Below, piece after piece: positions 1-64,000 of a stretch of 64,000 bases of DNA; within the stretch, counting starts at the first letter, position 1; the number at the start of each line of letters is the position of its first letter. The position numbers were made by a program, and so were the translations under genes. Origin of the DNA: Haliotis rufescens (taxonomy: Eukaryota); assembly GCF_023055435.1 (NCBI RefSeq), contig NW_025964068.1, positions 3,782,001 through 3,846,000 on the forward strand, written 5' to 3'. The notes below the pieces were generated by a model, which made no database searches, was not told where the DNA came from, and saw only the letters and a program-made list of their open reading frames with translations.

Positions 1-328
1 TTCAGGCTTTAACATGGGCAAGGTCATGAATTATAAAGAAGTGACAGTTCTCAAATTGTGTTACGCCCTGTCCAATACACATATTTGTTGATGAAAGATC
101 CTCAGTGTACACAGAGATGTATATTATGCAAGATATTTGTGAATTGTATATACAGAACCAGAGTTCATGCAGTTTGTCAAGTTATAGCTATAAATGTGTC
201 AGCTGTGATGTTTGTTAACTGTACCACATAGCATGAGGGGAAACTGTTGGAGGAGACAGACGATTGTTTTGAATTTGTCTTGTTTTCATGGACATGCATG
301 TGTACTGAATCTTCTGATTGCTATACAG

Positions 329-418
329 ATATCTGTGAATGAGTGTCTGTTGGGTGATGAGGCGAAGAAATCTCCATCTCTACCAGATCTGGATGATTTA
401 AAGGACCCTGATGAAAAG
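329..418 (+). CDS. RABEP1: Rabaptin-5 (RAB GTPase-binding effector) internal coding exon; gene 5' end lies upstream of window
   Basis: AG at 327-328, GT at 419-420; 90 nt, phase 0/0, ISVNEC...DPDEK joins in frame to the next exon. Homology of this exon itself is weak. Confidence 0.65.
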
Positions 419-700
419 GTATACACATAAGATATCTATTGAAACTTGTTCATCTGAATGTTCTGTGTTCGTGTACAACTTGTCGACATGTGTTTTTATG
501 AAAGCTTTTCAACATGACAGCATACCATATCTTTATGCTCTTGTACAATGTTGTAAACAGCAGAGTTTAGTGCAAATGTGTCAGTGTCTGGTTGATGTAG
601 TTTAAGGTGAGATCAGTGCTGCCTCCTTCAGCCAGTGGTGTACATGATGCAGGTTGCTAGGAAATGTCTGAAATGGGGCTTTGTTCTTACTTCCATGCAG

Positions 701-1560
701 ACTGCCTCCATGGTCTAGTGGTAGAGCGTCTGCCTAGAAAGCAGAAGGTCGGGGTTTGATTCCCCAGGCTCGGCATTCCAAAGATGTTAAAATATGGTAC
801 TTGATGTTACCCAGCCTGGCACTCAGCAATAAGGGGCTAAAACAAAACTGGATGGCATGGAATAAGTATACAGTCAGGTCTTGTTAATCCAACAATTGAC
901 TTTATCCGACACTAATGATGGGAACCGAATAAATCAGTGCTATTTAGACCCGTTAATCCGACAGTCTCGCACTCTGACTCCGACACACCTAATTTGCAAC
1001 AAATTACCGAAATCACTTATTAATCGGTCTCCCGTTAATCCGACACAGTAATCTGCGTACTCTGTGGTCATCTGCCCGCGAGTACACAGCCCCGTGTTTT
1101 GATGCGAGACAAGTCGGCTGGTAGCTACATATTACAACAAACAACAATTAATGCTTTAAATAAACAAAACAGGATTAATCACATGCTTAGATTACCTCAA
1201 TATCATTAAAATCAGATACAAGTTCTCGCTACCGCTGAGCCCATCCCATTACAGGTCACTTTAGAACGGCCTTTCGCAAACTTTGACCAACCAATGAAAT
1301 GCCTAACAGGAAGTCGACATTAGCCATTAAGAAACAGCTTTCTTGAGATTTGCGGCACTAGTTTTAAACTGGCAACTTCCATTCCAGGCAATGCTTTTTA
1401 AAATATTTTGAATCAGTCATACAGCCCGAACTGTGACTTGACTGTACTATGTCTGAGTGGGTTATTTATGTTAAGCTGCGGCATGATATCTCAGTAGGCT
1501 AGCACTATAAAAACATTGGCATTAGTACAAGCAGACACACAGACAGACAGACAGACACAC
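701..1560 (+). mobile_element. tRNA-derived SINE (family C, Meta/MESC-like core), interrupted by a MITE
   Basis: A-box TGGTCTAGTGG and B-box-like GGTTTGATTCC; body matches the reverse complement of copies at 50621-50967 and 51437-51782 and resumes after 1446. Confidence 0.75.
871..1444. mobile_element. Tc1/mariner/pogo-type MITE
   Basis: TIR cagtcaggtc ... gacttgactg (9/10), TA duplications at 869-870 and 1445-1446; internal ttaatccgaca repeats. Confidence 0.75.
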
Positions 1561-1817
1561 ATATTTCACCTTGACTTGCTTGATGTGCAGCATTGCAGCT
1601 AAATAACTGGAACTTTTAAATAATCCCAAGTAGGCTATATAAACCAGGGGGTAAAATTGTGATCAACGTCCCTAGGCTGACAGGATACAATAACACACTA
1701 TCAACGGGTCACTGAGCCAGACTCACTACATCCAAGACAGTTGCACATGTAAAACCCTCCATTGATGGGTTATTATATTTTGTGGGTGGAAAATTGCACT
1801 TGGCGGGTATGTTGTAG

Positions 1818-1953
1818 ATTGCCAAGCTGATGAAGTACTTGAAGGGAGAGAAGGCTGCAAGGACGGACCTGGAGATGTATGTGGCAGTCCTCACCACGCA
1901 GAAGAATGTCCTGTGTGAGGACATGGACCGGGTCCAGAAGGAGATGAATGAGG
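1818..1953 (+). CDS. RABEP1: Rabaptin-5 coding exon
   Basis: AG/GT bounded; encodes YLKGEKAARTDLEMYVAVLTTQK, matching rabaptin-5 YLEAEKSCRTDLEMYVAVLNTQK. Confidence 0.93.
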
Positions 1954-2563
1954 GTGAGGCCTGGGACTTGGTATTGGCACATAAATCGTATTGGAATAAA
2001 TCGAAATACAGAGAGCTGTAGTGCGATACATATTGCAATACGTATTGGGGGCCGAGGATGTTCAAATGGAATTTTTCATTCAATAACCCAGACTTCAGAT
2101 TGCGAAATGGGTAGTATGAACAACCGAAACTACCCATTGATTATGTCAATATGGAATGTTAATGTAAACATTGGGAAGTCTGTGCTGTTTAGATAGGAAC
2201 CCAGTCCATCCAAATGCCTCCGGATAGTAGATCAATTTTATGTACTTATATATTAATTCTTCTGTGATTTTGGAAAATATTAAAACAGTTGTATTGTGAT
2301 ACATGTTTTGCTGACGGCCATATTGCATTATACCAGTATACCAGTTATATTGCACACACCTATATGGAATGTCCTCGTACATTGCAAGTTATGTTAAGCA
2401 TACATTCTGCTGAGATTCTAAGAATCAATGGGACTGAGAACCTCTAACATGTCTAATCAGTGCTAGATGAGATTACATGTGAGGAGGAACATCCTAGGTG
2501 TTTCAGATCTGATGTAATGTGCAGTAGGTATTTTTGTGGATTGTTGTCTCTCTCTTTCTGCAG

Positions 2564-2722
2564 TATGTTCGCTGCTGGAGGACGAGAAACAAAACCATGA
2601 GGCACTGAAACAGACATGGCAGATGGCCAATGACCAGTTCTTGGAGTCACAGCGACTCATGATGATGGACATGCGACGCATGGAGACTGTCCTCACCTCT
2701 GAGCAGCAGAGGCAGATAGCAG
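2564..2722 (+). CDS. RABEP1: Rabaptin-5 coding exon
   Basis: AG/GT bounded, phase 1/1; LKQTWQMANDQFLESQRLMMMDMRRMETVLTSEQ is a conserved rabaptin motif. Confidence 0.95.
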
Positions 2723-2977
2723 GTGCTTGTTGTAGACCTTATCTAAAAGCTTCAAATAATGGTGAAATATTCTCATTCCAGTCTGTTTCAGATCTACAGG
2801 TATTGTGAGCTGGATGTTAATTCACAGCCAATGTGATGTTCATGATTGTATGTACTGTATAGTTGATGCCCTCTGTATCCAGAATTTATGAGGCCATCTC
2901 ATGTCAGACCTGCTTTTGTAAATGTTATTGTTTTAGAAAGAGAGGTTCTTTGTAATGAATATTAACAATATTTTCAG

Positions 2978-3100
2978 AGCTCCAACAGAAAGATTTGGAG
3001 CGGGAGGCACAAGAGAAGAAAGTGAAAGATTTGGAGGAAGCCAGGGAAAAGCAGGAGAAGGAGCTGGCTGAGAGAAGGAAACACAGTGTATCAAGGATGG
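2978..3100 (+). CDS. RABEP1: Rabaptin-5 coding exon (coiled coil)
   Basis: ttttcag acceptor, GTGAGT donor at 3101; ELQQKDLEREAQEKKVK... in frame. Confidence 0.88.
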
Positions 3101-5062
3101 GTGAGTAGTCTTCGGGGTGAGTTGGTAGGTAGACTCATGAGAAGGTGGATATGGAAGGTGGAGTTCTGTAGAGTTGTGAGAAGGTGGATGAGTAGATTTG
3201 GGGTGTAGAGTCATGATGTAGAGTCATATGAGAAGGTGGATGAGTAGAGTTGGGGTGTAGAGTCATATGAGAAGGTGGATGAGTAGAGATGGGGTGTAGA
3301 GTCATAAGAGTGAGTGAGTGAGTTTGGTTTTACGCCGCTTTTAGCAATATTCCAGCAATATCACGGTGAGGGACACCAGAAATGGGCTTCACACATTGTA
3401 CTCATGTCGGGAATCGAACCCGGGTCTTCTGCGTGACGAGCTAATGCTTAAACCACTAGGCTACCCGACCGCACCTTAGAGTCATAAGAAGGTGGATGAG
3501 TAGAGTTGGTGTGTGTGGTCAAGATGTAAAGTCATGAGAAGGTGGATGAGTGGAGTTGGTGTGTGTGGTCATGATGTAGAGTCATGAGAAGGTGGATGAG
3601 TGGAGTTTGGGTGTGGAGTCATGAGAAGGTGGATGAGTAGAGTTGGGGTTTAGAGTCATGAGAAGGTGGATGAGTGGAGTTGGGGTGTAGACTCATGAGA
3701 AGGTGGATGAGTGGAGTTGGGGTGTAGAATCATGAGAAGGTGGATGAGTGGAGTTGGGGTGTAGACTCATGAGAAGGTGGATGAGTGGAGTTGGGGTGTA
3801 GAGTCATGAGAAAGTGGATGAGTAGAGTTTGGGTGTAGAGTCATGAGACGGTGGATGAGTAGAGTTGTGTAGAGTCATGAGAAAGTGGATGAGTAGAGTT
3901 GGGGTGTATAGTCATGAGAAGGTGGATGAGTGGAGTTGGGGTGTGGAGTCATGAGAAGGTGGATGAGTGGAGTCATGTAGACTCATGAGAAGGTGGATGA
4001 GTAGAGTTGGGGTGTAGAGTCATGAGAAGGTGGATGAGTAGAGTTGGGGTGTGGAGTCATGAGAAGGTGGATGAGTGGAGTTGGGGTGTGGAGTCGTGAG
4101 AAAGTGGATGAGTGGAGTTGGTGTGTGTGGCCATGATGTAAAGTCATGAGAAGGTGGATGAGTAGAGTTGGGGTGTAGAGTCATGAGAAGGTGGAGTTGG
4201 GGTGTAGAGTCAAGAGAAGGTGGATGAGTGGAGTTGGGGTGTAGAGTCAAGAGAAGGTGGATGAGTAGAGTTGAGGTGTAGAGTCATGAGAAGGTGGATG
4301 AGTAGAGTTGGGGTGTGGAGTCATGAGAAGGTGGACGAGTGGAGTCATGATGTAGACTCATGAGAAGGTTGATGAGTAGAGTTGGGGTGTGGAGTCATGA
4401 GAAGGTGGATGAGTAGAGTTGGGGTGTAGAGTCATGAGAAGGTGGATGAGTAGAGTTGGGGTGTGGAGTCATGAGAAGGTGGATGAGTGGAGTTGGGGTG
4501 TGGAGTCATGAGAAGGTGGATGAGTGGAGTCATGTAGACTCATGAGAAGGTGGATGAGTAGAGTTGGGGTGTAGACTCATGAGAAGGTGGATGAGTAGAG
4601 TTGGGGTGTAGAGTCATGAGAAGGTGGATGAGTAGAGTTGGGGTGTGGAGTCATGAGAAGGTGGATGAGTAGAGTTGAGGTGTGGAGTCGTGAGAAGGTG
4701 GACGAGTGGAGTCATGATGTAGACTCATGAGAAGGTGGATGAGTAGAGTTGGGGTGTAGAGTCATGAGAAGGTTGATGAGTAGAGTTGGGGTGTGGAGTC
4801 ATGAGAAGGTGAATGAGTGGTGTTGGGGTGTAGAGTCATGAGAAGGTGGATGAGTAGAGTTGGGGTGTGGAGTCTTAAGAAGGTGGATGAGTAGAGTTGG
4901 GGTGTGGAGTCATGAGAAGGTGGATGAGTGGAGTTGGGGTGTGGAGTCATAAGAAGGTGGATGAGTAGAGTTGGGGTGTGGAGTCATGAGAAGGTGGATG
5001 AGTGGAGTTGGGGTGTAGAGTCATGAGAAGGTGGATGAGTAGAGTTGGTGTGTAGGGTCGTA
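3101..5062 (+). repeat. 37-bp G-rich minisatellite
   Basis: Unit gagtcatgagaaggtggatgagtagagttggggtgta, roughly 45-50 copies. Confidence 0.95.
3310..3476 (-). mobile_element. tRNA(Asp-like)-derived SINE (family A)
   Basis: Reverse complement of the 43247 copy; 13-bp TSD tagagtcataaga at 3297-3309 and 3477-3489; (TCAC)n tail. Confidence 0.9.
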
Positions 5063-5704
5063 GAACCACAAATACTTCTGGATTCCATAGCTGCAACCTT
5101 CCAATACTCATCCCGTTTCAGAGCTCTTAACTAGTCCATCATGTTTCCAAGCAAATATAATGCAGTACATATCATAAATTACTACTCCATCAACGCATGT
5201 CAATTAAGTACAATAAGAGCAATATTTTAAGACTAACTTGGTGACATTTGCACCTGAGAGAATGCACAGGACGGCCATCACCTCAGGTTATAGGCCATTT
5301 CATATATGCATGCAAGTTTATCATCATTTCACTGTTAAAGTACATTTTAAGGGTAATCACAATATCAGTTAAGACAGGCTAGATTAGGTCAATTCGCGTT
5401 ATTTTGATATATGCTCTTTTTATAGTCCTATGACTCGTATTACATTAGGCCAGATAAGCAGTTTTCTAGCATTTCCGACAGTACTTCAGTGGTGTGAGTG
5501 TGTGTTAGTCTTTTAGGACTAACAGGATCCATATTAATGAGGTTCGACTGTATTTATAGCATAAAACATGTACATAGTGAATCAAAGACGTTTTCATTAT
5601 AGATGGCAGTGTAACAAGTATACATGGCTTGTGTTGATGACGACATGCTACTATGGACACCTCTTTGTTCTTTGTCTATGCTCATTACAGCATGTCTGCT
5701 TCAG

Positions 5705-5751
5705 AACAAGCTGCTGCCTCTGCTGCTTTAAGTGAGGATGAAACCAAAGAG
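5705..5751 (+). CDS. RABEP1: Rabaptin-5 small coding exon
   Basis: cttcag acceptor (AG 5703-5704), GTATGG donor; 47 nt converts phase 1 to phase 0, as needed to join 3100 to 6169; EQAAASAALSEDETKE. Confidence 0.65.
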
Positions 5752-6168
5752 GTATGGTCACTTTGAGCCTGATACCTGTAAATCTGTTTGCTCTCTTCAT
5801 GATGGGTAATTCTTTTAGTGAATATGCCAAATTTGTGATCTTCCCCAAAAGTAATTCTGTAACATTCCATGATAAAGAGTTTTGTAGCAGTACTCCGTCT
5901 TTACAACCCGACTCAGTCATTCTTTGAACTGTTTGATCCAGAATAACAGAAGGCTGTGTTCACTATAAGTTTCATTGATTTTATTCTGCAGCTTTTGATT
6001 CAAGCTTTTATCGACTGTTTAGTAACCCAGTTGTGAAAGTGTCTATCAGTAGTTCTCTCACCGATGGCCATAGTGTTACCCATAAGTGTGCAATTCATGA
6101 AGCTGCTTTCTGTGTACTGTAATATATATTGCTGGAATAGTTAAAAACTCCCTCTGTCACTGTTACAG

Positions 6169-6448
6169 AAACTAAAGAGACGTCCCAATGTATTGGACAA
6201 GTCTCAAAGCCGGTCAAATGCATCACTAATTTCCAACACATCAGAAGAACTCATTCCATTTGATGTGTCAGCAGACGATGAAATCCGCAAATCACTTTCT
6301 AGTCCGGACATCAACTTTGATGACAAGTTCCTTGACAGCGGTGTCCATGACAGCCTCAGTGAGGTGGACGGCATGACCATCAGAATTAGTCCTGATAAAG
6401 TCTTGAATCTCCCTTCGCTTACAGAGGCTCAGATGAAATCAATTACTG
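6169..6448 (+). CDS. RABEP1: Rabaptin-5 coding exon (Ser/Asp-rich linker)
   Basis: ttacag acceptor, GTAAAG donor; open frame overlapping ORF 6193..6495; phase-compatible. Confidence 0.85.
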
Positions 6449-6889
6449 GTAAAGGAATGCTTTGTTTTCAAGGGATCTGCCCACAGTTACTTTAATGTTG
6501 CCATAACAGGTGGTTTATTATATTCCGTTTCCAGTCAGTATGAACATGTGGTTGCAGTGTGGTTTCATCGTTTGGCATTGCGTGTCATTGTACCTTGTCG
6601 GTGTAAATTGTTGCTCATAATATCAATCACTGGTCCAGACTCCTAATGTTTTAAGGCTGCCATCATATAGCTGGAATATTGCTGACTGATCATGATACTT
6701 TCCCACTTAAAAAGACAGTAAAATGTTTTAGCACAAAGAAGCATTATTCAAACGGTCAAGAGAAGATGAAACAAACTTTGTTTCTTTGTTTCACACCCCT
6801 ATTATGATGTCATGATCTTCTACAGACAGGAACGCCAAGTATTGTGACCTGCACCTAACATTGCTATGATAAGCCTATTCCTGTCACAG

Positions 6890-7014
6890 ATCCCACCCCT
6901 GACTCGGAAGCCAGACGTATCTTGTTGGCAAGTGCCAAGATGAAGACTGAAGGATTGTCACTGGAAGGGAAGCGGCTCGTTAGTGAAAAGGAGTGGAAAC
7001 TAATACAAGATGAG
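6890..7014 (+). CDS. RABEP1: Rabaptin-5 coding exon
   Basis: AG/GT bounded; ends RLVSEKEWKLIQDE (rabaptin RLVSETEWNLLQKE). Confidence 0.92.
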
Positions 7015-7333
7015 GTAAAACTACTGCAGCAAGTAACAATGAATCTCACCAAATTGAGGGTGAGGTAGTAGTTCCATGAAGCCATTGTAAGTACATGTTA
7101 AGGCACTGGTAGGTCCCTAGGGCCTTTGTACAGACACATTGTAGTCTATCATGTTTTTGTTCACAGTGATGGGGATAGTATACACCACTCTGTTTCAAAA
7201 TACAAGGGCCTTCCTCTATCAGGTATGAGAGTTAAGACAAGTTTGCGAAACTGGGCCCTGACTGACTTTGACTCATTGTACGGACCTTGGCGTGATGCCA
7301 TCTTGTTTTGGCTAAATGTTTGCTTGTGCCCAG

Positions 7334-7555
7334 GTGAAGTCTGCACGTGAGAAGCTGGGTCGACCCTGTGATATGTGTACCAACTATGAGACGCAGCTGC
7401 AGACAGTGCAGGAGGAATTGAAGGCCGCTACCACAGAGGCCGCACGGCTGGACCGCCAGCTGAACAGTGAGAAGCAGGCCCTTACCAACATTACCAAATA
7501 CCAGACCGAGCTGGAGGAGGCTTTGAAGGAATCATCAGAGGAGGCCGAGAAACAG
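7334..7555 (+). CDS. RABEP1: Rabaptin-5 coding exon
   Basis: AG/GT bounded; KLGRPCDMCTNYETQLQ matches conserved KLGRRCDMCSNYEKQLQ. Confidence 0.95.
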
Positions 7556-7704
7556 GTGAGCCAGGGGACAACTATTTGATATTCCAGTGGGGCTCGGGAA
7601 TTGTTTAAGTTAGGTTGCATTAACAGACTCCACAAAGGGACAGTTATGCTATTTTGAACTTGTGTGTCACATGCACAATGTTTTCAAATAAATGCTATTT
7701 TCAG

Positions 7705-7803
7705 ATTTCCAGTTTAAACAACAAGCTGCAGGACTGTGAGAAGTACCTGAAGGAATGCAAGCAACAGTTCATCCAGTCACAGCTACAGCTACAGGACCAG
7801 TTG
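7705..7803 (+). CDS. RABEP1: Rabaptin-5 coding exon
   Basis: ttttcag/GTAGGC; 99 nt in frame, ISSLNNKLQDCEKYL...QDQL. Confidence 0.88.
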
Positions 7804-7953
7804 GTAGGCAAATAGCACCTGCTACTGTCACACTATAATCACAGCTACCACTACAGGACCAGTTGCTAGGCAAATAGCACCTGCTGCTATCACGCTATAG
7901 TCACAGCTAAAGCTCCAGGACCAGTTGCTAGGCAAATAGCATCTGCTACTGTC
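7777..7953 (+). repeat. 62-bp triplication spanning an exon 3' end and splice donor
   Basis: Units start at 7777, 7839 and 7901. Confidence 0.9.
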
Positions 7954-7967
7954 GTGGGACCACTTGT

Positions 7968-8265
7968 TAAGGGTAGAATAGATCTTCGGCAACCCATGCT
8001 TGCTGAAACACGTGACTGGATCTGGTGGTCCGAGTCCCTGAGTTGGTGGATGCATGTCATCATATCCCAATTGGTCCCAGGGTAGAATAGATCTTTGGCA
8101 ACCCATGCTTGCTGAAACACGTGACTGTGGATCGGGTGGTCAGAGTCCCTGACTTGGTGGATGCATGTCATCATATCCCAATTGCGTGGAAGGATGCACA
8201 CGGGATTGTCTGGTCCAGACTCTATAGCTGGAATATTGCTGAGTGTGGCGTTAATAAACAAACAA
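7968..8265 (+). mobile_element. Family B SINE, degenerate, with internal ~110-bp tandem duplication
   Basis: gggtagaatagatct...caacccatgcttg present twice; tail tagctggaatattgctgagtgtggcgttaa. Confidence 0.75.
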
Positions 8266-8401
8266 ATCCTTGTATTATGTAGCATGGAATGAACTGTCAT
8301 AGACATACTTCTCTACCATAGAGCATTGCATTGTGGTCATTACCCAATAAATAACATGGTGTAACACTGTTTCTGATCAAATGAGGTCCTTTTATCCCCA
8401 G

Positions 8402-8440
8402 AAATCACTCACAGAGTCAAGGGAGGAAATCCAGAAAGAG
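8402..8440 (+). CDS. RABEP1: Rabaptin-5 small coding exon
   Basis: Polypyrimidine tract plus cag, GTAAGG donor; 39 nt, KSLTESREEIQKE. Confidence 0.82.
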
Positions 8441-8928
8441 GTAAGGGTGATCTGTTTGATCTGGACTTGTCTTTGTTCCACACAAGGTGCAACATCTAGT
8501 TACAGATACACTTGACTAGAAGTCAGTGTAACTCTTGGAATAAGGACATCAGGACTACAGGAATTACTGACAGACAGACAGAAATGTCTCTCATATGCAA
8601 TGTCCACTTGGGGGATCTGAGGGCAGAATATGTCCAAAATACCTCATGTTTTCTATGAAAGAACTGATACCAATGGTGTTTGGCTCATAACAATGTCGGA
8701 TGTGGCTGATTGGGTGTCATCTGTCCCATAACAATAAGAATTGTTGATTGGGTGTTATCTGCACTGCCAACATGGTTCATTGCTCATGCTATCAACCAGT
8801 GGTCACACAGTGAGTCCTGTCCAGACTAGATCCAGGTTGCAGTGACATAGCTGAAATCATGACATCGTGACATCATGTTTTTGTCATAATTTAGCCTATG
8901 TTTTGAAACAAACCTTGCTGTGCTTCAG

Positions 8929-9030
8929 ATAAAGCTTATTCAAGAAGAAAATGATAGCCTGGTTGGGAAACATTCAAAAACTGCCCAGCAGCTGCAGAAC
9001 GAGGACATCAACCTGCCGAACAACATGGAG
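8929..9030 (+). CDS. RABEP1: Rabaptin-5 coding exon
   Basis: AG/GT bounded; ENDSLVGKHSKTAQQLQNEDINLP matches rabaptin DNDSLQGKHS...EDFILP. Confidence 0.93.
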
Positions 9031-9616
9031 GTGAGGAGAGCAGCAGACAACCAGCCCACAACACTTCTGTGTGACTAACTCACTGTTCCCAACATAGTCG
9101 GACAGTTAGTGTGGGCATGTTGCTATTCTCATTTTTCCTGTTGGCAATGTCTACATATGTACGGAGGGTATGTCTGTAAATTGTGAGTAGTTTATCATGC
9201 CATTGTTGATGATTTCACTTGAATGGTGGTGTGTAAGTTAATGGGGTTTCAATCTGCCAAGTTAAGAACAAAGGCCCATTTCAGGTGGGAGTCATATCTA
9301 TCTCAGGGCTACTTGGCAAATCATTGCTTGTTTCTTTCTTCTCATAATCTAAAAATATAAAGGCTCTTGTTCTCTGGTGTTGCATCACACTGTACAGAGT
9401 TATGTCCTTTGGCTGCTAGGATCTGATGGTTGATTTAAATGCAAGCTTTGCCCAAAATATAATCCTTGGTCTGTCAGCAACAAAATCGTTTTGTGGGTTT
9501 CCTGGTGGTAGTAAGCATCAACGACCTGAGGCATTGTGGCTTTTCCTCCCAATGTCACTGAAATAACTGAAATAAGCTGAACTCACTCAGTCACTGTTGT
9601 GATGCTCATGTTGCAG

Positions 9617-9806
9617 GAGATGCAGCTGTTGCTGCTGAAGTACCGGGAGGAGATCATCGCGGCCAAGGTGGCAAAGGAGCACACCGAGGAGACGCTGAGG
9701 AGTGAGATCATGTTCCTCAAGGACCAGGTGGTGTCAGAGCAGCAGGAGAAGAACACCATTGAGGAGACACTCAGCCAGGAACTCAGCACCCTGCAGGAGA
9801 AACTAG
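9617..9806 (+). CDS. RABEP1: Rabaptin-5 coding exon
   Basis: AG/GT bounded; LLKYREEII...EETLRSEIMFLKDQV conserved. Confidence 0.94.
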
Positions 9807-10128
9807 GTGAGGAAAAGGAGGGTCTCACTTGGCTGGTTCACTGGGCACATGTAGTCAAAATATTTTTGGAAATAGTTCTTGGTAGACATATAGGAGTGAC
9901 ACACCACACACCTTGTCATGTCTTGAAGCCATACCCACGTATCCCAAATAAACAGACTTGACAGTTATGTGGAATATAAGCCAGGTAAAGATCAGTCTGA
10001 AGAAAATAATCTGAAAGTGATATTAAACAAATGACAGGAAAATAGGCTATTGTATTCTCTAGGTAAGTCTCCTTATACTTACCCAAGAGACTCATTTGTA
10101 CTATAGGAACCATGTTTGTTTGTCTCAG

Positions 10129-10295
10129 TATGTCATGAGAGTGTGCAGTCCGAATTGGAGAGAGAGTCTTCAGTGCGGGCGGAGTCTGAGACCAAACTCC
10201 GTGAGACGGAACAGTCACTGAAGAGCGTGCAGGCCAAGTCCAGGCAACTCATCAATGCACTACAGCAACGTGTGGAGGAGCATGAGCGCTCTAAG
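10129..10295 (+). CDS. RABEP1: Rabaptin-5 coding exon
   Basis: tctcag/GTAGAT, phase 1/0; coiled coil SVQSELERE...KLRETEQSL. Confidence 0.9.
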
Positions 10296-10730
10296 GTAGA
10301 TAACTCTTCTCATCCCTTAATCTACTGACTGGTTACTTTGGACACAACTGTTCAATTCTGGTAAGATATTATTTTTTTTGCCACCGACCACTGTTTGTGG
10401 AGGATTTCTGTTATAGCTGCAATGTTGCTGACATAATGTGCAGAGATGCAACCAGTATGGTTTGGATGGAATCGTCGCAATATTTGGAACCAAAGTACCA
10501 AAATATGATTAAATGAAATGGATTACTAACTTCAGCAATAAAACCATAGCCAGCACCTTGGGCGGAATCAATAATCAATGAATAATCAAGTGTTTTAGCT
10601 TGTGATGGGAAGGTTTACAAATGTTGAGAAGTTTGGGTGATGACATGCAATGCAATAGATTTGTTTTCATCAAATCATACAGTTGATCAACTACTTATTA
10701 CTAATATTTCTTGCACCAAATCTTTTTACA

Positions 10731-10912
10731 TATCCTGCAATACTCCTTTATGCATTCACTGCTTACCTTACGACAACCAAAAGGCAGCATACGGCGATGG
10801 TCTTGGGTGAAGAAATAAAGATGTTTCAAAGTCCAACTCCTGCTTTTTGCACTGACCACCGCTGCTGCCATGTGACCTTGATGACGTCACCTTCCTCGCA
10901 TCACTTCCTGTC
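10731..10912 (+). repeat. DIRS left inverted terminal repeat
   Basis: Reverse complement of 17779-17964 with scattered mismatches (tatcctgcaatactcctttatgcatt...cttcctgtc). Confidence 0.88.
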
Positions 10913-11529
10913 GCACTACAGCAAGGACATGTCTCAGCAGACCTTCAGCTTTGGATATATTCTTAATTTTATCTACGATGGGTGATGTATTCTCTTCATA
11001 TTACTTTCACAAAGTTGTGTAGTTTTGTGTGGATTATTTAGGCGTAAACAATTTTTTTTGCCTGCAAATGTAGTCCAATTGTTAACAATTCTCAGCTATG
11101 TATGTATAACATATTCATATGTTTTAAAATACTAGTAGCTTTGGCGTTACATAGAGTTTGCATGTATCAATATTTGTAAAATAAACTTTCAACTCATAAA
11201 AAATAGCTACCGAAAGAATATAGTTTAATTCTATGGCAATCTCAACAATTCTCTATTTAGCGTAACTTATGCTTGCGAGTTGTAATAATTGTTGTGGAAA
11301 AAAATCTTCCAAGGATCCTCATCCACGTTGTTGGGCATGCATGCAGATTTGCTCTCCAAACTTTAAATGTAATTTTTGTGCGCCTCTCTCTCCAGCGAGT
11401 TTTGCAAATTATAGACAGGTCATTCACAAACATATTTTGTAGCAGTCCTGTTGAGTGGAGAGGAGATGTCACAATTGCTAGAGGTTAGTGACGGACATAC
11501 TTCTGTCATTACTATGCAGCCGTTATCTG

Positions 11530-12790
11530 TGGGGTGGGTAAAAGGGACACCATTTGGTCACATCCTATATCGATTCCAGGATACGGGAATGATTAGGTAA
11601 TTGGAAGAGGACTTCTCCAAGCTTACACTTGCTCCGTCATTTAAGCCACCCAAGTTTATGAAGGATGATTTTCCAATCCATGCGTTTGCGGTCGCAGACC
11701 AAGCTCATATTTTGGATGAAGACATACAAAAGATGACAGGCTCGTCAAGGCCAACCACCCTTAAGGTTCAAGATACTAGATTTGCGTTCATGGAAACGGA
11801 AATCATGTGTGTACTGAAACCTTTGTCAGCACTAGCGTCGTCAACGTGTGCAGTGGATCAGAGGATAACCCTAACCGATTAGATCATTTCAAAACTATAG
11901 TGGATTTCCACACGCAGACTTGGTTATTAAGCGCTTTCCAACTGGGACTGTGTTCAAGCACAGGCTGCTATGTCAATCTTGGTCATCTACTTCCCTGTTC
12001 AATGAACAGATTGCAGACACACACGCCAAAGTTAGAAGTTATGCTAGGGATGAGACCGTGCACATCTCTCATAATCTGTCCCAGCGGGACCGTCTTAAAT
12101 ACCAAGGCAGGGGAGGTGATAAGAGGGTGTTGGACCGTAACGTTGGGTCGTCCCAGTTGTTGATTCCCATTTGGGCGGGATACTGAATCTGTTCTGGAAA
12201 AACTGGACCTTTCTCTAGAAAGGACCGTCTAGACGTAGAGGTAACCCCACCGTTGACCACAGCTCCTCAGCCTTGGAAATATCCAAGAAAGCAACATCTG
12301 CTATCAAAATCCAACATAGCCATACTGTTGGTGAAGAGAGCTGTAGCGATTGTTCACACCCCAGATGTTACACCGGGGTTTTGTTCTCACATCTTTCTGG
12401 TACCCAAGAAGGACTCAAGACAAGATGAGAATGATCCACAATCTCTACGTGTTGAATGAACATTATCTGAAGCATCCACCTTATATCTGCCTCACCACTT
12501 TGCGACTGCTCAGAACCAGCATAAAGGCGTTCGATTCCTTGATCAGTCTCGACCTGCAGGATGCCTACCTGCATATACCCATCAATCCCTCCAACCACAG
12601 GTTCCTCAGGTTCCAGTTCAATTGGGTTCACTACCAATGGGCAGTTCTCCCATTTAGCATTTCACTGGTCCCGTGGCTATTTACACGAATAATGAAGCCA
12701 ATAACTGTGTTTCTACATCTGAGGAACATTTGGTTCGTGTTGTATATAGACGACTGTCTCCTGTGCCATCAACATATACCGACGTTAGTA
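11530..12790 (+). pseudogene. DIRS element A gag-like and reverse transcriptase remnants
   Basis: Frameshifted ORFs 11601, 12253 and 12350; GFCSHIFLVPKKDS / RMIHNL / DLQDAYLHIPI / YIDD; truncated after YIDD. Confidence 0.85.
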
Positions 12791-12794
12791 CGCC

Positions 12795-13425
12795 ATCCAA
12801 AATTTACCGGAGCAGAACTCGAAAACTGTTAAATTTTTCTTCATCAAACTTTGCATTTATATCACTTAAGTGGTGAAGTTGTGCCTTTTGCTATTTTAAA
12901 ATTTTCCATTTTTTTTATTTTCCAATTTTCATGAAAGCATGCTGGACATAGGCTCACTATGTGAGTGATGTTAGTTTCCGAAGCAGAACTCAAAAACTGT
13001 TGAATATTTCTCCATGTTACTTTTCATAGGTTTAAACTACATACTGAACTGGTGCCTTTTGCTATTTAGGAATTTTAGAATTTTTCATTGTTTACGTTTC
13101 AATGGCAACAAGTTGGACTTAGGTTCTATAAGGGTGGTGTTCGTTTCCGGAACGTAACTCAAAAACCGTTAAATACTTTCTTACAAAACTTTGCATGTCT
13201 ACAAGGCACATACCGAACTGGTGCCCTTTGCTATTTAGGAATTCTTTTATTTATTTTTTTTTACATTTCCATTGCAACAAGTTGGACTTAGTTGGTTCTA
13301 TAGGGTAGAGTTCGTTTCCGGAGCATAACTCAAAACCCATTCAAAACTTTCTAACAAAACTTTGCATGGCTATCAGACTCATGCAGAACTGGTGCTTTTT
13401 GCTATTTAGGAATTTTAGAATTACA
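12795..13425 (+). repeat. Four diverged ~170-bp tandem units, resembling internal arrays of non-autonomous Helentron/HINE-type mollusc repeats
   Basis: ccggagcagaactc...aaactttgcat...gtgccttttgctattt recurs near 12807, 12978, 13147 and 13318; family assignment is inference. Confidence 0.7.
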
Positions 13426-13941
13426 TTAAGTAATATGTTCCCATTGTTATACCGAGGCTGTTGTCCCCCACAACTGCTCTTATAGCGAAATCTTCCACAG
13501 AGATCTCAATCACCTCATGCAGCACGTGCGTAGCCACCTAGCTGCCATGTGACACCCTTCACTCTTGTCTCTTCGCTTGCCATAGCAAGACGTGTAAATC
13601 GACTGCTCTACTGCGTTTCTACAGCTTTCCGCCTCCTGCCTATCCTTGGTGATATTTATTACTGTTTCTTATCCTAAGTAAACTGTAAATTATGTGGCGT
13701 TCGTTATACGGCGCTTAGAAAACTTTCGCACCTTTTTTTCGCTACTAACGGGGTGTGGCGTCGGCACTTTGTGTCTTCCGTCCACCTTTAGTGGTATATC
13801 ATGGGGTTGTTTTGCATCACCTATTAATATATGTATCTGTATATGTTATATGTATTTTATGTATTCGCTATTATCGTTTGTTTTTGTCTACGTTTGTGAA
13901 TATGTTTGGTGTGTGTGTTGTAACCATGTTTTTGTTGAACA

Positions 13942-15060
13942 ATGTCTGACATGGAGATGGATCTTTTGTCCAGCACCCCAGCTACTCCTGTTAACAGGCG
14001 CTGTGGCTCCTGTCAGAAGTTTTTGTCTTCCCGGGATCCTCACGATCGTTGCCCTTGCCCGGTGCACCCTGTGCGAGGGTCTGGGGCCGGAGGATTTTGC
14101 GCGATACAGGCGCTACGTGCGCTCAGCTATCACCCCTGAGGTGGCCGGTTTGTCTGGTAGGGCGCCCATTGCGGGCACTACCTCCTTGGCGGCGGATCCC
14201 TTGGCGGCCCTTGGGCTGTCCGGGGATTCTGTCGTGGCTTTGTTGTCTCAACTGGTGGACTCCAAACTGGCGTACTTATCTCAGGCGAGTCCGCCAACAA
14301 GGCTTTTCCCGCGTCAACTTTGTTACGCGGGATCAAGCCGTCTTCGGAGAAAGCCTTCGCGGCGGCCTCCTGTTGGGGACTCCCGTTACCTCCTCCCTCG
14401 TGGAGAAAGGTTTCGTTCCCGGTGCATGACCTGGCCTTCCCCGAGGCAGGTCCCCCTGGGAGGCCCATGGGGAGAGGTTGGGTGTCCATGCCCCACCTGC
14501 TGCTACAGTCACTCAAGCGACTTTACAGCAAATGGACACCCTCTCACGGCACTCCATGCTCGCTATGTCACATGGCGACACCCACTTTCCCCACGGACTG
14601 AGACCAGCTCATTTATAATCGGTTTGAATACATTGCCTTGAGTACATTGCCGGGGCTTCGGCCTTTCTTTCCGGCACGTGCCATTTCTTGAGGCGGCAAG
14701 CGTACCTTGCCGCCTCTGGGTTGGACGCGGCCAACCAAGAGGTGTTACTTTCACAGCCTTCGTCTGTGCAGACCCTGTTTAATAATCGGATTCCTGGTGT
14801 TCTAAAAGAACAGCAGTCTGCTTCGTCTGCCGCGGCATACGTTGGATCTGGTTGGGTCTGTGCACCGGGGTGGTGCCCCTAAACGGAGTGCCCCTCAGGA
14901 TGCTGCGGACGGGAAGTCCAAGGGGTCGGTGTCTTCTTCCTCCCGGAAGAGGTCCTGCCCTGAGGGCCCCGGTAAGGGCAACATGCCGCCCTTTCGGGGG
15001 AAGAAGGGACACTGCGGGAAGCCTAAGCCGTCTCGGGACGGTAAGGGCTCCTCCAAATGA
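13942..15060 (+). pseudogene. DIRS B gag-like ORF1 (frameshifted)
   Basis: N-terminal CxxC..DxH..C..CxxC, C-terminal RRQAYL...LF motif, basic tail ending TGA at 15060. Confidence 0.75.
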
Positions 15061-15179
15061 CTCTCACTTGCAAGGTTCGTGTGCAAACAACGCCAGTTTC
15101 GGTTGGCCCGTCAGCGAACCCGAGTCATTCAGCCCTGGACAGTTGCGCCTGCCACAGCCTGTCAGGCCTCCCTTCCCTT

Positions 15180-16360
15180 CCCTTGTCGGAGCCAGACTCC
15201 AGACTTATTGGGAGAATTGGGAACAAGTGTTCGAAGACCCGTGGGTGGTCAACACGGTCTGGTACGGCTATCGGCTAGATCTCAAAGCGGATCCGTTGGC
15301 AGGTTTCTATTCGGAAGCCGATCTTCCCATCCTCGCCGATGCCATCGGCAGGTTGGTGGAGAAGAGGGCGGTATGGGAGTTAGCTCTACGAGAAATAACA
15401 CCGGGGTTTTACTCCAGGATATATCTCGTTCCAAAGAAGGACAGTGCCGAACTCAGAATGATTCACAATCTGAAATCGTTCAACGAGTTTTACCTGCACA
15501 AGCCGGTGAAGTTCAGAATGTTGACCTGATCGACCTGAAGGATGCTTATCTGCATGTTCCGATTCACTCGGACCATCACAAGTATCTCAGGTTTGTCTTT
15601 CAAGGCAGGCACTACGAGTGGGTTGCACTCCCATTCGGCCTTTCGTCCGCTCCCTGGCTATTCACCCGGTTAACCACCCCCATAGTGGGGTTCCTCCACA
15701 GGAGAGGTGTCAGGTACTTCGCGTACCTGGACGACTCGCTAGTGGCCAATCTAATGACGGACACGCTGTCCCGCCAACTCGATTTCGTACTTTGGCTCTT
15801 GGAGCAATTGGGGTGGATTGTCAATCTCCCCAAGAGCGAGTTAACCCCCTCACAGAACTTGAAGTTCATCGGAGGTCGGTTCTACACGGTGACCCATCGC
15901 CTCTTTGTCCCCCCAGACCGGTGGCACAAGATTCAGGCAATGATTGCCAAAGTCTTAGCGGTGCAACAGACTGTTCACTTTTGGGAACAGCTGTTAGGGC
16001 TACTTGTGTCAGCCCAGGACTGCACTGATCGGGGTCGTCTCTGCCCGCTGCAACGGTTTCTAATCCAGTTGTTAGCACAGGAGGAGAACAGTGCGACCAT
16101 GGCCCCCCCGGATCGGCTCCGACCGCATCTGGAGTGGTGGATGGTCCCTTGCAACTTCAACAGACGCCTCTCTAGTGTGCTGGGGCCCCCATCTAGAGGG
16201 GGAGGGGAGCTCGGGGCTGTGGTGCGTAGACGAACTAGGTCTTCACATCAATTGCCTCGAGTTCAAGGCAGTGTTAAACGCAGTCAATCACTGGAAGCAT
16301 CGTCTCGTCGACGCCCGGCTCATGCGACCGACAACCTGACGGTAGTGTCCTATGCTTCCC
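15180..16360 (+). pseudogene. DIRS B reverse transcriptase / RNase H (deletions, frameshifts)
   Basis: ORFs 14852, 15079 and 16091 carry RT motifs with YLDD and RNase H catalytic residues. Confidence 0.9.
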
Positions 16361-16559
16361 AAGGTGATACAAAAGCTCAAGAAGACAAGGAATCTTGCTC
16401 TGACTTTGGTCCTGCCCTGGTGGCTGTCGAGAGGGTGGTTCGTCGAGCTCAGAAGTTAAGCAGAAGACAATCCACTACCCCTCCCACAGTGGTTCAACCT
16501 ACTCACCCACCTTCACAGCAAAGTGACTCATCTAATAAGGTTTCGTCTGCATGCTTGGT

Positions 16560-17660
16560 TCATCTTAAAAAGGCGTTATGTGCGAAGGGCTATTCGGCGC
16601 GGGCAGCTAGTGCTATAGTTTTAGCTCATTGTCCCTCCACCAGAGTATTTTACGATGACAAGTTGGGATCGTTTGAGACGTTTTTCAAGGCAAAAAAAAA
16701 AGATCCAATAACTGCATCACCACAATTCCTAGATGAATACCACCTACATTTGCGTACAAAGAAACCCTTGAAAGCTAGCACCATTACTACGTATTTGGAA
16801 GCACTTAACTCAGTGTTGTCGTTTAAGAAAAATCGAAAATGACCAAGGTCCCGGAACTACAGGCTCCACTCATTCAGGCTTGAGGATCAGAAGGCCAAGT
16901 TTCGTCCCCCTGCTTGGGACTTAAACGTGGTACCTCGAGGTTTGCGAGGACCCCCTTTGACCCCCTCTATGCATCCTCATTTTATGACCTCACCAAGAAA
17001 ATAATCTTTTTCTTGGCATTAACCACGGCGGCATGGGTGAGCAAGCTACATGCAATCGACATCACCTTTGTCTGTTTTGAGCATGCTCTACACGGAGTGG
17101 CACATCTCAGGTTGTGCTTGGTTGTTGGTTGGTTTGTTGTTTAACGCCGCACTCAGCAATATTCCAGCTATATGACGGCGGTCTGTAAATAATCGAGTCT
17201 GGACCAGACAATCCAGTGATTAATATCATGAGCATCGATCCACGCAATTGGGATTGATGACATGCATCAACCAAGTCGGTGAGCCTGACCACCCGATCCC
17301 GTTAGTCGCCTTTTACGACAAGCATAGTCACCTTTTACGGCAAGCATGGGTTGCTGAAGACCTATTCTAACCCGGAATCTTCACAGGTCAGGTTGTGCTT
17401 GGATTTAATAGCAAAATGTTCATTTATCAGGCCAACCCGATCGTCCATTCACGCTCCCACCAATATCGTCGATTGTGGGAGTCGAAGATGAGGGTGAACT
17501 TCTATTCATCCCCTGTTCCCAAACTAGGCGTGGCTTGAGGAATCGGTTATTTATGCCTGTATCTCCTATGTCCAAGACCAAATTTATTCGCAACACCATA
17601 TCTCAATGATTACGCACAGTCATCCTTCAGGCTTATGACATCGCCAAACTTGATCCGCCA
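16560..17660 (+). pseudogene. DIRS B tyrosine recombinase remnant, split by a SINE and 3'-truncated
   Basis: SAM-like N-terminus, WDLNVV, LALTTAAWVSKLHA (RVSEL box mutated); frame continues LCLDLIAK after 17402. Confidence 0.82.
17122..17389 (-). mobile_element. Family B SINE (non-tRNA structured head), full length
   Basis: TSD tcaggttgtgcttgg at 17107-17121 and 17388-17402; (AAAC/AACC)n tail. Confidence 0.92.
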
Positions 17661-17720
17661 ATATTATTGACAAACATCAGTTGTTGTTTTGGTATGTGAA
17701 TTATTGACCGTCCGATACAG

Positions 17721-17745
17721 ATGCATTAAGGAGTAATGCAGGATA
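17721..17745 (+). repeat. DIRS internal complementary region (ICR)-like copy
   Basis: atgcattaaggagtaatgcaggata is complementary to the start of the left ITR and lies just inside the right ITR. Confidence 0.75.
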
Positions 17746-17778
17746 AATAAAAGATGTATAGCATTTTTGAGCTCGGGG

Positions 17779-17964
17779 GACAGGCAGTGAAGTGAGGAAG
17801 GTGACTTGTCATCAACATCACATTGACAGTAGAGGTGGTCAGTGTAAAAAGCAGGAGTGGGACTTTGAAACAACTTTATTTCTTCAGCCAAGACCATCGC
17901 CATACACTGTCTTTTTGTTGTCGTAAGGTAAGCAGTGAAATGCATTAAGGAGTTATGCAGGATA
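17779..17964 (-). repeat. DIRS right inverted terminal repeat
   Basis: Inverted match to 10731-10912. Confidence 0.88.
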
Positions 17965-18316
17965 AGTATACAAATGTAAAAAATATTTAGATTTTACTAA
18001 CTTTATACCTTAAATATCAAAGTATTTCCCAATTACCTCAGTTTGGCATCCCTGCTAATGTGTGCCAGAATGTATAATCATGATTTTGAACCCCAATATT
18101 ATTATTATTATGTTTGGTTTGTCTGCACCATACAAAACCAGTCAGTCAGTCATGCCAATGGGGATTACTATTTTGTTCTTCAAATCACTCATTTTAGACC
18201 CCAATTGTGCCTCACTGCATCTATTTGGGGTTGACACCTCTAAATGTAGCATGACCAGTGAACACATGAATCCTTGCCGGACTACTTGAGAAGCATCAGT
18301 TGATGTGTTGTTGCAG

Positions 18317-18433
18317 GTGAAGCTGGAGGATGACCTGCACAGCTTGAAAGGAAAGGTCCAGTCTCTGCAGGTCGACCTAGACAACAGTGAAGCAGTGCAG
18401 AGAGACTTTGTCAAACTCTCACAGTCTTTGCAG
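18317..18433 (+). CDS. RABEP1: Rabaptin-5 coding exon (Rab5-binding region)
   Basis: AG/GT bounded; LQVDLDNSEAVQRDFVKLSQSLQ matches the Rab5-binding motif LDVSEQVQRDFVKLSQTLQ. Confidence 0.95.
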
Positions 18434-19301
18434 GTCTGTGTTATCCATCATTCGTCAAAAGTCACATAATAGACACTTGTAACTTAGGTCCTGGGTAACT
18501 GGTGATGTTTCTTTACACAAATTGATCCAGTAATCCAGCAGTTTCTTTCAGGCAAAATGACTATGGATATGTAGTGGTAAGCCAGGGTAAGTTGAGCTGT
18601 AACCTGACAATTAACCCTGGATGACTGTATGAGGTCCGCCCACTGACGCGTACCATTGTGAAGAAAGGGGTAGCGGTTGGTCTGCCACAAGTACTACGAT
18701 ACGTATGTGCATGTCTCAGCTAAGAATCCTGGTATCGACTTGTCACATTGACTTCTTAATAGTCTTATGAGCAACACTTGTGTCCATGGGAGGGTAGTCA
18801 ATTTCATCGCCATGACTTGCACATGCTCAACATGTGTACACCCTCTCTACCTGTAACAAACCAAATATGTTTGCCCAACTTCTGTGCAGCGCCTACTTGT
18901 CTCAAACGCGTTTTGTGATTTGGTTCAACTTATCCTGGATTACCAGTAGTTGATATAGATCTATTTAGGAAAGTCATCATGTAGCTTGGTAACAAAAGCA
19001 CTAAATGTTTGACAACAATTAACAGAGTGTTTATCATTTTGATTGGATTCTGTTTGGAAAAATATTAATGAAATTTTCTTTTCTATTTGTTTATTTGAAT
19101 GGTTATCTGCATAATCATTGTGACACATTTCTGGTGAGTTGTCGACACACATAAATTTCATGATTTCATATTTGACATGATCTTCTTCTGTGCACCATAG
19201 AACTTGTCTGAGTTGCCTACAGCTCCAGCAACACATCTGTGCAGCTGCAGTATGTTTCATCCTTTGTGAGCCCGGATCAATTTTAGTACATATGTCCTCA
19301 G

Positions 19302-19412
19302 ATTCAGCTGGAGAAGATTCGGCAGGCAGAGAATGAAGTGAGGTGGCAACATGAAGAAGATGTGGAAGATTGCAATAACTGTAAACAAAATTTCAGTGTC
19401 ACTCGCAGGAAG
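19302..19412 (+). CDS. RABEP1: Rabaptin-5 coding exon (end of Rab5-binding region, start of FYVE)
   Basis: AG/GT bounded; IQLEKIRQAENEVRWQHEEDVEDCNNCKQNFSVTRRK. Confidence 0.94.
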
Positions 19413-19683
19413 GTAAACAACTTTACGTTTGGAGTCATTGAAAAATTTATTAATAAGCATTTTCTCAATAGAGGCTTTTGTGAGGAGACATGCACCTTTG
19501 TCATAGACCTAAACCTCTTGATAGGCATTATGAAGTTAGTAGTTTATGGAGATAAACCTTTTATTGACATCACTTTCCTTGACATTTAGCTGACATTATA
19601 ACTGAAATGTTCTATTGTTCAAAGCACTGTTCATTCAACTCACTCAAGCACTCACTCATTCACTCCTGTCCCTTCTGTTGCAG

Positions 19684-19851
19684 CATCACTGTCGGCACTG
19701 TGGAAAGATATTTTGTAACGAGTGTACATCCAAGACAGTGCACAGCGGGCCCAACTTCAAACCTTCCAAAGTATGTGATGTCTGTCATACAATACTGGTG
19801 AAAGATGCCACACCCTACTTCAGTACAGAACCCCCGGCGACACCCGACTAG
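19684..19851 (+). CDS. RABEP1: Rabaptin-5 terminal coding exon (FYVE zinc finger)
   Basis: ttgcag acceptor; HHCRHCGKIFCNEC...KVCDVC completes the R(R/K)HHCR FYVE signature; TAG 19849-19851. Confidence 0.94.
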   Translation, partial: HHCRHCGKIFCNECTSKTVHSGPNFKPSKVCDVCHTILVKDATPYFSTEPPATPD

Positions 19852-20220
19852 GGACATGTTTTAGCCTGTCTTACTTGATGTGGAGAAGACCATTGCTCTA
19901 TCAGAGTCACAACTGTACCATTACATTGTCTTACAGGATAGGGGCCACTGGTGGCCCAGTCACCTAAGGCACCACATTGGCCATGCAGAGTTGCCTTCCT
20001 TAGCCATGCTAGAATGTGATCATTGTGGGTTAGAATGCCAGATTTGCCCAGATTATGATTCTTGTCAGCACTATGCCTGTGCAGGTGGGTTTCTCCAAAG
20101 TGATAAACTTCTAAGATTTGAATCACTTTGGACTTGCCTACCACATCAAGCTGTTACTCAGAGCAGTCTTATACCAAACTCATGCACTCACTCCTACGGG
20201 ATAGGATGCACAGGGATACA

Positions 20221-21185
20221 CAGGGATATACCTTACCCCAAGAATCTAGCAGACTTTGGATTCAGCAGCTGACATGGATACCCTTACCCCAATAATCTAG
20301 CAGACTTTGGGGCCGCTGCTGAGACAGGGATAGACCTTACCCCCAATAATCTAGCAGACTTTGGGGTTGGAGGCCGAGACAGCCACAGACGTTCCCCCGA
20401 GAATCTAGTTCACTTTGGGGTCAGTGGCTGAGACAGGGATAGGCCTTACCCCAATAATCTAGCAGACTTTGGGGTTGGAGGCCGAGACAGCCACAGACGT
20501 TCCCCCGAGAATCTAGTACACTTTGGGGTCGGGGGCTGAGACAGCCACAGACGTTCCCCCAAGAATCTAGTACACTTTGGGGTCAGGGGCTGAGACAGCC
20601 ACAGATGTTCCCCGAGAATCTAGTACACTTTGGGGTCGGGGGCTGAGACAGCCACAGACGTTCCCCCAAGAATCTAGTACACTTTGGGGTCGGGGGCTGA
20701 GACTGCCACAGATGTTCCCCAAGAATCTAGTACACTTTGGGGTCGGGGGCTGAGACTGCCACAGACCTTCCCCCGAGAATCTAGTACACTTTGGGGTCGG
20801 GGGCTGAGACAGCCACAGACGTTCCCCCGAGAATCTAGTACACTTTGGGGTCGGGGGCTGAGACAGCCACAGACGTTCCCCCGAGAATCTAGTACACTTT
20901 GGGGTCGGGGGCTGAGACAGCCACAGACGTTCCCCCGAGAATCTAGTACACTTTGGGGTCGGGGGCTGAGACAGGGATAGGCCTTACCCCAATAATCTAG
21001 TACACTTTGGGGTCGGGGGCTGAGACAGCCACAGACGTTCCCCCGAGAATCTAGTACACTTTGGGGTCAGGGGCTGAGACAGCCACAGGCCTTCCCTCGA
21101 GAATCTAGTACACTTTGGGGTCAGGGGCTGAGACTGCCACAGACCTTCCTCCGAGAATCTAGTACACTTTGGGGTCGGGGGCTGA
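20221..21185 (+). repeat. 54-bp GC-rich minisatellite downstream of the RABEP stop codon
   Basis: Unit gagacagccacagacgttcccccgagaatctagtacactttggggtcgggggct, about 17-18 copies in two variants. Confidence 0.95.
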
Positions 21186-23751
21186 AATAGGGCATTTGTC
21201 TTCTGGAAGCAGAGGGGCATTATCAGGAGCAGTCTCAGTGTAATAGACATCTTTGGCGAGAATGTCTTTTTTGAATATTTTGACATGTTTCCACTGTTTG
21301 AGCTAGTGGTTATCCATTGGAGTTTTTGTTACTTTTGAGTGTAGGACAGTGGTACACCTTGCCAAAGACCCAAGTTCTATTCTTTGAGTACTTATGCTTG
21401 AAGACTGTTGTCTGCAGTTCCATCTTAGTAAGTAAAGCCTCTAATAATGAAAGATATGATCTGACATAACAGAAGTCGAATGTCTGTAAGCTGTGTGTCT
21501 AGCAGACCTACCCCGAATATGGTGACCAGACCCCCTCCTGTGTCTGCAACAAGCATAAGATCGGACATTGTGTAGCTAGTGCCTCCTAGTAGCAGTGTGT
21601 GTATGAATATGTGTTTACAGGCAGGCTGTACAATATGTGAAGCATTCTTAAGGGTGAAATCTTGCTGGCCAAGATGGTAGGACCTTAAATGGCAAATAAC
21701 ATTTTCATGATTTGTCTATAACTGGCATGTGCTTAACAAGTTATGAAGAACAGTTATGCCAGCTCTGTGCAAGTGGGTCCCCAGTACCCCCCTTGTCCTG
21801 TGATCTGACAACATGGCAAGCACTGACTGGATTGTGCTCATGCTATCAACTGCTGGTTTGTCTGGTCCAGACTTGATGACAAAGTCCAAGGTGATATAGC
21901 TGTAATACATGCCGACTTCACATGCATCAACACTGGTGGACTCTCTACCAGCTCCTACAGTAATGGCTCGCAACTTGGTCCAGTCTCAGAACCAGCTCTC
22001 TGTGTTGGTCAGTTCAAGAAAATGTTATACTGACCCTGATATGACCTTGTACTCTCCACCTACTGTGATCTGTTATTTGTGTATATTTGTGTAAATAGCC
22101 CTCGCTCCTGTACATGCTCTGTGGACTTTTGTATATGGTCAGCTGTTGTTGTGATCGAGAACCACGCTTGCCGTTCAGTCAATGTAACCATCAAGTCATT
22201 GTCAGTACTTCATGAGTTTGTGCAATCCTCCATCACCCTTGAACATGTTCCACCAATAAACCAAGCCACCGCCTGCTTCCAGCAACATGGAGATCAGCTA
22301 AGATACTAAGACCAGAGAACTCTTCAATATCAAAGCTTCACGCAAAATTCCATGAGGGCTCATTTGACTTCCTGGTGAGTTGTACACTGACCTGAAGTAG
22401 ACATGCATCACTAGGACACTGCGCATCTGTATTCAGACCTGATGGAGGACTGTGATGTTTGTAAACCTGTATTGATCATGCATCCAAGACAGAGGAAATG
22501 TTTCTTAGATATCACGCTTTTAGTCCATAATGGCACATAGCGTCTTCACCTGTCAAACATTTCAGTGATTATTTGTGCTTCGAATATTAAAGTTGTTTGA
22601 TCAGATTTTGAAAATGTGATACACGTGTTAAGTTGTATCTGAGTGAAGACAGTAAGTCATAATGTAGACTTGTAACATAGAGTTTCTTGTAGAGTAGTAG
22701 AGGTCACTCATTCATCGTAGTTTGGGCGGTTTTCATAACTTGATTTATGGATTGGTTTCTGATCTAAAATATGAAATAGATACCAAGTGAGTTACCTCCC
22801 TTGCTATGTCACGATTTTGAAGTTTATTCACTTACTAAAGTTTGTTATCAGAGTAGGAAGAAAAATGTCTGTTCTTAAATCTTTATTCCACATATGTGAA
22901 ACTGTGAGGTCAGCAGATCCACAAACCAAGCAACTAGAAAACCTGCCGTAGTTACATTGGTGCAATTTGATTTTGTTGATTTTGAAGTTTGGTGCTTAAC
23001 ATACCCTACTGTGACCAGATGCTGTAAGTATTGTCTACTATCTCATCAGTGGCTAATCACATTGTGCTCTGTATACATTTGGTGATATTCTTGAATATTG
23101 TATCAGAGTTTAGTAAATTAGACAGCACATGCTCATCAACACAATGTTCATCTTAGCTCAGAAGTGATTCTTTATTACATGTCCAAACAGAACGGAAGGT
23201 TTGTGTGAGGTTGTGGCTGTCTGCCTGTCGACTGTCAACAGTCATTTTAAACATTTTGACATCCATGAAGAATGCTGAAGGGATCAAACTGTGATTGGAA
23301 AATAATTGATCAAAGAAATGGTGTGATGAAAGTTTATATTACAAGTTTCACTTTAATCCTGATCGATGTAGCGGCCATATTGAAAATGCTATGATTTACT
23401 TTGATCACTGATGTATTGATTGATTATTCATTGGTTGAAGTTTGATTTTTATTCCTTTTATATGTGTTCAGTATTATTAGAGAGAATTCCCCCAATTACT
23501 TGTTCATAACTTCATAACTTTTTTCTAAGCCAAGGATTATGTAGCCTTAATGTGTAATGACATCAATGTAGAACTTCCCAAAATCTTGTGTGACTGGATT
23601 TAGGCTTTGCAGATTGTGTTCCCCTAGCCATACCAGGAGCCACTAAAGATGGGTTTAGTTTAATCGTGAATGTGAACCTTCCACTTGTGCGTCAGTGTCC
23701 ATGATTGTGGTTTTCACCAGCGTTGTCAGCATCTGCAAATTGCATAACATT

Positions 23752-23992
23752 TGAAAATCCGGGTTACAAATAGTCTTCAGCAACCCATGCTTGCCGTAAA
23801 AGGCATCAATCAGGATCAGGTGGTCAGACACACTGACCTGGTTGATGCATGTCATCGTATCCCAATTTGCGTAGATTGATGCTCATGATGTCAATCATGG
23901 GAATGTCTGGTCCAGACTTAATTATTTACAGACCGCCGTCATATAGCTGGAATATTGCTGAGTGCGGCATTAAACAACAAACACACAAACAA
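23752..23992 (+). mobile_element. Family B SINE
   Basis: atccgggtta..gtcttcagcaacccatgcttgccgtaaaaggc head and canonical tail; catttga flanks both sides. Confidence 0.88.
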
Positions 23993-24593
23993 AAGCCTAT
24001 CATTTGACTTTCTTTCCTCACTAAGCTGAGATGTAATACAACTTTTGAAGCACTGTAAAGCCAAACACACTCTCTCCCTCACTTCATAGGACATTTCTTC
24101 CTAATATGGTCCATAAAGCCATGATAAGTTACGTAGTTGATTGTAAATTATTACTTGATGGCCAGGACTGACAACTACATGATTTCATCATTTGCAGGTT
24201 GATTTAGACTACTTTTGTAAAGGGAGACTTCCCTAGGCTGATTATTGTCCTTTGAGTAAAGGCTTTTCTGCAGCTAGTTTAACCCTATTTGTTATGATAA
24301 GATGAATCTGAAGTCAACAAGTTATGATGTAATGTCTTGTTTCAAAGGTAGCTTTATGTGTTACGACTGACGCATGTTTTTCACAGTTTCTGATTAGAGT
24401 GGTTAGTTTCTTCATCATTTATTTCTTTTTAATATTTTACAAATATTTGTTAACAGGAAAAATGAAACATGAAAACATATGGTCAGGGTTGATTTGGGGT
24501 AAATTTCCTGAATAAAATAATGAAACAGTGAAATTATTAAAGAAGCTTATTTTGCAGTGAAACAGTATTTCTAAATGTATCTGGTGGTACATT

Positions 24594-24885
24594 GGTCATT
24601 TTTACAGGGGTAGGGGTTCCAGAGGTGTTTGATGCACTACTGTACTGAGAATAACGACCCTCGCCTAATGCTTGTCATTTGTTCTATTGTTGGAAGCCCT
24701 TCCCATGTCATTGTACATTTTATTTCATGACCTTCCCTGAATAGACAAAATGCAAAGTACTTAAATTACAATATGTTTTATTCATGCAATGTTCATTTTT
24801 TGATGACCCTCCACAAATATGTGTACTATTTTTTGTGACCCTCCCCAGATTCCCTCTGACCCACCAACCCCAGTAGTAAATGGCC
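24594..24885. mobile_element. Degenerate MITE
   Basis: Imperfect ~33-bp inverted termini ggtcatttttacaggggtaggggttccagagg / cctctgacccaccaaccccagtagtaaatggcc. Confidence 0.5.
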
Positions 24886-25392
24886 CTCAGTAGAGAAAAG
24901 AACACTTTTTTATCTGGCTCAAACATATTGACCCATCTATTTTCCATTTGTAATGACTGTAACTGGTAGTGTGTTAAACAGAATAAGTATCAGCAATGTG
25001 TTTACAGGTGCACAAACCATCACCTATTCTTCAAGGTACAGGCATTTTTATGTCGAATCTTCTTTCCAGAACTTTATGGTTTATGCGTGGCAGGGCTGTA
25101 GGGTGGTGAAGTTAAAAAGAATGTTATGAACAATAATGTGTTTTACATCTATGTATATTTTGGGTTTGTAAGTGTTTTCAGTTCTGTTTTTACCAACTAC
25201 CCAATCAGGTTGTAAATGTCTGAAGTGGGTCGGCAGTGAATGGGGGATGTATGAGTAGCTTCAGTATTATTTATTTCTGTACATACTAGATAGACTTCAA
25301 CCTTCTCATTGATGTATACAAGAATATGCTCCTTTTGTACAATACTTTGGACAGAATTTGATATATGTATGGGAACTACGTAACTATGCTTA

Positions 25393-26492
25393 TACACCTG
25401 GCATGTAGATGTCTTCACACCTGGCCTGTGGATGTCTTCACACCTGGCCTGTGGATGTCTTCACACCTGGCCTGTGGATGTCTTCACACCTAGCCTGTGG
25501 ATGTCTTCACACCTGGCCTGTGGATGTCTTCACACCTAGCCTGTGGATGTCTTCACACCTGGCCTGTGGATGTCTTCACTCCTGGCCTGTGGATGTCTTC
25601 ACACCTAGCCTGTGGATGTCTTCACACCTGGCATGTGGATGTCTTCACACCCGGCAAGCAGATGTCTTCACACCTAGCCTGTGGATGTCTTCACACCTTG
25701 CCTGTGGATGACTTCACACCTGGCCTGTGGATGTCTTCACACCTGGCCTGTGCATGTCTTCACACCTGGCCTGTGGATGTCTTCACACCTGGCAAGCAGA
25801 TGTCTTCACACCTAGCCTGTGGATGTCTTCACACCTTGCCTGTGGATGTCTTCACACCTGGCCTGTGGATGTCTTCACACCTGGCCTGTGGATGTCTTCA
25901 CACCTGGCCTGTGGATGTCTTCACACCTGGCCTGTGCATGTCTTCACACCTGGCCTGTGGATGTCTTCACACCTGGCCTGTGGATGTCTTCACACCTGGC
26001 CTGTGCATGTCTTCACACCTGGCCTGTGGATGTCTTCACACCTGGCAAGCAGATGTCTTCACACCTAGCCTGTGGATGTCTTCACACCTGGCAAGCAGAT
26101 GTCTTCACACCTAGCCTGTGGATGTCTTCACACCTTGCCTGTGGATGTCTTCACACCTGGCCTGTGGATGTCTTCACACCTGGCCTGTGGATGTCTTCAC
26201 ACCTGGCATGTGGATGTCTTCACACCCGGCAAGCAGATGTCTTCACACCTGGCAAGCAGATGTCTTCGAACCTGGCAAGCAAATGTCTTCACTCCTGGCC
26301 TGTGGATGTCTTCACACCTGGCCTGTGCATGTCTTCACACCTGGCCTGTGGATGTCTTCACACCTGGCCTGTGGATGTCTTCACACCTGGCCTGTGGATG
26401 TCTTCACACCTAGCCTGTGCATGTCTTCACACCTGGCCTGTGGATGTCTTCACACCTGGCATGCGGATGTCTTCACACCTGGCATGCGGATG
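25393..26492 (+). repeat. 23-bp minisatellite
   Basis: Unit gtcttcacacctggcctgtggat, about 47 copies. Confidence 0.96.
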
Positions 26493-26942
26493 GTGTATTG
26501 TATTGTTGATGCATATTGCTTTTGATAAGTTAGTGTTCCATCATTCGTTTATTGTTTCAAGTAACTATTTGTTATCCTCAACAATGTAACCCTTTAAGTC
26601 TGCTTTCTGTCGTGTTCAGTTCCAGGATGTGGCACTCTACTGAAGCACTACATGGTGTAGAAAGCTTCAATGACACACAAGCATTCATTCCATTAACTGT
26701 AACTATGGTAACATGCATTCTAAATCCAAAACACTTTTTTTTCTTCAAATTGTTTTTGTTTAAAGAAACAGAACCAAGATTTTATTTGACCTACCTGTCA
26801 GGTGAACAGATTTGAATGTGTTTATTGCTGCAGTTTGCATACTACACCTACAATGAGGAACTGCCCAGGGCCCGTCAGGAATCAGGGGACTTCTGCCAAG
26901 GTTAGGACAAGGACTGGTTCAATTTCATTCTTCATTCAGATT

Positions 26943-27096
26943 GGGCGGTGGGGTAGCCTTCGCTCGTCATGCTGAAAACCTGGGTTCGATTCCCTGCATG
27001 GTTACAATGTATGAAACCCATTTCTGATGTCCATAGCCGTGATATTGCTGGAATATTGCTTAAACCATGTTAAACCACACCGACTCACTCACTCAC
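26943..27096 (+). mobile_element. Family A tRNA-SINE, degenerate
   Basis: gggcggtggggtagcc..ggttcgattccc..gatattgctggaatattgct..(CACT)n. Confidence 0.85.
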
Positions 27097-29364
27097 TTCA
27101 AACAGATGAGTTTTACCAACATCTAAGATCTGTACAACATTGACCTTTTCCTATACTGATATGCTATGACTTATCCTCACTCCACACTTCACTATATCTG
27201 TCTAGAACTGATAAAACAGACAAATGCTTTCTTACTTTGCAAAGAGTTCTGATATTTAACCACAAAGCTGCATTCCCAATACGGAAGAGAGTATGTTGTT
27301 TTTGTTTAGCACTGCAGGAAGAGCTGAACTCCTGTACAGTTTCACATGTTCCCTATACATCGGCTTACTTCCTCATCACTCATGGTTCTAAAAGGTATTG
27401 GATCAATGGCTATGGTTGAATACTATTAGGTGGTTGAAAGGGTTGTACTTGATGGTCTTTACAGGACATAAACACTTTTCGCTTGTCAGTTGAGGGGACC
27501 TGGTGTATCAGAATGTTCGCATCAAGTTCAAAATGAGGATTGTGAGTAATATTTCATTTTGATGTATTTGTTAGAAGAGGATATGTGTCACCAAATTGTA
27601 TAAGGCGATGCAATTTGCTATGCAGAGTTGCATCCCTTTGCTACGTCAGAAACCTATGATCATGGTTTCAAATTCCAGACTGGACTGGAGCTTTTCTAGG
27701 TTTCTGTCAGTCCTATACCTGTGATCTCAGCTCAGTGCATCACGTTCCTCCCACATGAAGCTGACATGCCATGATAAAACTGAAATCCTGTTCAGGTCAA
27801 ACTTGCTCACTCACTCTTAGTAAACTATTGATTTGAAGTGAGGTCTGAGTGTTAAGTGGTGGTGGTAACCTACCTGGATGTATTCGCTGCACTGTGGTCT
27901 TGGCATGAGTTGGCTGATGGATCTGTCTGTCATTGGTTGGATTCCATCATGATCCTTGGTTTGCCAGCACCACACCCATGACCAAGTGGTAAACTTCTCT
28001 GACCTGTGTCTGTTTGGACCATATGCCCACATTAATCTGACAGCGATATAACTATTCACTTTGTGTCAAACCAGTCTTGCTCACATAGGGTGCAATTTGA
28101 ATGCAGCAATAAAACAAGAAAAATTTGCTTTTGCCAAACTATTTTATCACTCCTATCAACATTACTGACTTAATTGCAAGAATAAGCATCTCTGCTTTGA
28201 CTTAAATATGATGTGATCATTACTATCTAATGTCTGTCTACAACACTAGCCCTCTGGAAGGCTCACACCCCGTTTCAGCTGCTGCTCCAGTTGACCTATT
28301 GTACAACGTAGGGTTATGTTTAACATGTGCCTCAACTTCTGGGAAGAGTTAGGGGTAATCGTGTAAGAACATGTGATCTCCAAAGAGAAGAAGTGCAAAG
28401 CAGATCTGACCTAGTTGCTGTGTCTGGTACACTTGCCCCACTGAGGAGAGAAATGGACATGGTGATGTCACTGATGCCACTGGGTCCAGGGCATTTATCA
28501 CAGCAGAATGGAGATATGATACACTCCAAAATCAAAGATTTTCTCAAAGTGATGTCAAACCTTACTGACTGAACAAAGTGACATGTTGAACATAGCCCTG
28601 GTAGCCATGCTGTGGGGTGTGATCATGGCCCCTTGCTAGTAGTGATGTTATCATCGATGTTAGATATACATGTACTGCATTTATTTATAATTTATTTCTT
28701 CATGGACAATTGTTGTTTTAGCCACCTTGCTTTCTGAAGTCTTTCAATTCAACATGCAATGTTGATTTTATGAACTTGTTGACAATAACATATTGCAGTG
28801 ACCGTGTTTGCCACACATAGTTCACTTTTACTAGTTGTCCCTATCATCCCTGTGTTGAGGAAATAGCAAGATTGTCATGTACAGGTACAAATGTAGTCTC
28901 TCAATTCTGTGGACAAATAGCAGTTGTAGAGAAAGTAGTGATTTGAGTAGCTCTCTGTTCTGCTACGTGTTCTTGACACTGTTAGTGTGACCATCAACCT
29001 GTGTTTGAATATCACACCATGGTCTGTGAATAAAACTATTACAATCTCTATGTGTTTGCCAGCTTCTTTGTTAGAGACCAGTCAATGATTAGAAACAGAT
29101 GAAATTGAGTTTGGTGACCTACACACTGTAACCTGTTATTGGTCAGTAACTTTGTATGTACAAATTATCTTCTGCAAGCTTTATGAGACCCCAGTATCTG
29201 TCTGAAGAGAAATATTCACCAACTTCTAACTTTGGAAACCGTTTAGGTATATGTTTTTGAAATAATCTTCCAAAAAATATAATCAGCACAGACTTGTTTA
29301 AAAAAATATGAGAAATGTTGGTTTAAATTTATTCGCAGTTTTACATCTTAAACCATCTTCACCA

Positions 29365-29865
29365 ACATCAACACCTTCTGGTGGCTGAAAACATCAACAC
29401 CTGTTGGGTGATAATGTCAACACCTCCCATGTGATAACATCAACACCTAATGCTCGGTGATAACATCGACACCTACTGGATGATATTATAAACACATGTT
29501 GGGTAAAAATGCCAACTGCTGTCAGGTGATAACATCAACACCTACTGGTGGCTGAAAACATCAACAACTGTTGGGTTATAATGTCAACACCTCCCATGTG
29601 ATAACATCAACACCTAATGCTTGGTGATAACATCGACACCTGCTGGGTGATATTATAAACACATGTTGGGTAAAAATGCCAACTGCTGTCAGATGATAAC
29701 ACCAACACCAATTTTCATATGATAACACTGACACCTGCAGATAACCTTTAACGTCAACTGTCATATGATCACATCGACACCTTCAGATAACATTGACACA
29801 GTCATATGACATCAACACCTGCAGATAACAACAACACTAAATGTCATTGCAGGACATCAACACAA
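29365..29865 (+). repeat. Degenerate 23-26-bp repeat with a 167-bp higher-order duplication
   Basis: gataacatcaacacct monomers; the block at 29378 recurs at 29545. Confidence 0.85.
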
Positions 29866-29999
29866 ATACTTTTGAATTTCTCTCATGACCTCTCATGTGG
29901 GGAATGGAAAATGGGTCTTAGCCTTAAGAAGCGAACACTTTAACCACTTAGCTACTCCACACTGTCATAGGGCATAGAAGTACCAATGCAGCTAACAGA

Positions 30000-30356
30000 T
30001 GGTAGATCATGGGTGGCCCAGTTATCTGAGGCGCTGCAATTCACTGTGCAGAGTTGCATCCCTTGGTCATGCCAGAAACCTTTGGTCCTGGGTTCGAATC
30101 CCGATTTGCCCCGATTATGTTTCTAGGTTTGTCAGTACAATACTGGTTCTCGTGGGTTTCACCAAAGTGGTAAATCATGGGTGGTAGATCATGGGTGGCC
30201 CAGTTATCTGAGGCGCTGCAATTCACTGTGCAGAGTTGCATCCCTTGGTCATGCCAGAAACCTTTGGTCCTGGGTTCGAATCCCGATTTGCCCCGATTAT
30301 GTTTCTAGGTTTGTCAGTACAATACTGGTTCTCGTGGGTTTCACCAAAGTGGTAAA
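30000..30356 (+). repeat. 182-bp perfect tandem duplication within a tRNA-like SINE relic
   Basis: Identical units at 30000 and 30182; contains B-box GGTTCGAATCC; related relic near 27620-27815. Confidence 0.9.
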
Positions 30357-31243
30357 CGTATGAGACCTGCGTCACTATGGGCTTTTCTTCCACATTAAGC
30401 TGACAGGTCGTTATATAACTGGAATACTGTTCAAAGCAGGCGTTAAACCCAATTCACTTTCTGACTGATGGTGTAACTATGCTGTTCAAGGCTACTCTCA
30501 TCATCTGACTCCCAGACTTGTCAGGGTTGGGGTTGTTTATCTCCCACCATCGCGCTCGCGCTCATGGGTTTCACCAATCAGATCAACCAGGTTCGTTGCC
30601 CTGGGCTTTGCTCACGTGGGTCAGAACGAAAACAACAAAAATGCAAAGGCTTTAACCCAAACTCACTCACTCACTCACTCGCCAATCAGTTTAGCGCACA
30701 GGCACTGGGTGAACATTGTGACTAGCACTAGCACCATGCATGGGACTTTATCTTTCTCACAATGCGCGTGGTTATGAAATGAATTAATCATCATCAACAT
30801 TTACAGCAGTGTGTATGAAAGGGACTGGTCATGTATCATTAGGAGAGGAGAAAAATTAAAGTGTGTGCGTGCGTACGTGCATGCATGCGTGTCGTCCACT
30901 CAAAGATTCCTGCTTTTCACATGGTGTGCCATCGCGTGAGATCTGATGGGTAGGGATTCGGGAATTAAGGCCGTAAGTGCAACAGACGCAACGACAATTC
31001 AGCTCTCCTATTGTCAATACGTGAAGCGTTCAGTACACCTCACATGTCTTTATTAGTCCCATAGATGTGCGCTGATGTAACCCCTTGAGGGAGACTCGAG
31101 ACACGTGCACATGAATTAGGTACTGTGTTGAAACTTGTAATTGTTTTCTGGCACCATCGAATATCCAGGGTCTCCTTTCTATTGTGACATATATTCTATA
31201 GCCATTCGCTACGATTGCTTCTTTTTGAGCACACGATTCGAAT

Positions 31244-31663
31244 GACCCGCGAAGATCCGGGTTAGAACAGATCTTCAGCAACCCATGCTTGTCGTAAAAG
31301 GCGACTATGCTTGTCGTAGCGGGATAGGGTGGTCGGGTTCGCTGACCTGGTTGATGCATGTCATCGTTCCCAATTGCGTGGATCGATGCTCATGATATTA
31401 ATCACTGGATTGTCTGGTCCAGACTCGATTATTTACAGACCGCCGTCATATAGCTGGAATATTGCTGAGTGCGGCGTTAAACAACAAACCAACCAACAAC
31501 CAAGCACAACCTGAGATGTGCCACTCCGTGTAGAGCATGCTCAAAACAGACCAAGCTGATGTCATGATGTCAATCACTGGATTGTCTGGTCCAGACTCGA
31601 TTAGTTACATACCGCCGTCATATAGCTGGAATACTGCTCAGTGTGGCGTTAAACAACAAACAA
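31244..31663 (+). mobile_element. Family B SINE with duplicated 3' half and captured DIRS sequence
   Basis: Head gacccgcgaagatccgggttag; two tails separated by 64 bp matching the reverse complement of 17058-17121. Confidence 0.9.
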
Positions 31664-31727
31664 AGTGTCACACCCATCTCACTCACTCACACACTCAATG
31701 CAAGTGCACCCCGCTGGTCTTTATTCC

Positions 31728-31895
31728 GGTGGTGTAGTCTAGTGGTTAAAGCGTTTGCTCATCACGCCGAAGACCAGGGTTAGATTCCCCACATGGGTAC
31801 CATGTGTGAAGCCGATTTGTGGTGCCCCCCCCCCCCCGTGATATTGCTGGCATATTTCTAAAAGCGGCATAAAACCATACTCACTCACTCACTCA
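31728..31895 (+). mobile_element. Family A tRNA-SINE
   Basis: TSD ttattcc at 31721-31727 and 31896-31902; (TCAC)n tail. Confidence 0.88.
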
Positions 31896-32859
31896 TTATT
31901 CCACTAGTTCCGCGCCAGTAAAATGTTCATATCTCAACCATCATAGTTGGCCTGTTCGCATACACCCAAAATATCTCATTCTGAACGAATATACATATAG
32001 TGTTGAGATGTGTTTGCGTGCAATGTTTCCAACGCGTGTTTGGTAGACAAGGCTGGGAACACATGATAGCATATCGTTTTACTGTGTCTAAAACTAAGTG
32101 ATCCCTTATTTATTTCCATCAGTATATTTCTTATATACATATATATTTATACACTTGTATACTGACTTCAGATGTCATTAAATTACCAGCAAATCTGCAG
32201 ACATACGAAGGTATATTTAATTGATTTAAATGACAAATATGCACGCATGTGTAGTTAGTTATATGTGCGTGCATGCGTAATATGAAAGTTAATGGGTTAC
32301 GGAGTTAGTTAATGTTGTTTTATGCCACGGTCAGTAATATACCAGCTATAAGACGGCGACCAACTGAGCCACACGAACTTGTAGGGACCAGTTCCACGAG
32401 GTGGTGACCTGTCCCACTCAACCCAGGGGAAGCAGCACGGGTCGGGTAGACGGGCCTGTTTGTCACTGTGACACGCCATTCAACTCAACATATTGCCAGA
32501 ACGCAGGAAACACGAGTCCGGCTGACAATCTGGGCGTGACTGTTCGAGATGTTGAAATTCATTCCTATTCATTCCTATTCATTCTATACAAGACATACAT
32601 ACCACTGCGTTGTTCAATACAGACGCCAGTCCTGACTGTAGCCGGAACACCAACCACTGCACAACACCCCCGTTCATTCTGTTTTACTATAGGCATTGTT
32701 AATTGTTCACTCACTTTGTTCAGTTATTGATCATCTTGTTCCTTCTTCCTGTTTAGTCACAGACAAGCTGTTTTTCATTTATTTATTTAGTTATCAATCA
32801 TGCAATCAGTTAACATATTTACCTTCTACGGAACGATTCATGTATCTACCCGCAGTATT

Positions 32860-33080
32860 TTTTGTGTGTTTGTTTGTTGTTTAACGCCACACTGAGCAAT
32901 AATCCAGCTGCGTGTATATGACGGCGGTCTGTAACTAATCGAGTCTGGGCCAGACAATAAAGTGATTGACATCATGAGCATCGATCTACGCAAATAGGAT
33001 ACGATGACATGCATCAACCAAGTCAGCGAGTCCGATCACCCGATCCCATTAGTCGCCTCTTATGACACGGATAGTCGCCC
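32860..33080 (-). mobile_element. Family B SINE, 5'-truncated
   Basis: gtttgttgtttaacgccac...cccgatcccattagtcgcctcttatgac. Confidence 0.85.
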
Positions 33081-33879
33081 GTAGTCTATGAAAACGGGTT
33101 TTTTTTAAATAATTTTATTTATTCAAAAGAACCTTTCCTCTTCTCAAGGAAACTAGAATTGCTTTAGTTTGATCTCAACTTGTCTAGGCTTTTAGTATGG
33201 CGCAGGACTAGGTCGACCGCAGCATGTACCAATGCGAACATTTATTCATTCACTCCATGCATCCTGGTTTGTTATAATCTGGAGACTACATGCATATTGC
33301 CGAGAGGTTCATTTCTTATATATACAAATATGTATAATTGTTTCATTTTTTCCAATGCTCTTGTCCCATTGGAGTACATCTTCACATTAACACAATTAGT
33401 ATAATCTAATTTGTTATGCATAAATCGTCTTATTTTCCATTGCTACCACGACCGACAAAAACGAAGTATTTGCCTAGCTGGACGTTCAATCAAATACGGG
33501 TTACCTTAGGCTAAAACAGGAAATGTGTCTCATACATCGACGCGGCACTTTATCAACACATTTTTATTACCGATAAAAAACTTATAGATATATTTAAGAG
33601 TTCCCGCGTCATAAAAAGCATTCTCTGTTATCCATAAAATAAAATGCCTGACAATACAAATGTATTGGAGGTTATTCAATGTGTGCCCAAATGTGTTGGT
33701 TGGTATTCTTAGTGGAGAAATATAAAACTGTTCCTTCCACACTTTTGTTTTCAAAACTTTAAAAAAAATAAAAATAGGTCATACCCTCTTTCTCACTATT
33801 AAGAAAATGTGCCCGAGAAACAGTTATTTTTATGCAGCCCAGAGACCGTCGGTATAAGGTCTCTGTGTAGCCTTATAAA

Positions 33880-34538
33880 CATATACCGACATGAGAAATA
33901 TGCGCTTAAGTAAGTAGCGAGCATGCGCTCTACCGCCCGACACTCGGCGTAGCGCCAGTCACGATGCCCGCGGCCGAAGCGAGAACATTTACCTTTGAGG
34001 CGGAAGATGGGGGTCTCACATTTGACCTATTTCACATTTCAGAGTTGACGCGAAAACAACCCTTCCGTCATGGCGATGATAAGTCCCAATGATGAAACGT
34101 GTATTTTGTGGAGACAGAAGTTAGCCATGGACGGTGGATGTCGGCGTGTTAATATTCTATGAGGGTTTCTGTTTTGCGCAATTCACGACAACACACCTGA
34201 ATTAAAGTTTACAAGCCTTCTTCATTACGAGAACCAAGAAGCTAGGAATAGTCTTATGTGAAAATATATGTCGACAAAAACATACATGTAAACGCGATTG
34301 CCTCTATTTTCTTACGTTGTTGACATTCATCTATTTATAACGTGATAGCGGAAGGCGCGTCACAACAGAGCGCGGCAAGCGAGTACAACTTTTATGAGTA
34401 GTTGTTTCTTTAGTAGCATCTGTGTGTGCCGAGTGAGTGTAGACGTGATTAGATGATCTTCGCCGTAAAAACACGACAATCAGAAGCAGTTGTGTCCCTG
34501 CCGGTGACCACGCCAGCCATGGAGGGGATGAGGTAGAG
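33880..34538 (+). promoter_or_regulatory. CpG-rich putative promoter / 5' leader of the SH2B gene
   Basis: Local CpG enrichment against a CpG-poor background; NRF1-like gagcatgcgc, ETS-like cggaag twice, YY1-like aagatgg; TSS not determinable. Confidence 0.55.
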
Positions 34539-35198
34539 ATGGCGACAGTGAATGGAGACGAAGGGGGTGAGTCCCCACAACCTCATCTACCATGGGGTTT
34601 ATTTTGTGAACAGCATGCGAAGGCCGCAGCTCAGGAGTTTGTGCGATCCTTCCTCTTATATCAAAGGAGTTCCAGTTTAACGGACTCTCGGGACCCCTGT
34701 GATTATTCCCGAAAATTTGTGGAATGTTTTCAACGTCAATTCGCCCTTGAAATTCGTAGATCGTCTTTTGTGTTAGATCAGAGTGCTGAAGCCAAACTGA
34801 TTGTACCCGAGGAAACCCCCCCTCATGAAAATGGCTCGGCTGATTATACTGACCAGGACATACATCTCGAAGAGGCCAGCCCTTCCAAAAAAACACACAA
34901 AAGTCTACTACGCAGATTATCATTTAAAAACATTCGAAGAGGGAGATTATTTAAGCAATCTTCAGACGAGCTTGATGTATCTGACACTAATCACAGAAAA
35001 CACAAGCACAAACATGAGAAATCGAAACAAGGAAAATTGACGAGCAAATCCGAGGGACAAATCGAATTGAAAAAAGAGGGGGTTGTCCATGTTCTCAGCG
35101 GCGAGGATTCTAAAGGAAAATCCAAATGGGAGCGGACACGTTTAGTACTTCTCAAAACCACAGGAGGATATTTGCTGGAATTTTATTCACCCCCTAAG
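34539..35198 (+). CDS. SH2B: SH2B-family adaptor protein (SH2B1/2/3, Lnk ortholog), first coding exon
   Basis: WGLFCEQHAKAAAQEF...FVECFQRQF = phenylalanine-zipper dimerization domain; KEGVV...KWERTRLVL...LEFYSPPK = start of the SH2B PH domain; donor GTAGGC at 35199. Confidence 0.92.
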
Positions 35199-36787
35199 GT
35201 AGGCAGCGTATTGTGATGTAACCGGCTGTGTTTACCAGCGAGACCCGCATTCCTGGGGATATCGCGGCTGTTTACCCAACCGAGGTCGAGATGTCACAAA
35301 TCGGGTTAGGTTTATAACTGACATCGGTTCAAGACTGGGGTTTATTTTAAGGGCTGTTAATGTGTGCAAGCCTCCCGAATATTTGGAGGACCGCTTTTCC
35401 GTACACATCCCACATAAGTCAAGTCAATCTTGTCACTGCATGGGAGTTCTCCCGGATAGGTCGATATTGGCATTCATGGCAGCGGGGCTTCGTCATTCAC
35501 AACTCTGCCATTGTCCAATAATCAAATTTACTCGAGTACAACCGACTTTGACCGTGGTCCCTGTTTACTGTGTTAATCCGAATGGGAACGATATTGTCTG
35601 GCTAAACACCACAATTGATAACACATTCCTATAGGCTGATGGGTGCGCCCCACGGGGCATAGATCAGCTGTTTTTCAGCAGGCATGTTGTCAAATATCGT
35701 GGCCTGGGCTGTTTGTCATCCCATCAAGACAAAATTATTATGTCAATTTTCAACAGCTTGAAACATTGGTTTCATTCTTCAATGCTAATGCATGTAATGG
35801 CAGGATTTGATGTGGTCCAGGGTGGTTTATGGGAGCTTTGCTACATAGTAAATGATTATACTGTTCACATTGTTATGTGAAACAATGTTGAAAATGTCAC
35901 AACATTAACATTATGCAAACTATTTTTATTGTACAACAATGCTCTCTTTGGTTCAATATTTTTATCATCAACTATTAGTTATATATTTATGTACTGGTAA
36001 TGCTTTGTTGCATTGTCTTTCATGGTTGTAAATATGTGCATATTTTCAAACAGGCAAAACAGTACTGTTTATTCATCTTATGCTACAATCAAGCATTATT
36101 ATAAGCCGCTTTTCAGAATATGTCCGATAAGGTGATTCTGAAACATTCTGCTTAGTGATGTTAATTGAACCCAGTTATGACTTACTCTAATTGGTCTGTT
36201 TTTATTTATTTACATGCTTCTGAAACTCTTTTAGTTGGTGTTTCAGCCGCGAAGTGTTAATCACTGGTACACTGTAGTTGTTACATACTATTGACTACTT
36301 GGCTTTTTAACACTTGCCTCGAAAGGCTGCATCAAATCTTATAGTAAAAATTAAAGATTTCCTTATTCTGCAAGATTTTATTATCAATAATTAATGTTGT
36401 AGTTTTGCAAATGTTACTTGTATTTCACTATGACAGGACCAATAAAAAGGAAGGGGCTTTGAGGCTTGATTACTTCACTGAATGTGATAGAAATATCCTC
36501 TGAATATATGAAAAAAGAAAATCCCAAAATAATTCTTAACCTTATTTGCCTGCCAGGGACATTTTAAACTCCAAGATACATCTGTGACTTGTTATATTTT
36601 AGTTGTTACAGGGTTTGTATTGGGAATAATTTCGTATATTTGGGGAAGGATACCATTAAAGGGACCACATGGTCAATCACCATTTAGGAGATATTGTTAA
36701 TTGGATGATTAATGTTTGTGTGCTGTATGAGTGAAACAATGCTTAATTGACAGGGCACTACATCATCAGTTTTAAAGCTATTCAGTT

Positions 36788-36991
36788 CAGTTTTTGGTTA
36801 TTTTGGAGAGATGACATAGTGGATTATGAATCCACTCTTCTAATTAATACGGCCATATAGCCTCCCCATTTATTTAAACATCTCCTGAACAGTTTTGGTT
36901 ATTTTGGAGGGATGACATAGTGGATTATGAATCCACTCTTCTAATTAATACGGCCATATAGCCTCCCCATTTATTTAAACATCTACTGAAC
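36788..36991 (+). repeat. ~101-bp tandem duplication
   Basis: Two near-identical units, each with hairpin agtggatt-atg-aatccact. Confidence 0.88.
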
Positions 36992-38448
36992 AAAAACATT
37001 AGGGATCATGAATGTTTTGGGGGATATTATGAAATTGCGTGCTAAGTCTTTGGTGCGAAAACATATCCCTAGAAATATTCCTGACCCTGAACTTTTCTGT
37101 TCAGCCTATATGTTATTGACTGATCCCAAAAGATTGGATAATATGCTTGCTCACTCCACTCCTTAAACATTTATAAGATAACAAAGCACAGTTTGACTGA
37201 ATGTCATGACTTGGGGACAGGACAAAGTAAAATATACATGGAAATGTTTCACATATTTATATTGTCTCGGTCATGTGATATTCTAGGAATTTTATTACCA
37301 ATATTATACTCCTAATACTTGAGTAGTTTGTAATTTTCATTTATGTGTGAAAATGAGAAATCTTTCAGCTGTCTGACATTTGGCTGTAAATAGTCGAGTC
37401 TGGACCAGGCACCCAGTGATTGATATTATGGGATATTATCAACAACATTGGGTACAATGACATGGTGTCAACCAAGTCACTGAGCATGACCACCCCATCT
37501 GTTTAGTTGTCTTTCACCATGTTCACGACAAGCCTATGAAGTAATTTAAAAAAACAAGACAGATGGGCAGGTGACCAATAAGTGTGGCCCACTTTAAGAC
37601 ATTATGAATATTGAAAAATCTTTAAAAAAGAAAGACACAAATCATGTCTTGATTCAGTTGAAATAATGAAAGCAATTACTCGATAATCTACAAGGAGTTA
37701 TGATAAAATTGAATATGTAAGTAGTCTTCAAATGTTCTGCCAGACAGTCAGGCAGGTGGAGGGAAGCGTCATGCAGCCTGACAAATGTTTCCAGACATGG
37801 GCAGAGAGGCAGGCAGGCAGGCACGCAGGCAGGCAGGCAGTTATTTTGGACACTGTTGAGGACCTATATTCTTATCTGGGATCCACACAATGTAGGAATA
37901 TTATTCTATTGAGCTTTGTTGCAGCACTTGGAGCCAGAAAGAGTGTAGTGAATGCTGCTTTAGCAGAGATTAATCTGGGATTCCAAACATATTGCCCTTG
38001 GCATTCAAACTGGGAAAAACAGATAATTATTCTCATATTAGGAGGTAATTTAACACTGCATTCAATGCAATAGTGTTAAACTAAGCACTAAAGCCTTTTA
38101 GATCCTCTTTATTGCCTGTGCATGTTATCAGTGAAATACGAGTCACCTATACAAGGCCTTAACATTGGTTATCATTGGTTAGAACTCTATGAATTGGGAA
38201 AATTTGTAATTCCAAATAGGGAAGTTGTATTTACCTGGGGTCCATAGTCGGCCTCGGAGCAAGTCTAGACAAATCCGCGTTTGGTGCAAGGTATTTCATG
38301 TCGTCAGTCGTCAGTATTGATGCTGGAGCAGTATCATTGCAGCCTGAAGATAATGAATTCTGTACCAGATAAACCAGTGGTTGATAGCATAAGCAAGCAG
38401 TTCCTGCAGTCAGGATATGATGTTACAAACAAGATGGTTCGTACTGAA

Positions 38449-40118
38449 GAGCTATTCTGTCTTGTAACAGTCATGGAGAGTTATCATGGTTATTGTGTCT
38501 TGTAACAGTCATGGAGAGCTATTGTGTCTTGTGACAGTCATGGAAAGCTATTGTGTCTTGTGACAGTCATGGAGAGTTATTGTGTCTTGTGACAGTCATG
38601 GAAAGCTATTGTGTCTTGTAACAGTCATGGAAAGCTATTGTGTCTTGTGACAGTCATGGAGAGTTATTGTGTCTTGTAACAGTCATGGAGAGTTATTGTG
38701 TCTTGTAACAGTCATGGAGAGCTATTGTATCTTGTGACAGTCATGGAGAGTTATTGTGTCTTGTAACAGTCATGGAGAGCTATTGTATCTTGTGACAGTC
38801 ATGGAGAGTTATTGTGTCTTGTGACAGTCATGGAGAGCTATTGTGTCTTGTGACAGTCATGGAGAGTTATTGTGTCTTGTAACAGTCATGGAGAGCTATT
38901 GTGTCTTGTAACAGTCATGGAGAGTTATTGTGTCTTGTAACAGTCATGGAGAGCTATTGTGTCTTGTAACAGTCATGGAGAGCTATTGTGTCTTGTAACA
39001 GTCATGGAGAGCTATTGTGTCTTGTAACAGTCATGGAGAGCTATTGTATCTTGTGATAGTCATGGAGAGCTATTGTGTCTTGTAACAGTCATGGAGAGCT
39101 ATTGTGTCTTGTGACAGTCATGGAGAGTTATTGTGTCTTGTGACAGTCATGGAGAGTTATTGTGTCTTGTAACAGTCATGGAGAGTTATTGTGTCTTGTA
39201 ACAGTCATGGAGAGTTATTGTGTCTTGTGACAGTCATGGAGAGTTATTGTGTCTTGTAACAGTCATGGAGAGCTATTGTGTCTTGTGACAGTCATGGAGA
39301 GTTATTGTGTCTTGTAACAGTCATGGAGAGCTATTGTGTCTTGTAACAGTCATGGAGAGTTATTGTGTCTTGTAACAGTCATGGAGAGCTATTGTGTCTT
39401 GTAACAGTCATGGAGAGTTATTGTGTCTTGTAACAGTCATGGAGAGCTATTGTGTCTTGTGACAGTCATGGAGAGTTATTGTGTCTTGTGACAGTCATGG
39501 AGAGTTATTGTGTCTTGTGACAGTCATGGAGAGTTATTGTGTCTTGTAACAGTCATGGAGAGCTATTCTGTCTTGTAACAGTCATGGAGAGTTATTGTGT
39601 CTTGTGACAGTCATGGAGAGCTATTGTGTCTTGTAACAGTCATGGAGAGCTATTGTGTCTTGTGACAGTCATGGAGAGTTATTGTATCTTGTGACAGTCG
39701 TGGAGAGCTATTGTGTCTTGTAACAGTCATGGAGAGCTATTGTGTCTTGTAACAGTCATGGAGAGCTATTGTGTCTTGTGACAGTCATGGAGAGTTATTG
39801 TGTCTTGTGACAGTCATGGAGAGTTATTGTGTCTTGTGACAGTCATGGAGAGCTATTGTGTCTTGTGACAGTCATGGAGAGTTATTGTGTCTTGTGACAG
39901 TCATGGAGAGTTATTGTGTCTTGTGACAGTCATGGAGAGTTATTGTGTCTTGTGACAGTCATGGAGAGCTATTGTGTCTTGTGACAGTCATGGAGAGTTA
40001 TTGTGTCTTGTGACAGTCATGGAGAGCTATTGTGTCTTGTAACAGTCATGGAGAGTTATTGTGTCTTGTAACAGTCATGGAGAGCTATTTTGTCTTGTGA
40101 CAGTCATGGAGAGCTGTT
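38449..40118 (+). repeat. 29-bp minisatellite
   Basis: Unit catggagag(c/t)tattgtgtcttgt(a/g)acagt, about 57 copies. Confidence 0.96.
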
Positions 40119-40121
40119 GTG

Positions 40122-42553
40122 TATGGTATACTGTTATGATTATATGTTCTATAGCAGCATATATACTTTATACAGGGTGAGAACTATGGTATACTGTTAT
40201 GATTATATGTTCTATAGCAGCATATATACTTTATACAGGGTGAGAACTATGGTATTTGTATGATTATATGTTCTATAGCAGTATATATACATTATACAGG
40301 GTGAGAACTATCGGAAACTGTTATGATAATATGTTCTATAGCAGTATATATACATTATACAGGGTGAGAACTATGGTATACTGTTATGATTATATGTTCT
40401 ATAGCAGTATATATAGATTATACAAGGTGAGAACTATCGGAAACTGGTATGATAATATGTTCTATAGCAGTATATATACATTATACAGGGTGAGAACTAT
40501 GGTATACTGTTATGATTATATGTTCTATAGCAGCATATATACTTTATACAGGGTGAGAACTATGGTATTTGTATGATTATATGTTCTATAGCAGTATATA
40601 TACATTATACAGGGTGAGAACTATGGTATACTGTTGTGATTATATGTTCTGTAGCAGTATATATACATTATACAGGGTGAGAACTATGGTATTCTGTTAT
40701 GATTATATGTTCTATAGCAGCATATATACTTTATACAGGGTGAAAACTATGGTATACTGTTATTATTATATGTTCTATAGCAGTATATATACATTATACA
40801 GGGTGAGAACTATGGTATACTGTTGTGATTATATGTTCTGTAGCAGTATATATACTTTATACAGGGTGAGAACTATGGTATACTGTTGTGATTATATGTT
40901 CTATAGCAGCATATATACTTTATACAAGGGGAGAACTATGGTATACTGTTATGATTATATGTTCTATAGCAGCATATATACTTTATACAAGGGTAGAACT
41001 ATGGTATACTGTTATGATTATATGTTCTATGGCAGTATATATACATTATACAGGGTAAGAACTATAGGAGACTGTTATGATTTTATGTTCTATGGCAGTA
41101 TATATGCTTTATACAGGGTGAGAACTATGGTATACTGTTGTGATAATATGTTCTATAGCAGTATATATACATTATACAGGGTGAGAACTATAGGAGACTT
41201 ATGATTATATGTTCTATAGCAGCATATATACTTTATACAGGGTGAGAACTATGGTATACTGTTATGATTATATGTTCTATAGCAGCATATATACTTTATA
41301 CAGGGTGAGAACTATGGTATACTGTTGTGATTATATGTTCTATAGCAGTATATATACTTTATACAGGGTGAAAACCAGGGGTCCGGAAATCATCATATGC
41401 GCCGGACATGTCTGATTGGGAATCTCAAATGTCTGGTTTAGAATATTGCTTACCGGACATTTAAATTTTTATGTCCGGACATTCTTAAATTTTGACTGGA
41501 CATGATCAACAGTTAGGACTGAGCAGTTTCTGTCTGCAGTTGTAACACAATGAAGATTATCTATACTGACAAGCTTTGTTTGTTTTGATTGCTGTAAATA
41601 CATCGTACCTACATGATAGTCCAAGTGGTCAATCACTGTAATAGGCAATAAACTGAGTTGACACTGATTAATCGAGGATTAATTACTGAGAACATCGTGT
41701 TAATTTGAGTGAAAGGTGTTTACAACTGTACATAAATACCTTGCATCATCGATGTACCTCATTATCCTCACAATGCTACGATATGTAACCTCAGACAAGA
41801 AGCGAAAGCGTGACGACAGCCAGTTGACCGATGCAGATCAGTCAAAAGGATCTGCCAAACCCTCAAAGTCTGGACGATTATTTTGTAAGTCGTGGCTAAC
41901 GACTTTCACTTGGTTGACATACAATATTTTATTGTTTTCAGTAGAGCTAGTCGTATATTGAATCTTGATTGACCGCCATTTTGCTTTCTGTGACGATCGA
42001 TATCATTTTTTTTATGGTCAATAATTAAGTACACATGAAAAAAGTATTCAAATAACTATTGCTATCAACAATATTTTAGTATTTGTGATTATATTATGTC
42101 TTGTTTTTAAATAATCATTAGTTTTAAAAAAACCCACTTTTCCCGTGAGGTCACGTGATAACCAAATATGGGATAATAGTCTCGATCCAAATGTTACAAC
42201 GCGTACACTTGAGCAGATATAACTCATGAATATTAATTAGACCGTTCACTACGTTAACAGATCGTTATTATAACAGAAACAAACATATGTTTTCCATGTA
42301 TATCTAAAATGATATTATTTGTTAATAATTGTCCGGTGAATTAAACAATTGAAATTGAAATAATTCATCATATTATGAATACGTAACAACTTGTAATGTG
42401 TGTGAAAAGTCGTACTAAAATATGCTATTTGAAGGGGGCGTCGCATAAATGCAAATGTCCGATTGGGATTTCAAATTTTCCGGACCCCTGGTGAGAACTA
42501 TGGTATACTGTTGTGATTATATGTTCTATAGCACTATAGATATACGATACAGG
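40122..42553 (+). repeat. 63-bp minisatellite interrupted by a hAT element
   Basis: Unit tatggtatactgttatgattatatgttctatagcagcatatatactttatacagggtgagaac, about 20 copies, resuming at 42491. Confidence 0.95.
41376..42490 (+). mobile_element. Non-autonomous hAT DNA transposon
   Basis: Perfect 14-bp TIR caggggtccggaaa; 8-bp TSD gtgaaaac/gtgagaac; internal remnant from ATG 41773, KKRKR...RLFCKSWLTTFTWLTY, like hAT transposase N-termini. Confidence 0.9.
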
Positions 42554-43246
42554 CTACTCAGTGTGTTCACACCATTGTTTGTTTGTGCTGTGATAAGACA
42601 CCTTGGGACAGCAGGATGTAGATGAGTCTCAGATACAGGATGTGTGATGCAGGCTATCTGTACGAGTCCGTTGTTGCTGCTGCAGCAGGTTGATGCGGAT
42701 ATACCTAAAAAGGATTAGGTGGTCAGGCTCAGTGGTTGATTGCGTGTCATTGAGCCCTGATGGAGTGGGCTGTTGCTCATAATATCAGTCACTGGTTTGT
42801 CCTGTCCGGATGGGATTATTTACAGGCCGTTGTAGCTGTTTTATTGCTGACTGTGGTGTAACAAACAAACAAGTAAAACTGTAGCTACCAGACAGGTCCC
42901 TGTTAGAATTGCTGCTTCATGGGTGTTAACAGTGTAGTTTTATACATTACTGAACTAGTCCCCCTTAAAGACTTTTTTTCTGTATTTTCAGAATATATTA
43001 AATATCAAGTGTAGTTATATATTTATGACTCACTTATACTTTTTCTACTGTTATCTAAATTCAACCTAGAGACAATGATGTTGCTGGTAAATGTGGGGTA
43101 TCAGTACAGTATTAATTATTTATCTCAGTGATATCTGTTCTATGTGATATCCAATCGAGAGTGATATCTATTTCTGCTTTGGTGATAATGTTCAGTGTGA
43201 TATCAGTTCACTTCAGTGATATGTGTTCAGTGTTCCTCTGGGGGAA

Positions 43247-43412
43247 GGGGCGGTCGGGTAGCCTAGTGGTTAAAGCGTTCGCTCGTCACGCCGAAGACCT
43301 GGGTTCGATTCCCGACATGGGTACAATGTGTGAAGCCCATTTCTGGTGTCCCCCGCCGTGATATTGCTGGAATATTACTAAAAGCGGCGTAAAACTATAC
43401 TCACTCACTCAC
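43247..43412 (+). mobile_element. Family A tRNA(Asp-like)-derived SINE, near intact
   Basis: A-box TAGCCTAGTGG, anticodon-like GTC loop, B-box GGTTCGATTCC; 13-bp TSD tcctctgggggaa at 43234-43246 and 43413-43425. Confidence 0.93.
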
Positions 43413-43972
43413 TCCTCTGGGGGAATGGTGAAGCCTTGATTGTATGATCTTGACTTTGCTGAGCATTTGCCCTGAAAGTTCTGGTACCATATGTATAATG
43501 CAATACTTTTAAAATAATATCATGAAATATTGCGAATATATCCTAATTTTGATATAACCGAGAAAAGTGAAAGTGGGTCCTATTTTAGAATCATTTGTTA
43601 ATACATGTATCAGATGTTATTTTTCTAAACACAAATATGATTAATTGAATACTAGAAATACGATATTGCTTAATATCAATCAATGCCAGTTTGTAGATAA
43701 TTTTGATAAAGGTTTGTATTGATACTGAATGAAATTTGATTTTCATATAAAACGTTTGATAATACACTGGTGCATTGTTGCATTGTAACAGTCTCGAGAG
43801 CTTTGATGCAGATGCCCCTCCATCGATTTCTATAGTTATATCATGGATGATTGTTTATCAGATCAAGTGACAAATGTCAAACATTATTTCAACCAAATAT
43901 TGTTGAACATACAAATTGTTTTGTAAGTTTTACCTGTAAACAAAATTTTTCTGCCCATCAATATGAATGGCC

Positions 43973-44338
43973 TTCACCTTCCTTGTGTAATGAGATCGGC
44001 TGTGGGATATTTTATGTCTCCTGCTCACATCCCAGTTAGGTTCGCTTGATTCACCTTCCTTGTGTTACGAGATCGGCTGTGGTGTAGGATATTTTATGTC
44101 TCCTGCTCACATCCCAGTTAGGTTCGCTTGATTCACCTTCCTTGTGTTACGAGTTCGACTGTGATGTAGGATATTTTATGTCTCCTGCTCACATCCCAGT
44201 TAGGTTAGCTTGATTCACCTTCCTTGTGTTACGAGTTCCGACTGTGATGTAGGATATTTTATGTCTCCTGCTCACATCCCAGTTAGGTTAGCTTGATTCA
44301 CCTTCCTTGTGTTACGAGATCGGCTGTGATGTAGGATA
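43973..44338 (+). repeat. ~82-bp tandem repeat, about 4.5 copies
   Basis: ttcaccttccttgtg recurs at 43973, 44050, 44132, 44214 and 44297. Confidence 0.92.
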
Positions 44339-44940
44339 CCTTTAGGTAATAGCATGAAAGGTTTTGTTTTTTTGATAAATGTGTTGTTTTACTGGTTCAG
44401 ATTCTTTTATCAATCTTGATTTTCTTCCTGGTTAGTGTGCATGCATTGTTGGGAATACTAGTTGGAGTAGATCCCCGGTGGTACAAGGGCACCAGGTGGT
44501 ACAGCTCTGTCAATGATTGTGTGTCATCATAACATGTAACGCTAGTCTTGCATCATGCTCTCATCCACTGGTTTTGTTGGCCAAGACTTGACTGTTGACA
44601 GATTGCTGTTGTATACATGGAATGCTGCCAGCTCACAGTGGTCAAAAACAGCAAACCCAACACAAACAATATGGCATCAGATACAATGTTGGAATCTGTG
44701 TTTGTGGACTGTCCAAATGACCTTTACTATTATGGGAAATAAATATGTACAATGTAACCCAATGATGTATGCCACAGTGATGCATGTTTGTACACCATGT
44801 CATGTACATGGTGGAATAGTCCAGTGATGTTTCTGGAGACAAGTGACATTGAACACTTTTTTGAGTTTTGAAAGGACATTTTTCTGCATCATACCGAGTT
44901 TGAAAAGAATCATGCAGAAGACATGGGTACAATGTGTGAA

Positions 44941-45144
44941 TTCCTGCGATGATCCGGACTAGAACTGGTCTTCAGCTTGTTGTAAAGAGGCGACTGGTGG
45001 GATCGGGTGGTCAGACTCGCTAACTTGGTTGATGCATGTCATCGTAACCCAGTTGCATAAATTGATGCTCATGATGTCAACCACTGGATTGTCTGGTCCT
45101 GACCCGATTATTTACAGACGTTAAGCAACAAGCAAACAAACAAA
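44941..45144 (+). mobile_element. Family B SINE inserted into a family A SINE relic
   Basis: 12-bp TSD acaatgtgtgaa at 44929-44940 and 45145-45156, which is family A core sequence. Confidence 0.85.
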
Positions 45145-46624
45145 ACAATGTGTGAAGCCCATTTGTGGTGAGTTAAACCATACTCACTCACTCTGAACAT
45201 TTGTACTGGTAATTTTCTCAGAATCCGTACCAGTCTGATGAAAGCTGTAATGATCTGTGACAGCAGCTATTGTAGACTCTGTTATTGAGGAATTCTGTCA
45301 GTCAACAATTGTGGAGACAAATTGCAGAATCTGCCCATTTTGTGTGATCAATACTCTATTACAGCACATTGTGGTGGAATGTTGTCAGACGGACAATCTG
45401 GATGAGGGAATTCTAGATATGCAAATTTATATCTGAAATGAAATTATACAATGATTTTTAGGTCATTTTCAAAGTTAATCTGCATGGTTTTGGTAAGATG
45501 GAAATGAAGTTTCTGTAAGGCATATAGTCACAAAAATATGTACAACTTGTACCACGTTAATTTTGGTCATTTTTCATATCTACACAGTATCTAGCAGAAT
45601 TTCATTCAGAATTAAGAAAAAATATAATACAATTTACAGAATGTTACAAAGAAATACTTCAATACATGAATAAGTCACTACACTTATTTTGTGACAGTGA
45701 TTCTGTAGCTGACATGAGTGAAGATTGTGATATGTGATGTAAGATGTATGTTATATGGTTACATTTCACTTCCTTGTACACAGTACATCAAGTCTAAGCC
45801 TGCTACTTCAAGTTACAACCAACCTGGGTCATACAGGCTGTTGACTGAGTGCTTCTTGGTTACAGCAGTTCTCACAAGTTATGTGATGAGCATTCCCCGC
45901 GTGTTGTAACACAGGAGGTGTAGAGTGACTGGTGAGTCAGCCCAGGTATACATACACCTGATACCAGGCTGGCCGCCATCGCCATGCACTGGAGCACCAT
46001 GATGAATGGCCTGTTGTGATCACTTAGATTGATGAATAATATGTCCCAGGTATTTGTCATATTTGGCTCCCCTGGGATTCTGACACACTATCAGTGGCAT
46101 GCTGTGTCCAAAGTCAGAATTCAGTGCCAAAAAAAATAGTTGTTAAAATTGTGGCTGAGCAGAACTTAATTATTTGTTTTTAAATGTAAAGAGCATGACA
46201 CTTTTAGGAACAAGAGAGTTACTTTAACAAACCTTCCTGAGATCACCAAATGTGTATTATAGCACCCTTAGATATTTAAAAGGATGTTCAAATTGACAAG
46301 TAGCTCATTGAATTTTGTGCTCAATAGAATAATGTAAAAAGACAATCAATTATGATTGCTGCATGTGATGTAGTGCAATTATGTATGTAGTTTTAAGTGG
46401 CTTCTAGCTGTGTTGGCAAAGTCCACATGATCTGGTGTCTGCTTCAGTTACAACATACCAAGAATAGTTCAGCTACTTCACCAGAAACATGTTATTCCAC
46501 ACTTGTCCACACACCTACAGCAAAAAGTATCATGAGGGACCGCCACAATTCTGTCTTTATCATATATTTATAACGAAGGAAAGGAGTGATTGGTTTCAAT
46601 ATTAAACACTACGTCATGCACATA

Positions 46625-46765
46625 CAGTGTTTGAAATTAAGAAGGAACGTCAGGGGAGGCTCCCTTGTCAAAGCCCTAATCTTAATAAGGGTCCCTGGTT
46701 TGAGGTAAGGTAGGAGCAAACATCAGAGACCCAGGACCTAGGAGAATCCTCATCTTCAAACACTG
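46625..46765. mobile_element. Short MITE (hAT-like termini)
   Basis: Perfect 11-bp TIR cagtgtttgaa / ttcaaacactg; no clean TSD. Confidence 0.55.
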
Positions 46766-47289
46766 GCATGTCTTCATACCAAACTCCCAACTAGCAATGT
46801 TGACTTTGCTGGTCTAACAACTTGGTGATGTATGTCAATCTGGAAGTTAATTATTCCACTGATTACGTCTGCCATTACATGTGAGTTTGTTGCCTGGAAC
46901 AGTAAACACCATTCACTTGTTCAGTACACACTGTGGTTGCTTGGTCATGTAGTGTTTCATGTTCCTGGTGATTGTGGAGGGCTTGATAATGTCTTGAAAT
47001 AGAAGGGCGGGTGTGGATATTTTAATTTAAGCTTAAGTCCAACCAGGAAGTAAAAGTCCTTTTCATGTTATGTTTGAGGTAAATGTTTAATCACACTGTC
47101 AAAACTTGGTGACCCAAATGATAAAAGGTAGTCAACCACAGATCACATTCACCAACATGTGACTTGAAAGGTATTACATTGAGACATGACTGGTGTTTGA
47201 CACTGTGTGAACTGTTGAACATTGTGATGTGTGTGAAGTACACCACAGTCAGTACCCTGAAAAAAATCCATGTTTGGACCAGGCCAAAC

Positions 47290-48956
47290 CATTGGGTAAC
47301 TGCAAAAGACACCATCCATCCATCCATCCATCCACCTGTCCCTGTACATTGACACACAATCAGCTAGGTCATACATTGGGGTAACTGCAAGAGACACCAT
47401 CCATCCATCCATTCATCCATCCACATACCTGTCCCTGTACATTGACGCACAATCAGCTAGGTCATACATTGGGGTAACTGCAAGAGACACCATCCATCCA
47501 TCCATCCATTCATCCATCCACCTGTCCCTGTACATTGACACACAATCAGCTAGGTCATACATTGGGTAACTGCAAGAGACACCATCCATCCATCCATCCA
47601 TCCATCCATCCACCTGTCCCTGTACATTGAGACACAGTCAGCTAGGTCATACATTGGGTAACTGCAAGAGACCCCATCCATCCATCCATCCACCTACCTG
47701 TCCGTGTACATTGACACACAATCAGCTAGGTCATACATTGGGGTAACTGCAAGAGACCCCATCCATCCATCCATCCACCTACCTGTCCGTGTACATTGAC
47801 ACACAATCAGCTAGGTCATACATTGGGGTAACTGCAAGAGACACCATCTATCCATCCATCCATCCATCCACCTACCTGTCCCGGTACATTGAGACACAAT
47901 CAGCTAGGTCATACATTGGGTAACTGCAAGAGACACCATCCATCCATCCATCCACCTACCTGTCCGTGTACATTGACACACAATCAGCTAGGTCATACAT
48001 TGGGGTAACTGCAAGAGACACCATCCATCCATCCACCCACCTACCTGTCCCTGTACATTGACACACAATCAGCTAGGTCATACATTGGGTAACTGCAAGA
48101 GACACCATCCATCCATCCATCCATCCATCCACCTACCTGTCCCGGTACATTGAGACACAATCAGCTAGGTCATACATTGGGTAACTGCAAGAGACACCAT
48201 CCATCAATCCATCCACCTACCTGTCCCTGTACATTGACACACAATCAGCTAGGTCATACATTGGGGTAACTGCAAGAGACACCATCCATCCATCCACCCA
48301 CCTACCTGTCCCTGTACATTGACACACAATCAGCTAGGTCATACATTGGGGTAACTGCAAGAGACACCATCCATCCATCCACCCACCCACCTACCTGTCC
48401 CTGTACATTGACACACAATCAGCTAGGTCATTCATTGGGGTAACTGCAAGAGACACCATCCATCCATCCATCCACCTACCTGTCCCTGTACATTGAGACA
48501 CAATCAGCTAGGTCATACATTGGGTAACTGCAAGAGACACCATCCATCCATCCATCCACCTACCTGTCCCTGTACATTGACACACAATCAGCTAGGTCAT
48601 ACATTGGGTAACTGCAAGAGACACCATCCATCCATCCATCCACCTACCTGTCCCTGTACATTGACACACAATCAGCTAGGTCATACATTGGGTAACTGCA
48701 AGAGACACCATCCATCCATCCATCCACCTACCTGTCCCTGTACATTGACACACAATCAGCTAGGTCATACATTGGGTAACTGCAAGAGACACCATCCATC
48801 CATCCATCCATCCATCCATCCACCTACCTGTCCCTGTACATTGACACACAATCAGCTAGGTCATACATTGGGGTAACTGCAAGGGACACCATCCATCCAT
48901 CCATCCATCCACCTGTCCCTGTACATTGACACACAATCAGCTAGGTCATACATTGT
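47290..48956 (+). repeat. ~80-90-bp minisatellite with embedded variable (CCAT)n
   Basis: cattgggtaactgcaagagacac(catc)n cacctacctgtccctgtacattgacacacaatcagctaggtcata, about 20 copies. Confidence 0.95.
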
Positions 48957-49062
48957 AACAACCCCGATAACCAGGCTCATGTTGTGCATCCATGTGGGGA
49001 TTCCAGATTAGAGTAGCTCCCAAGCAGCCATGGCATACCGTAACAGGTGAGTAAATGAACTA

Positions 49063-49392
49063 CTGTATTCGACGTAATAAGCGCTCAGGGCGCTCTCAAA
49101 ATTAGAAATAGGGGGCTCTCATTAGAATATTACTTTGGTGAAAAGATAAATCTAGTGGTTTAAGCTGACTGCCTGAAATGTTTATGTACGACAGATATAT
49201 TTTTCCAGAATTTAATTGCCCATAATTAAGGGTGCATATAGCACACGAGTGCGTATTATACGCGAAAAAATAAGTCTTGTGTACATTGATCAATCGGAAG
49301 GGGTGCCAATTGGGATTGTTCACTAGCCAATATATCAGCAAATATCGCTGTGGGCGCTTATTTGAGCGGGGCGCTTATTACGTCGAATACGG
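49063..49392. mobile_element. Tc1/mariner/pogo-type MITE nested in an old family B SINE
   Basis: 24-bp TIR ctgtattcgacgtaataagcgctc / gggcgcttattacgtcgaatacgg (2 mismatches); TA at 49061-49062 and 49393-49394; SINE sequence on both sides. Confidence 0.88.
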
Positions 49393-50620
49393 TAAGTGGT
49401 CAGACATGTTGATTCTGCATGAATTGCAGTGTATTCTCATAATAATATTAATCATTGATTTCTCTGATCAAGATTTGATTATTTACAGGTTGATGTGATA
49501 TACCTAGAATATTGCTGACTGGCGATAAAACAAGTAACAAATAAATTGTGCCCGAAACCTTCACAGGATCATCATGATCATGTGTGTGTTTATCCAAGAA
49601 TAAAAGCTCCTATAAATCACAAGTTAAATATATATACTACAGTTATAACAAACTCAGAGGGACTGCTAATTTTAGTTCGTTATAACCAAAGTTTGTGATA
49701 AGCATATGTGTAGCATATGTACAGCAATTGTACGGGACATGAAGAACACTTATATCCATCAGATCATTATAAGCAAGTTTGTTACAAACATATTACTGTA
49801 TATTATAAGCTACATCTTGTACACTTTGTTTCACACCTTAAGGGGTGGTTGTGTAGCTGCTGTAGGTAAGGTGTTCACTTGGCACAAGGAAAATCCTGGT
49901 TCCATTCACTACATTAGTACAATATAAGAAGCCCATTTCTGGTGTCCCACATGATATTGCTGAGTAAAACCCTACTCACTCACCCACACTTTTAATGAGC
50001 AGCTTATTTGATTAATCTGTACCTCTTACTCACGTTTCAGGTAAGAACAATTTTCTCATGCGATTTTTCCTGAGGTCTTTTCTTTTTTAAACTCTTTTCT
50101 GTTATTACTCGTAAAGTGAACAGTTACAGTGTTTTTGGTTGATTTTTTATAAAATATGTGAAGTGGGATCAGATATTTTCAGACTGGCTCACAACCAATC
50201 CTAGTTTTGATCACATAGTTACGAGAGTCAAACATTGAACACACTATTTTAGAGGTTTCTGGACAACAGAAAAGTGTGAAATACAGTGGCAAACATTGTA
50301 AGGTCAGGTTTCCATGGTAACAGGATTAAAAAACAGTGGTGCTCATAAGGACATTATTCCACCTTGATTAAAGCCTATGGATATTGAAATTTTGAATCAA
50401 GTTATTTACAGGCAGCTAAGCTGGAACTAATAGTGTGTTGAAAAATAGTCCTGTTATATTTGGAAGAAAAAGTGAAGTGATTGTATTGAAGCAATGATCA
50501 TGACATGCTTGTTGACTTGGGATTTTCTTGGATGTAGTTCTGTCGGCCTTTTAGGTATCACATGGGCACCCTGTTGTATAGGGCCCACAGTGGTATCACA
50601 TGGGCACCCTGTTATAAAGG

Positions 50621-50967
50621 TGAGGTGAGGTGAAATGGGGTTTAACGTCGTGTCCAAGATTGATGTAGTTATATAGCGACGTGCATGTACGTGTGTGTGT
50701 TTGTGTGGCTGCTTGTACTAGTCCGGACTGATGCCGATTTATAGTGCTAGCTCACTGAGATACCATGCCCCAGTTTAACATGAATACCCCACTCAGACAC
50801 AGTATACAGACTCCGAGCCGACCAGTCCTTGTTTTAGCCCCTTAATGCCAGGCAGGGTAACAACAAGTACCATCTTTTAACGTCTTTTGGTATGACGCGG
50901 TCGGGGATCGAACCCCGGACATTCCGCTCTCCGGGCAGACGCTCTACCACTAGACCACGGAGGCGGT
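50621..50967 (-). mobile_element. Family C tRNA-derived SINE
   Basis: Minus-strand A-box TGGTCTAGTGG and B-box GGTTCGATCCC; (CACCT)n tail; TSD ctgttataaagg/ctgttgtaaagg. Confidence 0.9.
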
Positions 50968-51436
50968 CTGTTGTAAAGGGGCCACAGTGGTACCACATGG
51001 GCACCCTGTTGTAAAGGGGCCCACAGTAGTATCACATGGGCACCCTGTTGTATAGGGCCAACAGTGGTATCACATGGGCAGCCTGTTGTATAGGGCCCAC
51101 AGTGGTATCACATGGGCACCCTGTTGTATAGGGCCCAAAATGGTATCACATGGGCACCCTGTTGTATAGGGCCAACAGTGGTATCACATGGGCACCCTGT
51201 TGTATAGGGCCCACAGTGGTATCACATGGGCACCCTGTTGTATAGGGCCCAAAATGGTATCACATGGGCACCCTGTTGTATAGGGCCCACAGTGGTATCA
51301 CATGGGCACCCTGTTGTATAGGGCCAACAGTGGTATCACATGGGCACCCTGTTGTAAAGGGCCCACAGTGGTATCACATGGGCACCCTGTTGTATAGGGC
51401 CCACAATGGTATCACATGAGCACCCTGTTATAAAGG

Positions 51437-51782
51437 TGAGGTGAGGTGAAATGGGGTTTAACGTCGCGTCCAAGATTGTTGCACTTATATAGCGACGTGC
51501 ATGTACGTGTGTGTGTTTGTGTGGCTGCTTGTACTAGTCTGGACTGTTGCCGATTTATAGTGCTAGCTCACTGAGATACCATGCCCCAGTTTAACATGAA
51601 TACCCCACTCAGACACAGTGTACTGAATCCAAGCCGACCAGTCCTTGTTTTAGCCCCTTAATGCCAGACAGGGTAACAACAAGTACCATCTTTAATGTCT
51701 TTTGGTATGACGCGGTCGGGGATCGAACCCCGGACCTTTTGTTCTCCGGGCAGACGCTCTACCACTAGACCACGGAGGCGGT
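51437..51782 (-). mobile_element. Family C tRNA-derived SINE (duplicate)
   Basis: Same structure and insertion register as the 50621 copy. Confidence 0.9.
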
Positions 51783-52009
51783 CTGTTTTAAAGGGCCCAC
51801 AGAGGTATCACATGGGCACCCTGTTGTATAGGGCCCACAGTGGTTAACAATCTGTTGTTAAAGGAAAGAAAAGAAAGAGTCAAGACAATGAGTCCAGGAA
51901 GGGAAATATAGGTGGCTTTGTCATGATATCACATTGTATTTCGTTAAAAGGGGTATGAGGTGTTTTCAGGGAGGGAAAGATATATAATATGTTTGTCACT
52001 ATAGGGTTA

Positions 52010-52265
52010 AACCCATGAAGATCTGGGTAGAGAATAGATCTTCAGCAAACCAATCTTGTCGTAAGAGGCGACTATGTTTGTTTTAGGCGACAAACGGGAT
52101 CCGGGGATGCGGGGTGACTTCATTAATGCATATCATCGTATCCCAATGGCGTAGATTGATGCTCATGATGTCAATCACTGGATTGTCTGGTCCAGACTTG
52201 ATTATTTACAGACCGCCATCATATACATGGAATATTGCTGAGTGAGGTGTTAACCAAGAAACCAA
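52010..52265 (+). mobile_element. Family B SINE, full length
   Basis: 13-bp TSD cactatagggtta at 51997-52009 and 52266-52278. Confidence 0.9.
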
Positions 52266-52538
52266 CACTATAGGGTTATGAGGAGGTCATAAGGTGTTTC
52301 CTCCATCAACCAGGTTAGAACTGGTTTCCAGCAACTTATACCTGTAATACGGGGCAATTATGTGGATTGGGTGGTCAGGCCTGGTGCCATCGAACCCTGA
52401 CAGTGTTGGACAGTGTATTTATAGGTTGCTATCATACCGTAGGTATATTGCTGAGTGTGGTGTGTGGACAATACACATACAAACTATGTGTATTTGTGGC
52501 AGAATATGTGGTCAATGCCCAAAACAAAGGGAAATACT

Positions 52539-55313
52539 GGGGTTTAAATGTTGAGGCCCCAAGCCTTTGTTTACTGTTACCAGAGGGTTATGGTAAGGAT
52601 CAGGGTTTGAGTGTTGGGGCTCCAAGCCTTTGTTTACTGGTACCAGAGGGTTATGGTAAGGATCAGGGTTTGAATGTTGGGGCTCCAAGCCTTTGTTTAC
52701 TGTTACCAGAGGGTTATGGTATGGATCAGGGTTTGAATGTTGAGGCTCCAAGCCTTTGTTTACTGTTACCAGAGGGTTATGGTATGAATCAGGGTTTGAA
52801 TGTTGAGGCCCCAGGCCTTGCTAACTGTTATCAGAGGGTTATTGTAAGGATCAGGGTTTGAATGTTGAGGCCCCAAGCCTTTGTTTACTGTTACCAGAGG
52901 GTTATGGTAAGGATCAGGGTTTGAATGTTGAGGCTCCAAGCCTTGTTTACTGTTACCAGAGGGTTATGGTAAGGATCAGGGTTTTAATGTTGGGGCTCCA
53001 AGCCTTGTTTACTGTTACCAGAGGGTTATGGTAAGGATCAGGGTTTGAATGTTGAGGCTCCAAGCCTTGTTTACTGTTACCAGAGGGTTATGGTATGGGT
53101 CAGGGTTTGAATGTTGAGGCCTCCAAGCCTTTGTTTACTGTTACTAGAGGGTTATGATATGGATCAGGGTTTGAATGTTGAGGCTCCAAGCCTTGTTAAC
53201 TGTTACCAGAGGGTTATGGTAAGGATCAGGGTTTGACTGTTGGGGCTCCAAGCCTTGTTTACTGTTACCAGAGGGTTATGGTAAGGATAAGGGTTTGAGT
53301 GTTGGGGCTCCAAGCCTTTGTTTACTGTTACCAGAGGGTTATGGTATGGATCAGGGTTTGAATGTTGAGATTCCAAGCCTTTGTTTACTGTTACCAGAGG
53401 GTTATTGTAAGGATAAGGGTTTGAGTGTTGGGGCTCCAAGCCTTGTTAACTGTTACCAGAGGGTTATGGTAAGGATCAGGGTTTGACTGTTGGGGCTCCA
53501 AGCCTTGTTTACTGTTACCAGAGGGTTATGGTAAGGATCAGGGTTTGAGTGTTGGGGCTCCAAGCCTTTGTTTACTGTTACCAGAGGGTTATGGTATGGA
53601 TCAGGGTTTGAATGTTGAGGCTCCAAGCCTTTGTTTACTGTTACCAGAGGGTTATTGTAAGGATAAGGGTTTGAGTGTTGGGGCTCCAAGCCTTGTTTAC
53701 TGTTATCAGAGGGTTATGGTAAGGATCAGGGTTTGAATGTTGGGGCTCCAAGCCTTTGTTTACTGTTACCAGAGGGTTATGGTATGGATCAGGGTTTGAA
53801 TGTTGAGGCTCCAAGCCTTGTATACTGTTACCAGAGGGTTATGGTATGGATCAGGGTTTGAATGTTGAGGCCCCAGGCCTTGCTAACTGTTACCAGAGGG
53901 TTATTGTAAGGATCAGGGTTTGAATGTTGAGGCCCCAAGCCTTTGTTTACTGTTACCAGAGGGTTATGGTAAGGATCAGGGTTTGAATGTTGAGGCTCCA
54001 AGCCTTGTTTACTGTTACCAGAGGGTTATGGTAAGGATCAGGGTTTGAATGTTTTGGCTCCAAGCCTTGTTTACTGTTACCAGAGGGTTATGGTAAGGAT
54101 CAGGGTTTGAATGTTGAGGCTCCAAGCCTTGTTTACTGTTACCAGAGGGTTATGGTAAGGATCAGGGTTTGAATGTTGAGGCTCCAAGCCTTTGTTTACT
54201 GTTACCAGAGGGTTATGATAAGGATCAGGGTTTGAATGTTGAGGCCCCAAGCCTTTGTTTACTGTTACCAGAGGGTTATGGTAAGGATCAGGGTTTTAAT
54301 GTTGAGGCTCCAAGCCTTGTTTACTGTTACCAGAGGGTTATGGTAAGGATCAGGGTTTTAATGTTGGGGCTCCAAGCCTTTGTTTACTGTTACCAGAGGG
54401 TTATTGTAAGGATAAGGGTTTGAGTGTTGGGGCTCCAAGCCTTTGTTTACTGTTACCAGAGGGTTATGGTATGGATCAGGGTTTGAGTGTTGGGGCTGGA
54501 AGCCTTGTTTACTGTTACCAGAGGGTTATGGTAAGGATCAGGGTTTTAATGTTGGGGCTCCAAGCCTTTGTTTACTGTTACCAGAGGGTTATGGTATGAA
54601 TCAGGGTTTGAATGTTGAGGCCCCAGGTCTTGCTAACTGTTACCAGAGGGTTATTGTAAGGATCAGGGTTTGAATGTTGAGGCCCCAAGCCTTTGTTTAC
54701 TGTTACCAGAGGGTTATGGTAAGGATCAGGGTTTGAATGTTGAGGCTCCAAGCCTTGTTTACTGTTACCAGAGGGTTATGGTAAGGATCAGGGTTTGAAT
54801 GTTTTGGCTCCAAGCCTTGTTTACTGTTACCAGAGGGTTATGGTATGGATCAGGGTTTGAATGTTGAGGCTCCAAGCCTTGTTTACTGTTACCAGAGGGT
54901 TATGGTAAGGATCAGGGTTTGAATGTTGAGGCTCCAAGCCTTGTTTACTGTTACCAGAGGGTTATGGTAAGGATCAGGGTTTGAATGTTGAGGCTCCAAG
55001 CCTTGTTTACTGTTACCAGAGGGTTATGGTAAGGATCAGGGTTTGAATGTTGAGGCTCCAAGCCTTGTTTACTGTTACCAGAGGGTTATGATAAGGATCA
55101 GGGTTTGAATGTTGAGGCCCCAAGCCTTTGTTTACTGTTACCAGAGGGTTATGGTAAGGATCAGGGTTTTCATGTTGAGGCTCCAAGCCTTGTTTACTGT
55201 TACCAGAGGGTTATGGTAAGGATCAGGGTTTTAATGTTGGGGCTCCAAGCCTTGTTTACTGTTACCAGAGGGTTATGATAAGAATCAGGGTTTGAATGTT
55301 GAGGCTCCAAGCC
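52539..55313 (+). repeat. 62/63-bp minisatellite
   Basis: Unit gagggttatggtaaggatcagggtttgaatgttgaggctccaagcctt(t)gtttactgttacca, about 44 copies. Confidence 0.96.
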
Positions 55314-58300
55314 TGCATTGTGCAGGAAACAGATACAATACCATGTAGGCTGCCAATGGGGCAAGATAAAATATTTGATTCTGTTACCGGAAAGTAAGGG
55401 TCATTGTGTGTTATCATTAATCAGATGTTATCTGAATGGATAGGGAAATATGTGTGATTTTTTTTTTTTAATGAAAAGAATAAGATATGAGCACGTAACA
55501 ACTTATTGTTTTACATTGACGTAAACCTTTTTGTACTTTTTATAAAAGTTATGATCGTGATGAATTTGTCTGCAAGTTTTGCAAAACCATAATCAACACA
55601 ACAGTGACACTTGCCTCTTTGGCAAGGTCATTGACAAAATGATTTTGTTCATAACATTCAATGATGCTCCGATGAGGATGTTTAGTATCACTTTGGGCTT
55701 CCTCCCACATTAGGCTGGCACTCTGTGATGTGGTTCAAATACTTTTATGTGAACCCAATCACTGATGAAGATGAAATTGTGACATTGCAGGTATGAGGGG
55801 CACATGTCATCTAGTGAGGAAGTTATATCAAGTGTTACACATCTGCAGAAGCACCTGCCTACACTATAATGTGTTACTCGGTGCATTGGAAAATGTTGCA
55901 CATTGGAAAATGTTGCACATTGGAAAATGAAGCAAAATTCATAACAAAATCAGTTATACATGTTTAGATCAATACATGTTTTCACATAATAACCCCAAGC
56001 CATCCATAAGTCTCTATGAAATTCTTCAAATGTACAGTTAAATAAACAAATAGATTATGTTTACAAAAGGGGGTCAACTTAAGTTGCTCCTAGACTACCT
56101 TCCTCAGTGTACTGTCTGCTAATTACCAAGAAGCAACAACCAGAATGACACAGGTTCTTCCATTTGTACAGCCTTTGTTTTTGTACGATGTTTCTGATAA
56201 TATTACAAGTGAATTCGAGCATTTTCTCATGTACATCAGCCCTATGGCCAGATAGTAGTGCAGTTTGTTGGGCCATCACTCCAGGAGGCTTGTCAATCCA
56301 TTAGGAATTGAGCAGTTGGACACCCGTGCTCTAAACTAGGTTCAGTTAAGGTCCGCCCACAACTGTTATTGATCAGCATTAGTTGTGCAGAAAGCAGTCT
56401 CGTGTGTAGGCCTCAATGGGAGTGGGGTTTTTCATGTTATTCAGAATAAATTTTGAACTTCTAATGCCATGTAGGCTTTTTTCATTTTGAAAGGTTTTCT
56501 TCAGGACATTGATTTCTTTTTGAGAATGAATGAAGACAAATTTGGGTTTTGAAATTGGTTATTTTGTTCAGCAGCTGTTGACTAGCTCACACCCTCAAAT
56601 AATCATTATAATGGTGTAGACATATATTAGTAGAATGGTAGGTGGGGTAGTTTTCATTCCTGAGTATATACGAAATGGGTACCCCAAATAGGTTTTATTT
56701 ATTTATTTTTTAAATTGAGCATGATTTGACAGTGCAACAGAGAACTGGCTCAGTAGAGAATATGCTAAACAGTTGGCTCAAAACATAAACAATTAAAGCC
56801 TTTGTATTGAATATATTCCGCCAATTTGTGTTTTCATTCTGATAAGGAGACACAAAACAAGCAAAATAATGAGACTGATTTTTTCCTATTTACTACTTGA
56901 AAGTTGGATGAGGTCAGTTTGAACACTTCTAAATACATGCCAAGCTAGTACTCACATCAACTGGTCCCTTACGTGATCGGGAGGAATTTGTATGGAATTT
57001 AGAGGAATTTGGCGGAACAAGATAAGACTATTCATGATAGTTCAGAGTTGCATTTTGCAAAGCCATGTTATAGGATTAATTTCAATTTCAATTTTGGTGA
57101 ATATTTTGGTGAAAGTTATCATGTTTATTGAAAACATTCGCATGTTTTTATGGTTCCTTATATATTTGTAGGAAAACATTATTTAAGTGAAATATTATCT
57201 GGAATGTTATCAATTGATTAGTTTTGTTACTAATCATAGAACTGGAGAGACTCTCTGTTTGAATATTCTATTTGTTTATGATGATACTTACATTTTGTAA
57301 TTATTGCAGCTGCTATTGTATCTAATGGAAAACACCCATACAGGTATCCATGCTTGTTGTTAAAATAACTTGTGCGATGGAACTGTACAAACACCTGGCT
57401 TCAAACATGTGTTGATTGTTGGGATGGGTCATGTATGGCATTCATTATTGTCACCAATTATGGAGTTGAGTGATTGATAAAGGAATCTGTTCACATTACA
57501 GAATGAAAAAGTGGTTATGGATGTTTAATGAGTGTAATATTTTGTTACCATTGCTTACTGGTTGACACAGACAGTATCTTCGTTCCAGAAACTTTGATGA
57601 CGAAGATGAGAGGTGTGTGTGTGTGTGTGTGGGGGGGGGGTCCCTAACTTTTGACAAGTAGATGTTTTTGTAGACTTAAAATTAAGGATATTAACTTCTA
57701 CTGTGAGTGGCATTCAGAGTGGCATTAATGACCTGATATTAATGTGATAGAAAACTTGCAATATCTATTCCAAGTTAATCTTACTGCTGATTGGCTCAAT
57801 TATATTCTGCATCCAATCACAACATCCAAGAAGACATGCTTTGACTTAAATTGTGTGAGTGTTACTGAATTTTATGATGCAAATCTGTTGGATTCCTGTA
57901 TGGGGCTTTGTCCAGACTTATAACTTTTTAACTGGATTTGCAATCTATTGGACTTGTCAGTCTAGCTGTCGGGCTTACATTGATGTGTATTTTAACACTA
58001 AAGTATTAAAGTTTGTATTGTTTCTACAGCAGATCTTTTGGTCTGAGGCCATTGCTCACTCTGTTGGGAGTGCTTGATTTCCTCAGTGTTTTGGAGACCA
58101 GTAGTTGGCACAGCTGCCTCATCCATTCACCTCCCACACAATTCAATTTGTGACTCTCCTGGCCTTGGACTTCCTGATTGAGTAACTGCTCTTTGCTTCT
58201 GGATAAATGCTGGTGAATAACTGATTGATGCTTCTCATTAGCAAGGGGCAACTTTGACAGTTTTGGCTTTAACATAGTGTAAAACTTAGCTCCATATGAC

Positions 58301-59991
58301 TAGTGCTGATCTTCTGTCTGTTCAGGGGAATTGATGCAAGAAAAGTATTGATCGTTTTATTTGACAGTTTCAGACACAATGGAGATTATGCCCAGTGATT
58401 AGTCTGGTATATAGATGGGGTATGACAAACACTGGGTCTGACAGTGAGGGAGGACATATTCAGGTGTTCTCGCTGGCTTTTGAAACTGCCAGCCTGGTGC
58501 ACTCAGGCATCTCTAAAACTTGCCAGTCCACCCAAACTTTCAACAAACAAAAAAACGTAGGAAAATTACCTGGTTATAAATCTTTCAATCTCATGATCAG
58601 TGCAATGACATCATCTCTGAAGTAACTTAGATAGATCTACCGGTCATTCACACAAAGTTCAGTCAGACTTTTCTCTCTCTCTTTTTTGAATATTTCAAGA
58701 CTAAGTCACAACAAATATATATTTTACCTCAAAGCAAATCAAAATGTTATTTCCTTGCACTGAAAATAGACAAGGGGAAACCCTGATGATAACTGACAAG
58801 CTGACTTCGAAAAATCTACTTATATGAATATCACAGATGTTTGTTCAACAACAAAGATTTATAAGGTACTTTATTTGCCGGTCCACAGGGACTGGCAGTC
58901 ACATGAATTTCCAATACAAGTCTAATTTTACTGGTGAAAAACTGGTAATTACTGGTAAACAGGAAAACTGATATTCTCTAATCCCTATGAGTATTGCAGC
59001 TATTTGCTGTACTGGCCAGCACACAATATTCAAGTCCTTATCTTGGACTGATATGCTGATCCATTAAACAGATGCCAACACATACCACCACCAATCACTG
59101 TTGTGATTGTCCCATTCAGTTGTTTACAAGGAGCAATATCGATGACTTAGACCCTAATCTGTGTAGGGTGTTCTATTGGCCGTTCTCATGCTTATAAGCC
59201 TGATCAAAGACTCTTTTATTGCTATTATCAAGTTCTGTTGTAACTGCAATGAAATTAATTTTAGAGAGTGTGGTAGATCCTATAATTGTAGAGATATAGT
59301 GAAGTGGAACGCCAGCCAAATGCTCAGAGAAGCCTACGATGGCAAGCAATGGAACAAATGTAGGAAATAATCAAATTAGTTATGAGAATCATATCCCTGA
59401 TCATTTTAGTCCACATCAAAACAAATGAAATTTTGTTTGTTTGTCTCAGACCTCTTTGATGGGCAATATATTTGAAATGAGTGCTAATGGCAGCCACATG
59501 CAATAAACACAGATGTCACATTATCGGCTAATGTTATAAGCTTCATTGTTTTCCGAGCTACAAAGGGTAGAGGTAGTTACAGGGATCAGTAGCTGAAGTT
59601 TAGTCATAAACGTTTCTGGTGCTCACATTCCAATAACATGATATTATAATGGTGTGTGTGGGAGTTGGAGAGTGTTATCTTACAAACTGTCTGACATGGG
59701 GATGGAATTAGTGGCAGATGTGTGTCCAGGAGAAACTACTTGTGGTTGTCCTGATGGCCGCCATGGAGACCACGGACACCTAATACTGCATACACTGGAC
59801 ACCCAGCTATCACAGCTTACTTCAATGAAGGGTGTTAGTGTTGTAGTGGGGCCAGATTGGGGAATATCTGGCTGATGATTGAAAGGATGTTATGCTAGAG
59901 TTGAATCATGTGGATCATGATAATGAGGTCAAGTGGCCACGCAGTCTAACATGCCACGAAGTGATGAGCATGAGTAGGCTCTGTAAGAAAC

Positions 59992-60067
59992 CTCACTCAC
60001 TCACTCACTCACTCACTCACTCACTCACACTCACTCACTCACACTCACTCACTCACTCACTCACTCA
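59992..60067 (+). repeat. (TCAC)n microsatellite, probably an expanded SINE tail
   Basis: Tetranucleotide run. Confidence 0.85.
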
Positions 60068-60907
60068 TGTACAAGTAGCTGTTTGTTTGCTCAGCCAACC
60101 ATCATTAAGCAGTCTCATAAAGGAAGAATTCTACTGACCACTTGCTGACCAGAACTCAAGGTCTATGGCTGTGAGGCTCCATAGGGGTAGGTCAGCATGG
60201 TCAGGGTGTTGATGTTTTGTAATTTCACACCCCACCCACCCAAGATCCAACTGAGTATGTTCAGGTTTTCCAAACCCTGTTCACATGCAGCCTTGTACCA
60301 ATGGATAACTTGCCAGACTTGTTTAAGGAGGTGGAGTATCACTTGATCAAGGTTGTAGGTAATCAATAACTTTCTGTGCTGGAGATATATCCCCCTCATC
60401 CCCCCTCATCCCCCTCATCCCCCTCATTCAATAGTAATGTGTGTGACCCCTCCCGACCTTTCTCAATGGCCACTATCTGACCTGTAAATGCTGTTTACAA
60501 ACTTCCTCCTTTTTGTCAAGTTTGTAATATATATCAATGTAATGCTATGCATTGTGTACCCAGTCAGTTTGCAATGTCTTTGACAAAAGTCACTATTAAT
60601 TACATGAAGACCAGATGGTAGAGTATAGCACCCTCGCTTATTTCGAGTAAATATTTAAACTATTCATGGATGTGACCTTGGCTTGGAGGCCAGCCAGGTA
60701 CTGATGCTGTTTGAGATGTGAATGAACCTCATTACCATGATTACTTCATGCTGAGGAAAACATTCTGTGAAGAAACTTGGTGAACAAAGTAGAGGTGCTG
60801 CATAGAAGAAGGACTGTTTTGTAATGGTATGACAGAAGAAATAAGAACTTTTGGACAGGCTTACAATTTTCCTGCTGATGATCTTGACTATAAATATTTC
60901 AGAGCAG

Positions 60908-61438
60908 TATCATGGAACTGTTCTGGGTGAACAATACCTTCCAAATGACGTGCTGGTTTTCTTGGGGAATTAGTCAGCAAAGAGCCAGAGTCACAGGAGA
61001 CTAATCACAATTTTATTTACAAGAACAATTAACAATTTACAATATACTTAGATAATAACTGAGGGTGCCACAGAGAGTCGGTACACACTCTGGGCTGTGG
61101 GAGAGAGGTCTGCTTGGTAAGAGAGTCAAACCCCTTCTCTCTTCTCTCCTTTCTCCATCATTCTGGACCAAGGCTTATATAGCCAAGATCACCTGACATT
61201 TAGTAAGTAATAAATATAAATGTAAACAGTAAATCATCAGTGACATACTTGCACATCCTGTTCAAGATGGCAGACGGTCGATGTACACAAAACTGGGGAT
61301 TAACAATTAGGATTAGCATCTTATAAATAACAGCAATTAAATGTTTCAAGGCATATAGATGTCATGGCTCCAGGGTAATGAGCCTTTGCAATTAAATGTT
61401 CTTCAGACAATGGGTGTCGTAAATCAGTCGCCATGACA
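60908..61438 (-). repeat. 3' LTR
   Basis: Minus-strand termini TGTCATGG...CCATGATA; preceded by PPT aaaggagggaag (61440-61451); TATA near 61176-61181; AATAAA near 61013-61018. Confidence 0.8.
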
Positions 61439-62925
61439 ACTTCCCTCCTTTACGTGAAGCTTGGACCCCAAGCTTATATGAGTCCAAATTGATATGTGTG
61501 AGTTTTTTCACCAATGAAAACGACCATGCAAATGTGAACAAAATCAGTGACATGAAATCCTTATGCAACAAATATATCTATGCAATGGCGGTATGAAAGT
61601 GATCATCTAGCCAATTTGAATTAGTGCCAGTTTGAAAACTAACCAAGTGATCTTTGTAATGTGCAATTTCACTACAAGGTAATTACTGCTTTGCACAGAT
61701 TCAATAAATATATCACTGAAGGTTCTTTGAATTCAGGAGTCTAGTTTGGCAGTGCGACTCAGTACCGAATAATGATAATGAGTAATGTCATAAAAAGTAC
61801 AAATTAAACATCTCAGCAAATATTTCACATAAAGAAATTTGAAACCAGGAGTCTAGCTTTACCGCGTGACTCAAACGGTACTTGTGGGTACTATTGCCCT
61901 TTTAAGTACAATGGGTGCTCCTCCCGTGTCTTTGACGGAGCTTGCCCAGATATTGTGGGTGCGATGCCCAAGAAAAAAAAATCCTTAATTCCGACATCAA
62001 AACTCTGAAATGCTGAATACTGCTGTGCTGTTAATTACTTAATACTGACATACAATAAACATATGTGTGGGGGTGGCTCACCCATGAATATCCCTAATCT
62101 GAATTCAAAGTCCTAGACAATACATTCAATTTTGTACCAAACTGTGCACATTAATTACTTGTAACAAATGACAAATTTTGTCGTTTAGATTTTTGAAATT
62201 ACGAGTCGAGCTTTAAGGTGTGACTCGATAACCCTACAGCTTAGGTTTGTCTGGGCCCTAGCTGTAACTATATGTCTGGCGTGGCCTGGAGACATTTCAA
62301 AGATTCCCTACACAATAACTTCAAAGATCTAGCTTGACTAAAGATGTAATTTGGAGTATATTGCACATATATAAAACTGAATTTTTGAAAGACACATTTT
62401 GGCATTAATATACTGGCTTTGATTAAACATACCTGGTTGCAATATTCAACAGTCACACAATATATATCCTTGATTGAGTCCATGTAAGTAAACACAAATT
62501 AATAAGTCCCCATGAGATATCTTGTACACAGTGTCCATCTTGTAGGTGCCCGTGAGGCGGTTTCTGTATTGTGCAGGGTCTGTATGATGATGGATGGCTG
62601 TGGTCGGATCTCTGTGGGATAGGCGTGTATACTTCTTTCCTTTGGTCCTGTACAGTGTGCAGGAACGACATCTTGAAGGGGAAGTCTTAGCCGTGTTGCT
62701 TAGATATTTGAGCAGGGAAGGTTTGGGATCGGAGAACTTGTCCTTGATTGGAGAGGTTCTCGTTCTTTCTTCAATCTTGTTAAAGGCCATTTCTTCGTTC
62801 TTGGTGACTGGCCTCCAGGAAGGTAGTATATCCTTTTAAAAAGAGACTGTCACTTCCTACAGTTTTGTGAACCATATGCCATGCTGCAAAGAGGTACAGG
62901 AAAGGACAGACTAAGAAGTCTGTCA

Positions 62926-62943
62926 TACCCGATAGCTCCACCA
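62926..62943 (-). promoter_or_regulatory. Primer-binding site (tRNA-Ala-like)
   Basis: Minus strand TGGTGGAGCTATCGGGTA directly after LTR end GTTAC-TT; complementary to a ...CTCCACCA tRNA 3' end. Confidence 0.7.
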
Positions 62944-62944
62944 A

Positions 62945-63505
62945 AGTAACAACACGTGTCGGTCCGACATTGATTAATGAACGATTTGCATACTCGTATA
63001 TGCAAGGGGCCGACGTATGGTTCTCAGTAGGAAGTGACAACTTGGAGACGATGGCTTGCGGTATATACAGTTTTACTTTATACATGTAGATATATACATA
63101 CAAAAGACACTATGTGCCAGGTCAGCACATAGTGGTAGTGGTTGTTGTCTAGGTGCCCCGGAAGCACCCAGCCTAACCCTAGCTAGGCTAAGGGTAAGAC
63201 CTTTCTTTTCCTCTCCTCTTCTCTCCTCTCTGGACCAAGGCTAATATAGCCAAGGTCACCTGACATTTAGTAAGTAATAAATATAAATGTAAACAGTAAA
63301 TCATCAGTGACATACTTGCACATCCTGTTCAAGATGGCAGACGGTCGATGTACACAAAACTGGGGATTAACAATTAGGATTAGCATCTTATAAATAACAG
63401 CAATTAAATGTTTCAAGGCATATAGATGTCATGGCTCCAGGGTAATGAGCCTTTGCAATTAAATGTTCTTCAGACAATGGGTGTCGTAAATCAGTCGCCA
63501 TGACA
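62945..63505 (-). repeat. Central LTR (chimeric)
   Basis: Starts TGTCATGG after PPT 63507-63518; 63229-63524 matches 61162-61457 with 2 mismatches; the remainder differs. Confidence 0.72.
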
Positions 63506-63518
63506 ACTTCCCTCCTTT

Positions 63519-64000
63519 ACGTGAGAGAGCATCGGCATTCCCATTGGCTTTGCCGCTGCGGTGAACAATGTCAAAAGTGTAGGTAGAAAGTTCCAAAGAC
63601 CATCGCCCTAACCTACCTGTGGCATCCTTGATGGATTTCAGCCACTTCAATGCTATATGATCAGTGTAGACTGTGAATTTTGAATTTGCAAGGTATGGAC
63701 GAAAGGATCTAATGGCTTCAACTAGAGCTAAGCCTTCCTTTTCTGTAATGCTCCAGTTCTTTTCGCTGCCATGAAGAGCTCTACCACCATAAGCTATTGG
63801 ATGTTCATTATTCTTCTCGTCTTTTTGACTCAAAACAAAACCTATGCTCATATCACTGGCATCAGTTGCAAGAAGAAATTCTTTGTCAAAATTTGGATAC
63901 GCCAGAACAGGTGTATTACTCATAGCATGTTTGAGTGTGTTGAATGCCTGATCACACTCAAGTGACCATTGGAACTTTGGTTTCTTTCCTAGTTCTGCCT
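63519..64000 (-). pseudogene. Gypsy pol fragment: RT connection + RNase H, integrase missing
   Basis: FQWSLECDQAFNTLK..PVLAYPNF..ATDAS..IAYGGRAL..EKEGLA..YTDH..RLGRW..NADALSR, then fused to the PPT/LTR. Confidence 0.92.

Follow-up and report, generated by a model that had tools for sequence, protein, structure and literature searches.

The LP-SINEs of abalone (Hdi_LP and Hmi_LP; Matetovici 2016, PMC4758252) are 255-bp elements whose first ~70 bp also occur in the 5′ UTRs of three LINEs, two of them Nimb and one RTE (Nimb-17_LMi, I-3_DR, and RTE-9_CPB). LP stands for "LINE promoter", a role that was proposed from the position of this head, with experiments called for and with the promoter/ribozyme of L1Tc named as an analogy; in its accessible text, the paper proposes the promoter without reference to an RNA structure, an occurrence in viruses, or a partner LINE (PMC4758252). 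The exact 5′ ends of promoter-less LINEs and SINEs are today explained by internal promoters or by ribozymes. HDV-like ribozymes were reportedly found in RTE and other LINEs by Ruminski in 2011. Those of R2, RTE, and L1Tc mark the exact 5′ end of promoter-less retroelements (PMC3774820, accessible text), and Pr77 of the trypanosome L1Tc/ingi elements, an HDV-like ribozyme and promoter, is a short 5′ module common to otherwise unrelated LINEs and their short derivatives (PMC4758252). A further class, the exonuclease-blocking xrRNAs, which as of 2021 had been characterised only in viruses (PMC8374639), has a compact pseudoknot close to a fixed 5′ end of the RNA (PMC8374639, PMC12397905, PMC10321173, PMC10520033).

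To compare these systems with a SINE of Haliotis rufescens, we analysed a window of 64,000 nt, i.e., the whole stretch of DNA under study, and the SINE copies it holds (Table 1). The first-pass annotation had listed copies at 17389 (minus strand), 31244, 52010, 44941, and 23752, and heads are indeed present at all five. The element has a length of ~255 bp, target-site duplications, terminal tandem repeats, and a ~70-bp head that is homologous to a LINE 5′ UTR and not to a small RNA (80% over 61 columns between SINE head and LINE head; blastn). It fits the known LP-SINE, likewise a ~255-bp abalone SINE with target-site duplications, a non-tRNA head derived from a LINE 5′ UTR, and a microsatellite tail (PMC4758252). 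The supplement of that paper prints a LINE-derived head from scallop with the same landmarks as the abalone head, and we infer identity with Hdi_LP from length, architecture, and this scallop head. Beyond the LP-SINE paper, we found a covarying pseudoknot, copies in viral 3′ UTRs, and own-genome LINEs that share both head and tail with the SINE.

Table 1. Features of the SINE copies in the window and parts of the head of the copy at 17389 (window coordinates).
Feature	Position	Strand	Remarks
Full-length SINE copy, LP-SINE type, ~268 nt	17122..17389	-	assigned by length, head, flanking duplications
Target-site duplication, 5′ copy, 13 nt	17390..17402	-	reads 17402-17390
Target-site duplication, 3′ copy, 13 nt	17109..17121	-	reads 17121-17109
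Two 5′ bases before S1	17388..17389	-	pairing not conserved: canonical in 6/15 and 5/15 families
Pseudoknot stem S1, 5′ strand	17384..17387	-	pairs with 17374-17371
Stem S2, 5′ strand, 7 bp	17376..17382	-	pairs with 17362-17356; hairpin of the first-pass annotation
Stem S1, 3′ strand, inside S2 loop	17371..17374	-	
A-rich loop L3	17363..17370	-	
Stem S2, 3′ strand	17356..17362	-	
Stem P3, 5′ strand, closes second domain	17346..17351	-	with 17301-17298
Decayed, duplicated first copy of P4 module	17326..17345	-	
Near-invariant core: internal-loop strand, 4-bp P4 hairpin, 7-nt purine-rich loop, 3′ A-rich strand	17302..17324	-	
Stem P3, 3′ strand	17298..17301	-	
SINE tail segment common to 3′ end of own-genome I/Nimb-like LINE	17140..17171	-	90.6% over 32 columns
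Second full-length SINE copy	31244..31500	+	
Older full-length SINE copy	52010..52266	+	
Decayed SINE copy with deletions	44941..45119	+	
SINE copy without first few bases	23752..23992	+	head at 23746-52
5′-truncated SINE copy, begins within second domain	32862..33100	-	

In the 1.33-Gb genome, the 19-nt head core occurs 38,743 times without mismatch (19,320 + 19,423), and a reversed control of this core does not occur at all. As had been claimed, the head is not tRNA-derived and is free of Pol III boxes: it matches no tRNA, 5S RNA, or snRNA, and patterns for the A box and the B box, which do recognise both in two tRNA-like heads elsewhere in the window, found neither in the SINE head. The SINE thus lacks the A and B boxes and the tRNA-like head of tRNA-derived SINEs. 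The two tRNA-like heads (704-770, plus strand; 3399-3470, minus strand) are probably tRNA-derived SINEs themselves. The copy at 31244 carries, at 31401-31563 (plus strand), sequence of the copy at 17389 (17220-17058, minus strand; 163 aligned columns), namely its 3′ half together with ~50 nt of its 3′ flank, after which the locus resumes as another SINE 3′ half (31558-31664); a template switch or conversion between these inverted copies 14 kb apart is the likely origin. The window also contains several long minisatellite arrays (38445-41375, 47290-48955, and 52540-55314). Three small-RNA libraries yielded 8, 114, and 12 SINE reads, mostly antisense, ~31 nt long, and located in the body, and no pile-up was seen at +1 among these few reads. 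One dominant start characterises antisense ~31-nt small RNAs at L014:1673-1703 in two of the three libraries (63 and 9 molecules), which points to a piRNA-like targeting of the SINE body.

Comparison between families supports a predicted head structure that consists of an H-type pseudoknot (S1 of 4 bp, a 1-nt loop, S2 of 7 bp, and the A-rich loop 3), followed by a domain of stem, internal loop, and hairpin. Exact-core scans provided at least 122 metagenome loci, 9 viral loci, and 47 prokaryote-assembly loci. Among the matches listed, 155 instances with the upstream landmark formed 39 clusters, of which 11 decayed own-genome clusters and 3 prokaryote chance matches were left out, giving 25 families. 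Each strand was then scored against the partner of its own family (native) and against the partners of other families (cross), with 20,000 permutations. For S2, the native score was 13.28 and the cross score 8.71 (0/20,000 permutations); S1, formed by the 5′ strand and the hairpin loop, reached 7.28 and 3.09 (0/20,000), and P3, formed by the strands before and after the core, 9.84 and 7.74 (1/20,000). In a structure-fitted count of 15 hand-picked intact families, 103/105 cells of S2 and 58/60 of S1 were canonical. Two-sided changes were seen at 7/7 pairs of S2 and 2/4 pairs of S1 in a 32-row model alignment, which was fitted to S2 and P4 and includes related rows.

These data confirm the 7-bp hairpin of the first-pass annotation and correct two of its other helices. 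The outer stem is paired in 47.5% of cells, and its native score (3.68) lies below the cross score (4.32; 16,503/20,000 permutations). The proposed pseudoknot between the loop and a downstream segment was not supported either (6.36 versus 6.57; 12,875/20,000), although three of its pairs can still form in 85.7% of cells, with one two-sided change. Of the pseudoknotted three-way junction that had been suggested, the pseudoknotted character was retained, whereas a three-way junction is not present and two of the four helices were in the wrong register. The small 4-bp hairpin (P4) is conserved and almost invariant across animals and viruses; because it is nearly invariant, partly through selection, it is not proven by covariation. 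Most rows have U-U as the pair that flanks P4, and 5/32 have G-C, G-U, or A-U. A tandem duplication of this hairpin module had been claimed for three copies; it is full at 17389 and only partial at 31244 and 52010, and among 30 unselected loci the module is doubled in 25. P3 is weak in the window SINE and weak or absent in some viral copies, and it has compensatory variants in one of the LINE families described below (family B). The 3′ pentamer of L3 served as a selection landmark when instances were gathered, but recurs in LINE heads found without it; the 5′ part of L3 tolerates long insertions. In the SINE families L072, L167, and L126, long low-complexity insertions occupy loop 3, and the rest of the fold is kept. 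Folding of single sequences was ambiguous (z of −0.5 to −2.1 on four copies) and gave the unsupported outer stem in two of the four.

The placement of the head outside the known Rfam classes was upheld, with no match on the head either in the window at gathering score or in eight loci at E ≤ 5. xrRNAs, which stall Xrn1 at a fixed site and have a ring of ~15 nt around the 5′ end, contain at least one pseudoknot (PMC8374639, accessible text), and so does the head by prediction; the secondary structures of xrRNA classes 1–3 and of coremin, however, are not found in it, and no Rfam match was obtained. According to the accessible parts of PMC8374639 and PMC12397905, classes 1 and 2 form a three-way junction with a double pseudoknot, neither of which the head has, and the loop of class 3 pairs with a 3′ strand, whereas the head loop pairs with the 5′ strand. 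Coremin (hairpin and spacer) differs from the head in sequence; as described in the sources available, it is a small hairpin of pseudoknot-like character and depends on a second hairpin downstream, and the head likewise combines a pseudoknot with a downstream stem-loop. The xrRNAs characterised by 2021 are viral, whereas the head fold occurs mostly in retrotransposons.

HDV-like ribozymes share with the head the position at the exact 5′ end of promoter-less retroelements, but their nested double pseudoknot (P1, P1.1, P2, P3/L3, P4, and a catalytic C in J4/2) is not seen in the SINE head, whose covarying helices give a single H-type pseudoknot with a nested domain and which has no Rfam match at E ≤ 5. 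The head has one pseudoknot and no P3/L3/P1.1 active site; a nested stem closes its C-U-A-A-like stretch, and the C is paired in P4. In a mapping by eye onto HDV-like, pistol, and twister folds, the resemblances, i.e., this stretch and the A-rich loop, failed both the covariation test and Rfam. The Rfam models of twister, hammerhead, pistol, hatchet, and twister-sister did not match either (window, and eight loci at E ≤ 5). Pr77 resembles the head as a shared 5′ module of LINEs and short derivatives; by structure, however, the head fold is neither HDV-like ribozyme nor promoter as Pr77 is (PMC4758252), and it is also viral. Topic searches of the literature retrieved only the 2016 LP-SINE paper as concerning this head (PMC4758252, accessible text), six spellings of the head core were printed in none of the papers searched (i.e., those within reach, which excludes subscription papers and Repbase notes), and the fold was not found in the accessible text of PMC13725137 or of a 2026 preprint on new ribozymes. 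The suggestion of an undescribed structured RNA therefore holds for the conserved pseudoknotted fold, here with a corrected structure, and not for the SINE family, which is known.

Further information came from LINEs. L289, a LINE from another host, begins with the fold and encodes a zinc-knuckle ORF1 and an ORF2 with endonuclease, reverse transcriptase (RT), and RNase H. Its ORF1 was used as a query to find own-genome LINE loci without using the motif (15 examined of 107 scored matches), and the fold is located upstream of ORF1 on the coding strand in 15/15 of them (model R1). Two of these elements share the I-group domain layout, by which the own-genome LINEs appear I/Nimb-like. They fall into family A (12/15), in which a 57-nt HDV-like segment is fused directly upstream of the fold, and family B (3/15), in which the element starts at the fold. 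The segment of family A is a separate, canonical-looking HDV-like ribozyme candidate. Its modelled structure shows the HDV-like layout as described in part in PMC3774820 (accessible text), i.e., a 7-bp P1 from the first base of the element, P2, a 3-bp P3, L3, P1.1, and a C in J4/2; the reference copy pairs at 7/7 positions of P1, 6/6 of P2, 3/3 of P3, and 2/2 of P1.1, and the C in J4/2 (C46) is present in 30/30 copies. Scores against RF02682 were 25–29 bits, below the gathering score of 44. Thirty further family A loci were collected with the fold and the downstream UTR only (three share one flank); the HDV-like segment was kept in all 30 (29 near-intact, 1 partial), and none started at the fold.

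The 3′ end of a family A element agrees with the SINE tail at 90.6% over 32 columns (copy L014 versus L306:5761-5790), which makes this I/Nimb-like LINE a candidate partner of the SINE; in its accessible text, the 2016 paper names no partner LINE (PMC4758252). Regarding other observations on these LINEs, the 57-nt HDV-like candidate (L290:1013-1069, G000:C445 near 31221397; L310-L339) is minimal, has no P4 stem, and forms the very 5′ end of an I/Nimb-like family that is abundant; the clades with 5′ ribozymes listed in the accessible text of PMC5786205 are R1, R2, R4, RTE, and Ingi as well as LOA, with I/Nimb absent. A hairpin-capable stretch of ~25 nt just 3′ of the fold is conserved in the LINE 5′ UTRs of two mollusc hosts (L289, L290-L304, and L239) and absent from the SINE, and may be a candidate translation element. 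The LINEs L290-L304 cluster (G000:C445 31.2-32.1 Mb, C46, and C101), often inside other LINE copies, and L295 and L303 each hold several heads, which suggests nested or targeted insertion.

With both LINE families at hand, the start of the element could be compared across families. The 5′ ends of full-length copies are sharp, and the head coincides with the 5′ end of the element, both as originally noted: 16/27 unselected copies (those of the first 30 core matches that reached the SINE tail) begin within 4 nt of G1, and the duplication abuts G1 in 11/21 best-match and 4/7 unselected copies in which a duplication was found. The 30 best matches to a full copy all begin within 4 nt of G1 as well, but were selected for that. 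Four element families, i.e., the window SINE, LINE family B (25 loci with 22 distinct flanks), and two SINE families from metagenomes, start at the same distance from the fold, namely six bases ahead of loop 1 and two ahead of the 4-bp S1. The +1 base is G in the window SINE, U in 21/22 distinct flanks of LINE family B, A in 22/33 copies of one metagenome family, and G in 6/8 copies of the other, and the preceding flank is random in each of the four. To judge from these start sites, the 5′ boundary is set by distance to the fold, not by base.

Outside animal genomes, the whole fold was identified in seven viral contigs. Six of them are RNA-virus-like by Pfam and correspond to five distinct viruses, L197 and L204 encoding the same protein and being counted as one. 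RdRP was found in L199, L202, and L205, and RNA-virus capsid families in L195, L197, L202, and L204. In all six, the fold is on the coding strand, 4–99 nt after the last long ORF and 91–185 nt from the contig end; in L195, the contig closes with a second, partial copy of the fold in tandem. The seventh, L198, is a large DNA-virus contig with the fold in an intergenic position between co-oriented ORFs. Viral matches without the fold were set aside as chance (2/9 in one set, 11/18 in another), and searches for proteins related to three of the viral ones led to no further virus. In prokaryote genomes, 47 exact core matches compare with an estimated 139 or so expected by chance. About nine matches in prokaryote assemblies carry a full or partial fold, in eukaryote-type SINE/LINE sequence with microsatellite tails and, in L289, a complete LINE. 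Because the fold-bearing sequence looks like eukaryote SINE/LINE, a bacterial occurrence was set aside and is not claimed. L289 (G001:C4:518400-527400) is a complete two-ORF LINE in a symbiont scaffold, and L223, L236, L240, L242, L250, and L253 are other cases of eukaryote-type LINE/SINE sequence inside prokaryote assemblies, likely through contamination or chimeric contigs. Among the metagenome loci, one SINE family (L155, L086, L129, L137, and L150) has the fold followed directly by a tRNA-like region, an arrangement resembling that described for scallop MESC SINEs. A variant SINE at L046:1440-1760 consists of the second domain alone and then a decayed second head, with HDV-like-looking pieces in the upstream part.

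We propose, with a probability of about one half, that the ~90-base SINE head acts as an exonuclease-blocking, xrRNA-like RNA that gives the element its exact start. The first-pass annotation had offered a self-cleaving or a processing RNA, and processing in this wider sense is the best-supported of its options. SINE copies, which presumably have no promoter of their own, would be transcribed from host promoters; decapping, debranching, or poly(A)-site cleavage would open the host read-through RNA to Xrn1/Xrn2, and these enzymes would chew 5′-to-3′ up to the fold and stall there, so that the RNA would be trimmed to the exact start of the element. The second domain may dock on the pseudoknot or bind a conserved host factor, likely giving the resistance that a plain pseudoknot lacks, and the I/Nimb-like LINE with the shared tail would copy the trimmed RNA back into the genome.

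In favour of an exonuclease block, covariation of the helices extends over SINEs, LINEs, and viruses that are unrelated to each other. RNA viruses lack a DNA stage; selection on the helices, together with the presence of the fold in such viruses, places its function at the RNA level, to the extent that comparison can show it. This bears on the published LP proposal, by which the head is an internal DNA promoter from a LINE 5′ UTR and the RNA fold incidental or secondary. We regard this as very improbable: the compensatory changes show selection on RNA helices, the fold is present in RNA viruses, and transcripts begun at +1 would lack the HDV-like segment of family A, which is missing from 0/30 copies. 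In addition, polymerases prefer purine start bases, whereas +1 is almost always U in family B. The promoter would be in keeping with the position from which it was proposed and with Pr77 of L1Tc, which is both promoter and ribozyme (PMC4758252), and the invariant core could be a factor-binding site.

A cut at the edge of the fold is disfavoured for the same reason as initiation there, because either would remove the HDV-like segment kept in all 30 family A copies. An exonuclease block would spare this segment, because HDV-like cleavage leaves a 5′-OH end, which is no substrate for Xrn1. We therefore consider it unlikely that the head, in its corrected fold, is a self-cleaving ribozyme of a new class with its cut site two bases before S1, although the precise 5′ ends in four families and the compact two-domain fold with conserved single-stranded bases would suit one. 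There is a loophole in family A: the HDV P2 helix ends with the −1 base, and this could silence a cut. Non-LTR elements do use 5′ ribozymes (PMC3774820, PMC5786205), and UTR ribozymes do occur in RNA viruses (PMC13725137); according to the accessible text of the latter, however, the known viral ones are mostly in 5′ UTRs or form tandem pairs, and a cut in our viral contigs would sever the genome from its 3′ end. Moreover, conservation is lacking at both bases of the would-be cut site, and L105 carries two complete folds in tandem (one locus only).

An exonuclease block would explain both the distance-fixed boundary and the place of the fold at the start of viral 3′ UTRs, where known xrRNAs are also located, likewise in tandem copies (PMC8374639, PMC10321173, accessible text). 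Several points speak against it. No family A copy is trimmed to the fold edge (0/30), while leaky trimming might give some; H-type pseudoknots from frameshift sites do not stall Xrn1 (PMC10321173); and just two bases precede S1, which is short for an enzyme with a single-strand channel (PMC12397905). LINE RNA that is trimmed and uncapped would still have to be translated independently of a cap. Furthermore, the near-invariant P4 looks more like a site constrained by a protein or by catalysis than like a mechanical block.

There is another explanation, by which the head is a cap-independent translation or ribosome-docking element (3′-CITE/IRES-like) for uncapped LINE and viral RNA, and by which the SINE could dock where the LINE ORF2 protein is made. 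CITEs and Alu-SRP provide analogies for such a role. A hairpin kept almost unchanged in animals and viruses points to a host ligand that is itself conserved, and family A RNA would need such an element once uncapped by HDV cleavage. In tombus-like and toti-like contigs the fold occupies the 3′ UTR, and in LINEs and a DNA-virus contig it lies upstream of ORFs. Alone, however, this explanation leaves the start two bases before S1 in four families unaccounted for, the fold is kept in non-coding SINEs, and no Rfam IRES or CITE model matched, and we rate it as unlikely. A translation role is compatible with the exonuclease block, as a second job of domain 2.

If true, an exonuclease roadblock would be a new route for jumping genes to an exact start, and it would recast the "LINE promoter" head of 2016; if the head cuts itself instead, it would be a new ribozyme class. 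For the abalone LP-SINE, a candidate partner LINE can now be named, and natural controls are at hand in the sister LINE families, of which one has an HDV-like ribozyme upstream and the other has none. A review of 2021 describes the search for xrRNAs in cellular genomes as open (PMC8374639, accessible text). With tens of thousands of copies in a single genome and further occurrences in diverse animals and viruses, the ~75-nt fold makes this question testable.
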